A stretch of 60,952 bases of DNA, filler included, from Basidiobolus ranarum (Eukaryota), in assembly GCA_040143965.1 (NCBI GenBank). It is 15 parts of 15 records of this genome, joined end to end, with 100 filler letters (N's around TTAATTAATTAA, not from the genome) between each part and the next. Parts side by side here need not be neighbours in the genome. Positions count along the whole stretch, not along the records: positions 36,675 to 40,640 come from JASJQH010002189.1; 14 more parts are not named here. One strand, written 5' to 3'. The position numbers were made by a program, and so were the translations under genes. How positions within the stretch are numbered: position 1 is the stretch's first letter; each line of letters begins with the position of its first letter. The notes beneath the pieces are model-generated. The model was not told the DNA's origin, searched no databases, and saw only the letters and a list, made by a program, of their open reading frames with translations. Shown here piece by piece: positions 1 to 60,952 of the stretch.

Positions 1-3000
1 GATGAGGCAACCCCTGACTGTGATTTGAGTCATTTTGGGCTAAATTAGCTGAAATTTTGATTAATTACACATTGGGATCCATTGGTGTGAATACAGGCTG
101 GCTATTCTCCATGTTGAAGCATATATGATGTTGAGGATGTATATAGACTGATTCAGCAAAATCTTCTGGTAGGGTTTAGCTCTCTTGATTTGGATTCCAA
201 GAGAATAACTTAATCCGCCCACATCAGCAAGCTGATATTGGTTTGCTACACTGCTTTTTGTCTGATTGAATGGTTCTAGATCTTATCTCACTATGATCAA
301 GTTATCCACATATAGAACCAAGATCAGGATCTTATTTCTAGATATTTTGATGTAAATACTGTGATCTGCTGAGCATTTTTGGAATCCTAGTGATTCCAAA
401 TATGTATCTATATTGTTGTACCATGCTCTGGGTTCTTGCTAGAGTTTATATAGTTGTTTTTGCAGTTTACTGATCATATCAGGGTGTTTTGGGTCAACAA
501 ATCCATCCAGTTTCTCCATATAGACTTCTTTTTCTAGATTTCCATCCAGAAAGGCTCTTCTTGTATCAATTCTATGTAAATCAAGGTTATAGATGGCTGA
601 GTGTACCAACATTGATCTAATGTTGCCAAACATAGCTATTGGAGCAAAGGCTTCTTTGAAATCTATACCTGGGGTCTGGGAATAGGCTTTTGCAACTAAT
701 CTTGCTATGAACCTTTCTATGGCTCCTTCAGCTCAGTATTTGACTTTGTATACCCAATTGCAACCTATTGGCTCTTTCCCTGAAGATAGAGGAATCATAA
801 CACAAGTTTTTTTGTCCTGTAGTCAAGGAAACCCATCAGACATTGCTTTTTCCCATAATTTTGATCTGGCTACCCTAGATATTGATCTAGAGTCTGTGAC
901 TTGTCACAGAATGCTACATAAGCATATACATCACAATTGGAAGTATTTCACCAACTCCCAGGCTTAATTCTCCTCCTGGATGATCTTCTGGGTCCTGAAT
1001 CATCCTATAAAGTAAGTGGGACTGCAAATTTTGTTGAATAAGGCTCAGATACAGAAGATATTTTACCACACACTTTCTGAATAGTGCTGATGGTATTTTT
1101 TGGATCAAGAACTGTGATTTTGTGGAAACAAATTTGCTTTTTCATCCTGAATCACATCTCTGAACTTAATTAACTTCTGATTATTGGTATCATACAGGCT
1201 GTACACCTTAGATCCATCACAGTAACCAAGAAATATCAATTTTCTGCTTTTGGGTTCCTATTGAAGGCATTTTTAAGTGGAAATATGGAAATGTGCTATG
1301 CAACCAAAGTTCCTGAGATGATCCACACTTGGTTTTATTCCATATAGAGCTTCAAATGGAGTAGAATTTTGTGGTAATCTTCTAGAGCATCTGTTTTTGA
1401 TATAGACTGCAGTGGAGACAGATTCAGCCTAATACTAGTAACCTAATTTTTGTTCATGTAATGTTGATCTGGCAACCTCCACTATGGTCCTATTTGCACA
1501 TAGTGCAGCTCCATTTTGCTGTGGAGTATATGGTACAGTAGTTTGTTGCTTAATTCCATATTTAGAACAAAAACTAGGAAAGCCTTTAGAGCAGTTTTTG
1601 TCACCATTACTACTCCTTAGTATCCTTTTTGTTTGTGCTGATTATTTCTCAACCATTGCTTTGTAGTGCTTGATCCTAGCTAAGGCTTCAGATCTGATCC
1701 GAGAAAAAAAAAACAAGTATGTTTTCTTTTGTCATCAATCAAAATAAGGTCATAAAATACCTTTTGCCACATAGTGAGATGTTTTTCATGGCCCACATAG
1801 GTCAGAATGAATCAGGGCAAAATTCCGAGAGAATTTGATCTCTCCAGAGCTTCAAAGCGGCTGTCTGTGATGTTCTTGTTACCTTCACACCAATCCAATT
1901 GGGTAATATTTTCAATTTCTAAGCCTGAATCAATATACCACATTTTGAGTGTTCTTTAGTGCTTACTGATAGGGCAAACACAACTAAATGGTCCCTAGTA
2001 GTGCTTACTTGATTTGCCTGTTCCAATTTTAATATTTTTCCAATAATCCTTTTTCTGCAATCTTTCTTCAATGGCCTGGTTATTTGAAATACCTACAGAA
2101 GATTGATTTCCTACTAGAGGCACCATTATTGAAGCCTATTAGATGTTTTACAGCTCCAAAAAATGCCTGTTTGGCATTATTTTGCTGAGAATTAGATCTA
2201 CTTAATTACTCCTTTGAAAGCCAAGTACCAACATATTCTATTGTGAATGGCTTTGATCTTGATTCTAGGGCAATTATCAGATTCCCAAACTTGTCTGGCA
2301 GGCTCCCAAGTGGTGTCATGACTAAGTCAGTGTCATTCAGAGGTGCTCCTATGGATGAGAGCTGATTAGCCATAGCTAATATCAAAATTATATGATTAAG
2401 CATACAATCATCAGTATTCATTTGAATTGAGAATAATGTTTGTCCAAGATATAGCTTATTAGCCAGACCTTTAGTATCATATGGTTCCTCAAGTGTTTCA
2501 CAAGCAGCTTGGATGTTTTTGGCTGATTTTATGTGCCTTAATTGAGACTCTCTGAGATGTAGACAAAGTGTTGAGAGCACTTTCCTTTGCTTCTTGTTAA
2601 AGGCAAGGATAGCTTCTGGTGGTCTCTTTGGCTCTATTTCTTCTTCTTTAACAAATCCTCAAAGGTTCTTGTCTTCTAGCACCATTTGCATCTTGAACTT
2701 CCAAAGGTTACAGTCTTCTATCAACAAACTTCTCTGGGGATGCAAAAACATTGGTAATAGTACTTGAAGACATTACTATAACATCTAGCTTGGGGTTCAA
2801 AACCTAAAAAAAGTGTTTAGGGGATTTAGAAGTGTTTTGGCCAAGATTTAGATTTGTGAATTAGACACTTAAGTTTTAAGAAGTCAATAAGTCCTGTTGA
2901 TAGTTTACTACAAAGTAGGACTATTGCATGTGCTTAGATCATACCCAACATTCCTGTTAAGCATGGATGAAAATATTAAGTGATGTGGAGATGTTTTGAG

Positions 3001-3154
3001 AAAATAGCAAAAATTGTTAAATGTGATATAATTGATATTTCTATCAATTAGTGCAACAAACACACATCTTTAATGGCAGGATTGAGTACCAAAAAATCAG
3101 AATATGAATAAACCAACTATTAAATATTGAGTTGCTATTTACCTAATTTCAACA
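1..3154 (-). mobile_element. Degenerate Ty1/copia LTR retrotransposon, family A (5' LTR, gag, integrase, partial RT)
   Basis: gag ATG at 2773 then ...NLWKFKMQMVLEDK and the 2206-2580 ORF. Zinc-knuckle relic near 2060-2100. Integrase relics (HSDLCGP near 1790; YTPQQNGAA near 1500-1530). RT relic AFLDGNLEKEVYMEKLDGF at 439-633. Many stops and frameshifts. Confidence 0.93.
2806..3154 (-). repeat. Family A LTR (~350 bp)
   Basis: Begins TGTTGAAATTAGGTAAATAGCAAC on the minus strand. Homologous to 42721-43072, 50197-50546, 53921-54169 and 55738-56060. Followed by a degenerate PBS AGGTTTTGAACCCCA (2791-2805). Confidence 0.85.
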
Positions 3155-3982
3155 ATTGAATAGCAGGTGCATAGTGCCTAATGGGAAGCTTTGGCTCCAG
3201 CTGTTCCTTTTTAGCAATATAATCTTAGGCTTATATGCTAATACCAAGTTTGATGTTAGACTGACTATTTGGTGAATTGATATCCATCATCATGTTGAAA
3301 TTTGAATGATAAAATCATGGAGTTTAGTGTAGTATTTGGATAGTAGGAATGCATATGCCTGATAGAGTATACTCCATTGATTCAACATAATCTAAAACAA
3401 GATGGTGCATTATGCCCACAAAAACCTTCAAGTTTACCAATGGCAGGAGTGTCACCAATACTTACAATGCTATCAGCTTTGATAAAATATTGACTCATCT
3501 AAATTGCATTAGATAATCATTCAAAGTTTGCAACCAAAAGATGCAAGAAGCAATCTAAGAGCACTGGTGATTAGGTCCCGATATGATGGAGAGTATCAAA
3601 ATATTATGACTCTTATACCATTGGGAAAGAGAAAGATTGAATTTAATCAAGATTATTGGCCAGCAAGCCTTTCAACTGTGTATTTGTTTACTCAGAAACC
3701 ATCTGGAGCCAATGTAAATGCATTATAATAGATGATCTCAAAGACACCTTGACTTTTCAGATTCTGGTAGTGATATCAAGCAAGTATATTGAAAATGCCA
3801 TCAGCTTTATGGTGAGTACTTTGGTATTGGAACAATGAACTATATTTGGGTGATTTCATCAAAGCTTTAAGATTGGTAATCACAGGTATGTAAGCCAAAT
3901 ATGAATGATATTTACCTGATTCAATGATTGCCAGATGTGTGCAAGCAGTACCTGACTTCAGGTTTTTCAGATCATGGGGGAA
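3155..3982 (-). mobile_element. CACTA/EnSpm-type (Tnp2/Transposase_21-like) transposase relic
   Basis: Nucleotide homology to 23055-24320 and 53291-53920. The minus strand gives IGDTPAIGKL...GHNA-like motifs. Confidence 0.75.
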
Positions 3983-4082
3983 NNNNNNNNNNNNNNNNNN
4001 NNNNNNNNNNNNNNNNNNNNNNNNNNTTAATTAATTAANNNNNNNNNNNNNNNNNNNNNNNNNNNNNNNNNNNNNNNNNNNN
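3983..4082. other. Artificial contig linker N44-TTAATTAATTAA-N44 (first of 14)
   Basis: Identical 100-bp spacers with stop codons in all six frames at 3983, 8064, 12143, 16221, 20296, 24369, 28440, 32508, 36575, 40641, 44706, 48770, 52832 and 56893. The intervening contig lengths fall monotonically from 3982 to 3960. Confidence 0.99.
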
Positions 4083-4998
4083 TTATACTTTTATCTATTT
4101 ACAAAAATGTAATACTTGTATTCGATGTCCCATTTGGGTAATATTATGGAAGCTATTTTCCATAATTGTAAGAACGGGGTAGTGATTTTTTCTACAGGAA
4201 ATTCTCAGCCCAAACGCTTCTTTTTGATTGATCCTACCTGCTTTACACGCAATTCTAGTTGTTGCTTGCTCATGCCTGAATGAATTTTGGTTTACAGTCT
4301 TTCAGGTGTGTTGGTGCGATAAACAACAGTATGAGGTTTGCCCTTCTTTTAGTCGCGCTTCATATTTTCTGAGCAAGATTTAATCTTTCTGCAGGGCACC
4401 TGATATCATGATACTCGCCACTAGACAACTTGCTGCGACTCTTGACTAATTGCAGTGTTTTACTCTAAAATAAGACGATTGGAAATCCAATTCTCGATGA
4501 TCTGAAAATTCAGATTTTTTTTGAGACGTTTGCAACAACAAAATCAGCTTTTATTTTTGAGACAAACTCGGTTCTTTTTCATACATTAACATTAATTTAC
4601 AACTTTATTAACTACATATAACCGTACACTAGCGATGTGTAAGAGGATAAGTAAAGCGTCTAAAAAAAGGACTGACATCGTCTAATTTTAGAGTAAAATC
4701 CTGTAGTCGATTCATCATTTGATTTTTAATTCGTGGATTCACCACTTTCAGAGGGGTCAAAGACCCTCAGAAAAGATGACACTCTTAACAACTATAGGGA
4801 TGCACTAGTAGATGTAAACAGAGCACAGCTTTAGAGCAATATGTATATATATAAATACAACGAGGGAAGATATTTATTCTTTCATATAGATAGTTCAATG
4901 TTAAGTGAATCGTCCACTTCCATTTTGGAATGTGGTAGATTACTACTAATCCAGGGGTGGGGTTGGTTTGTTTATAAAGGGTTCACAAGCTACCAGAG

Positions 4999-6441
4999 TT
5001 ATGAATAATTGGCTTCAAAAGAATCGTGTTGATCAAATGTCTGGTTTACGGTTAATTTGGAATCATCTTGAAAATTTCGGTCTTCCACTCGTTGTTTCCA
5101 TTTGGGATGAATGGGTTTTCGGTGGATGAATACTTCGATGCCATTGAGAACACCACCTAGCTGTATGAAGGCTGCAGCAACTACATACACCCATGCACGA
5201 TGATAGCCTTTAAGCTGTAAGATCATGTGAACAATGGCAGGGGTGAAATGGAAAACGTGTAGGAATAATGCAATTCCTAGATTCTCAGTGTGCTTTCTAT
5301 GCTTTTGAACAGCACTGATAAGGGTTGCACTATAACGGTGGTTTGAATGGATGCTCAATGTACGTTTCACTCTCCCATGCTGCTCCTTTGAGTGTTCTTC
5401 AGAATTAGCCTTAAATACCATGTCATGTAGAACTAGTAAATAGCAGACTAAAACTATAAACAGTACAACATAATGAACACTCAGGAAGAGTTTTAAGAAA
5501 ATCTGGCCTGAGTATGTATGTTCATTAACCAAGCACCTAATATAATGTTAGTAAGAACATAGTGAGATAAAGTTATAGGCATATACATACCAGTATAAAT
5601 CTGGGCCAAAGCCTTGCGTGTGAACACCAGCAATTGCAGTTCCAAGGCAACTAAATCCGCAACCCACCCAGACTTTCCAGTCCCATCTTCCTAAGTAGAC
5701 ATCGATTTTTCGAACAAGCTGCAAGTAGGTTACCACTGCCACAGTTCCGACAACGGTCATTTCAATAAATGTTCCCAAATAAAGAATTCCACCGATGACG
5801 GCGCAAGTTTTTGACGATGGCAATTCATCCCAGTACATGGTATCTGCTACCATGAATAAAGTAACACAACCGAGAAACAAATCTAAAATTGCTATGTAGA
5901 ATGGAAATCGTATGGAAGAAGACAGATGAGGCTTTCTAGAGGCCTCTTGATTCCGATATTTGATTTCCTGATAGTCGATGTAAGATATATATATAACCGC
6001 CGAGGAAGCACATATATTCAATGTGGCGGTGATGGTAGTTAACATGTAAAAGAATATGGATCCATGCGGAGCAAAATCAGAGAAAAAGTGATTCTCTTCA
6101 AATCCCTCGGTTTCCTCGCTCGTATGTTTGGGTCGTGCCTCATGCTTTCCTCCACCGTGTTTGTGAGCTGCGTGATTTTCATGATGCTTTTTTCCTTCCT
6201 TTGAAGCTGCATCAATATCATGTTTAAGATCCTGCGGGTTAGTGACAGCGATTGGAGTCATCGGTTCATGTTTTTCATGTTGTCGACGATGTAGGTTTAT
6301 CGAATTTCTCAGAAGTATCGAAGCGACATCACGAATTTTTTCTTCAATTGCTCTTTCCGACACCTGTCCACCAGTGGTGGTACATAAAAATGCCACCAAA
6401 ATTATAAGCAAATTGATCCGCCACTTATTTAGAGGAAACAT
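4999..6441 (-). CDS. 7TM GPCR-like receptor (Git3/cAMP-receptor-like) with signal peptide and His-rich N-terminal ectodomain; 2 exons, ~462 aa
   Basis: Exon 1 is 5591-6441. Intron 5537-5590 (GTATGT...TACTAAC...TAG, 54 nt). Exon 2 is 4999-5536 and joins in frame (GPDLYW/CLVNEH). Seven hydrophobic segments, an RFPFYIAILDL motif, and Cys before TM3 and in ECL2. Confidence 0.85.
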
Positions 6442-8999
6442 GGATATTCAGAGTTTACCAAGGTTCCTCTATGGAATCGTGTCTCTATATATGATTCTAT
6501 GTAACGGTGGTTTCAAAAAAAGCTGATACAAAGCGAAGATAATATACGAGCTATCACTTTTGATAGGACTTCAAAGATATCCCACAAGCAGTTTGTAAGG
6601 TGCTTCAAGAAGAGTCAATCAAACTAGAATAGAACAACGAAAAAAAATCCAACACCAGGGGAGTGTTCTACAACTGAGTTGTAGAGGAGATAAGTATCTA
6701 TATATACTGTGATTCTGAGTGAGCTAGTGAATATTGTCTATAAATGTTGGCTTGTATATGCTAGTTGGCATCTCATGCAGCGCTATATCAAGATGTCTCA
6801 TAAATGACACGAAGAGGAAAGCGCTATAGTTCATTGATTGTCCTTGGAATCTGCTGTACCCCTTAGTGCTTCAGGATACTAATGGATGTTACAGAGGAGA
6901 AAATGATCTTTAATCTAGCTAGGTTTGTGAATCAGGATGCAGGGAAATATATCCGATGTCATGTCGGATAAGTATGTTCATATTGGCAAAATGATTTTCT
7001 GGTATCCCACTGATGGCAAGAGATAATTATAGTCGCAAATGAGAAATTCAATCTTTGTCTCAAAAGTGGCCGTTGTTTGCTTCGATTTTTAATTAGTCAT
7101 GCGCAATTCCGAGCTGGAAGATAGTAGAGACGTTTGAGAAAACTTCCATTTCTGGCCGGGAGCAATGTTGTATGATCGAAAGCATAAATATGAATGACAA
7201 ATTGACTGTAGTTGCAATATTGATAGGAATGAGGTACAGAGCTGAAACGACCTCTGTGTCGATATAACGCTATGAAACATCGTATCAGGAGCATATTTAC
7301 ATCTAATACCAATGATTACTCTAGGACTCCCATTATTTCCATCGCTACTGGTGACAGGAACGAATGTAGAACACTAAATTATAAACACAACCGTCCCCTA
7401 GCCTTCAGGCACCTGGACATCAACTCTGTTATGTACTCCAGAAGTAATAATCCCCATAGGAAATAGGCTTCCCACTTTTCAATGATAACATAGATGCATT
7501 GGTGCCGAGTGATCGCGTAGAGATATGATTTTTACTTTGATAAATAGGGGATATGTGTTGGATGGTAATCAGTTTTTTTCCGCAAATCCCTAGGAAGGCC
7601 CATCCAGTGAATGCTCCTATTTGTTGATTACAAACTATTGTATCTATGTCTGAGCTGACTGCATCTTAATAGCAAAACAGGCTTACTACTTGGCCTAGAG
7701 TAAAGTGAAGTCTGGATGCGACAGATTCTAACGTATCTTCACTCACGACTTTTCCATATTATAGTCAGATTGATTCGTCACATGTAAGGCATGGTCCTCC
7801 AACTACCAAGGTTGCTTTCGCAATGTGGATGCATGTAAGAACATCTTGCTTATGCATGCTGATAACTAAATCAAATTAGAAATAGCACTGCCCGTATGAA
7901 AGTCGTCTCATACTCTTAGTTACCGCGTATCGTTGAGAGATCTTAATAGGTTGGACACCTTATCTTTCACAGCAGTTAGTTTCATACCTCCACAAAATTC
8001 AGAATGTTTCATTCAGATATTGGATAAAAGTATAGGCTTGGACGTGAACGTATTGCGCACAATNNNNNNNNNNNNNNNNNNNNNNNNNNNNNNNNNNNNN
8101 NNNNNNNTTAATTAATTAANNNNNNNNNNNNNNNNNNNNNNNNNNNNNNNNNNNNNNNNNNNNTTGAATATATCGTTAAACTGACAAAATTTGAATATGT
8201 TAATTATTGGTTATTCCAATTGAATCTTCATTGGTTAATAGATTTAGTCTAGTTATTGCATGTTAACTCACTCCCTTTCTGTTTCTGGATGCATAATTTG
8301 ATAAATCGGAGTTCACATTGATTTCATCGAGGTATGTGCGCCATTGGTTTATTTACGGAAATTGTGGAACAAACCTTCGAATGGAAAAAGGTCAATCTAT
8401 AGAAATTCCCGAATTCGTCAGAAATCATCTTCATGGTGAATTTTTTTGGTCCACACACTTCCCATGCATCGAATGTTACGAGTAAACTATCTTCCTTGGG
8501 TATAGAATATTCCGATCGTCATTGATTTTGATTCGATAACCATTTAGGAAATTAAGTCAATGGGTATTCTCTATCATAAAAGGCCTAGTCTAGCCACATT
8601 CATGCACTACCAATAAAATCCCCCCATATGTAGTGTCTTTGGGTGAGCTCGGTTCATCGGAAATTGAAATCATTTGGAAGTCAACATCCAAGTAAATGGA
8701 CAAAATTGTAAAGAACCATGAGATTTTTTGGAAATAAGTTTTTTTATTATTTTTTTTATTTCGAATTTTTTATCTTGGAAATGAATACAACTAAGTCTAA
8801 TCTCAATTATGACCATGAGAATTTCACATAGAGAGGAAAATTAGAAGGGAGATATTGCAACGGATACCAGCTTCATTGAACATCGAATTCCCTTTCTTCA
8901 TTACCAATGATATGCGAAAAATTCATGATTAAGCCTCTTCAAAGGATTCCCAATTGGAAAGGTTGGAATAGATTGGTTGGATTCCATCTATTGGGTGGT

Positions 9000-9986
9000 T
9001 TAAGCCCAGGTACAGATGATGTCTCCAAACAAATTCTCACAAACTGTTCCGGAAGCACAGCTTTGCATAACTACTTGTCCATTGGTGCAAGTCTCGTATT
9101 CTTGGGCAATTCCTGGGTTGACACATTGTCTAATGAAATTGCAAACTTCGGGCTCAGCGCTCATAGTAGGCATAACAGGGACAGATGTGGCGGTAGAGGA
9201 TGTCTGGGTGCGTACAACTGAGGAAGTAGAGGTGCTGGTAGAAGTGTGGACAACAGAGGTGGTGGAAGAAGTGGTTGGGACAGCCTTAACGGTTGGCTTA
9301 GCTTCGACAGATTTCTTGACAGAAACAGTAGGCTTAGCTTCAACGGACTTCTTGACAGAAACGGTAGGCTTGACTTCAACGGACTTCTTAACCTCAACAG
9401 TTGGCTTGGCTTCAACAGACTTCTTAACCTCGACAGTTGGCTTGGCTTCAACAGACTTCTTAACTTCAACAGTTGGCTTGGGTTCAACGGGTTTCTTGGA
9501 TTCAACAGTTGGCTTGACATTTTTGTGGACTTCAACAGCTGCTTGTTGTTCCTCAGGAGCACCATCACAGGCAACGTAGGTCCAAGTAATATGGACACGA
9601 CCTTGTGCTTCGAGAGCAATATGATTAAAGGCAGCAGGGCTAAGATCGAGTGAACCAAATTTGCAAGTGGGACATTTATCAACAATCTTCACCTTGACAG
9701 ATCCTAAAGGTCCATTTACTAAAGCACAGCTATAGCAAGCAGGACTATGACTAGGATTGGCATATGGTCCAAATTGAGGAGCGTTAAGAGCAGCGATCAA
9801 TTCAGTAGGTCCATTTACAACTCCACAGGCACCAAGACCAGGTGTATAGTAAGTGCCGTCACCTGAAAAGCTACTACGCTTGCTGAAGTGAATACCAGCT
9901 TCACCCTTCATTGGAGCAGCAGAGGTTTGGGCAGCGAACAAAATGGCCAAGATACTGATGGTGGAGAAAGATTTAAGACTAATCAT
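9000..9986 (-). CDS. Secreted RlpA-like DPBB (expansin/loosenin-like) protein with K/V-rich repeats, S/T linker and C-terminal CBM19-like module
   Basis: Signal peptide and KR processing site. Motifs GDGTYYTPGLGACG and VKIVDKCPTCKFGSLDLSPAAF. C-terminal ...YETCTNGQVVMQSCASGTVC...ICTWA. Confidence 0.9.
   Translation of the reverse strand: MISLKSFSTISILAILFAAQTSAAPMKGEAGIHFSKRSSFSGDGTYYTPGLGACGVVNGPTELIAALNAPQFGPYANPSHSPACYSCALVNGPLGSVKVKIVDKCPTCKFGSLDLSPAAFNHIALEAQGRVHITWTYVACDGAPEEQQAAVEVHKNVKPTVESKKPVEPKPTVEVKKSVEAKPTVEVKKSVEAKPTVEVKKSVEVKPTVSVKKSVEAKPTVSVKKSVEAKPTVKAVPTTSSTTSVVHTSTSTSTSSVVRTQTSSTATSVPVMPTMSAEPEVCNFIRQCVNPGIAQEYETCTNGQVVMQSCASGTVCENLFGDIICTWA
9288..9516 (-). repeat. Coding 36-bp tandem repeat (KPTVEVKKSVEA, 6 full units plus a partial)
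   Basis: Visible directly in the DNA and in the protein of 9000-9986. Confidence 0.92.
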
Positions 9987-10065
9987 GATCGTATAATATG
10001 TATATAAGGCTCTTAGTTGTCAAAACTAATTGGATACAAGTATTTCTTGAGGGGTACCATCGGAC

Positions 10066-10072
10066 TTTTATA
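10066..10072 (-). promoter_or_regulatory. Putative TATA box (TATAAAA) of the DPBB gene
   Basis: TATAAAA on the minus strand ~80 bp upstream of the ATG at 9986. Confidence 0.5.
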
Positions 10073-12242
10073 AGAAATCTTGAACCTCCAGTGAGAGGAA
10101 ACTCTTGGAAGGTCCCAGCCACCAGCCTATCGATTATACCGGCGATGGCCCTTACTTCTTTAGAAGAGGCCTTTGTGAGGCGCTAAAGATGAACCATCTA
10201 TTCCAGAAAAGAATTCCTTTGCATACTTGAATACCTTTCCACTAGTCTCTGCCAATTCTGGTATCTTCAGTTCGTTTCTCTAAGTCTAGTTTTTAATGAA
10301 CTCCTGCAGGTATTATTAAATATGGCTTATCCTTACAACCTTTCATCCTCTTTAGTACAGTGCCTTGAGTATGTTTGGGTTATCTTGACCAAAAGTTTGA
10401 ATCTCCGGATCTTTCTGTCATGACCCGATCCTTGGATAACCACTGAAATAGAAAACCACCTATTTGGAAATCCAATGAATTCCAAAGGTAAGATGATAAA
10501 CCCAGGGATTCTTGTCAAAACAAACAAATATTTACCCTAACTTGTGCCTCTCTATAGTCATATATATCTATATTGAAATGGAACTCTTACGCTAACCAAC
10601 ATTCAAGGTCAGTATAGAAGTAACCCATAATGTATGTTAAGTTAGTTATAACTCGAATGATTGTAGTGTTCGAAATGACGAGTGCAGAGCAAGTGTAAAC
10701 ATCAACATAGCTCCTATTCGTAGCTGAGAGTTGGTCATATATGGTCACATACCAATATTTCCTTTTGATGAGAGAATGAGAGTACAACTTTTGGGTGGAA
10801 GGATATGGGATACTCTGTGCAACATATGGGGAAGATCTAAGATTGCAGGGTTTGTTTGTTATTAGGAAATTCGTCATCAGTAGATGGAATATTCGATGGC
10901 TCCAAACATGAGGGGAATAAGGAAGAGTAAATAGGATAAGATTGGATTAATAATGAGTTCTGATCAGTTTGGCGATTAGTATGGAATTCCCATTTGAACT
11001 TTATTTTCTGAATGCACAATCTGCTTTGCGCTATCTTCCCATTGAAATCATTGAATGTTGCCAAAATTATGGTGAATATTCGCTGGGATCCTCGCTAAGT
11101 CGCTTTCCCATCAACTATACATACCCGTATCGGATACTTACTCTTCATATAGCACTAACCTATCCTTAATTACTTACTGATAAGATACTAGGAAGTGATG
11201 GTATTTTTTTACTTCTCCGAAACTCTGTTATCGGTCATATTACTATGTAAAGAGTTCAAGTTACATGAAGGAACTCAATTCCCCCATAGCTGTGGAAAAT
11301 AAGGGGATTTTAATATTCTCAAGCCTCTTCTGATTTGGATAGCATGGACCGATAAGGCTTAAATCGACTCTACTTGAGTACTCACTTTGACCTCAACAGT
11401 GATTATGCAAGGTGCATTGATATCTATATATATTTAGAAATATTGCTTGTTTTTATTATATATATTTGTATCAAATTAATCTTGTTTAAATCTGATTCAT
11501 GCAAAAATGAATCTTAATTCAGCTCAGATCTTGGTTTAACCTCGCATAATTGATTTAGTGTGAATTAGTACTTCAAAGCATGTTTATAGCTCAGGGTTAG
11601 GAACAATCACATACGCATTCTTTTACTATTGCTGTGCTATTCGCAAAAAAACCGCATAGTCATTACTTATGTATGTTATGTATTATTATTGGCTCAATAC
11701 CTATACTCTGTGTTTAGCTAAGATCCATTCATTTATTGCATCGACAAGTAATTACCAAAACTGCTGATAGAAACATACATATCGATGGATAAATATTCAC
11801 GAATAATGTGCGAATTGCAGCTGTCTGCATTTTCTTCTCACGTAAGTCTAGGTGGTTGTTAGTTCAATTAAATACATATATATTGTGACCACCACTAATA
11901 TTGAAATAGTAATTTATAGAATTGATCTAGGGCTTGATAAAACTTCAATCAGATGATCATAACTTTAGTGTAATTAATAAATTGTTTAATTCCAGTATTG
12001 CCCAAGCAAAACTATGCTTAGGAGTATCTTTTAATAATGAAAGTAGCAGTTATTTGAATCCTACATTTGTAGCAGTATCGCACTCATATGTGAACATAGA
12101 GACAGGGTCGAAAATCCCTCTCAGTAGTAGGCAAAACTTACTNNNNNNNNNNNNNNNNNNNNNNNNNNNNNNNNNNNNNNNNNNNNTTAATTAATTAANN
12201 NNNNNNNNNNNNNNNNNNNNNNNNNNNNNNNNNNNNNNNNNN

Positions 12243-12868
12243 TTTGCTCATGATGTTCCACTAGGATTTCCCATGCATTCTTGGCAGAGTCAGCATCTAT
12301 GACTAGCATAAGTTGTTGTGATCCCAGTCTTAGACATATTTCCCTAAATGCCATTCTATATTTTTCTTTGAAGGTTGCCCTGGCTCATTTGTTTCAGTGT
12401 AAGAATTTGTACTTTCATCTTTCAAAGTTTCTTCTTCATCTGGTTGAACTATTTCCTAGATGTGTTTCCCTTCAGGCACAACTTGCATCTTGAATTGAAT
12501 GTTGGAATATCAATAATCTCCTTTTGGAAACAGACTCTAATTCACACGCTGCTACCATGTTGCAGGATCTTGACATTATGGGGATAGACTTTGGGTATTA
12601 GAAGCAACTTATGATAGTTTGTTTTAGTTACTTTGTTCTTCAGAGAATATGGTGACTTAAATATTAGAGATGTGAATCAATTGTTGGAGATACTCAGGAG
12701 TTAATGTAATAAGATATAATAGATAAGTTGAGGTAATATGACAAATTTGTTATATAGAGATAATCCTATTTAGAATATAGGGGCTATAGATACATTGCTA
12801 GCTGTTTCTGATATATGTATCATAACTAAAGTTAACTACAATGTAGAATAAAGATCAATTATCCAACA
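12243..12868 (-). mobile_element. Ty1/copia family C 5' end: LTR 12558-12868, PBS and gag N-terminus
   Basis: The LTR is bounded by TGTTG...CAACA. PBS TGGTAGCAGCG follows at 12547-12557. gag relic AFREICLRLGSQQLMLVIDADSAKNAWEILVEHHEQ. The LTR is homologous to 59014-59683 and 60379-60695. Confidence 0.85.
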
Positions 12869-12884
12869 GTAACTCCGCATCATA

Positions 12885-15420
12885 TTGACTTTCTGCAGTG
12901 CTACCACAACTGTAAGGTAAAGCATAGCCAGTGGCCTCAGTGGGCAAAACTGAAGTCTTTGCACTTATGCCAATTGACATTCACCAGGCTTGGTGCAGCT
13001 GGTGACTTTTTATAGTCATCAGGCTTGTGAATAATTTTTCTATGAAGACTCTGGCTTTCATAGCACAAGAACTTGTGACTATAACAGTGGTGCTTCTTTA
13101 AGCATTTGTGCTACTGCACAGCAAGGATATTGTAGCAAAAAGAACACTCATTATGTAAGGATCTTATATTAGGTATATTCCTTAACAATCATCAGCTGAT
13201 TCTGAATTGGTGTCACAGATATGTTGTCAGGGGATTTATAAGATATTTACAGTAATGGATGGCAATTTTAGCTTGTTATAAGCTGCTTAAAAGCAATTTC
13301 AACTCACAGAGTTTACCATCTGAATATTTCAATGCGAATGAAAACACATTCAAAATCAAAATCAAAACTGGTTTCCAAGCAAAAGCCTGCTGGCTCAAAA
13401 GTAACAAAAAAGCAAGAAAGAGGACTTATTTGATGAGTAGTCTAGCAACCCACTATTCACTTTAGAGGGCATTAACATACTGAAAACTAACTCAAGTAAT
13501 GATAAAGGATTAATTAGCTTACCAGATGTTTTCTTTTCTAGCAATAACGCAAGTGAAGAGATTACAATCCCCAATTATGTAGTAAATCACTAGTTGAGAA
13601 AGGTTAAACAGAAAGCTGTCAAGACCACCAATTTCCACAATACCTGCTTTGAAAACTATTGAACACACTTCCACAAACAATTTGGAAAGAAATATTTCAA
13701 CAAGAGAAGATTAGGCAAAATACTATAATGATTTGTATACAATTAAAGATAAAAGCTACAAAGTTGCTATACAGGCCATAACCAGCAGTAGTGCTGCAAA
13801 CAAAGCAGTGTGCTGAAGCAACTAGTCATTAGTAGACTTGGTCCACTGTGCCAGGATTTATGGGACCTTAGATCAATATATTAAAGCAAATGGGATTGAA
13901 ATTGATCAAGCCAGAGGGTGATGGATAGTCCTAAATTGTGCTGCATAAATCTTAGAATACTTTTTCCAATATGATATATACAGCACAATCTGGCACTATC
14001 ACAGAGAATAAGCCCAGTTAAAGAGTCACACCACAATGATACAAGACCTTCAGAATGCTGTACTTGAGCTACAGCAATATGCTGCTCCCTCTGTCCATTC
14101 TTATATGGGATTTCAATCAATCCCACACCATAAAAATGAATGTCACCATCACAATCTAGCAGAGGAAAAAATGTTTTGCACGATTAAGCCTATATAATAA
14201 CCCAAAATTGCTTGGGCACATGATTGTAAAAATATCATAAGAAAACCAGCAAACCAACACACTCTGAGCATCAGAGCTCTGGTCACTTGCTCTGATGATG
14301 AATGGTTTAACATTTTGGAAACTGTGTGGAATTTTGGCCAAAATCACTTCAGTTTGAGCCAACTGTGAAAAAACAAAAAGTTACTCTGAAGATGCTTGAC
14401 TTGTAACATGTTGCTTCTCCTAGGTTTTTGCAAGCTAGTGGCAATTGGGTTAGTATAGGCCTGTTTATCAAACATCTTAAAAATGTGTGCAATTATCAAC
14501 TTGGAAAAGAACTGGGTCAGATATACAAGAGCAGCTCTCCAACCTCAATAGGTACTTTTTGCAGTGTTAAAATTAGCCTCAAACCTAAAGGCAAGAAAAG
14601 ATCCACACAAACACTGTAAAGCACCCTCAGTTGTGTTGCACTGCAAGGATTTATCAAAATAGTCAAAGTGCTTGAGGAGTATTTTCAAAAGTATGAAGGG
14701 CAAAATGCAGTGCAAGTATGCAAACAGTTGCTAGTGAAGAAGAACATTTAACTTCACATCCAGTCTGTAGTTGACCATGCAAGTACCTAGGAAGAACTTA
14801 ATACCAAGTGGCACAATATCACAGTGTATATGCCAGATAGCTGGAGCAATTTTGATTCAGTATAGTCCAATAAATATTCAGCTCTGCTAGAGTGTAACAG
14901 TGACTCTCATATGTTGGATGTAGGATTGATTGAAATCCAGCATAAGAATGTATAGAAGCATCAATATGTTGTTGCAACTTAAGTACAGCATTCTGAAGTT
15001 CATTTCTCATTTTTGAGTGACTCTCCAACTGATGACTAGTTGCTTCTGAATGCTGCACCAATTGCAAGATGACTTTTTTATGACAATGTCTCAGAACAAG
15101 CTGATAATTTTGATGGGATATAGCTAAAATACCACCCTGATGTAGTTGGTGCTCTTTTCTGCCAAATCCTTCTCATGCTGCAACAAATATATTTAAAAAA
15201 GCCCTTCCATTATTATCACAAAGTCTTGTTCTATGAAAACCAGAGGCCTCGAAGAAAAGTAATCACAAGTATGGTAGTTGTACAAAGCTACCGGCTGGAC
15301 AAAGCTTGGTGAGTCTCAATAGCAATAAGTGCACAAAAAGGACCATAATTGGCCTGCTGGGTCCATTGGCTGTGCTTTACCTCAGTGTTTTGCTAACACT
15401 GCTGAAAGTGAAGAAACTGG
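12885..15420. repeat. Two diverged, oppositely oriented copies of an unidentified repeated, CpG-depleted coding family (family E)
   Basis: 12885-13230 and 13810-14165 align with the reverse complement of ~14880-15420. The segment 14790-14870 (EELNTKWHNITVYMPDSW) recurs at ~39995-40094 and ~45134-45235. Confidence 0.7.
13834..14015 (+). mobile_element. 182-bp MITE (PIF/Harbinger-like) with AGT target-site duplication
   Basis: Same length and sequence as 60071-60252. Flanked by AGT (13831-33 and 14016-18). The other family E copy lacks it at the homologous site (~15030-15045). Confidence 0.8.
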
Positions 15421-15899
15421 GGATTTAACACTGTTATATGACTAGAATTGTGTATCTTGAAGTGCAAGTTTGGTTGCACCAGCAAATGTAGAAAACTTTG
15501 AGGATATGTTGCTAGATGGCAACATTGGATATTGCAGTACAGATGGCAGTAAAACGGAAGAAAATTAAGAAGAATACAAAGGATTTATTATGGACTGTTT
15601 GTTATCAGCAAATATTAGTCCACTGATAATATTTTCAGTAAAGGAAGCAGCCTTGATTATAGAGCAATGGAGAGTCCAATCCAATCTTAGCAACCAGGTG
15701 TTAACTGGTTTTCTTACATTTTTACTGCAGTTGATTGAAAAATATTATTTACCACAGATCCAGTACAAATGGAAAACACTTAGTAATCATATGATATATA
15801 ATCCTTCAGAAACTAAACTACCTTTAGGTCCAAATACTTCATTGGCTGTCACCAAAGAACTGAAAAGCCTAAAGTCATCCCTAACAAAAATAAAATCAA

Positions 15900-16071
15900 T
15901 TTGATTTGGATTGGATCTGCCCTTCCAAAGCACAAACCCATCAGAGAATCATCACAATATCAGTGGCTTGCATTCTGCCAGGGATTTTGATGGTGTGATG
16001 GTGGAATCTTGACAGTTATTCAATGATACTCATACATGTTTAAATATTGATCCTCATATTTAGCATGCATT
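15900..16071 (-). mobile_element. CACTA-type transposase relic (N-terminal part)
   Basis: Aligns with 23965-24135 (ccatcagagaa...ggcttgcattctgccagggattttgatggtgtga). Confidence 0.65.
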
Positions 16072-16220
16072 AGACTTGTTCCATTTTATTAAGCCAGATC
16101 AGGCCAGCTAAAAAGTGTGCAAGCACAAATTGGCATGATTGGGCACTATCTGGCATGATGTTATTTACCATTTTGGAAACAGTTCATTTTACTTATGTGG
16201 TATATTGAAGAAAAGTACTT
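16072..16220 (+). mobile_element. Left end of a MITE-related element inserted after ATT
   Basis: Starts AGACTTGTTCCATT like the 182-bp MITE and interrupts the CACTA relic. Truncated by the contig end. Confidence 0.5.
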
Positions 16221-17094
16221 NNNNNNNNNNNNNNNNNNNNNNNNNNNNNNNNNNNNNNNNNNNNTTAATTAATTAANNNNNNNNNNNNNNNNNNNNNNNN
16301 NNNNNNNNNNNNNNNNNNNNTTTGTTGAAACACTTGGAAGTGTCGTTTACTGATGTATGGCTTGGTCTTGAATTGAGCCTGATGGTGCCGGACACAAGCG
16401 CCTCCAGCGGTCAAGTCGGTGAATCCATCATCTCCAACATCGTATCATTGTCTCCAAGGATATTTTCAGACGGGGCTGATGGTCAAATGGGAATGGATTG
16501 TTCAAGAGCATGGTTCACACTTACAAGTCATACTTCTCAAGTACAATCCATACATTGTACGAATATTCTCCGGCCATGCTTCGAAAATATCTTGCATTGG
16601 AGGGCAAGTGGGGGTATGAGGACGGGCTGGACAGGTGGAATGAAAGATAATAAGGAAAGTTGAAAGCGAGCATGTATGCTGCGCTGTCTGGTTCAAAAAT
16701 ATAATCCTTGGATGATACCTTATTGGGGTATATTCTACACGACCCTCCACAACAATGCATAGAGTTCGGCTAAATGGAAGAGTGGATCCAAATTAATTGA
16801 GCACCTAGTTTCTAGTGGATCCTTGCTTGTTTTCAATCCAGGTTACAATCAACAAATTTAGCTTATTCTCATACTATTCATTGTTTCCGAACTCATGCGA
16901 AACAAAGCAACCTCAACTGATTGTAAAACCTTAAGCATGCTAATGCAAGTCTACTAGATTGACTCCAGAATGAAATCGCCAGTTTGGCTTTGGAATCAGC
17001 TATATAATGAGTCTTCCTGGTCCAACTACTAAAAACCTTTTCACTACTCGCCACGTTAAAATCGTTTCTTGGGTTTAGCGCGACATCAAAAGAC

Positions 17095-17656
17095 ATGGCT
17101 CAAGAGAAATCATACACTGAGGAGGAGGAAGCTTCCATTATAGAGGATTTCGATTCAGGCATCGGATCTCTAACGGAAATTGGGTCTACTACCACTCTGC
17201 CCAGCATAAAGATGACCTTGGACAACGACTTTTCTGACAAAAATTCGCTGTTATATTGGGACATTGATATCACATACCCCTCCGATTTCTATGAGGACGA
17301 AAAGCGATTAAGTATTGCTCTAAGTTACTTGACTGATGATGATAGCCATTCTCACATTTCTAGCTCATTGGACCTGGAGTCCTGTTCTGGTGGAGTGCTA
17401 TTCGAGAAGAAACCGACAAAGCTAGGAGGGTTGAGAGACAAATTGAAAGGCTCAATAAAGGTAGGCCTGTATTATATTACATTGGGAATATAGGTAATTC
17501 AGAACTTGATACTCAGACAAACTGTACATCTAGCATAGCCTGGGGTTTATTTTACATAACGAGAAGTGGTTGCTTGATGGTCAATATCTCATCGCCCTTG
17601 GGCATCATAAAATCAAAGCAGCAAAGTCCAAAGTCTATCAATCGAAGGAATACTAA
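17095..17656 (+). CDS. Hypothetical acidic, Ser-rich protein; 2 exons, ~162 aa
   Basis: Exon 1 is 17095-17460. Phase-0 intron 17461-17533 (GTAGGC...TAG). Exon 2 reads HSLGFILHNEKWLLDGQYLIALGHHKIKAAKSKVYQSKEY*. Confidence 0.6.
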
Positions 17657-19773
17657 CTTCCTTAAAACGGGCCGTTATTTTTTGATCACCAACTCCCCAT
17701 AACGGTCGAAAGGTTTACCTCTTTTCTGTCTATCTTTAACCCCCCTATCTCAACCAACTCTTAACCCTCCAAGTCTCTAAAAACCTACATATTTCACGGG
17801 GTGTCGCCTCGTTAACAAGGAAAAAGATCTCCCTTGTAACTTATTCTCACAATATCAACAAATCTAGATTCCTAACTTGGTACTGACTATAGCGCAGTAT
17901 AGTGATAGCGGTGCAAGCTTTTGAGTGATGATTTCGAAACGATTTCCTGTGTTCGTGAGGCAATAACAATAAGCAGGCATAACGAGGGACCCAATCGGAC
18001 TATAGTAGAGGGTCTCTCAGGCGAAACTCCAGGGGTGACCTTTTGAATTTCCCTTGTTGAATATTGGCAATCTTCTGGCCGCTTGAACCAAAATAGATAT
18101 GTACAGCCATGTAAAATAATGTATCGTCAACTACTACTCATACCTATCAGTATCTGACAAAAATGTCCACTTAAGATTCCAATTATCCTGTCGTTATCAT
18201 GTAGAGTAAATAAATCTAACTTTGAACAACGCCATTTTGTTTGTGCCATTTTTGGGCTGAAGTCCTGTCTGGTGGTATCTTCAACACTAGTACTGCCAAG
18301 CGGATTGGGCTGTCTATGGATATATGATGTGCATTATCAATTGGAATTTCTGTTTCCAACGTCACAGTGATCATAGGTTCACTTCATTAGTGGATGCCAA
18401 GCCAGATACTACCAATATCACCCCATCTACATATACACCTGTCTGCTACTTCTCTTATCACATGAGGTCTCATTCAAATTGGAAATAATATCATGGATGC
18501 AAGACACATTTAGATCGTCCTCGTGGAATATTCAAAAAACCAGTTTATGTGCAAATGTGGAGCTACTAGAAGTGATTGTGCACTGCATATTTGCTTAATT
18601 ACAAGTCTCGTTCTTTGGAGAGCGGTGTCTGATGAGTTTTCATGACTGTAACCAAGATATATTACTAGGGGAAGAATAAGGACAATATTTGCTCCTCAAG
18701 CATCGCCACAATAGTTAGTATGCCATGATTGTGTGGTTTAAATTGTAGCTAACAAAGCATAGGTTTTAGAGTCATGTATGGGTTGTCCAATGGAAGCTTA
18801 CTTTCATCAAGGCTGAATTACTATTTACCAAACCGAAGCCCAACTAAAGCGCTACCCTTTCACATTATTGCCACCGAAGGATTGTATTATACATGGATAA
18901 GAATCTTCCTTTTAATGTATTAGTTGCAGCCAGTCAGATTGGAAATAGAATGCTTGATTTGTGTGAAACATAGGGAAGGCGCAATCTTCATATTATCTTT
19001 GAAGGAAGTCATTAAGCTAAGGCTAGTATAATAGTCATGATATAGTTGGTGTTGTCTAGGCTTGTCGAGTTGATAATTTTTGGAAGATAACGATACCATG
19101 CATGGTTATGTGTTATCCAAGCAATAGTATAAACCCCTTACAGACAAGCAATAGCTTATATCATGAAATATAGATCTTTGGAAGAAAATTTCCACATAGA
19201 ATGACATACATATTCTTAATAATGAACGAATCATCTGTCATATATCAGCTCAACATCATTCTGATATAACATGCTTCGCACTCCTCTTGAGCATTCCGAA
19301 TTATATGATAGAAATATAATAGCAACAAGGCCAATATGATGCCACAAACAGCACCACAACGTGTTAATAATCCTTCTTATACTGCGTTTTCTCCAATACA
19401 ATGACAATACCACTTGAAAAAATCCGAAATTAGTTGTATTGTTGTGACCATTATAGTCTACATTTTTCATGATTATTCTGAAGATTTAAATAATAATGAA
19501 TAAAATCACTGATAATCTGTCACTACGCTAAGTACCTGTAATTCCTCCTAGATAGGAACAAGCGACTAGTAATGTTATACATATCTTAGTGAATATAGCA
19601 ATTATTGGCACTATTACTAAACTTTGTCGCCATTTCCTTCCTTTGGAACAATTGATGAGCATTATCTTGTTCACATTGTTTGAAACATTGTAAAAGCACT
19701 ATATAACTTTAGAAATAATCCCCTTTCTCCTCACAAATATGTTGAAATTTGATCCTGGTATACCCCAAGAGAC

Positions 19774-20112
19774 TGTTGAAATTAGCATTGCCTAAACACC
19801 TATATAGTCATATATAGCTTAGTACTTAGTTATCTTATACTTCACTAAGATATTATCCATTATTCTCAATCGGAATTTACTTTTACCAACTTGGAAGTTC
19901 TCAGATATATATATATTTCAAACTTGTGCTAGAAGCCCGAAACTTTGCACACATGCTCCTGGGACCTTCCTTAACATATTTTACACGTTAGTTTGTTTAC
20001 ATCTTGACAAAACTATAAATGTCAACTGAATACTCAATAAATCAATAAGTGAAAACCACCAATTCCTCTAATTCTCCAAACCACTTCCAATAGGCTCCCA
20101 AATACTTTAACA
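19774..20112 (+). repeat. Solo LTR, copia family B, with GAGAC target-site duplication
   Basis: TGTTGAAATTAGCATTGCC...TACTTTAACA, flanked by GAGAC at 19769-73 and 20113-17. Matches the 3' LTR at 22707-23054. Confidence 0.92.
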
Positions 20113-20224
20113 GAGACAACATGTTACTAACTAAAATGTCAATATTAGAGTGTTCTGGTAATTTATCATGGGAAACAGTCTATTGATTGAAGGATCCATG
20201 TTGGTTAACCCTAACCCTAACATT

Positions 20225-20295
20225 TGTTAAAGTATTTTGGGAGCCTGTTGGAAGTGGTTTAGAGATATAGAGAAATTAGTGGTTTTCACTTGTTG
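20225..20295 (-). repeat. Partial family B LTR in inverted orientation, cut by the contig end
   Basis: TGTTAAAGTATTTTGGGAGCC is the reverse complement of the family B LTR 3' end. Confidence 0.8.
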
Positions 20296-20395
20296 NNNNN
20301 NNNNNNNNNNNNNNNNNNNNNNNNNNNNNNNNNNNNNNNTTAATTAATTAANNNNNNNNNNNNNNNNNNNNNNNNNNNNNNNNNNNNNNNNNNNN

Positions 20396-23054
20396 ACTTC
20401 AACACTATTTAAGCACTTTTGCAAAGTTCATGGAATTAAGCAAGAAACTACTGCCCCCTATTCACCACAACAAAATGGAGTTGCTGAAAGAGCTAACAGG
20501 ACTATAATAGAAATGGCAAGATCTACCATAATTGCACAAAATTTATCTCATAACTTTTGGGCAGAATCTGTTGCTACAGCTGTATATCTGAAGAATAGGA
20601 GTTTTACTAGAAGTCTGTCAAACTCTACATCATATCAAGCTTGGTTTGGAGTTAAACCTGATGTAAAACATTTGAGGATCTTTGGATGCATTGCTTATGT
20701 CAAAATTATGACAAAAAATTGGTCTAAATATGATCCCAAAAGTAAGAAAGGGATATTTCTGGGTTATTGTACACAAACTAAGGCCTACAGAATCTATGAT
20801 ACCAAAATTGCCAAGTTAATCAAGTACAGGGATGTTTTGTTTAATGAAAATGAAGAATTTTCAACCAAAATGATCTCAGATGATGACAAAAATCAATTTT
20901 CACCTGATCCAATCATTCAAAATCATTCCAAACCAAAACAATGAAGAAAATAGCATTCCTGTGGACCCCTCAACCAAACGTTTGCCTACTGATGTGCTCA
21001 ATACAATGCCAGAAGTTGTAGTACCTTTATCCCAAACCAGGAGATCAAATTGGAGCTGAAATAGACCTGATTACTATTTCAATGTCCTCCAAAATTGGGC
21101 CTATGCCTGCACAGCTCAAATGCAAGAACCCCAGACTGTAAAAGAGGCCCTGAATGGCCCTCACACAAAATCTTGGAGATCTGCAATGGCTGATGAGTAC
21201 CAGGCTCTGATTGATAATCAAACTTGGATTTTAACCAACTTACCTGATGCTAGAAAATCAATTGGCTGCCAATGGGTGTTGAAAGTTAAATACAACTCTG
21301 ATGGCAATATAGAAAGTACAAGGCCAGACTAGTAGCCAAATGCTATTTCCAAACACCAGGAATAGATTATACAGAAACTTTTGCTGCTCTAGGAAAGTTT
21401 AATTCAATTGGATTGATTTTAGCAATTTCAGCTAAATATCAGTTTATTATACATCAAATGGATGTTAAAACTGCCTTTTTAACTGGTGAGCTTGCTGAGG
21501 AGATCTATATGGACCAGCCAGATGGATTTGTGGACCCAGAAAGCCCTAAAAAAGTTTTCAGACTCCGGAAAACACTCTATGGCTTAAAGCAATCTCCAAG
21601 AGCTTGGAATAGCAAGATGGATACTTTTGTAGAAACACTCAAATTCCAAAGGAGTAATGCTGACTATAGCATCTATTTCAGGCCAGATAAGACAAACCCA
21701 GTTTTATTAGCCTTATATGTGGATGACCTTATTGTAGCAACCAATGACTTCAAGACTTTGGAGAAAACCAAATCCAGCCTATCTGCTGAATTCAAAATGA
21801 CTGATCTTGGTGAACTGACATATTATCTTGGAATCCAAATTAAGATAGATAGAACTACCAAAACAATGACTTTAGACCAGTCTAAGTAAATCCTAGATAT
21901 ATTAAAGAAGTTTAAATTGGAAAATGTAATCCAGTATCTACCTCAATGGAGACAAATCTTAACTTTACCAAAAATGGCTCAAACCAGAAGTTCTTGGATT
22001 CAAATGAAAGCCAGAAGTTTCCTTATCAATCTATGCTTGGTAGTTGGATGTATATCATGGTTGGAACATGGCCAGATATTGCATATTCTGTGGGAGTTAT
22101 GTGCCAATATGTTCAAAATTATGGATCTGATCAAACCATAGCAGTTAGGTGGATTTTGGGATATTTGAAAGGTACTGTGGATCTATGCTGAAAATACACA
22201 TATTCTGGATCAAACTTTGATTTGATGGGATATTCAGATGCAAATTGGGGAAGAGATATTGAAAACAGGAGATCTACAACAGGATACTTATTTCTTTGCT
22301 GTAATGGAGCTATTTCTTGGAATTCAAAGAAACAACTTACCATAGCACTTTCAATGACAGAAGCTGAATACATGGCTGCCTGTGAAGCACCAATAGAAGC
22401 AATAAAGGTTAAGGAAACTCTTAACTGATTTGGGTCATTCTCAAAATTTGCCAACTACAATATTTTAAGATAATCAAAGTTGTATCAAATTAGCTAAAAT
22501 CCCATGTTTCATAATATAAGCAAACACATAGATATTAAGCATCACTTCACTAGAGAGACTATAGAGAATAAGTTTATTGACTTAACTTATTGTTCTACAG
22601 AAGACATGATTACTGATATATTAACCAAACCATTAGCTAGACAGAAATTTGAGAAATTTAGTGCTTTGTTAAGATAAGTCTCTATGACTATTTAGTTGAG
22701 GGAGAGTATTGAAATTAGCATTGCCTAAACACCTATATAGTTACATATAGCTTAGTACTTAGCTATCTTATAATTCACCATGATATTATTGATTATTCTC
22801 AATTGGAATTTACTTAGAATATTTTTACCAACTTAGAAGTCCTCAGATATATAGATTTTTCAAACTTGTGCTAGAAGCCCCAAACTTTGCTCACATGTTC
22901 CTGGGACCTTCCTTAACATATTCTACATGTTTGTTTGTTTACATCTTGACAAAACCATAAATATCAACTTTCTACTCAATAAATCAATAAGTGAAAATCA
23001 CCAATTCCTCTTATTCTCCAAACCACTTCCAACAGGCTCCCAAATACTTTAACA
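20396..23054 (+). mobile_element. Degenerate Ty1/copia family B: integrase, RT, RNase H, PPT and 3' LTR
   Basis: Integrase PYSPQQNGVAERANRTIIEMAR and FWAESVATAVY. RT HQMDVKTAFL and LYVDDL. RNase H GYSDANWG. PPT GAGGGAGAG ending at 22706. LTR 22707-23054. Several stops and frameshifts. Confidence 0.96.
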
Positions 23055-24320
23055 CATAGAGCCTAATAGGGAGCTCTGGCTCCAGCTGATCCCCTTTGGC
23101 AACATGACTTAAGCTTAAGGCTAATCCCAAGCTTAATGCCAGACTGGCTATTTGGTAAACTGATGTCAGTGACTATTTGAAGTCTAACTGGGCTGTTGAT
23201 GGTAAAATCATAGAGTTAGGTGTTGTATTTGGATAATAGTAATATGTATGCCTAGTATAATAAACTCCATTGATCTAACAGAATCTGCGGCAAGACAATG
23301 CATTGTGCCCACAAAAACCTCCATATTTACTGATGGCTGGAGTGTCATTAATTCATATAAAGATTTCAGTTTAAATCTATAATCACCCATCTGAACCACA
23401 TTAGATAACCGTTCCAATTCCACAATCAAAGGCTCCAAGAAGCTCTCTATAAGCACTGGTGATTGAGGCCCATATATGATGGATAGTATCAAAATCTTAT
23501 GACTCTTTTATTGTTCACAAGGAGGGAGATTTAAGTTAATTAAAATTAACATAATTGGCCAGCAAGCCTTTCTGGTAGTATGTTTTATTTGTGAGAAATT
23601 GGCCAGAGTCAATGCAAATGCATGATCATATGTGTTCTCAAAGAAACCTTGCCTTTCAAGATTTTTGTAATGCTATGTTTCAAGTATATTGGTATACATT
23701 CAGCTTTATGGTGAGTACTTTGGTATTGGATCAATGATCTATATTTGCATGCTTTCATCACAACTTTAATACAAGGCATCAATGACATATATGCGCAATG
23801 TGAACAATATTTACCTGATTCAGTGATCATAAATTGTGTGCAAACAGTACACAACTCCAGGTTTTTCTGATCACCAGTGAAAGCCAAACAATCATTTGGA
23901 TGTGAAGGTAGATTATATACTGATGGAATAAAAGTCATTAAATACCCTGACAAAAATAAAATTGTTTTGATCCTGATTGGATCCACCCTCCAAACTAGCA
24001 AAACCATCAGAGAACTGTTACAATATTGGTGGCTTGCATTCTGCCAGGGATTTTGATGGTGTGACAGCGGTTTCTTGACGGTAATTTGATGGTATTCATA
24101 CATGCTAAAACATTGATCCTCAAATTTGGCATGCGTTATTTAATATTCAGCAATTTTTGCAAAAATCTAATTTTTGAATGGCAAATTACTGGGTTTACTG
24201 CTCTAGGAATTTGAATTAATATGCATGCCTTTATTTAGATATTTTAGGCTTTTTATTCCAGCCATAATGAGAATCAAAAAATACAAGAATCTTGTTGTGT
24301 TTAGTTTCTACATATGCACA
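23055..24320 (-). mobile_element. CACTA/EnSpm-type transposase relic
   Basis: ILILSIIYGPQSPVLIESFLEPLIVELERLSN (ORF 23208-23492) and Cys-rich N-terminal relics. Multi-copy in the window. Confidence 0.78.
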
Positions 24321-24468
24321 TACTTGACTGATTAGACATTACTCAACAACATCAATATGCTCTACCAGNNNNNNNNNNNNNNNNNNNNNNNNNNNNNNNN
24401 NNNNNNNNNNNNTTAATTAATTAANNNNNNNNNNNNNNNNNNNNNNNNNNNNNNNNNNNNNNNNNNNN

Positions 24469-25398
24469 AGACTCGGTTGTAGCCTTGGTAGGCTTGTGAG
24501 AATCAGTAGAAGCTTCAGTAGATTTGTGAGAGTCAGTAGAGGCTTCAGTAGACTTGGGAGATTCGGTTGTAGCCTTGGTAGGCTTCTGAGAGTCAGAAGT
24601 AACCTCGGTGAGCTTATGAGAGCTGGTGGTGGCTACGGTAGACTTATGAGCTGCAGAGGAGCTGCCGGTGGTGGTAGTATTAACCTTATGCTCATTGTAC
24701 CAATTACAAATTGGGGTCTCTAGGCTTGAAGCCTTTAGTGCTGCTTCAATACCACATTTTTCAATGACGCATGCCCCGCTATCACTAATAAAGTCGTCAT
24801 GTCCTGGATTATTAGAATCGCAGAGGCAAGAGAATGATTCCACAAAGTAAGGACTATTTTCATCTTGGGTATAGTGAGACCAACATTTCTTTCCTGCTTC
24901 TACAGAGCAGTTATCGACGCATTTATTGGGGTTCTTGAATGGAAAATATTTCGCTCCCTTTGTTCCAGTAGGCTGACTCTCCGAAGTTGAGGTAGGCTTT
25001 TGTGTTTCAGTTGATTTAGAAGAAGCGTTAGAAGCGGTAGACTTACTTTCAGTAGGCTTGGGAGTAACTTTGTTCTTATTGTACCAAGCGCACATTTGAC
25101 CTTCTGTAGTATCTTCGAAGGGGTCTCTATTGAAAAACCAGCAGTTATTACTCATACATGTGTTTATACTGTTCATAAATGCGGTATGTCCAGGATTAGA
25201 AGAATCACAAAGGCAAGATAAAGATTCAATAAAGTGAGGGCTGTTTGGATCCTGAGTATAGTCAGCGTAGCACACCTTTCCGGCTACTTCGTTACACGAG
25301 GCGACACAACTCGACTCATATGTATATGGAAAATCTACGGTCGCAGAAACAAATCCAAAGGCAGTAAGGCCTGCAAATATCGAAGTAGTAAAATGCAT
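24469..25398 (-). CDS. Secreted protein with two tandem Cys-rich domains and S/T-rich 10-aa repeats (3'-truncated)
   Basis: Signal peptide. Duplicated domain CVxxCxxxAGKxCxxxYTQDxNSPxFxESxSCLCDSxNPGH. KSTEASTDSH-type 30-bp repeats at 24469-24650 run into the contig end. Confidence 0.85.
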
Positions 25399-26683
25399 TT
25401 TACCAAACTTTTTTGTCGGCTATTACTAGTAGGCCAACACGGGAGTTTACCAAAATATTTATAGTATTTCGATCTCGAGGTATCGAAATGTCTTGGCATA
25501 GGTGAAGATCTGAAAGGCTTTTTTAGCTCAGATTGCACTTACTGACGAAGCACTTGCCGATGAGTAATATTTGATGTTTATTATTCGGCCACGCTTAAGC
25601 GGAGCCCTAACGGGAAACTGATTATAGCATATGCATAAACCTGGACTATGGTACAGATAAGGCTTATTTGGAAATGTTAGGAAATTAATTTTGATGATAA
25701 GCTCACAATTTTAGTCAGCCACCATGGACATCACCAATGCACAAAATAAAGATTCAAACTGATGTATTATCTGCTTAGAACGACACCAACGGAAAACCAG
25801 AGATTGAGTTAGGCAGCATCAATAAACTGAGAACTGTTGGAAATTTCTAAATTGACTAAGAAGTCTGTGATTAAAGAAATGTAAGAGCTACCTAGCTTCT
25901 ATATTGCTCACTTTGGGAACAGAGCCCTCTAGAAATATCGATAATATTATCGGAATATACTAAGGAAATCACCGATAAGGTCTTGATTCTGGCCGATGAT
26001 AATAGAACGTTTATTATCAGCGCCGAGTCGACGCTTTCTTCAATATTAACGTAGAACATTTCTGGCTTAGTCTGGTGAGGTAATTGGCTTATATGCAGTG
26101 CGATCATTTCCGAGATGATAAACGATAATTACCTAGGTTTTTACTTGCCTGATGCCACGTTTGTAGATGGATTCTAGGCTGTTGCTTAACATATATTTAA
26201 ATAGTTTAGAAGTACCAAGATAAAACGTTATGTGCTCTTAGTAAATGCAGGTTTAGCGGTTGTAAACTTTGGAATTTCAATTCCCTTATTTATTTAGATA
26301 ATCAAACCCATATAAATATATAAATATCTACATGATTTAGCATGCAAAATCATTTGTTTTGATTCGAATCGGAATCTTCCATCATCAAAGTGGTCAATCT
26401 AAATGGGTAAAATATTTTCATCCACACAATTACTTCATTGAGCAGGATCACGTATCTGTACACAGGCCTCACCCTCGTCATACAATATGCCATCGATGGT
26501 TAGTGCTAATTCTGACGCAAATTAGAAAAGGGCAATCGGATTGAGGCTTGTATCTACATTGCTCATCGATGATTTTTGTTAACTGATCTTCTACTAGATT
26601 ATAAATTAAATACTCGCACACTCTGAAGAGTACTTCCCAGAAAACGTCATGTGCACAGTACTCTAAATATTTATTATATAATC

Positions 26684-26858
26684 CTAAACCTAGCCACACA
26701 CAATAGAGTTACCAAAAGTTCTGTACAGTGCCTGATGCACTAGTTTCGTGAATCATACTACCTTCCACTCAGATGGTGGACTTGTGAGAATCACCAGAAG
26801 CAACACATTGGTAGGCATCATCTTGACATTTAACATCGGTAAACTGATTGTTGGACAT
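26684..26858 (-). pseudogene. Decayed CBM19-like chitin-binding module
   Basis: CQDDAYQCVASGDSHKSTI*VEGSMIHETSASGTV, then after a frameshift TFGNSIVCG*V*. This parallels CTNGQVVMQSCASGTVCENLFGDIICTWA of the 9000-9986 protein. Confidence 0.6.
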
Positions 26859-27393
26859 GGTTATAGATTTAGTGATACGGCTATTGTCTCGATAAGTTAA
26901 TGTATGGAATACTTCTAAAAGGCTTGATGCTACTTTCAGTCTTTCTAAGAAAACGTTGAGACCTATGAAACGACATCGTGATATGACATCACATTTTAAT
27001 ATGCATTCATACTCAATATAATTGATAAAATCTAGAATCTTCATAAACCGAGATGTACTAGAGTTTTATCAATAGCTGCATTTAGTACACTATAAAAGAC
27101 AAGTCTTTGACCTTGAGACCATCAAAGAACGTTTAAAAATAGATCGGATTTAACGTTTATAGCAATCCCTGTTGAGTTCATTGTCCTAAACGAATGGATC
27201 GTGTGTAAACAACCTAACTATAGATGTGCTCGCACCCTGGTAACATGTATCGTTACATCGTAGTGGATTCAATCTAGCATAGGATCTTCCAGAGTTTTAC
27301 TAATCAATTCTAAATTCTGCTAGCTAAGCAGTTGGTGTAGTATCAAAATCCAGGTATTTCGAAAACGTAGATGACATCATACTATTAACCTCG

Positions 27394-27804
27394 CTATATT
27401 ACCTCCAACTTCAAAACTAGGGTCTGACAGATATTTCGTGCTGGACTTTCCTTCACCATAATTTTAGCTTCATTTAAGCTATCACCTTCGGCTTCCAAGC
27501 TAGGGCCTGATTGTAATTTTATATTCGAATTTCTTTCATTTTCTACTTTTACGTCATTTAAATTGTCATGCTTTCTTGTCACGGTATTGAACACTTGTTT
27601 GAGAAGTGGTGATCGCTCTGACTGATTGCTAGTGAAAGTTGATTGCTGCTTAGATGGCGATAGAACCTGATTGTTTTCTCTCAACTGACTTGTGTTTGGC
27701 AGTGAAACATTGTTATAGTCAGAAGAGAGCGCGCCCAGAGGAGCTCCAACAGATACCTTAGCTAGTAATGCGAAAATGATGAATAAATTGAGTTTGAGAT
27801 GCAT
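27394..27804 (-). CDS. Putative secreted protein (136 aa), possibly the 5' part of a decayed gene
   Basis: Signal peptide MHLKLNLFIIFALLAKVSVGAP and a TA-rich upstream region. Lies upstream of the CBM19 relic on the same strand. Confidence 0.5.
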   Translation of the reverse strand: MHLKLNLFIIFALLAKVSVGAPLGALSSDYNNVSLPNTSQLRENNQVLSPSKQQSTFTSNQSERSPLLKQVFNTVTRKHDNLNDVKVENERNSNIKLQSGPSLEAEGDSLNEAKIMVKESPARNICQTLVLKLEVI

Positions 27805-29158
27805 AGTTGTGTATATTTCTCATGGACATTCAAGTACATATATATACATATATATGTAAACCTAAGGAGCATCCTAAGAATAGACTGAATTTCAATCAAA
27901 CTTGGAACACTGCCACATTGATGCTTTCGTAAAAGTATAAGGAAAGTTTAAATCAAAGCACTATAGTTAAAATACCCTCCAATAATCAGATTCAACTGAT
28001 GACAAAGATTAAGACCGACAGTAATAATATACTCACCTGATAGATAGTATGCTGCAATTGTTATTCTTGGAGTGATTGCACTTAATTGTATCAGTACAAG
28101 CTACAGCAGTGAAAAAAGGTAAAATTTCTGATTCGTTGCTATAGTTACTGCAACCAACTATTGTACTTGAATTTTGATATGAATTTATGATGTTAGTGGT
28201 ATTTTAAGCGGCATAATCTCGTCCAACTTGTTGCATTCTAATATGGAACTTTATTAATACTTGAATAGAGTAGAATGCATAATTGCTATAATGCTAAAGG
28301 AAACTACATCAATATCTGCGACCAAAGCGGCGTCTACGACCACAATGCCTACAACCACAACTGCTACAACCCGAGCTTGAATCTTTGGGTTCTTCCTCAT
28401 CAGGGGCTTGTGGAGTCTCAGCATTCTGTGGAGGTTGAGNNNNNNNNNNNNNNNNNNNNNNNNNNNNNNNNNNNNNNNNNNNNTTAATTAATTAANNNNN
28501 NNNNNNNNNNNNNNNNNNNNNNNNNNNNNNNNNNNNNNNGTTCAATTCTCGACCGCTCTAGATTCTAAAATGCCAAACTGTTCACTACTACCTGAATGAT
28601 ATTCTAATGTAGCCAATACAAAAACCTTGGTAACTCGTTTTCAGTCTATCATACGTGCAAAGCGGTTAAATCACATGAAATAACCGGTTAAAGAATTAAA
28701 GCGAACCAGTTTCATGTGGTGCGAAAGAAATAGGGTACTAACTATGTCTTATAACGGTAACTCAATTCTTTGTAATACTAACAACTGTTACTTGATAATG
28801 GTGTAGACCCTTTTTATATATGTACAAGAAATTGAACTTAAAATAAGAAATTATTAAGCTTCGAATAGAGAACGATGGCTAAATAATTACATATCAATAA
28901 GAGAATTATTTCATGAAACGTAATTTTAAATGGTGATCATGTAAGCGCAACCATTAGAGTATGACGGCGTAGCGGAAATTAATGTGTTCAAGTATCAATT
29001 GATTAGCCATAGTAAAACGCCTTGTTGTGATAAACTTTGCTGAGAGCGGGTTGAGTTTTCAATGCTATAGAGCTGATGCCATAGACTGAGATGTGACGTG
29101 AACGTATGCGTTCTATCAGAATGGCTTGGTTTCGGATGTTTAAAACTCAGCATGGAGA

Positions 29159-29836
29159 CTATTCAGTTGATGGGGGCAGAGGAAGCTGCTTATCGCATAT
29201 AGTAGGTAGCAATAGGCTAGAATTGATACTGGCAAGAGACGATGGAAAACTAGAGAATCCAGATTTTGTGGGATATTTACTATTGCTTGAGGGATATCTA
29301 CCGTGGTTGTTAGCGACTTCATGGCGACGTAGTGTAGTTTTGCGCGTGAATCGCTTCGCACAACCGGGGGCAGTACATACGTGCGGTTTCTTCCCAGTGT
29401 GGCTTCTTTTATGCCTCGCAAGAGAAGATGACTGATATATCATCGTGTTAGCTATGGATCTCCTACAAATGGAGTCGGAAAGGGTACTTACGTCATTGAA
29501 TGATCGAGTGCAATTAAGGTGATCGCACACATGAGGCCGTTCGCCAGTGTGGGTCCGATAGTGAACAGTTAGGGCAGACCGTTGTATGAATCCTTTACCG
29601 CATCCTTTCCAGTCACACCTATATGGTCTTTCCCCAGTGTGGATTCTTTGATGTCGCGATAGATCAGATTTCCTAGTGAACGTTTTATAGCAGTTCTTTA
29701 AGTAACATACCAATTGCCGTTTATCCTGGACGTTACCAGAGCTTGGCGAAGTGACAGAACTGGTAGATGATGGCGAGTAATGCTTGAAAGATGGATAAGG
29801 ATCAATGACAGGATTTAAAATCTTGTAGAAATCCAT
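29159..29836 (-). CDS. C2H2 zinc-finger transcription factor (4 fingers); 60-nt intron; ~205 aa spliced
   Basis: CYLKNC..H..H, CDWKGC, CDHLNC and CTAPGC fingers with TGERP/TGKKP linkers. Intron 29432-29491 (GTAAGT...GCTAAC...CAG) restores SFNDSSSLARH. Confidence 0.92.
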   Translation of the reverse strand: MDFYKILNPVIDPYPSFKHYSPSSTSSVTSPSSGNVQDKRQLVCYLKNCYKTFTRKSDLSRHQRIHTGERPYRCDWKGCGKGFIQRSALTVHYRTHTGERPHVCDHLNCTRSFNDVSTLSDSICRRSIANTMIYQSSSLARHKRSHTGKKPHVCTAPGCAKRFTRKTTLRRHEVANNHGRYPSSNSKYPTKSGFSSFPSSLASINSSLLLPTICDKQLPLPPSTE

Positions 29837-32607
29837 TTTGTTTCGGGTCTGTGTATATACTAATGGGGCACCAAGGTAAGAGCCGACAAGCGTTGGAGTT
29901 CAGTTAGAGCAGACTCAGATTTTGAAGGACTAGGCAAGATAATGTGCAATACTGATGTAACGAGGATCCAAAGACGAGAGGAAAATCGAATCCACATTGA
30001 AGCACTTCCAACCCTTGATATATATAGCTTTTTGGCAGGAAGCAGAAATCGATTACTTTGACCTTACACTACATTGACGATCATTATTGGTCAAAGAGTC
30101 CCAACTGATCAACTGTACGTACATGTAAAAGATTCTACTGTTCCCTCCAAATATAAATAGTTAAATCAGATCCCAGATTCCCCACTCCTCTAGCATTACA
30201 TCATCCTGTGCCGTTGGTATTGCCGAAGAACTGTAATTGTCTTTATTGACTCCATCTTGGGCTGGAGAATAGAGGTTGTTCAGAATCACATAACATCCGC
30301 CCAACAAAAGCAATATGCTAGACTGTAACGAAGCTAGCTAACTCTCGAAGGATTGCTAATGGCCTTTTGGCGATGCTTTGCCAGGAGCCACCGTAATCAA
30401 CATGGATCACCGTGCTAGTTTCGAAACCATCCTACTATGGTTTAGTCAAATCGATCTGCCATCTACATAGTGAGCCCTGATGTTTTTGACATTCACAAAG
30501 TTGGGGTATGGTTGGCTGCTAGGTAGGGATGATGTAATGTCAGAGTCTGGAGGCCATGATATTGCTCCTAAACTCAAATTCCTCGGAGCATCAATCTCTG
30601 AAAAAACATTCGAATGCAGATATTCCTCGCACTGTGCCAGACACCAGTATCTGAGCAGCCACACAAGTTGGGCAAGCATGTTGAAGATACAAACTCAGCT
30701 CCAGCCTGTTGGTATGAAAGGAAGGTGATTATTGGCACCTCATCCTTGGCTTCTTGTTACGCATATGAGTAATCTTGAAGCGAGAGCAGATCTATCACTT
30801 TACATTGATGACTCACCCTCTGTGGAGTTTACTCTAGACTGGGGGTGACTGAATCGTTTAATATGGTAACCAAGTATGTCTGAGAAACAATTTATAGCGC
30901 TTAAAGTGGAGAAGATCTGTTTGGCGATTGCATCAGAAAGGAAATCGGTTGAAAAAAATCGATGTTAAGATAAATATATACATATGACCGTTCGGATAGT
31001 ACTAAAATGTATAACTGATTGGATTTGCATAGAAACAGCAACTAGTAAGTGGGAACAATGGATGCTATCACTCTTTCCAGAAGTTCAACTCAGACTATAT
31101 TGTTAATAGCCATCGAATCTGATATACTGAGTAGCTACGGAAGTTCTCGCTAGCAGCATGCTGTCAGAAAAAGATGATGGAAAATTCGGTGACGGCTCTT
31201 TAGTGGTTGCAGCGATGTTACTCCTGTGACATGCCTTCGTTCCCATCCACTCACTTAAAGCGATATTCGAAAGCTGGTATATAACCATTGAACGACGCCC
31301 TTGCCCGAGTTATCAAATCCCCTTAATATCTTGCATTTAACCAGCTGGTTTGTTGAATTCGCAACATATTCCGAACTACAAGTGTTCCCTATTATTGGAA
31401 GTTGATAACTATGATGGATACTAGGAGCAATCCTTCATAGCATTTGTAAAGCTGCAAGAATTTACGAGTTGTGCATGATTTACAGGTTGACCCTCAATTG
31501 TGTATTGTACAACTGTGGCCTAATATCTTCGTAGGGTTTTGGTTGCTTATTCAACTATTGGTCATTAGGTGGAGTGCTAACTAAGTAAGAGAATGCAGGA
31601 GTTAACCATCTTTAGCCTTGTAACCAGAGAAAATGGATTTTAGTTATCATCAAATGATGAAAAATGCTAGAATGCTAGATTGTATTACTTTTGGGGCTAA
31701 TAATTGAGCCAGTAGGTATGTATGACTCTCTACCAACCAATTCTCTGCATTGTCTTAGCGTATATTCCATATGATATCTTCTGAAGTTGTGTTCAAAGGA
31801 CGCCATCAAATTGAACATTCACCTATATAATATACAACACGAGATTCCACTTTTTGGTTGAGATATTGCTCCTCTTTGCTGATGGGACATCCAATCATTT
31901 GTCTTTATAAAGGATAGCCTACCAATAAAACTTCAAGTTTTCGAGTCTATATCATTAAACCTATGATTGGTTAGAAGTTGATATTTCATCGATTGCCATA
32001 TGATCCTGGCAACAGAATCTTGACTGGCTTTTTGTTAGCATTCAATCCTTCCAAAAACTATTGTTCTTTTCAAGTAACCTTTTTACAAACTACACTACGC
32101 TACTCTGACAGATGGAATCTTTACTCACTTTCAGACAAAAAGTCAACCCATGGACTGCCAAGGTGTCCCAAAGCTTTGGCCAAGCAAAACAAGTATGCTT
32201 CTAAGCTCAAGTTAGCCTTAACCTCAAAACACAGTATAACTGTTATTTCAAAATATAGTTAGCTCAAGAGAAACTCGGTAATGCTGAAGTTACCCAACTC
32301 CCTGCCGAATATCTCGAACTAGAAAAGGTTCCCCTATTTTCTTTATCTTCATCTTATCGCTTCTCAAAAATTAAATATTCTATACGATCATATAGAAAGT
32401 GGATGCCATCCGTAATCTTCACCTTAGTATGCTCAAGATCTCCAAGGTCTATAGCACTGAAAGTGACGATTTCCGTACTCAATTTCAAGATTCGGTAGCT
32501 GATTTCTNNNNNNNNNNNNNNNNNNNNNNNNNNNNNNNNNNNNNNNNNNNNTTAATTAATTAANNNNNNNNNNNNNNNNNNNNNNNNNNNNNNNNNNNNN
32601 NNNNNNN

Positions 32608-33367
32608 GTACTTTGCTACTTGTGGGGTGCTCAGATTACTGATGAATATAATGTTATCTGAATTAAATCATGGAATAACTTTTAGCGTTACCGAGATTAA
32701 TTCAAAATCTTCGGTTCCTGGCCAACAGGTTTTCCCTTTTGAAATTTTGATTCTACACGATTTACCTGAATCTTTCCATAGTGACTATGGTCAGATAAAA
32801 TATGCAATAAATGCAATAGCCCAATTTCTGTTTAAATTTAAAATGCAAAGTGCCAGTGTTCATCCATCCATCACAGTTCGAACGCGTTGGAGGAGCTATC
32901 AGAGGCATACAGGCTCAAGCAGACTCTTCGAGACTCAGTTGCATGCGAAATCACTTTACCTACAGATGTATACCCCCTGGTAAGAAGTTTGATATTGAAG
33001 TATCGGCATTCTCACTTGACAAGAGAAAAAAAGAACAAAAGTGACATGTAATTTCAAAGAAATCATACTTTCATATCTCATCAAAGAGGGATCCAACCCG
33101 CTTGTTAGTAGGCGAATTTGTAAAATCTCTCAGTGTTTCTTCCACTCCATTCACTGCGATATACTCACCCAAACACTGCTTATGAGTTACACCGACTATA
33201 ACCATATAAATTTTATCATTGAAGTTACTTACAAAGTGGTTGTCCAAGATGTCCTTAAGAAGGACAATGGTCAGATAGACTTCCGCACTATATATACTCC
33301 TATGGTTATAGTAGCGGCAAGCAGCGCATTGGAGTTTAATCAACTCCCTTCTTACAGTGTAATATAA
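32608..33367 (+). pseudogene. Arrestin-like (alpha-arrestin) gene, frameshifted and 5'-truncated
   Basis: FPFEILILHDLPESFHSDYGQIKY (Arrestin_N-like). Frameshifts near 32940-32975 and 33040. C-terminal LPSY (PY-like) motif. Confidence 0.7.
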
Positions 33368-34570
33368 GTTATCTCCTTCATAACATGCTTTCCACCGCCT
33401 TGCAGTTGAAGAAGTTTTACGGGCTTCTCCGCCATCATCATATGGCCATTGTTGATTAGTCCGTGTCTCATCCATCCATGCATACTAGTAATAGCTACAT
33501 AAATTTCTTGCAAATTAATATAAACTCCAATCATGCAATGATGTCAAAGCTGCATGCTTAAAGCAATTAACGTTACATTTTCTTATTTGGTGTATGGTTG
33601 GACAACTTGATTGCTTTTTCTGCATCCAAGAATCACGAGCTTTGTGATACAACCGCGCGAATAAACGACAGGTTTGAACAGGAGATATGATGAGAAAAAG
33701 AATTCTAAATCGGTACATTATTGTTTGTTAAACTTGTTAATGAAGCCTATGATTGCCGATTTTCACTCCTTAGTATCAATATTGGTACTCTGTTTTGAGC
33801 TCGATCATATTCAAGTTCGAGCATTACAATGCTTATATACTAAAAGTAGGTTAATATATGTTTCTCATATCTACATAACTTTTCATTGACAACCTTGGAA
33901 TTTTGCCTTTAGTTACCTCTATTCTTGTAGCCCAGCTGCATGAATTTCTAGGAAAATGAAATTTGGACAATGTTTAGTAATTGGGCGCCTCATTCAAGGT
34001 GATGCCCCAGAGTTGTTAGAGCATATGCTGCGAACCAATCTTCAGAGATAAGCACTGGTATAGCTGGAAGTGAAGTACAGATTGTCTCCCAAAGTTACTA
34101 CACTTATATTTACTGCTTGTGAGTTTCAACACAGTTTTTGCGTTGATAGTCTTATCGCGCCATGACAAATACCTAAGAGATATCCACGTCTAGCCTCGGT
34201 TGGTCTGGTTAATGACTGACTGGCAAAATGATTGCTTCAATTGCCGCAGAGCATAATGATCCGTAATTCCTTAATATCGCTCAATCTCTGGCTTCAAAGA
34301 ATATTGACAATAAAATAACTACAGTCCGTAATTAGAGAGGATAATTATCAAAAGAGAGAATAGCATTCTTAGCAAGATAGGTCGTATCCAGCTTATTGCT
34401 GCAGAATTCTTATGACTAGCAACATCGCAAGCTACGTGTTTCTAATTACATACTGAAGTTTATTGCGAGTTAAGCAATAGTGGAGATAGATAACCTTTGC
34501 ATACACATATAGCAACATTCTTAGGTTATTACTACTTCACTTAATCTTGACCTTCGCCTGGATCTGGCCA

Positions 34571-35554
34571 TCAGTCAATTTCCAAATTAGCTAAGAGTTC
34601 CGCTCGAAGTGAGGTATTTTCATAGCTGAAAGAATTATTGTTGAGGATGTTGAAGATCTGGGGTATGCACCCAAACAGTCGATCAACTATAAGCCCTATG
34701 CGATGAGGGTTGCGTAGATTACCATTGTCAGCTATGGCACGGTTCCAATCAATCAATCTACTTTTGATTGGCGAACACTCAGGCAAAATATCCACAAATA
34801 GATAATGTTGGCATTGGGTTTGCCACTCGCGAGATGACTGGACACTATGGTTCATCGCACGGCTGACTCCTCGTAAATTATCAAAATCGTTGAGATCAAG
34901 GTAGGAAAAGACGGTGTCTAGAATGACGGCGGGAAGCAAAAGGAATATGTTTCCAGCCGTAGAGTTCATCGTCCGTGGCAACGTAGGGAGGCTGGTTAGG
35001 TTGACCATGGGACTACAAACGAACCAATCACAGTCAGGATAATAATCAAAATCTTGGCCCATAGTCATCCGAATATCTGCGTCCATTAGGACTGTAGATC
35101 CGTTCATATCGTTCTGGACAAATTTAAGTGCTTCAAGTATATCGTGGTCACAAAGTGGTTGCTGTGGGAGACTCTGGTGTGGTCGCATTCGAATGTCATA
35201 GAAACGATGTATCAAGTCGTAGCAGACGCTATGGATGAGAATGCCGTAAATCCGTTCACAGTCATCGTAGAACCCATCCTCCTGATAGAAGCCCTCAAAA
35301 TAGTCTGTGGCATTCTCTGTGAGAACGTACTTTATTTCCTGGTCTTCTGCATCCTCGACATCTCCACCCCAACTATCCCTCAATCCTGGGGTTTTGTCTA
35401 CTCCCTCTAGTTTGCAATGGGTCAAAACGTAGATACGGGAGTGGAACTCAAGATCCTTGGGTTCCAACTTGAGCCTCTGTTCATCATGGTGATACTCAAG
35501 GTCAGAGACAAGTGAGGTTCCTCCACAGAGAGAGCAGTAAGTGGTATAACCCAT
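34571..35554 (-). CDS. F-box protein (fungal type with N-terminal CxxCG)
   Basis: Intact 327-aa ORF. F-box LLLPAVILDTVFSYLDLNDFDNLRGVSR. N-terminal CSLCGG and HSVC motifs. C-terminal IDW...LRNPHRI motif. Confidence 0.8.
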   Translation of the reverse strand: MGYTTYCSLCGGTSLVSDLEYHHDEQRLKLEPKDLEFHSRIYVLTHCKLEGVDKTPGLRDSWGGDVEDAEDQEIKYVLTENATDYFEGFYQEDGFYDDCERIYGILIHSVCYDLIHRFYDIRMRPHQSLPQQPLCDHDILEALKFVQNDMNGSTVLMDADIRMTMGQDFDYYPDCDWFVCSPMVNLTSLPTLPRTMNSTAGNIFLLLPAVILDTVFSYLDLNDFDNLRGVSRAMNHSVQSSREWQTQCQHYLFVDILPECSPIKSRLIDWNRAIADNGNLRNPHRIGLIVDRLFGCIPQIFNILNNNSFSYENTSLRAELLANLEID

Positions 35555-36367
35555 TAATATATGTTGGGCTACAACTCATCAGCCAAGCTATAAATCATCA
35601 CGACGATTGCTTACAATTGACGCAAGTTGTACATGCTAGTAGCTTTTGGGGTCATTCGGTTGGTTATCATGTGTATATACCCCAAATCATGGATTTTATG
35701 AAAAAAAGCTGGGTTTTTCATGAGCTAGGGTGCACAATTTTAAATGTTGTTTATGAGAAAGTTCGAATAAATTGCTTAATTAAACTCTAAATAAGCTTTG
35801 TTTATAATAATCATAAATCAAGATTTGAATTAGATTCCATAAGTGGAGTCAAGTGCCAACACCTAGGGAAGATGAAGTGCATCGCAAGATGTAATCATTA
35901 CGTGCCAGAGTAAAAAATAAATAGTAAAGAATAAATCAAAATGCATGCATAACAGTTTCAGAATAAAGTAAAGACATTGTTTAAGCAGAGTAGAGGGGAA
36001 TCAAAAGCACCAGATGGTGTGGACTTTATTTAGTTTAAATATTAGTCTAAACAAAGTGACAATCACAACATCAATCCTTTAAGATATTATGACAATACTG
36101 GATCATATCCATACTTAACTTGAAGACCAATGTAAGCAAGTTCAGAGGATGCAAATATAATATTACGGGGCAAAGGTGGTAAGCAGAAAGGAAGGTACTC
36201 AATACAAACTAGATGGAAAATAGGACAAAAACCTGGAACAATGGGAATCAAATAAGGTTTCTTAGAGGCAAGGTATTGCTTCCAAAGGCCTAGCTGGAAG
36301 TCTATAGAAACAATTTTAGGCTATTTTGTTTCATGCAGCTGTAAAGCTAACTCAGAAACAAGAGGAT

Positions 36368-36574
36368 CATCCCCTAACAGAAATTTGAGGATTGTTATTG
36401 TAGGAAAACCATCAAAATTTTAATCCATTTGGGATTGACCATTTACTTAACATCATAAAATTGTCAGGTTAGATTTAGTGAAATTTCAAGATCTTGTAAG
36501 ATAGTTGCACATGATTGGCTACAATCTCAGAGAACTATGGATCAACATATGTGCAAAAAACACAACTCGAATTT
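36368..36574. repeat. Dispersed repeat shared with 39640-39840
   Basis: ccctaacagaaatttgaggattgttattgtaggaaaacc...ctacaatctcagagaactatggatcaaca occurs at both sites. Confidence 0.85.
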
Positions 36575-36674
36575 NNNNNNNNNNNNNNNNNNNNNNNNNN
36601 NNNNNNNNNNNNNNNNNNTTAATTAATTAANNNNNNNNNNNNNNNNNNNNNNNNNNNNNNNNNNNNNNNNNNNN

Positions 36675-37215
36675 ATTCACCCAAGTGATGTGGTGGGCTA
36701 TTTGGATCTTCTCACTTGGCGCCGTGAAGGGACGCTTTGCCAGCATACTCACCGGTGACTGTAGATTCTTTTTCCTACCAGTTTATGGGGCCTTGTATGT
36801 CGTGGGTTACATTCCTGCAAAATTGTTTGCCCTGCTTACACTCTACAATAATTCGTGGGGTACAAACGCTAGATTATTCCGCAACTTTACGAGATATCAA
36901 AATTATCTACCACCCGCTGTATGGATGTTCTTCCTCTTCGCTGGTCTACTTCAGAATTTCCTCGGCTTTATCCCAAGTCTACTGTCACCCACAAGTTCAG
37001 TTGTATTGGTCACAGCCATCGTGGCAACGATAGTGGTTGTATACTACATGATTTACTATTTCGGATTCAAGAAAACCGGGATCTTTGTTAATGTATATAA
37101 GCGAGACTATAGTTACGAAGAGCTATATTCTGCAGTCAAATCCGAGGAAAAATCTACCAACCAACTTACCAACAGTAGAAAGAGAATTCAATTCACTTTT
37201 AGTTCTCACGACTAG
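36675..37215 (+). CDS. C-terminal part of a GT2 hyaluronan-synthase-like (HAS/NodC-like) membrane glycosyltransferase, 5'-truncated
   Basis: GAVKGRFASILTGDCRFFFLPVYGALYVVGYIPAKLFALLTLYNNSWGTNAR...YLPPAVW. The WGT motif and preceding TM helices match the class I HAS C-terminal pattern. The frame is open from the contig edge. Confidence 0.78.
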
Positions 37216-37467
37216 TGTCATAATTTACTTTATTAATTTGCACAACTTACTGTGTAAAATTACCTATGTTGGGTTTAGGAAATACAACTATTCATTATTA
37301 GTAAATATCTCTGTAGACAATAGCTCATCCAATCAATAAACGCCCTTTAGAGCTAAAAAGTATATGTATAAGTATAATGAACACTCCATATATGAGCCCT
37401 TAGATAGTTTGTACACTGGGAGATACGATATGTTCAATATTGACAGTACTAGCATCATTGACCTCCA

Positions 37468-37740
37468 TTGAGTAAATGGTTCTTTGAAGTTCAAGTTTTG
37501 CACCTCGGTTATGAAGTCGTTCAAAGCAATTCCAATAAAGTACGTGATCGAATTTCGTTCATAGAGTCAGTCATTGCGCTTATTCAACAATATAAATTTG
37601 ATGGCTTGGATATAGAGTTCCCCTTGAGTGTTCATCAGGAAAGAGTTGTCATATTGATTCAAGAAATCCGACAGTTCAATCCAATTTCTAAAGGTAAAGA
37701 AAGGTCACTAAATATCATTATATATATTGGCTATGACTAA
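37468..37740 (+). pseudogene. GH18 chitinase-like remnant
   Basis: RISFIESVIALIQQYKFDGLDIEFP resembles the GH18 FDGxDxDWE motif with the motif shortened. The flanking frames are broken. Confidence 0.55.
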
Positions 37741-38538
37741 CTTTTATCATTATATATATTGGCTACGATGAAGTTTTGTGCTGGATTTTAGAACTACGAA
37801 TGCATGAGATATAGTATGATTTGGAAATTTAGTGTACATCATTAACTGTCACTGTGTCCCCAACCTCACCAGGCCTTGAATTGTCTACTTATGCAGGTAT
37901 ACAAATAAGATGGCTTATTTCAAGGTGCATTTGGAACTTGTCAAGTGATTACTAGTAATTGAGGTAGCTATATGGTGAAAGTTTGATCATTGACTTCCAA
38001 GTTTTTATCCACCAACCATATACAAAGATCATTTTTAAGGCCCCACTTTGGCAATACGAGCTTGCAGATGAATACTCACAACCTGCAACCATCAACCAAA
38101 CACATCCTGTACTTTTGAATGATTGGATATAACCAGTGAACAGGCAATCAAACTCAGTTGGGATGACCAAATATAAAGTTCAATTAGGAGAACTAAAGCC
38201 TTGTACGATTTAGTAAACACTAAACAATTGTATGACGCGTATACATGTGCGTCTACATGTGGACCTGAAAAGATATTGGCGACTAAGTTGTGATGTGTGG
38301 GATGTGCGTGATTGCAATCTATCAACCCCTGATTTAGCCAAGAATGGGATTTTCTCCTTATTGGTGGCACGATCGTAATCCTAATTGTAATCCCAATCTC
38401 TGCCGATAATTGGTGGTAACAGATATCCAAATCATAATGGCAACCTCTACTGACAATTGATGGCAAAACGTATATATATATATATCCTCCATCTCTAGTG
38501 TTACTATTAGGGTTAGTGAATAACATCGTGGCATCATC

Positions 38539-39496
38539 ATGGCTCACAAGTTTAACCACAATACTACAGCTGAGAAAGCTGCTACTCTATTTGCTAACAA
38601 TATCAAGGGAAAAACCGTACTAGTAACAGATGCACTTGGGGTGGCCTTGGAGCGGAGACAGCCCGTGTTGTAGCCAAGTATGGTGCTGGCATGGTCATTC
38701 TTGGTGGCAGAAAGCAGGAAACTCTTGACGACACTATCAAAAAGATCAAAGAAGAGACACCAGAAGCCAAACTGCATCCACTTATCATTGATTTAGCGTC
38801 ACTTGAATCTGTTCGTAGTGCAGCCAAAGAGGTCAACGAATACTCTGAACCCATTGATGTTCTAATCAATAATGCAGCAATCATGGCCTCTCCCTATAAT
38901 GCTACAGTAGATGGATTTGAGGCACAATTTGGAGTTAATCACCTTGGTCCTTTCTTGTTCACTAATCTAATCCTGCCCCAAATCCTTGCATCCAAAACTG
39001 GTGCTCCACGCATTGTTAATGTCTCTAGTCTCGGACACAATGTCAGCCCAATTCGATTCGCTGATTATGGATTTAATAATGGCAGAGACTACGACAAATG
39101 GCAAGCATATGGCCAATCCAAGACAGCCAATGTGTTGTTTGCGCTTGAACTGAGCAACCGCTATAAAGGAAAAGGACTCACTGCGTTTAGTCTCCATCCT
39201 GGAGTGATCAGGACCAATCTTTTAAGACACGTTGTTTTGACGCTGAGGTTGCAAATGTGCCTGATGCCAATGGTAAGCCGCAGGGGATTGAGGCTTTGAA
39301 GTGGAAGACCATACCCCAAGGATCAGCTACTCACATTGTTGCCGCGTTTGACCCGTCAATCAAGGATCAAAGTGGTTTGTACTTACGGGATGCACAAGTG
39401 AATAATGCAGCTGCCCAACCATATGCACTAGATGCTGCCAATGCCCACAAATTGTGGGCTCTGAGTGAAAAGCTAGTTGGTCAGAAGTTTGATTAA
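38539..39496 (+). pseudogene. Short-chain dehydrogenase/reductase (retinol dehydrogenase-like) with two frameshifts
   Basis: GKTVLVT[fs ~38628]CTWGGLG Rossmann motif, NNAA, VNHLG, YGQSK, SLHPG. A second frameshift near 39238 leads to KTIPQGSATH...KLWALSEKLVG. Confidence 0.85.
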
Positions 39497-39639
39497 ATTA
39501 GGCAATTGGTACAGAAATCCCTTGGTTACAGAAATCACCGACAACATTGGAATGTGCATAATGTTATGGATGTTACTTGCACTGATGAATAATTCTGAAA
39601 CCAATTTGTTGCTGATGCTGCTTCTCTATTATGTCCTAC

Positions 39640-40094
39640 TATCCCTAACAGAAATTTGAGGATTGTTATTGTAGGAAAACCATAACAATTTTAATCCATT
39701 TTGGATTGACCATTTACTTACCATTATAAAATTTCAAGTTAGATTAGGTAAAATTTGGGATCTTACAAAATAGTTGCACATCATTAGCTACAATCTCAGA
39801 GAACTATGGATCAACACATGTGCAAAAAATGTAACTCTAATTTTACACATTTACCACTTGAATACTCATTTGTCACCTTCAAAATCCCTAGTTTCTTTGA
39901 TTTATTCTTCTGAATATTTTTATAGAGTTCTTCATATCCAAGGTTTAACTCATATCCAACACAAGTTTGTATCAATATCTCTATCAAAGTCCACCATTGT
40001 ATTAACATTGCTGAATCAACATTCTTCCAGCTATTTGGCAGATACCCTGCAATATTGTGCCACTCTGTATTAAGTTCTTCCCAGATATCTGCAC
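39640..40094 (-). repeat. Family E repeat fragment
   Basis: The minus strand reads ADIWEELNTEWHNIAGYLPNSWKNVDS. Homologous to 14790-14870 and 45134-45235; the left part is shared with 36368-36574. Confidence 0.7.
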
Positions 40095-40098
40095 TTAG

Positions 40099-40640
40099 GT
40101 TAGGGGGATAATAAACACCACAGGGTGTAATATATATTTAAGAAAATGATAAACAACTATTATATAAATAAGCCAACGTAGCATAATATGTCAACAATAA
40201 AAGTTGAAGTTACAATATCAAGAAAAAAATGAAGTATGGGAATACTCAGGTTAGTTAAAAACCTTAGAGTTTGCTATTTCCCATGGATGTTGAATGTCAA
40301 AGGGTTAGGGGGATGATAAACACCAGAAGGTGTAATATTTATTTATCAATTTAAACAAAGTCAATAAATAAATAAGCCAAGTTAGAATATAATATTCAAA
40401 GATAAAGTCAAGAAGTTGACAAAGCTGAGTTTCCTAGTAAGCTAGGCCTAAGAGTATTCCAGATAGGATGGAGCCAAGTGTAGAGAATTCCAGAAGGGAT
40501 GGGGCCTAAGTAGAGTTTTCCAGAATGGATGGAGCCAAGAGTAGAGTGTTCCTAGTGAGCTAGGCCTGAGAGTTGCTAGTAGTAAGAAGTTGCTGAAAGT
40601 TGAGATATGAGAGCTGGGAAGGTGCCTTTAGTTCCTTCCC
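40099..40640 (-). repeat. Two LTR-like ends (family D), with an internal ~30-bp tandem array at 40427-40575
   Basis: GTTAGGGGGATRATAAACACCA.A.GGTGTAAT at ~40099 and ~40304. Related sequence at ~35990 and 44940-44985 (inverted). Units AGAGTxTTCCAGAxxGGATGGRGCC. Confidence 0.55.
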
Positions 40641-40859
40641 NNNNNNNNNNNNNNNNNNNNNNNNNNNNNNNNNNNNNNNNNNNNTTAATTAATTAANNNN
40701 NNNNNNNNNNNNNNNNNNNNNNNNNNNNNNNNNNNNNNNNGATGAATTTGTATAGCCAAAATACCCTGATATGGTCTGTGTGCTGCACTAATAGCTATAG
40801 TGACTCAAGCAGGCACCCAGGGCATGGTACTTCTAGTTAGATACCTATTTGGTGTCACT

Positions 40860-41960
40860 ACAATTCCAAAAAGGCACAGCTGATCACATTATATACATTA
40901 AAACAACTGGAAATAGGATCCTCTTCTTGGCACTATATGTGGATGACATGATTATATCCACAAATGAGCTAAAAGCACCCAATCAGATGAAAAGCATCTT
41001 ATCAAACTGATGTGAGATTACAAAAGTAGGTGAAATAAGTTATTTCCTTGGAATCCAATTCTAGAGAGATAAATAAAATCAGAAATCATACTGAATCAGC
41101 CTAAATACACCCTAGAAGTCCTAGAAAGCTTTAGCATGCTGAGTAGCAAGCCTGTATCAAAACCAATGGACCCCAATGTGAAATTAAACAAAATTTCTTT
41201 TGATTGGTGAATTAAGTTATTTCCTTGGAGTCCAAATCAAGCAAGCTAAACCCAGTCAGAAAATCATGCTGAATCAATCTAGACCCATCTGCAGCATCTT
41301 AAAATGCTTCAACATGGAGAATATCAAGCATTTATGAACACCAAGGGATCCCAATGTTAAATCAGTCAAAATTTTGCCCAATTTGGCCCTAAATGACTGA
41401 AATCAAAGCCAAGAGTTCACTAATCAATCCATGGTGGATAGTTAAATGTCTGAGATGGTTGGAACACTTCTAGATATTGCTGTGGCAGTGGGAACTGTCT
41501 GCCAATACAGTGATGCAGACTGGGGAAGAAAGCTTGAGGATAGAAGATCAATGACTGGGTACTCTTTTCTCTATGTAATGGAGCCATAACTTGGAATAGT
41601 AAGAAGCAACCAACCATAGCAACTTCCTCTACAGAAGCAGAGTATATGGCAGCCTCTGCTACTATACAAGAAGCTATGTGGTTAAGGAAGTTATGTGCAG
41701 ACTTTGTATACATGCAAAAATGTGCTCTTGCTGTATTTGAACATAAGAAAGTGGTATTTCATTGGCTGAAAACCCTACATTTCATGCTAAAAGCAAACAT
41801 AAAGTTGTTAGGTATCACTTTGTTAGAGAAGCACTAGAGATTGACACAATTGGACTTGCCTTTTGCCCTACTGAAGAAATGATTGCTGTTTTCTTAACCA
41901 GACCTTAAGTTAAAGCACAATTTGAATTATTAAGATATAAGTCAGGTTCCAGAGTAATAC
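40860..41960 (+). mobile_element. Decayed copia family A RT/RNase H fragments with internal duplication
   Basis: LALYVDD near 40930 and WNSKKQPTIATSSTEAEYMAA near 41590. Homologous to 48870-50190. Confidence 0.88.
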
Positions 41961-42720
41961 TGTTGTGTGCCAGAGAAAAGTGGATAAAAAGTCTTGAACT
42001 TTACTGAATCCAAGAAAAAGTTAGTTGCAGAATCTTAGAACTGTTTAAGCAGCATTTATTGGCCAAGCAAATCTAACTAATATATATCTTGGGAATAGCA
42101 GTCAATTTCTATATTACAGTAGAGATTAGGCTTGCTAGGCAACTAGGCTTGGTGTTCACTAGATGCTGGTGGATACCAGGCTTGGATAAAAGTTAGATGG
42201 GAAGATTGAACTTGTTGAGAAACATTGATAAGTGTTAAGATCCTATATTTGTTGAAACACACACTTAACCCAAAGATTCAGTTAGCTTTATTTATACTTT
42301 TTAATAGCAAAGTGAATTAGTCAGTGCCAAGATAATAGGTGACTGATTCTGATAAAAGAAAATGTGATTGGATAGATAAATAAGTGAGTCATGCATCAGC
42401 TGAAGTCTTAGCAGCAAAAAGTCATTAGTTATAATTCTTGTTACTCATATTGACTTGTGTCTAGGCAGATGACTCAGGGGTTAATACTGGTTGGATAATG
42501 ATCATGTGATTGATCATATGAGCTGAATGCAGGGATAAGAGTGTAGATAGTTAGTCATGTGATATATCATATGTGAGAATCACTGCATAAGATGAGGTGA
42601 CTACTTAGCAATGATGATAAACTAAGCAAATATTCATCCAAGTTGTTTAGATGTGTCGCAAGTTTAAACAACTTGGTATGTTGGTGCACAATAAAGACAA
42701 AATAATAAGTAGAGTAAGAA

Positions 42721-43072
42721 TCTTGAAATTAGGTGAATAGCAACTTGTTACTTGGAAGTTTGTTTATTTATATCTGCTTGTTTAGCACTCATCTCTGCCA
42801 TTCAAAAACATGTGTTTCTTGCTCTAAGTAATAGCAATATCAATTAGATCACTTTTACCAATTTTCACTATTTTCTCAAAACATATCAAAGTCATCTCAA
42901 AGTTTCACCAATGCTTTGCAGGCATATTTGTTATGACCTAAGCACAGCCAATAGTCCTGTTACATAGTAAATAATAAACAAGACATATTCAAAATCATCA
43001 AAACTCAAGTGTCAAATTTATAAATGCAAATCTTGCCTAAAACACTTCCAAATCCAGTAAACACTTTTACCA
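42721..43072 (+). repeat. Family A LTR (decayed)
   Basis: TCTTGAAATTAGGTGAATAGCAACT...ACACTTTTACCA, homologous to 50197-50546. Confidence 0.8.
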
Positions 43073-43559
43073 TCTTTTCCATTGCTCCTTTTCTTCATTT
43101 GTACTTCTTTAGGCCAAAAGTGACAAATATATGGGTCCCTTTTTGCCATAAATTGATTGCATAAAATGCAACACTACAGTAGTCAAACTCAGATAGATTA
43201 AAATTGCAACAGTTTTATTTGGATAACAACCCTCAAATATCTGTTAGAGCATTAAAAGTGGTAACAAGAGTCAGGTATTTTCCAAGTGTTAGTGCTACTC
43301 TAAATTTTAGAAATTTAGCAATATTTCCACCATTAGTTTGCTGGTAAAGTATATTATTGTTGTTAAGTTATGCTTAGCCAGTTCAGTATATGCATATGTA
43401 TAGATTAACCATGAAAAGATTCTTGTATCTTTAGATTCTCATTATGGCAGAATACAGAGCTAAGAATATTTAAATATAAATATGCATAGTGATTGACAAT
43501 CCTATAATGGTAAACCCAGCACTTTGCCATTTGAAATTGCTTCATTCCAATAATTGTCA

Positions 43560-43960
43560 GAAATTCAACAACAGATGCCAAATATGTCATCCAATATTTT
43601 GCCATGAATCATTACTGTCATAATACTGTTAAGAAGCTACTATTGAACCATCAAAATCTTTGGCTAATTGTAAGCCACCAACATTGTGATAGTCCTCTGA
43701 TGGTCTTGTGCTCCAGATAGATGGATGCAATCTGGATTAAATCAGCTGTATCTTTGTTAAAATATATGATTGTGTTTGAAGATTATAGGACCATCCATTA
43801 CTTTCTGGCAACTTACTACAAAACAAGTGTTTGGAGAAGAACAACAATCAATCATACTCTCATAGCCAAGTTGGTCATAAATAATATTCAGTGGAAAACC
43901 AAAGATGATGAACACAGCTTTGGTAAAAATTGCACATTTATCTATGCCCTTGGACTCTCA
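43560..43960 (+). mobile_element. CACTA-type transposase relic (plus strand)
   Basis: The reverse complement aligns with 23960-24140. Confidence 0.55.
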
Positions 43961-44805
43961 TAGATTATGAGCAATGAAAAGAAAGCTGTCTTAAACCTAT
44001 GGATAATTTGTACCACTTAAACCAATTATTTGTAAGAGTTTAGTTGTAAGATGTCACATTCATTTTAGCTGGGAGAAATTTTTTTAATATGTATACAGGA
44101 CTATGCTGAATGTACTATGGCTTGTTCCTTTAACACTTGATTGGACACTATAAGGAACAATATGGCACTATCCCACCATAATTGGACACAATGATTTTTT
44201 TGGTGAAATTGTGCCAGCCTGTACCAAGTTACCCAATTTAATTTTGCCAAATTAAGATTTTAGGTAACTGACAATGCAAGTTCATCCCCTACTTTGTACA
44301 TTACCTATTACTGAACGTGTAACAATAAACAACTTATACTGTAACTTACCCAATCAAATGTATAACCAAGACATTTGTATGTCATTAGGCCAATCATTTG
44401 TCTCTCACTCACACATTATCCTGATCTTCAATTGAGCCCAATGGCTCCTGCATTATGAAACACCAGTAGTTTTGGCACACCAGTGACAAATGACAGTACT
44501 GGATGATGGATCAAGCTGCAGTATAACAGTCATGATCAGAATTGCTTGATTCATCATTTTTTGATCAGCAAATTATTCATTCAATTGTATCAGCTTCTAA
44601 TTGGGTGAGAATGAAAATGGATTAAGCCATATTGAGCCAATACCACTGCATAAGCTTTTTCTTGATGGACATTTTTCATTTAATTGTAGATGTAAGACGT
44701 CCATANNNNNNNNNNNNNNNNNNNNNNNNNNNNNNNNNNNNNNNNNNNNTTAATTAATTAANNNNNNNNNNNNNNNNNNNNNNNNNNNNNNNNNNNNNNN
44801 NNNNN

Positions 44806-45240
44806 CAAAATGTATAAATGCTTAATTTCTGGTCAATAAATAATTATCTCACAAAGCTATTCACAACTCCACTTTTCTAAAGTTCCTCCAAACAGCCCAT
44901 ATTTTCCCAATAATTTATTTATTTGTGTTGTCTAATTTGATATAGATAAAGATTACACCTTCTGGTGCTTTACATCCCCCTAATATTCTTTTGGGAGCTT
45001 ATGTTCTGTCTTGGTAAGCCCATATATAAGTGCAAATGGTTGCTGTCTTTCTTCTTGTAAATCACCAGGGTAGTTATAAGAGCAATGTACTGGGAAGAAA
45101 TTGGAATAGGTTCATTGGAAGGTCCACAGCAACTGTGCAGATATCTATGAAGAACTTAATATGGAGTGGTGCAATGTTGTAGGGTTTGTACCAAACAACT
45201 GGAGGAATGTTGAGTTAGAATAGTTACTACAATGTTGTGT
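44806..45240. repeat. Family D LTR-like end (44806-44985) and family E fragment (45134-45235)
   Basis: attacaccttctggtgctttacatccccctaa is the reverse complement of the 40304 motif. gcagatatctatgaagaacttaatatggagtgg matches the reverse complement of 40060-40094. Confidence 0.65.
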
Positions 45241-45903
45241 TGAGTATGTACTAAAGATGAGAATCTGGCATATACAGAAATACTGAGTATTATACTTGGA
45301 CTAATGCCTATATGAGCAATAATGAGATATTGAAGATTTGATATTTAGTAATATATATGAGCTGTTCCATCCAGTCATGCTTTACTTCATCACGTTAAAT
45401 AGAGCTCCTTTTGATTCATGTATTTACTTCCGTAAGGAGAACCAAACAATCATCCTCTTCAACTTTTATTTCTGCTTACTGACCCTAAAGAAAAGCATAT
45501 AACATTGGTGGAGGTGTATAATGCAATCAAGGTAAACACTTCAAATATAATTCCAAGTTGAAGCTTTCATATACATTAGTGTCTGGCTGCTATTTTAGCA
45601 GCGCCCAATCTGATGATGGTACTTGTGAGCGGAACATTTCTCTATTTGAATCAACTTGCCGCTCAGATCCTAATTCTCATGGCAAGTGTAGCATTTGGTA
45701 GTAGTATTCGTCATGTGTAGCCCAAAAGTACCAATTTACCCAAAACCATATATCATTTGCAAATAGGTGATACGCAATATTTACCAATCAGCCACAAATT
45801 TGATTTCACTAATCCAACTTCGAACAATTCTACAATTGGGGAAGCCCATTGCATAATATTAGTATATACATAGGTTGAATAGCAGAATGACTAGTGGTTT
45901 GCA

Positions 45904-47193
45904 ATGCATTCTTTGCTGTCTGTCAGTACGATTACTAATGCACTTCAAGACTGGAAGAACCGCTTCGAAAACCTATTTTTCACATATGAATGGATCTTGC
46001 TTGGAAGTGAAGACCAACCATGCACAGCGAAACGGAGACGTACTCCAAAACTTATATTTTATGTCTTTTGCACCATAGGCATATGTGGTGTTATCGGATT
46101 GATATACTTTTTGTCAACCCTACGAGACTTCAACCCTGAAGACTGGGTGCCAGATCCCAATCCTCTAACTGGAAAGCCATGGTACAGTTCTAAAGAGGTT
46201 TTGGAATTTAGAAGCTCATATCCGCCTCCAGAATATTCTCTTGCAACACCTTCCTTAACATATATGTTGCAAAGATGCACATCTGGGTTTGGAAGTTATG
46301 TGAACAACCTCTTCAACCTATTCTTAATTGCTCTTGATCACAACATTTCTTTTCACATAATATCACTTGACTGGTGTTATGAATCGTGGTCAACATTTTT
46401 TGAAGACTATTCAAGTGGCTCTTCGGCACCTATCAGTCTGGGGCAATACCGTGGACCTCATCGATGGTGGCACTCTTCAGAGTGGAAATATACAAACATC
46501 AGCTCTCCCGACTTCCATGGCTATCTAACGGTGCAACATTGGGGAAAGAATTTTCAAGAGTTTTACCACAAGCAAATCCATACAATTAAGGGACCAATCT
46601 TCGAAAGAAAGCAAATTCTGGCACAGGCATTATGGGAGCCGAAGCCTATCATTGTAGATGCTGTGATAAGTGTGCGCCAACTCTACGTAGAGAAGGCAAA
46701 TAGGGTGCTTATTTCGATGCACATTCGTCGCGGAGATAAACTTGATGACGAAATGGAGGATATTCCTCTGTACCTGTACTATACCAAAGTAGTGGATTTA
46801 TCTACAAACAAATATCCAGGCAGAGACATTGCACTGTTTGTTTTCTCTGATGACGATAAATCCGTGAGTGAACTTCGAGCTTTACTAGCTGCCTACTCCC
46901 ATATCCATGTTTTTATCCTATCTGATGCATTTAGCCGGTACCCTAGTATTGCCAAAGACTGGACTCCACTTGTGCAACGACAAGGCTATGATCAGGATAA
47001 GTTCAGAGAAGCCGATACTGATTACAAGTATCGCCAAACAGCTGAGCTTATTACTGACATGACATTAGCGGCCACAGCTGACGAGTTTATCTGTACTTAT
47101 AGTTCGAACATTGGACGATTGGTAACTTTACTTCGGACAAAGCCTATTGATACTGTGCATAGCTTGGATTTGGATCAATGGTATCATGACTAG
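45904..47193 (+). CDS. GT23 alpha-1,6-fucosyltransferase-like (FUT8/NodZ-type), type II membrane protein, intronless, 429 aa
   Basis: Basic KRRRTPK followed by a TM anchor and Pro-rich stem. SGFGS loop. Motif I MHIRRGDK, motif II VFSDD, motif III DMTLAATADEFICTYSSNIGRL, and C-terminal SLD..W. Confidence 0.88.
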   Translation: MHSLLSVSTITNALQDWKNRFENLFFTYEWILLGSEDQPCTAKRRRTPKLIFYVFCTIGICGVIGLIYFLSTLRDFNPEDWVPDPNPLTGKPWYSSKEVLEFRSSYPPPEYSLATPSLTYMLQRCTSGFGSYVNNLFNLFLIALDHNISFHIISLDWCYESWSTFFEDYSSGSSAPISLGQYRGPHRWWHSSEWKYTNISSPDFHGYLTVQHWGKNFQEFYHKQIHTIKGPIFERKQILAQALWEPKPIIVDAVISVRQLYVEKANRVLISMHIRRGDKLDDEMEDIPLYLYYTKVVDLSTNKYPGRDIALFVFSDDDKSVSELRALLAAYSHIHVFILSDAFSRYPSIAKDWTPLVQRQGYDQDKFREADTDYKYRQTAELITDMTLAATADEFICTYSSNIGRLVTLLRTKPIDTVHSLDLDQWYHD

Positions 47194-48030
47194 CTTTTGA
47201 TATCTTTCACTGTACCATAAAGCTATGATTTTTGGACCATTTAGCCCTTGTAATATCACTTAATAAATTCACTTACCGCTCTAATTTAAGCGCTAATTTT
47301 GGTGGAGTTTTATGAGCCTAACCCTCAATATGAGTTCCAATTCGGATGTTCCTATTTAGATGGGCTGCTTCCTAGTGTACCTCGTGATTATTAATAGATA
47401 GTGAAATAAAGCAATTTCTATATGTTGACCATCTATCAGAAGGAAGAATTGACCATCTATCAGAAAAACATAGCTACAGTTTTCCTGTTACCCAACGCAT
47501 CTAGTTCATGCACATAGAGCGTACAACTGGATTGCTTTTAACTCGATTGCTTTTAACTGGATTGCTCTTGAATGCAGGGGTATGGTGCTGATCTAGATTT
47601 TAACAAAAGGTATCCATTGTGGTGATTTCTTAATGTTTGGGAAATTCACAGATCTCAAACTGATTATCGTACCAGATATGGCTATTAGGTCGATCTGACC
47701 ATCTTTTCAGTATATTGCATTAGTGTCAATGCCTCGACTGTGATGTAAACGTCAACGACTAGAAAAATGTTCAAGCTGTGATACCCCCCCTCTCAGTACT
47801 AGACTTCATCTAGATTAGCTGTTAAATAGCCCAACCATTGTAACGATAAACATTTTCAACGAAATATACCCTCTAACTGTTTCCTAGCAACTCAGCGGAG
47901 ATTTTATAGATTCACCAAGATGTGCAAACAATGGTTTTATAAGATTTACAGAATAAAAATAATGCTATATAAGGTATACTAACAAGGCTGGTGATTTTTA
48001 CACGAACAAACAGCGACCATTTACAACAAC

Positions 48031-48769
48031 TTACGGAGAGTCATTGCTGGTTGGAAATACATCGGCTTTACATAGAGGGCAATATTTGTTGATTAGCAAC
48101 CATTCATCTAAGCATTGTCGATGAAAGTGATGATTGCAACGAGGTTTCCGAATCAATTCACCATCCCTGTACTCCTCAAGACAAATCACGCATAGGGCGT
48201 CTTCCGTATTAGCCACTCTAAACTCAGGTAGATTGGAGATCTCGCGCATATCTATGAATTCATCCAAGCACGGCTTCTTCTCTTGGCTTAACTTGGATCT
48301 TAATTTACTGAGAAATGATGGTTTATGTGGTAAGGGGACCGAGGTCACACTGGTCATTTGCGCACTGGTGTTGGGGGGTTGGGTTGAGCTGCCATATCGA
48401 TACTTCAATAATGCTACGGATTTGATCTCATCTGGTTTGGCACCTGAACCACCATCAGGTCCAATACGGAAGGTTCGCAACACTATCAGAGCACAAGGTA
48501 AACAAAACACCGCAGCGATACATAACAATACTGGTATAGCCACCATAAAGTAGCCCAAAATAATCATAGCCAGACTCATTCCGAACAATGGTGGCGCAGT
48601 GATTTCACAGGTAGAACTCGTAAACAAGAAGTAATTCCCCATGATGAAAAAGAAGACTCCCACAAAATCGAGTAAAGATTTCGTTCTAGAATAGGATTTC
48701 AAAGAAATCAGTTGGTCGTCATAACAATGTTGCGTAGTTATGATAAATGGGAATTTACCGATCGGCCCA
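48031..48769 (-). CDS. Multi-pass membrane RING-H2 E3 ubiquitin ligase, 5'-truncated
   Basis: CVICLEEY...PRCNHHFHRQCLDEWLLINKYCPLCK. TM helices with CLPC. Intron 48686-48758 gives WADR/TKSLLDF. Confidence 0.88.
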
Positions 48770-48869
48770 NNNNNNNNNNNNNNNNNNNNNNNNNNNNNNN
48801 NNNNNNNNNNNNNTTAATTAATTAANNNNNNNNNNNNNNNNNNNNNNNNNNNNNNNNNNNNNNNNNNNN

Positions 48870-50546
48870 TTGGCACTATATGTGGATGACTTAATCATAG
48901 CCACAAATGATCTAGAAGCACTTAATCAGACAAAAAGCAGCTTATCAAACCAATTTCAGATGACTGATATGGGTGAATTAGGTTATTTTCTTGAGATCCA
49001 AATCAAGAGAGATGAACCCAATCAGAAAATCATGCTGAATCAGTCTAGATATATCCTAGACATCCTAAAATGCCTCAACATGGAGAATAGCAAGCCTGTA
49101 TCAATACCAATGGATCCCAATGTGAAATAAATCAAAATCCAAAAATGCACCACAGATCACAGTATTTACATCAAACCTACCAGAAACAGGATCCTTATCT
49201 TGGCACTACATGTGGATGACTTAATCATAGCAACAAATGATCTACAAGCCCTTAATCAGACTAAAAGCAGCTTATGAAACCAATTTCGGATGATTGACAT
49301 GGGTTAAATAAGTTATTTTCTTGGAATACAAGTCCAGTGAGATAAACCAAATCAGAAAATCATGCTGAATCAGTCTAAATATATACTAGACATCCTCAAA
49401 TGCTTCAACATGAAGAATGGCAAGCATGTATCAACACCAATGGATTCCAATGTGAAAATAATCAAATATCATCCAATTTAGCCCAATTGACTCAATCAAA
49501 GCCAGGAGTTCCCTTAGTAATCCATGGTGGGTAGTGTAATGTATACAATGGTTGGAACATGTCCAGATATTGCTATAGTAGGGTGAACTATCAGCCAATA
49601 TCTCAAAAATTCAAGATCTGAGTTCAAAACTGCAGTAAAACTGATATTCAGGTATTTGAGAAGAACTGTAGATCTAGTTCAGGAATACTCTGCACTGCTG
49701 ATGTACAAAATTTTGAAGTCTACAGTGATGCAGACTGGGGAAGAAATCAGGATGATAGAAGATCAACAACTGGGTCCACTTTCCCTATGGTGAAGGAGGC
49801 ATAACTTGGAATAGTAAGTAGCAACCAACCATAGCACTTTCCACTACAGAAGCAGAGTATATGGTTGCCTCTGCTACTACACATGAAGCTATGTGGTTAA
49901 GGAATTATCTACTGATTTAGGATACATGCAAAAATGTGCTAATACTGTATTTGCAGAAAATCAAAGTTTTTTTTCATTAGCAAAAACCTTACATTTCATG
50001 CTAGAACAAAACATGTTGATATTACTCATCATTTTATTAGAGAAGCAATACAGAATGATATAATTGAACTTGTCTATTGCCCTACTGAGGAAATGATAGC
50101 TGACATCTTAACCAAACTTTTAGCTAAAGCACAATTTGCATTATTAAGATAGAAGTTAGGTTTAAGAGAAATACAAAGTAACTAATTGAGTGGGAATGTT
50201 CAAAAACTTAAATAGCAACTCATTATTTAGTATTTAGTATATTCATATTCTGATTATTTAGCACTTAATTCTGCCATTCAAAAATGTGTGTTTATTGCTC
50301 TAATTGATAGAAATATCAATTAGAACACTTGTACCAATTTTCACTATTTCTCAAAACTACTCCAAATCATCTCAAATTCTTACCCATGCTTAGCAGGCTT
50401 GTTTGTTATGATTTAAGCACATCCAATAGTCCTATTTCACTGTAAACTATAAATTGGACATATTCAATTCAATAAAACTTAAGTGTCTAATTCACCAAGC
50501 CAAATATTGGCCAATATACTTCCAAGTCCCCCAAATACTTTTATCA
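48870..50546 (+). mobile_element. Copia family A 3' part: RT (internally duplicated), RNase H, PPT and 3' LTR 50197-50546
   Basis: ALYVDD at 48870 and LHVDD at 49205. YSDADWG near 49720. PPT-like GAGTGGGAA, then TGTT...TTTTATCA LTR. Confidence 0.93.
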
Positions 50547-50589
50547 ATATTCATTTTGCATTGTTTAGTTTCAAGCAAGTATTGGAAAA

Positions 50590-51956
50590 AAAGAATTTTA
50601 TAAGGCAAATAATGGGTTTACTGCTCTTGGAATTTAAATCAAAATGTATGCCATTATACAGATATTTAGGCTTTGTATAGCTGCCACAATGAAAATTAAA
50701 AATACAAGAATCTTATTGTGTTTGGTCTCTACAAGTATTGGGCTTTATAGCTGACACTGTGCTCAAACAATGCAAGGACCAATGAGCGCATTGAAAAGAG
50801 CCCTGTGTTTGAAGATCAATAAACTCAGGGGGCAACTTAACCCATAGCATTACATACATTACTGATTTTTTTACATATTGAAAATCTGACTAGCATACAG
50901 TAATACTTTCAATCTCACATGGAGCATACTTTCATCACAGGTATGCTTCATTGGGAACTCCCAGAAAGTATGCAAGGGCCTATAATGGCTAAACATTATG
51001 AAAGATGCAGCTGGGAATTTATTGAATACTAGCAGACATTTAGTCTATCTTGTTGGATCTATAATCAAGTTCTTCATGTCCAATTACAAAATTTTGACCC
51101 AATTACTGTATATGCCTGAAATCTGCCAATGTCAGTTGATACCCTAGGAATATATCAACAATATTCACAAACAACTGCTAAAGAAGCCAATACATATCAG
51201 GCAGAAATTTCTTCAAGATTGCACTTGAAAACACAAAATTGAATACTTCCACTCTTTGCATTTAAATAAATGCCCATATGAATGGATATTGCTCAGGGGC
51301 CTAGTAAAATATTAAGGTACCTTGATATTTCAAGCATTATTCTCATTGATTTAAGCTTTGCTCCTATCTTTTATGGCTGATTAAGATCGAATATTCCACT
51401 CTACATTTGAGCAGGTACTATTAGAATGTTGTTTAACAGTAAATGCATAGAGCCTAATGGGAAGCTCTGGTTCAGCTAATCCCTTTTAGCAATATATTCT
51501 GGTACTTCAACTTATCCCAAGTTTGATATTAGACTCACTATTTTTGAGTTGGTATCAATGAGCATGTTGAAATCAGACAGGGCTCTTGTGGGAAAAATAT
51601 AGAGTTTAGTCATCTATTTGAGTAGTAGTAATATATCTTTGTGGTAGAGTAAAGTCCATTGTTCTGACAGAAGCTACAGCAAAATAGTGCATTGTGCTCT
51701 TGAAAACCTCCAAGTTTACTGCTGGCAGGAGTGTTGGCACTACATACAATGATACTAGCTTTGAAATAATATTCAACATCTGAACCCTGTCAGATAATGT
51801 TCCTTGTTCTTCAATTAGAGGCACCAAGAAGCCATCCATAAGCATTGGTGACTTATGCCTGAATATTTTGAATAACATCAAAATATTGTGACTCCTAAAC
51901 CATTCAGAAGGAGAAGTTTCAAGTCAATCAAAATTACTGGCCAGCATTTGCTAAAT
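50590..51956 (-). mobile_element. CACTA-type transposase relics
   Basis: 50590-50720 matches 24170-24310. 51440-51945 matches 3165-3665 and 23055-23570. Confidence 0.7.
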
Positions 51957-52831
51957 TGTGGCTTACTAAGTATTAGTTAACTTATGCAACACTAGGCATT
52001 TTCCCAGATCAGTATTGTCAGTACCATCAGTCAGAGTTATCTAGTTATCACTCAGTATTAGTTAGTGGTCATATGCTGTTTCAGTAGTTAGTAATAATAG
52101 GTCACATGAAAGTCTTATAATCAAATTCCATATAAGGTCATATGAACATATCTCTTCCATGCTGGTGGTCTCATGATTATATTGACTATTGACACTGCAA
52201 CATATATCAGCTGATTGCTGTGATGCCTCAGGATGCCTTGGTTCATTACTATGCCATCCCATTATGATGTAGCCAGATCCTGATATTGCAATTTGATTAG
52301 TAATCAGGGAATGAGTCATTACTCATCTGTTCTATCAGTGTGAAATTGGATACTGCAATATCTCCCTCAATGAACCTCAGACCAGTTTTAGTGAGTACAA
52401 TACTAACTTACTTGACTCTCTAACCAACTTGGCTACTTTGAAATAGAACACTGGTAGCAGCAAAAACCTATCCTGCACTCTGAAGAAGAACCCTTGCCCT
52501 GTCCAACGTACCAGATTGGAGATCATCCATTGAATAGATCATGACCTTACAGCCCTAACCTCTGCAGGTTTTGAGCCAGCAACAGCAAGGTTTTACTGAT
52601 ACTACCAGAACCAACTGGGCCCAACTATAGCAAGAAGTTTTATGAGCACCAAAATTGACTAGTACATTTTTAAAGTTGATGCAAATCTTGGTACTAGAAT
52701 GTTTCAGCTAGAAGAAGCCTTTAAAGCCAGAAAAGTCCAAGATGCCAGCAAGCTGCACTTTGCAGCCTCCTGTATAACTGATTCAGCCTATCAGTGGTAT
52801 CAAAAAGTCTAAGAAGATGAGTAGTGCTGAG
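51957..52831 (+). mobile_element. Ty3/gypsy 5' end: LTR ~51957-52450, PBS and gag N-terminus
   Basis: TG...AACA LTR-like block. PBS TGGTAGCAGC at 52452-52461. gag relic MFQLEEAFKARKVQDASKLHFAASCITDSAYQWYQ. Confidence 0.75.
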
Positions 52832-52931
52832 NNNNNNNNNNNNNNNNNNNNNNNNNNNNNNNNNNNNNNNNNNNNTTAATTAATTAANNNNNNNNNNNNN
52901 NNNNNNNNNNNNNNNNNNNNNNNNNNNNNNN

Positions 52932-53290
52932 GTCAACCCACACATAGTGTATTTCCGCCAACACCTTCCATGGAAGGGCACCTGATCATACTTACATCAT
53001 CCCTCTTTTTATTGGTCCTGGTAGTCTCCAACACCCCAACACTTGAACTTGCCACAGTATATTCCCTATTCAGTAAATTATGATTCATCCTGCAATATCT
53101 ATATAAGCCTCATGTATTCTTTGATCAGAACTCAGTCTTTTCAATGCCAGTCATCAATAAAGATTCTTGCCACAGTATCTTCCCTGTCCAGTCTTGTCTT
53201 GTCTTGTCTTTCAATCTACACCCAAGTACTCTCCTGCCTTCTAGCCTCTTGTCATTGTTTCCAGTCTTTGTCCAGTTCCTTATTGTGACA
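52932..53290 (+). repeat. 3' part of another LTR (AATAAA, (GTCTT)n, ends TGTGACA) abutting the CACTA relic
   Basis: AATAAA near 53156 and a GTCTT pentamer run at ~53191-53210. CACTA homology stops exactly at ...TGACA. Confidence 0.5.
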
Positions 53291-53920
53291 GATAGTGCAT
53301 TATGCCCATGAAAACCTCCAAGTTTGCTGATAGCAGGATTGTCACCAATATGTAACAAGATATTAAATTTAATAACATATTCAACAATCTGAACCCCATT
53401 AGATAATTGTTCAAATTTCAGAAGCAAAGGCTCCAAGAAGCTCTCTATAAGCACTGGTGATTTAGGTCCAGATGTGATGGATAATATCAAGATATTATGA
53501 CTCTGATATTGCTTAGAAGGAGGAAGATATAAGTTAATTAAAATTATTGGCTGGCAAGCCTTTCCAATGGTATATTTGTTTAGCAAGAAACCATCCAGAG
53601 CCCACAGAAATGTATGATTATACATGTTCTCAAAGAAACCTTGGCTTTTCAGATTCTGGTAGTGATATCCATCAAGAATATTGGTAATACCATCAGCTTT
53701 ATGGTGAGTACTTTGGTATTGGATCAGTCATCTATATTTGGGCAATTTCATCAAAACTTTAAGATGGGAAATCAACAGTATGTAAGCCAAATATGAACAA
53801 TGTTTACCTGTTTTAGTGATTGCCAATTGTGTGCAAACAGTACATGACTTCAGGTTTTTCCAATCACCAGTGAAAGCCAAATAAACATCTGGACATGAAG
53901 GTAGTTTAATTACTGAAGTA
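53291..53920 (-). mobile_element. CACTA/EnSpm Tnp2-like transposase relic (best-preserved copy)
   Basis: ALDGF...PIILINLYLPP...NILILSITSGPKSPVLIESFLEPL...LHIGDNPAISKLGGFHGHNA. Confidence 0.85.
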
Positions 53921-54169
53921 TTACTCTAAATGATAGAAATATCAATCAGATCACTTTTACCAATTTTTACTCTTTTCTCAAAACTTCTCAAATCATCTCA
54001 AATTTTCACCAACGCTTCGCAGGCATGTTTGTGATGATCTAAGCATGTCCAATAGTCCAATTTCATAGTGAATATCAATAGTACATATTCAATTCATTAA
54101 AACTCAAGTCTAATTCACAAATCCAAATCTTCTTCAAAACACTTCCAAGTCCCCTAAGCACTTTTATCA
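53921..54169 (+). repeat. Partial family A LTR abutting a family A integrase in the opposite orientation
   Basis: Matches the 3' two-thirds of 50197-50546 and ends CTTTTATCA. Confidence 0.78.
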
Positions 54170-56060
54170 GCAATGGCTTTGGATTTAGATTTTAGAAAGA
54201 TTACCATAGTGCAGCTTGTGTTGTCATTGATAAAGGTCATGCAGTGTCTTTTGCCACCTAGTGAGACATTGTTCATGGGCCTACATAGGTCACAATGCAT
54301 CAGGGCAAAATTCTGAGTGGATTTGATCTTTCCAAAGCTGGAAAATGGCTGTCTGTGATGTTTTCCATATATGAAACCTTCACACAAAATAAATATGGTG
54401 ATGTTTTCAATTCCTAATCCTGAAACATACTAATTTGTTCCCCAATGGGGCCTAAGCTTCCAGGCCACATTTGACAGCTTATTTCACCAATTTTGCCCAT
54501 GTTTTCATGCTCAGATTCCGATTTTTTGTTTTCTGGCTGGCATAAGTTTTGAGTTGTGATCTATTAGCTAATTTGGTAATATTCTGATCTCATAGAGCAT
54601 CCAGCCTTGCTGGGTGCAAATTTAGTCCTTGAACTTTTGCTTGGCTTACTGAGAATAGATTCTTGGCTATATTTGGTACATAGAGTGCATTAACTAATTA
54701 TGCCAATGGTATAGCTGAATTTTGTTGTAAATTGAGCACAACTGTGTCCTAACCAACTGCATCTAGTGAATAGTCATGACCTAAGTAGACTTTCTTTGTT
54801 AGGATGGGTTTCAAGCTCAAAAACCAATCTTGCCTGTTTGACATAAGCTGAGAAGCTCCCAATTCAATATATCATGTTTCTGAGTCTTACTTAGTGGATA
54901 CCAATATGGTAAACACAAATAGATGCTACCTATCAGTACTTACTTGATTTATATGCTCACTTTATAGCTTTGTGGAAAAAATCCTTTTTCAGCAAGCTTC
55001 AATCAAATGGCTTGGCTTCATGCAATACTTGCAGATAGTTGATTTCCTTTTAGAGGCACCATTATTGAAGCCTGTTGTATGTTTTACACCTCCAAAAGAA
55101 GCCCAATCTGCATTATTTTGATGAGAATTAGATCTCCTCAATACCTCATTCAATAGCCTGGCACCTACATATTCCATTGTTCATGGCACTGATCTTAATT
55201 GTAGGGCAATTATGAGGTTCCAAACTTGTCTGACAGGTTCTAATTAGTGTCATGACTAAGTCATCTTCATTTGGAGGGGCTCCAACAAATGAGAGCTGAT
55301 CTGCCATAGTTTTTATCCCATTTATACCCTTGGCCATAGAATCATCAGAATTTATATGAACTGAGAACAATTTTCACCAAAGATATAGCTTATTAACCAG
55401 ACCTTTAGTCTGATATAGTCCCTCAGGTGTTTCCAAAGCTGTTTGAATGTTTTAGCTGAGTGTACGTGTCACAATTGAGAGTGTCTGATATATGTACAAA
55501 GTGTAGAGGGTGTTTTCCTCTCCTTCTTGTGAAAGGCAATGATAGCTTCTGGTGGTCCCTTTAGCTCTATTTCCTCTGATGTAATTGATCTTCAAAGGTC
55601 CTTGTCTTCTAGCACCATCACAATCTTGAACTACGAAAAATTAAAGTCTTCACCATCACACTTCTTTGTGGAGGCTGGGACACTGGTAATAGAACCGCAA
55701 GACATGCCTTTAACAACTCCCTTGCAGCTCATAACCTAATAAATGTGTTTTGGACAAGATACAGATTTTTGAATCAGAAACTTGAGTTTTATTAAATTGA
55801 ATATGTCCTATTTATAATTTACTATAAAATAGGACTATTGGACATACTTAGATCATTACAAACATGTTTGTTGAGAATGTGTAAAGATTTTTGTGATTTG
55901 GAGAAGATTTGAGAAAATAGAAAAATTGATAAAAGTGATCTAATGGATGTTTGTGTCTATTAGAGCAACATACACACATTTATGAATGGCACAACTGAGT
56001 GCTTAATATTCAGAATATGGATAAACTGAATAATGAGTTGCTATTTACCTAATTACAACA
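54170..56060 (-). mobile_element. Copia family A 5' part: LTR 55738-56060, PBS, gag, protease and integrase start
   Basis: PBS AGGTTATGAGC at 55727-55737. gag ATG at 55705. CKYCMKPSHLIEAC zinc knuckle. Protease relic near 54860. Integrase CEG..YGKHHR and HCDLC. Confidence 0.9.
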
Positions 56061-56892
56061 ATACATAAAAGATATTAGCTTTAAAAAAATATTAATCCAT
56101 TGATAACCCATTAAATAATCTTTCAAATTTTGCAAATAGAGACTCCAAGAAGCTATTGCCAAGCATTGGGAATTAAGTCCAGATATTATCAAAGGAATTA
56201 AAATAATATGACTCTTACACTGCTCAGAAGGAAGATGATTTAAGTTAATTCAATAAATTAACTAGCAAGCCTTATCAATAATACATTTGTTTAGTGTGAG
56301 ACCATCCAGGGCAATTGCAAATGCACAATCATATGTGTTCTCAAAGAAACTTTGACTTTTCAGAATCTGGTAGTGATATCCATCAAGTGTATTGGTAACA
56401 CCATCAGCTTTGTGGTGATTACTTTGGTATTGAATCCATGAACTATATTTAGGTGATTTCATCAAAACTTTAATTTGGGGAATCAACAGTATATAAGCAA
56501 ATTATTAACAATAGTCACCTAATTCAAAGATTGCCAATTTTGTGCAAACAACACAAGTGTTCTTGAAGAAATCTTGACTTTTCTGAATCTGGTAGTGATA
56601 GCCATCTAGTACATTGGTAATACTATCAACTTTTTAATCAGTACTTCAGTACTGGAACAATGATCAATGTTCAGGTATTTACATCAAAATTTAAGTCTGG
56701 AAATTAATACTTTGTATGCCAAATATGAATGGTATTTATCTGATTTGGTCAATGTCAATTATCTGCAAACAGTTACTGCCTTCAGGTTTTTGAGAACAGT
56801 TGTGAAAGCCAAACTTCAATTGGGACATGAAGTTAGTTTAATTACTGAAGGATTTTAAGTCATACAATTGTTAAGGGGCTCCACTTGTACCA
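56061..56892 (-). mobile_element. CACTA-type transposase relic with internal duplication
   Basis: DGYHYQILKSQSFFENTYDCAFAIALDG. 56340-56550 is repeated at ~56565-56780. Confidence 0.72.
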
Positions 56893-58629
56893 NNNNNNNN
56901 NNNNNNNNNNNNNNNNNNNNNNNNNNNNNNNNNNNNTTAATTAATTAANNNNNNNNNNNNNNNNNNNNNNNNNNNNNNNNNNNNNNNNNNNNATATTAGT
57001 TTACTCCCATATATTCTCGAGTAATATAACATCAGGATAATATTTTAGATCCAACGGGTTCCTATTGATCCAAATTTATCGCCAAAAAGTATGCCCGAAT
57101 CACAAACACCCAAGTGTTTACTACCTGTATTTGGTGTGCATAAAATAGATATTTTTGTCAGAACCAAATTGCTCCAATGAGCCAGTTTAGGTTGACCAAC
57201 GCTACGAAAATGCTGGGGTGGGTTCAGTGGTTAATTTAAAAATCGCGAGTGATGAGTCGCTTAATTGAAACGATGATTTACTGAAGATAAGGGGCTTATC
57301 AAGCTCACAAAGTGACAACATCAAGCGGCAAAAGCAAGTCCTCTCACCGGTACTAGTACGTGTATCGAGTGTCACAATTCGGATATCTTCAACGTAAATC
57401 GGAAATATCTGCCCTTGAGGTCATTCTTCGCAGGCTAGAGGTGTCGCTCTAAAGGTGATACGAAGGTATTTTGCTGGGGGAGCGGAGAGATCGTAATCTG
57501 CGTAAACAAGTTAAACCTAACTATTGGGTAAATTCTGAATTCTGCAAGACTTCAAGCATGCTTCTCCTTGTACCAACATGAATCCACTTCACCCGGATCC
57601 CGGAGTTTCTAACCAATGATAAAGACTATGATTGTCGTGTGAGTCGTATGATACCCAAGTCTGTAGCCCATTGGCTCAGTGGCTGCTAATTCCTTTCACC
57701 ATTGGTGAGAGCTCCAAGCAACTTTCGCCTCCCCCTACACAGATGAGATTTAATGGCTCGAGTATTATTTTGTTGCGTAAACGACCCATCTAACATACTA
57801 CCATCTATCCCCCACAGACAATAGGTAATAGATATACACCAGTTTTGGAACATCACTTCCCCAAACTCTTTCTTGGTTGGTTATTAATTAAATGATGCAG
57901 ATCATATCTCGGAGTAAACTCCTCGGTTTCCCATACCATCGGAAGTCCCCATCTTGCACGTTAAAGAGTATCAGCCATGTTATACCTAACCCTATATACC
58001 ATACTAATATCATTTCTCTAATCATCGTCGGCGAAATCATCACCCCGTAAATCACTACCTCATCCCCCCCAAATCACATAAAATCTTCCTCCAATTCACG
58101 TGATCCAAGGCCAACATTTGTTGAACATGTGTCAATAAATTAATCAACTACCTGTATATTTATCAGTCTAGAAAGCCGCACCTTAGGTTATAAGTTTCGA
58201 AAGATAGGTATGGACCATGCTCCATTACTATCACATGTAAGTCCACTTAATGATATAGGCCTGGATGCAATCCATAGAGGTTTGTTATTTGTTTTTCAAT
58301 CTATATACACTATAAGTCGATACTTCATGAAGTCAGGTCCGAAATTACCCATTCTCATTGATTTTTGAATGATTAGTAGATACCCTTTTATCTCCAGGAT
58401 CATGTGACCGACATCTAGATTGTGTATTCAATTTCATCAAAGTGTAAAATATTCTATTGAAATGCTTATTAATATTTGTCGATAATTATTGGTAGTAGTT
58501 ATAATACTTTAATTGGTGTTACATTTTACAACTATAATTAATGCATCGGTAACTATCTAATAATACAAATAGTGATTTAACATTATGGTTAAATTAGTGC
58601 CAACAATCTTAAGAGCACTAATAATTAAC

Positions 58630-58978
58630 TGTTAAAGTATTTTGGGAGTCTGTTCAAAGTGGTTTAGAGAATGAGAGAAATTGATGACTTTCACTTATTG
58701 ATTTATGGAGTAGAAAGTTGCCATTTATGGTTTTGTCCGGATGTAAACAGACTAAGGTGTAGAATATGCTAAGAAGGGTCCCAGGAACATGTGTGCAAAG
58801 TTTGGGGCTTCTAGCACAAGTCTGAAAAGCTTGTATATCTGAGAACTTCTGAGTTGGTAAAAATATTCTGAATAAGTTTCAATAAAGAATAATGAGTAAT
58901 ATCTTAGTTCAGTATAGGATAACTAAATACTAGGCTAAATATGACTATATAGGTATTTAGGCAATGCTAATTTCAACA
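58630..58978 (-). repeat. Family B LTR
   Basis: Reverse complement of the TGTTGAAATTAGCATTGCC...TTTAACA LTR. No intact TSD. Confidence 0.88.
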
Positions 58979-59013
58979 TCATCAACTCCAAATATACCAT
59001 ACTAATTGAAGAA

Positions 59014-59683
59014 TGTTGGAGGATCTTGACATAATGGGGGTACAATTTGTATATTAGCCACAACTTATGATAGTGTTTTTTATTACTTTTTTCTTAAGAG
59101 AATATGGTGACTTGTGTTGAAATTAGCATTGCCTAAACACCTATATAGTCATATATAGCTTAGTACTTAGTTATCTTATAATTCACTAAGATATTATCAA
59201 TTATTCTCAATCGGAATTTACTTGGAATATTTTTACCAACTTAGAAGTTCTCTGATATATAGATTTTTCAAACTTGTGCTAGAAGCCCCAAACTTTGCAC
59301 ACATGTTCCTGGGACCTTTCTTAACATATTCTACACGTTAGTTTGTTTACATCTTGACAAAACTATAAATGTCAACTTTCTACTCAATAAATCAATAAGT
59401 GAAAACCACCAATTCCTCCAATTCTCCAAACCACTTCCAACAGGCACCCAAATACTTTAACAACTTGTATAGTAGAGAAGTAAATCAATTGTTTGAGATA
59501 TTCAGGAGTTTTGTACAATAAGATATAATAGATAAGTGGGTGTAATAAGATATACTTGTTATAAAGATATAGAGATATTCCTATTTCAAATACAGGGGTT
59601 ATAGATACATAGCTTTCTATTTCTGATATATGTATCATAACTAAAGTTAACTAAGATGTTTAATAAAGATTAGTTATCCAACA
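59014..59683 (-). repeat. Family C LTR interrupted by a family B solo LTR
   Basis: TGTTGGAGGATCTTGAC...TTATCCAACA, homologous to 12558-12868. Confidence 0.88.
59115..59462 (+). repeat. Solo family B LTR with ACTTG target-site duplication
   Basis: ACTTG at 59110-14 and 59463-67. TGTT...AACA ends. Confidence 0.93.
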
Positions 59684-60070
59684 GATATAGAGAGCATGAA
59701 GCCTATTCCTTACCATAATATAGTTGGAAGTCTCATAAAGGCAACAACTGGTACTTGCTAAAGTATTTGGGAGGCTGTTTCAAGTGGTTTGGAGCAAAAG
59801 AGAAGTTGGTGGGTTTTGCTTATTGATTCATTGAGTAGAAAATTGATGTTTATGCTTTTGTCAAGATTTAAGCAAGCTAACACATAGAATGTGTTAAGGA
59901 AGGTCTCAGAAACATTGGTGAAAAGTTTGGGGCTTGTGGCACAAGCTTGAAAAATCTAAATATCTGAAAATGCTAAGTGGGTAGAAATGCTCTAAGTAAA
60001 TTCCAATAGAGATTGATGGGTAATATTGGGGTAAAATATATGTTATCTAAACACTAAGCTATATATGATT

Positions 60071-60252
60071 GGAATTGTTCTCTGTGATAGTGCCAGACTG
60101 TGCTGTATATATCATATTGGATAAAGTATTATAAAATTTATGTGGCACAATTTGGCACTATCCATCACCCTCTGGCATGATCAATTTCAATCATATTTAC
60201 TTTAATTTATTGATCCAAGGTCCAATAAATCCTGGCACAATGGAACAAGTCT
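60071..60252 (-). mobile_element. 182-bp MITE with ATT target-site duplication, inserted in a family B LTR
   Basis: GGAATTGTTC...GGAACAAGTCT flanked by ATT (60068-70 and 60253-55). Absent from the other B LTRs. Homologous to 13834-14015. Confidence 0.82.
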
Positions 60253-60378
60253 ATTATATAGGTGCTTAGGCAATGCTAATTTCAACACACTCTTGCAGCT
60301 AAATAGTCATATAAACTAATCCTGAGGAAAGTCTAAATTTCTCAAATTTCTGTCTAGCAAATGGTTTGCTTTAAACAT

Positions 60379-60695
60379 TGATGGATAATTAATCTTTATT
60401 CAACATCTTAGTTAACTTTAGTTATGATACATATATCAGAAACAGAAAGCAACATATTTATAGCCCCTATATTCTAAATAGGAATTTCTCTATATCAATA
60501 TATCAAATACATTTTATTACCCCCACTTATCTATTATATCTTATTGCACAAACTCCTGAATATCTCAAACAATTGATTTACTTTTCTACTATGTAAGTCA
60601 CCATACACTTTTAAGAATAAAGTAACTAAAACATACTATCATAAGTTGCTTCTAATATACAAAGCCTACCCCCATTATGTCAAGATCCTCTAACA
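60379..60695 (+). repeat. Family C LTR inserted in the family B RNase H region
   Basis: TGATGGATAATTAATC...GATCCTCTAACA is the reverse complement of the family C LTR. Confidence 0.85.
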
Positions 60696-60952
60696 TATAT
60701 CAACAATTATGTATTCTGTAGAGCAATAAGACAAGTCAAAAAACTTTTTTCTATTGTCTTTGTGATAAAATTATGACTAATATCTACAAGTTTGCTTCTA
60801 GTATGTAGGATGGGATTTCTAGCTAGTTTGATATAGCTTTGATTATCTTGAAATATTTTAGTTGGTGAATTTGAGAATAACCCAAATCTGGTCAGAGTTT
60901 TCTTCACTATATTGCTACTTTTGTTGTTCCACATGTTGAAAGTCTGGTGACT

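Follow-up and report, generated by a model that had tools for sequence, protein, structure and literature searches.

The window, by which we mean the whole stretch of 60,952 nucleotides that was analysed, consists of 15 contigs of 3960–3982 bp joined via N44-TTAATTAATTAA-N44 spacers, which amount to 28 stretches of 44 Ns and 14 copies of one 12-base piece (TTAATTAATTAA). One of the contigs (36675–40640) begins within a gene: on the plus strand a frame is open from the contig start, with codons from the second base, and encodes 179 residues (36676–37212) followed by the stop codon TAG (37213–37215). The frame represents the C-terminus of a class I hyaluronan synthase (HAS) family enzyme in a fungus, as a sequence-only reading of this DNA had proposed, and this is borne out by the match to Xenopus laevis HAS1 (XlHAS1) as well as by the PDB matches of its two Basidiobolus ranarum relatives, K7432_009690 and K7432_011122, and the fold match of the latter. 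The helix limits given below are predicted ones, which were taken from an AlphaFold model of K7432_011122 and carried to the window by the ungapped tblastn alignment. Equivalences to XlHAS1 residues are from the phmmer alignment (PDB index = native + 13).

36575..36674, no strand: artificial contig-contig join (N44, TTAATTAATTAA, N44), which truncates the HAS-family gene and is the "contig edge" noted earlier
36676..37215, plus strand: 3'-terminal 179 codons and TAG of a HAS-family GT2 gene (translation, phmmer match to XlHAS1, tblastn)
36676..36753, plus strand: C-terminal part of TMH4 (mapped from model helix 582–607 of K7432_011122)
36727–36729, plus strand: Lys18 (AAG) in TMH4, aligned with K448 of XlHAS1 (phmmer alignment)
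36760..36837, plus strand: interface helix 3, IFH3 (FFFLPVYGALYVVGYIPAKLFALL...), mapped from model helix 610–635 and aligned to XlHAS1 ...LYSMLYMTGLLPSKYFALLTL
36838..36879, plus strand: gating loop (phmmer alignment to XlHAS1)
36856–36873, plus strand: WGTNAR in the gating loop, with W, G, T and R equivalent to XlHAS1 W491, G492, T493 and R496
36880..36987, plus strand: TMH5 (mapped from model helix 650–685; hydropathy peak at residues 80–104)
37003..37077, plus strand: TMH6 (mapped from model helix 691–715; strongest hydropathy peak at residues 101–132)
37078..37215, plus strand: predicted cytosolic C-terminal tail and stop codon (translation)

The 5' part of the gene, with the catalytic domain and TMH1–3, lies outside the contig and the window. 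When both B. ranarum proteins were searched against the whole window with tblastn, no second piece carrying the catalytic half was found in the other 14 contigs, in agreement with the earlier placing of the catalytic domain beyond the contig. The contig edge described there is real, but it is situated inside the window, at the spacer join before 36675. All four strings that had been quoted (GAVKGRFASILTG, FFFLPVYGALY, IPAKLFALLTLYNNSWGTNAR and YLPPAVW) are present in the translation of 36676–37212, and a hydropathy scan of the frame, in which several transmembrane helices had been noted, shows hydrophobic stretches at residues 36–57, 80–104 and 101–132.

Sequence matches and neighbourhood of the fragment

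A phmmer search with the 179 residues against 177,635 distinct PDB sequences returned three matches at E<=10. The sole meaningful one was Xenopus HAS1 (E=8.1e-8, query residues 3–91 to chain residues 446–533), the remaining two being composition-driven membrane proteins, ATP synthase a (0.004) and SecY (1.2). The alignment to XlHAS1 spans TMH4 to TMH5 and extends on both sides of WGT including the helix that follows it, just as had been claimed, and judged from the sequence the likeness to hyaluronan synthase exceeds chance. Pfam assigned the fragment alone to no family at cut-off; NCBIfam gave weak matches to ATP synthase subunit a only, which we read as membrane-helix composition.

The fragment itself keeps the residues equivalent to K448, W491, G492, T493, R496 and Y503 of XlHAS1, the last of these corresponding to Tyr74, near which TMH5 starts (phmmer alignment). 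K448 of XlHAS1 lines the channel, while its WGTSGRK motif contacts UDP and the mutants W491A and R496A are inactive (PMC11750622). The W, G and T of the gating loop are at least 90% conserved in an alignment of 66 sequences, and the window gene has the WGTxxR gating loop that is expected in class I-NR HAS after IFH3 and ahead of TMH5. In the tail, the segment YKRDYSYEE is common with K7432_011122, where it reads YIRNYGYEE.

Among the B. ranarum proteins, K7432_009690 is identical to the fragment in 34 of 36 positions (residues 407–442; 94.4% over 36 aa; tblastn), and residues 584–741 of K7432_011122 show 48.1% identity over 158 aa without gaps, with the alignment ending at window position 37155. 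The window gene therefore appears to be the orthologue of K7432_009690, as indicated by the 36 overlapping residues together with the paralogue K7432_011122, which would likewise be a paralogue of the window gene. The two B. ranarum paralogues have diverged to 73% identity.

Downstream of the frame, Pfam was applied to the 41 frames with a length of 35 aa or more that lie in the 3.4 kb from 37216 to 40640. One GH18 piece and one short-chain dehydrogenase were matched and nothing else; neither a UDP-sugar dehydrogenase nor a deacetylase was found in these frames. The GH18-like fragment looks decayed and lies 250 bp downstream of the HAS-family frame. Dispersed repeats of the contig recur in 4 of the 14 other contigs, and its G+C content is similar to theirs, which makes it no obvious contaminant.

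Fold and motifs of the full-length relatives

At E<=0.001 all five PDB matches of K7432_011122 are hyaluronan synthases (XlHAS1 1.8e-82, Chlorella virus PBCV-1 HAS, CvHAS, 4.6e-78). For K7432_009690 five HAS matches and two spurious ones were obtained at E<=10, and no chitin or cellulose synthase was among them even at this threshold. The AlphaFold model of K7432_011122 (66-sequence alignment, mean pLDDT 77 with the core above 90, pTM 0.74) gave the same picture in Foldseek, where ranks 1–13 were all HAS with TM scores (target) of 0.84–0.90, followed by BcsA and ScChs1 at 0.37 each. Its whole architecture of two transmembrane helices at the N-terminus and four at the C-terminus, three interface helices and one GT domain matches that of the solved class I-NR enzymes, namely XlHAS1 (8SMM/8SMN/8SMP) and CvHAS (7SP6-7SPA, 8SNC-E, 9YQ2-5), and the window fragment maps ungapped onto TMH4–TMH6 of this model. 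Unlike these two enzymes, to which identity is about 28–32%, the Basidiobolus proteins belong to a separate clade, have a tryptophan at the position of R287, and, in the model of K7432_011122, carry a disordered N-terminal extension of approximately 180 residues.

The GT-A motifs DSDT, YGDDRHLTN and QQTRW are present in both K7432_009690 and K7432_011122, whereas for the window gene these positions lie outside the contig. In a 261-row alignment the Basidiobolus proteins and nearly all fungal relatives have, as do XlHAS1 and CvHAS, the motifs DxD, GDDR, QxxRW and WGTxxR, the GlcNAc collar (Y288, F292, C307, W382, S385) and, in the channel, R296 and K448; R296 is seen in K7432_011122 and K7432_009690, and K448 in the window fragment. 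The R287 position of XlHAS1 is different: it is W in both Basidiobolus proteins (K7432_011122 and K7432_009690), compared to R in the other groups (48/50, 10/10, 19/19, 5/5, 10/10 and 16/16), the first of these being the HAS-like proteins of early-diverging fungi with 48 R, one W and one gap. In this alignment the short window fragment is wrongly placed in the columns for R287 and for Y288, and those two cells were ignored. The mutant R287A of XlHAS1 produces only short oligomers (PMC11750622).

An ordinary fungal chitin synthase, of division 1 or 2, was considered and rejected. TM scores of the model to ScChs1, CaChs2 and PsChs1 do not exceed 0.37 (Foldseek; division 1 and oomycete structures recognised among the matches), K7432_009690 has no such match in the PDB at E<=10, and the motif QRRRW occurs in none of the 277 proteins compared, 263 of which have GDDR. 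Chitin synthases and NodC have EDR where HAS has GDDR. NodC is also not known to have the full transmembrane set of HAS. Ordinary fungal chitin synthases are described as having the QRRRW and EDR motifs (PMC12653383). A NodC identity was likewise dismissed, given that the equivalog model TIGR04242 scores 179.9 bits for K7432_011122 and 156.1 bits for K7432_009690 against a cut-off of 550 bits, even though the GT domain, as far as WGT, is clearly homologous to that of this rhizobial chito-oligosaccharide synthase (E=7.5e-53). The grouping with ordinary chitin synthases, which the sequence-only reading had named beforehand as refuting its proposal, was not observed.

Taken as a whole, the locus is very probably best explained as the tail of a fungal HAS-family gene of an old fungal lineage. 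It would encode a processive glycosyltransferase of family 2 that sits in the membrane and belongs to the HAS family of class I, the non-reducing-end type. The gene is truncated where a 4-kb contig stops in the fragmented assembly of a Basidiobolus-like fungus, and the part seen here (part of TMH4, IFH3, the WGTxxR gate, TMH5, TMH6 and the tail) would make up half of the channel together with the gate, with the WGTxxR loop predicted to close over the nucleotide.

Phylogeny and origin of the gene

A search for relatives yielded 506 sequences at E<=0.001, and every organism named among the 120 matches listed is a fungus. Many of the fungal family members are auto-annotated as "Hyaluronan synthase 3". 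Some of the fungal relatives are plainly misnamed, e.g. as "ATP-dependent RNA helicase". Trees were calculated with IQ-TREE (61 rows, SH-aLRT support) and FastTree; they are unrooted and made without named chitin synthase, NodC, HasA or CPS1 rows, 7 of the 30 representatives looked up carry an organism name, and most of the neighbouring clades consist of metagenome proteins. In the IQ-TREE analysis the window fragment groups with K7432_009690 (99), then with K7432_011122 (100), Mortierellomycota (99) and Endogone (100), inside a fungal clade of 12 rows (99). Members of this clade come from Mortierellomycota, Endogone, chytrids and Neocallimastigomycota (SH-aLRT 99–100), and the trees place the chordate HAS clade (99) and the clade of CvHAS-like sequences apart from it. 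The window gene belongs to the HAS-like proteins of early-diverging fungi, with which it shares clade and motifs and which are 45–61% identical to the paralogue K7432_011122, although the tryptophan at R287 sets Basidiobolus apart from nearly all of them. No functional study of these proteins was found in the literature.

The Dikarya "virus-like chitin synthases" (classes ESV and CV in Goncalves 2016, PMC5122149; FgCHS8 and Trichoderma chs8 type) belong to the same HAS-like superfamily and exhibit the same motifs. Their group, whose identity with the ESV or CV class is deduced from taxa and names, unites with the fungal clade and the CvHAS-like one with an SH-aLRT of 93 (IQ-TREE) and includes proteins named chitin synthase. 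Three further Basidiobolus genes (P0192, P0373 and P0374) are sister to it in the tree, whereas the window gene is placed in a different, well-supported clade. In addition, genes for a UDP-GlcNAc 6-dehydrogenase and a polysaccharide deacetylase reportedly form a cluster with those of the Dikarya group; the window gene has neither in the 3.4 kb downstream.

The trees also bear on the suggestion that the gene was specially, and possibly recently, acquired from an animal or a virus, which they do not support. That an animal host or a giant virus passed on the gene recently might seem attractive since Basidiobolus inhabits amphibian guts, the frog enzyme is the best PDB match of the fragment, and uptake of foreign genes by Basidiobolus is reported in Tabima 2020 (PMC7466969). 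However, identity to chordate HAS is just about 30–33% compared to 45–61% to Mortierellomycota, the gene nests among fungi with supports of 99–100, outside both the chordate clade and the CvHAS-like one, and B. ranarum possesses two diverged paralogues. Moreover, no viral relative was found in 2.9 million viral contigs searched with six peptide patterns from K7432_011122, a scan that detects close relatives only, in which 8 pattern stretches matched and none was confirmed by tblastn. We therefore regard a recent transfer as extremely improbable. Improbable too, if a little less so, is that the frame is a dead remnant, such as a truncated pseudogene copy, or derived from a contaminant. Of the window gene the 3' end alone is visible, the repeat-rich assembly is broken into many pieces, and the decayed-looking GH18 fragment is close by; on the other hand, 179 codons without a stop run in frame from the second base of the contig, all functional residues tested are kept in the fragment, its identity to an annotated B. 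ranarum gene is 94%, and the contig has repeats in common with four others of the window. The gene would accordingly represent an old fungal lineage, which, as far as the trees indicate, is common to Mortierellomycota, Endogone, chytrids and Neocallimastigomycota. Its distribution is patchy, because neither other Zoopagomycota nor a B. meristosporus orthologue are among the 120 matches listed, and given this patchiness an old fungus-to-fungus transfer may have occurred.

The polymer made and its significance

While the gene can be placed in its family, the product is a separate question. An acidic polymer containing GlcNAc could quite conceivably be made, though we hold this with reserve; chitin or short chito-oligosaccharides are also conceivable, if with slightly more reserve; and the remaining probability falls to a product other than these. 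Within the first possibility, a true hyaluronan synthase, i.e. one that would place an alternating polymer of GlcA and GlcNAc on the fungal surface, possibly as mimicry of the host (amphibian, reptile or mammalian gut or tissue), is rather unlikely. The Basidiobolus proteins do have the two proven class I-NR HAS as their closest solved relatives and, like HAS, GDDR as their motif; they also retain the basic residues R296 and K448 of the channel and the UDP-GlcA contact residues of CvHAS, including K177 and R341, which frame the carboxylate, and also H174, Y299, G300 and R348. Nevertheless, K177 and R341 are located in motifs general to the enzyme superfamily and hence do not discriminate the product, R287, the loss of which by mutation leaves XlHAS1 with short oligomers only, is replaced by W in the two Basidiobolus proteins, Chitin_synth_2 ranks first among Pfam families, NodC is clearly related, and the nearest studied fungal relatives, those of the FgCHS8 type, are reported to be chitin-related. 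A report of hyaluronan in Basidiobolus or its fungal relatives was not found in the literature, and Cryptococcus CPS1 is the sole fungal candidate named in the HAS reviews consulted, that of 2023 included. This GT2 protein of C. neoformans, considered here together with ZtGT2, is proposed to make a hyaluronan-like polymer, has orthologues reported from chytrids and Mucor (PMC5653360) and, according to the 2023 review, is closer to pneumococcal Cps3S (about 26% identity) than to any HAS; no Cryptococcus protein is among the 120 matches listed for the Dikarya clade.

Several of these points speak for synthesis from UDP-GlcNAc alone, be it in the manner of NodC or of the chitin oligomers that the frog enzyme is reported to form in vitro, which would serve wall building or signalling. 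The relationship to NodC is clear, Pfam places the orthologue K7432_009690 in Chitin_synth_2, proteins in the Dikarya sister group bear the name chitin synthase, loss of FgCHS8 is reported to reduce chitin, the missing arginine at R287 fits a neutral or short product, and the GlcNAc acceptor collar is intact. Yet NodC, with 180 bits, scores far under the cut-off, similarity to HAS is stronger, QRRRW is absent from all 277 proteins, and the basic residues R296 and K448, for which a neutral polymer has no need, persist.

Taken alone, the fragment contributes little, since relatives of full length are public already and carry automatic annotations. The fungal family to which it belongs is large and little discussed. 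This family resembles the proven frog and virus enzymes far more than it does chitin synthases, and it retains nearly all residues of demonstrated importance in them. Hyaluronan is usually presented as an invention of chordates that was copied by a few bacteria and chloroviruses. It is rather a long shot that early-diverging fungi including Basidiobolus possess an ancient class I HAS lineage that truly produces hyaluronan or an acidic GlcNAc-uronic polymer close to it. If they do, the synthesis of hyaluronan-type glycosaminoglycans would not be confined to these groups, and a gut-dwelling, occasionally pathogenic fungus could wear a polymer coat like that of its host. Should any member of the family make hyaluronan or a related acidic polymer, ideas on the origin of this polymer would change, and the wall and surface chemistry of Mortierella, chytrids and Basidiobolus would have to be reconsidered as well.

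The gene fragment, its contig and its neighbours

The 15 contigs of the window (3960–3982 bp each) are ordered from longest to shortest and separated by N44-TTAATTAATTAA-N44; genes on opposite sides of such a spacer are not adjacent in the genome. At the start of contig 36675–40640, a frame open from 36676 runs for 179 codons to a TAG stop at 37213–37215. The sequence-only reading had seen here the C-terminus of a hyaluronan-synthase (HAS)-like enzyme, and all peptide strings it quoted were found in the translation of this frame, together with three hydrophobic stretches in the pattern it described. Three sequences were matched when the fragment was compared with all PDB sequences at E<=10: residues 3–91 match the Xenopus laevis enzyme XlHAS1 (E=8.1e-8), a likeness beyond chance, and the other two are weak membrane-protein matches, which we put down to composition. 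The fragment had thus been rightly recognised as a real HAS-family tail. The following features lie around it.

37462–37737, + strand: isolated GH18 (chitinase-family) piece (PF00704, E=5.9e-7; 29.9 bits, cut-off 29.6)
38598–39496, + strand: short-chain dehydrogenase/reductase gene (PF00106, E=8e-27)
39643–39843 and 36372–36574 (end of the preceding contig): dispersed repeat, 88.7% identity over 203 bp

Contamination is argued against as the source of the contig, because it has dispersed repeats in common with four of the other 14 contigs and its G+C (0.384) falls inside the range of the others (0.34–0.40). Weaker repeat copies (76–83%) occur in contigs 12243–16220, 40741–44705 and 44806–48769, and the probable cause of the fragmented assembly is the presence of repeats where contigs end.

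The GH18 piece, about 250 bp 3' of the synthase stop, covers profile positions 88–151 of 317, and no second GH18 piece was found by Pfam in 37216–40640. Its catalytic motif, DGLDIEFP, thus lacks the glutamate at the catalytic position; judged from its sequence, it would be a relic or a single exon of a chitinase-like non-catalytic protein. The dehydrogenase gene seems to carry on in a second frame (39191–39493), the switch near 39200–39300 being probably an intron or a frame change.

Among longer proteins, two of 612 candidates matched the fragment, both from Basidiobolus ranarum. The last 36 residues of K7432_009690 (P0003, 442 aa), whose gene model stops where this overlap ends, are 94% identical to it, and K7432_011122 (P0002, 750 aa) shares 48% identity with it in an ungapped alignment of 158 residues. 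By these two matches, the window's gene is the orthologue of K7432_009690, with K7432_011122 as a paralogue. Searches with P0002 and P0003 found no further pieces of the gene in the other 14 contigs; the half of this copy that would carry the catalytic domain lies outside the window.

Family assignment and evolutionary history

All five distinct PDB sequences matched by P0002 at E<=0.001 are hyaluronan synthases, namely XlHAS1 (1.8e-82) and four constructs of the Chlorella virus enzyme CvHAS (about 5e-78). P0003 matched the same five and two spurious sequences at E<=10, with no chitin or cellulose synthase among them. P0002 was modelled with AlphaFold2 on an alignment of 66 sequences (mean pLDDT 77, above 90 in the core of about residues 230–640; pTM 0.74). 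The 13 best Foldseek matches to this model were all HAS entries (target-normalised TM 0.84–0.90), and bacterial cellulose synthase and yeast Chs1 came next, with TM 0.37. Since Pfam lacks a HAS family of its own, it assigns no more than Chitin_synth_2 or GT2. NodC is clearly related too, but more distantly: P0002 scores 180 bits, where the equivalog cut-off is 550 bits.

Of 7069 candidates, 506 were relatives of P0002 at E<=0.001, and all named organisms among the best 120 are fungi: Basidiobolus, Endogone, Neocallimastigomycota, chytrids, Mucorales, Umbelopsis, Bifiguratus and many Mortierellomycota (56–61% identity), the latter frequently under the automatic name 'Hyaluronan synthase 3' and in some cases under a wrong one. 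Several of these Mortierellomycota proteins are called 'ATP-dependent RNA helicase' or 'mannitol-1-/sugar-/sorbitol-6-phosphatase', although GT2 and Chitin_synth_2 are their only domains; such names are likely annotation errors. Searched exhaustively and without a profile, 1.84 billion representatives yielded 3236 matches at E<=0.001 (324 at E<=1e-30). Seven of 30 representatives looked up from the top 150 had an organism name (Branchiostoma HAS2, lamprey HAS3-like, mole HAS3, the chytrid Physocladia, Heliocybe, Tilletia and B. meristosporus), the rest being metagenome proteins.

The main tree (IQ-TREE, 61 rows, LG+C20 PMSF, SH-aLRT support, unrooted) groups the fragment stepwise with P0003 (99), P0002 (100), Mortierellomycota (99) and Endogone (100), all within a fungal clade of 12 rows (99) that also holds chytrids and Neocallimastigomycota. 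At support 93 this clade joins a Mucoromycotina clade, a CvHAS-like clade (marked by P0128, 8e-151 to CvHAS) with Physocladia, a Dikarya-type clade and a single unnamed protein. Chordate HAS proteins form a clade of their own (99) in another part of the tree. FastTree recovered the same groups on 132 and 54 rows. The sequence-only reading had proposed that the enzyme was possibly acquired horizontally; a special acquisition is not supported. Recent transfer from an animal or a virus is disfavoured because the gene nests among fungi, apart from the chordate and CvHAS-like clades, and a scan of 2.9 million viral contigs with six peptide patterns, which picks up close relatives, found none of P0002. 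The simplest reading of these sequences is an old and widespread fungal family of which the window's gene is an ordinary member. Transfer from fungus to fungus may have occurred, as neither other Zoopagomycota nor a B. meristosporus orthologue is among the matches listed for P0002.

A search from the Tilletia member led into the Dikarya-type clade, with a Fusarium oxysporum 'chitin synthase', several Basidiomycota and many proteins of Sordariomycetes and Dothideomycetes under the name 'hyaluronan synthase 2', and also found two further B. ranarum proteins. From its taxa, we infer that this clade agrees with the ESV and CV classes of 'virus-like' chitin synthases (Goncalves et al. 2016, PMC5122149) and with Trichoderma chs8 (PMC7053769); such genes are reported to be clustered with UDP-GlcNAc 6-dehydrogenase and deacetylase genes (PMC5122149, PMC7053769). 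P0192, P0373 and P0374, from B. meristosporus and B. ranarum, form a second HAS-like lineage, sister (support 100) to this FgCHS8-type clade, and the genus therefore has at least four genes of the superfamily.

In the CC-licensed PMC and bioRxiv literature no paper was found that reports hyaluronan in Basidiobolus or in its fungal relatives (Mortierella, Mucorales, chytrids), and what touches Rhizopus is, by title, seemingly unrelated. Goncalves et al. (PMC5122149) use HAS as outgroup and discard HAS-like fungal proteins, and King et al. 2017 (PMC5653360) treat the separate ZtGT2/CPS1 family. In PMC10891331 'hyaluronan synthase' is confined to a reference, and Cryptococcus CPS1 is the sole fungal candidate in the hyaluronan reviews of 2013 and 2023. 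As far as seen, the fungal HAS-like family is visible in databases yet undiscussed in this literature.

Gate, channel and product

Helix limits were carried over from the P0002 model by ungapped alignment (P0002 residue n is fragment residue n-581).

36676–36753, + strand: TMH4, end
36760–36837, + strand: IFH3
36838–36879, + strand: gating loop, with WGTNAR at 36856–36873
36880–36987, + strand: TMH5
37003–37077, + strand: TMH6
37078–37212, + strand: cytosolic tail

In XlHAS1 the folded WGTSGRK loop covers bound UDP, W491A and R496A kill the enzyme, and K448 is a channel-lining residue beside GlcA-4 (PMC11750622). Aligned to XlHAS1 (PDB index = native + 13, derived from the P0002–XlHAS1 alignment), the fragment retains the gating-loop residues W, G, T and R, the tyrosine where TMH5 begins and, as AAG at 36727–36729, the lysine equivalent to K448. 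By homology, the synthase would be a single-domain processive enzyme with GlcNAc as its primer; it would add sugars to the non-reducing end and pass the polymer out through a channel that it forms itself. The window would encode the gate and half of this channel.

Residues outside the window were surveyed in a 261-row alignment, leaving out two cells of the window fragment, which is misaligned at those columns. P0002 and P0003 keep DxD, GDDR and QxxRW, the GlcNAc acceptor collar (Y288, F292, C307, W382, S385), R296, and H174, K177, R341, W342 and R348, which hold UDP-GlcA in CvHAS (PMC12987647). These are kept in nearly all relatives (50 Mortierellomycota/Endogone-set, 10 chytrid or Neocallimastigomycota and 19 Mucoromycotina proteins). 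The single exception is R287, which is W in both Basidiobolus proteins and R in 48/50, 10/10 and 19/19 of these sets, respectively, as well as in 5/5 CvHAS-like, 10/10 Dikarya-type and 16/16 chordate proteins.

The product may be acidic and hyaluronan-like, as suggested by closeness to two proven enzymes (XlHAS1, CvHAS), the GDDR motif and the retained basic channel residues; hyaluronan proper is unlikely. The CvHAS residues that contact the GlcA carboxylate do not decide on the product, because these motifs are common to the whole superfamily. Chitin or chito-oligomers may be made instead, a reading to which NodC kinship, published reports on FgCHS8 and the change of R287 to W point. In XlHAS1, R287A lowers turnover to about 15% and yields short oligosaccharides (PMC11750622). 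This arginine stands at the channel entrance of proven HAS enzymes and is shared by nearly all other relatives, whereas both Basidiobolus paralogues have tryptophan, a Basidiobolus-specific channel change.
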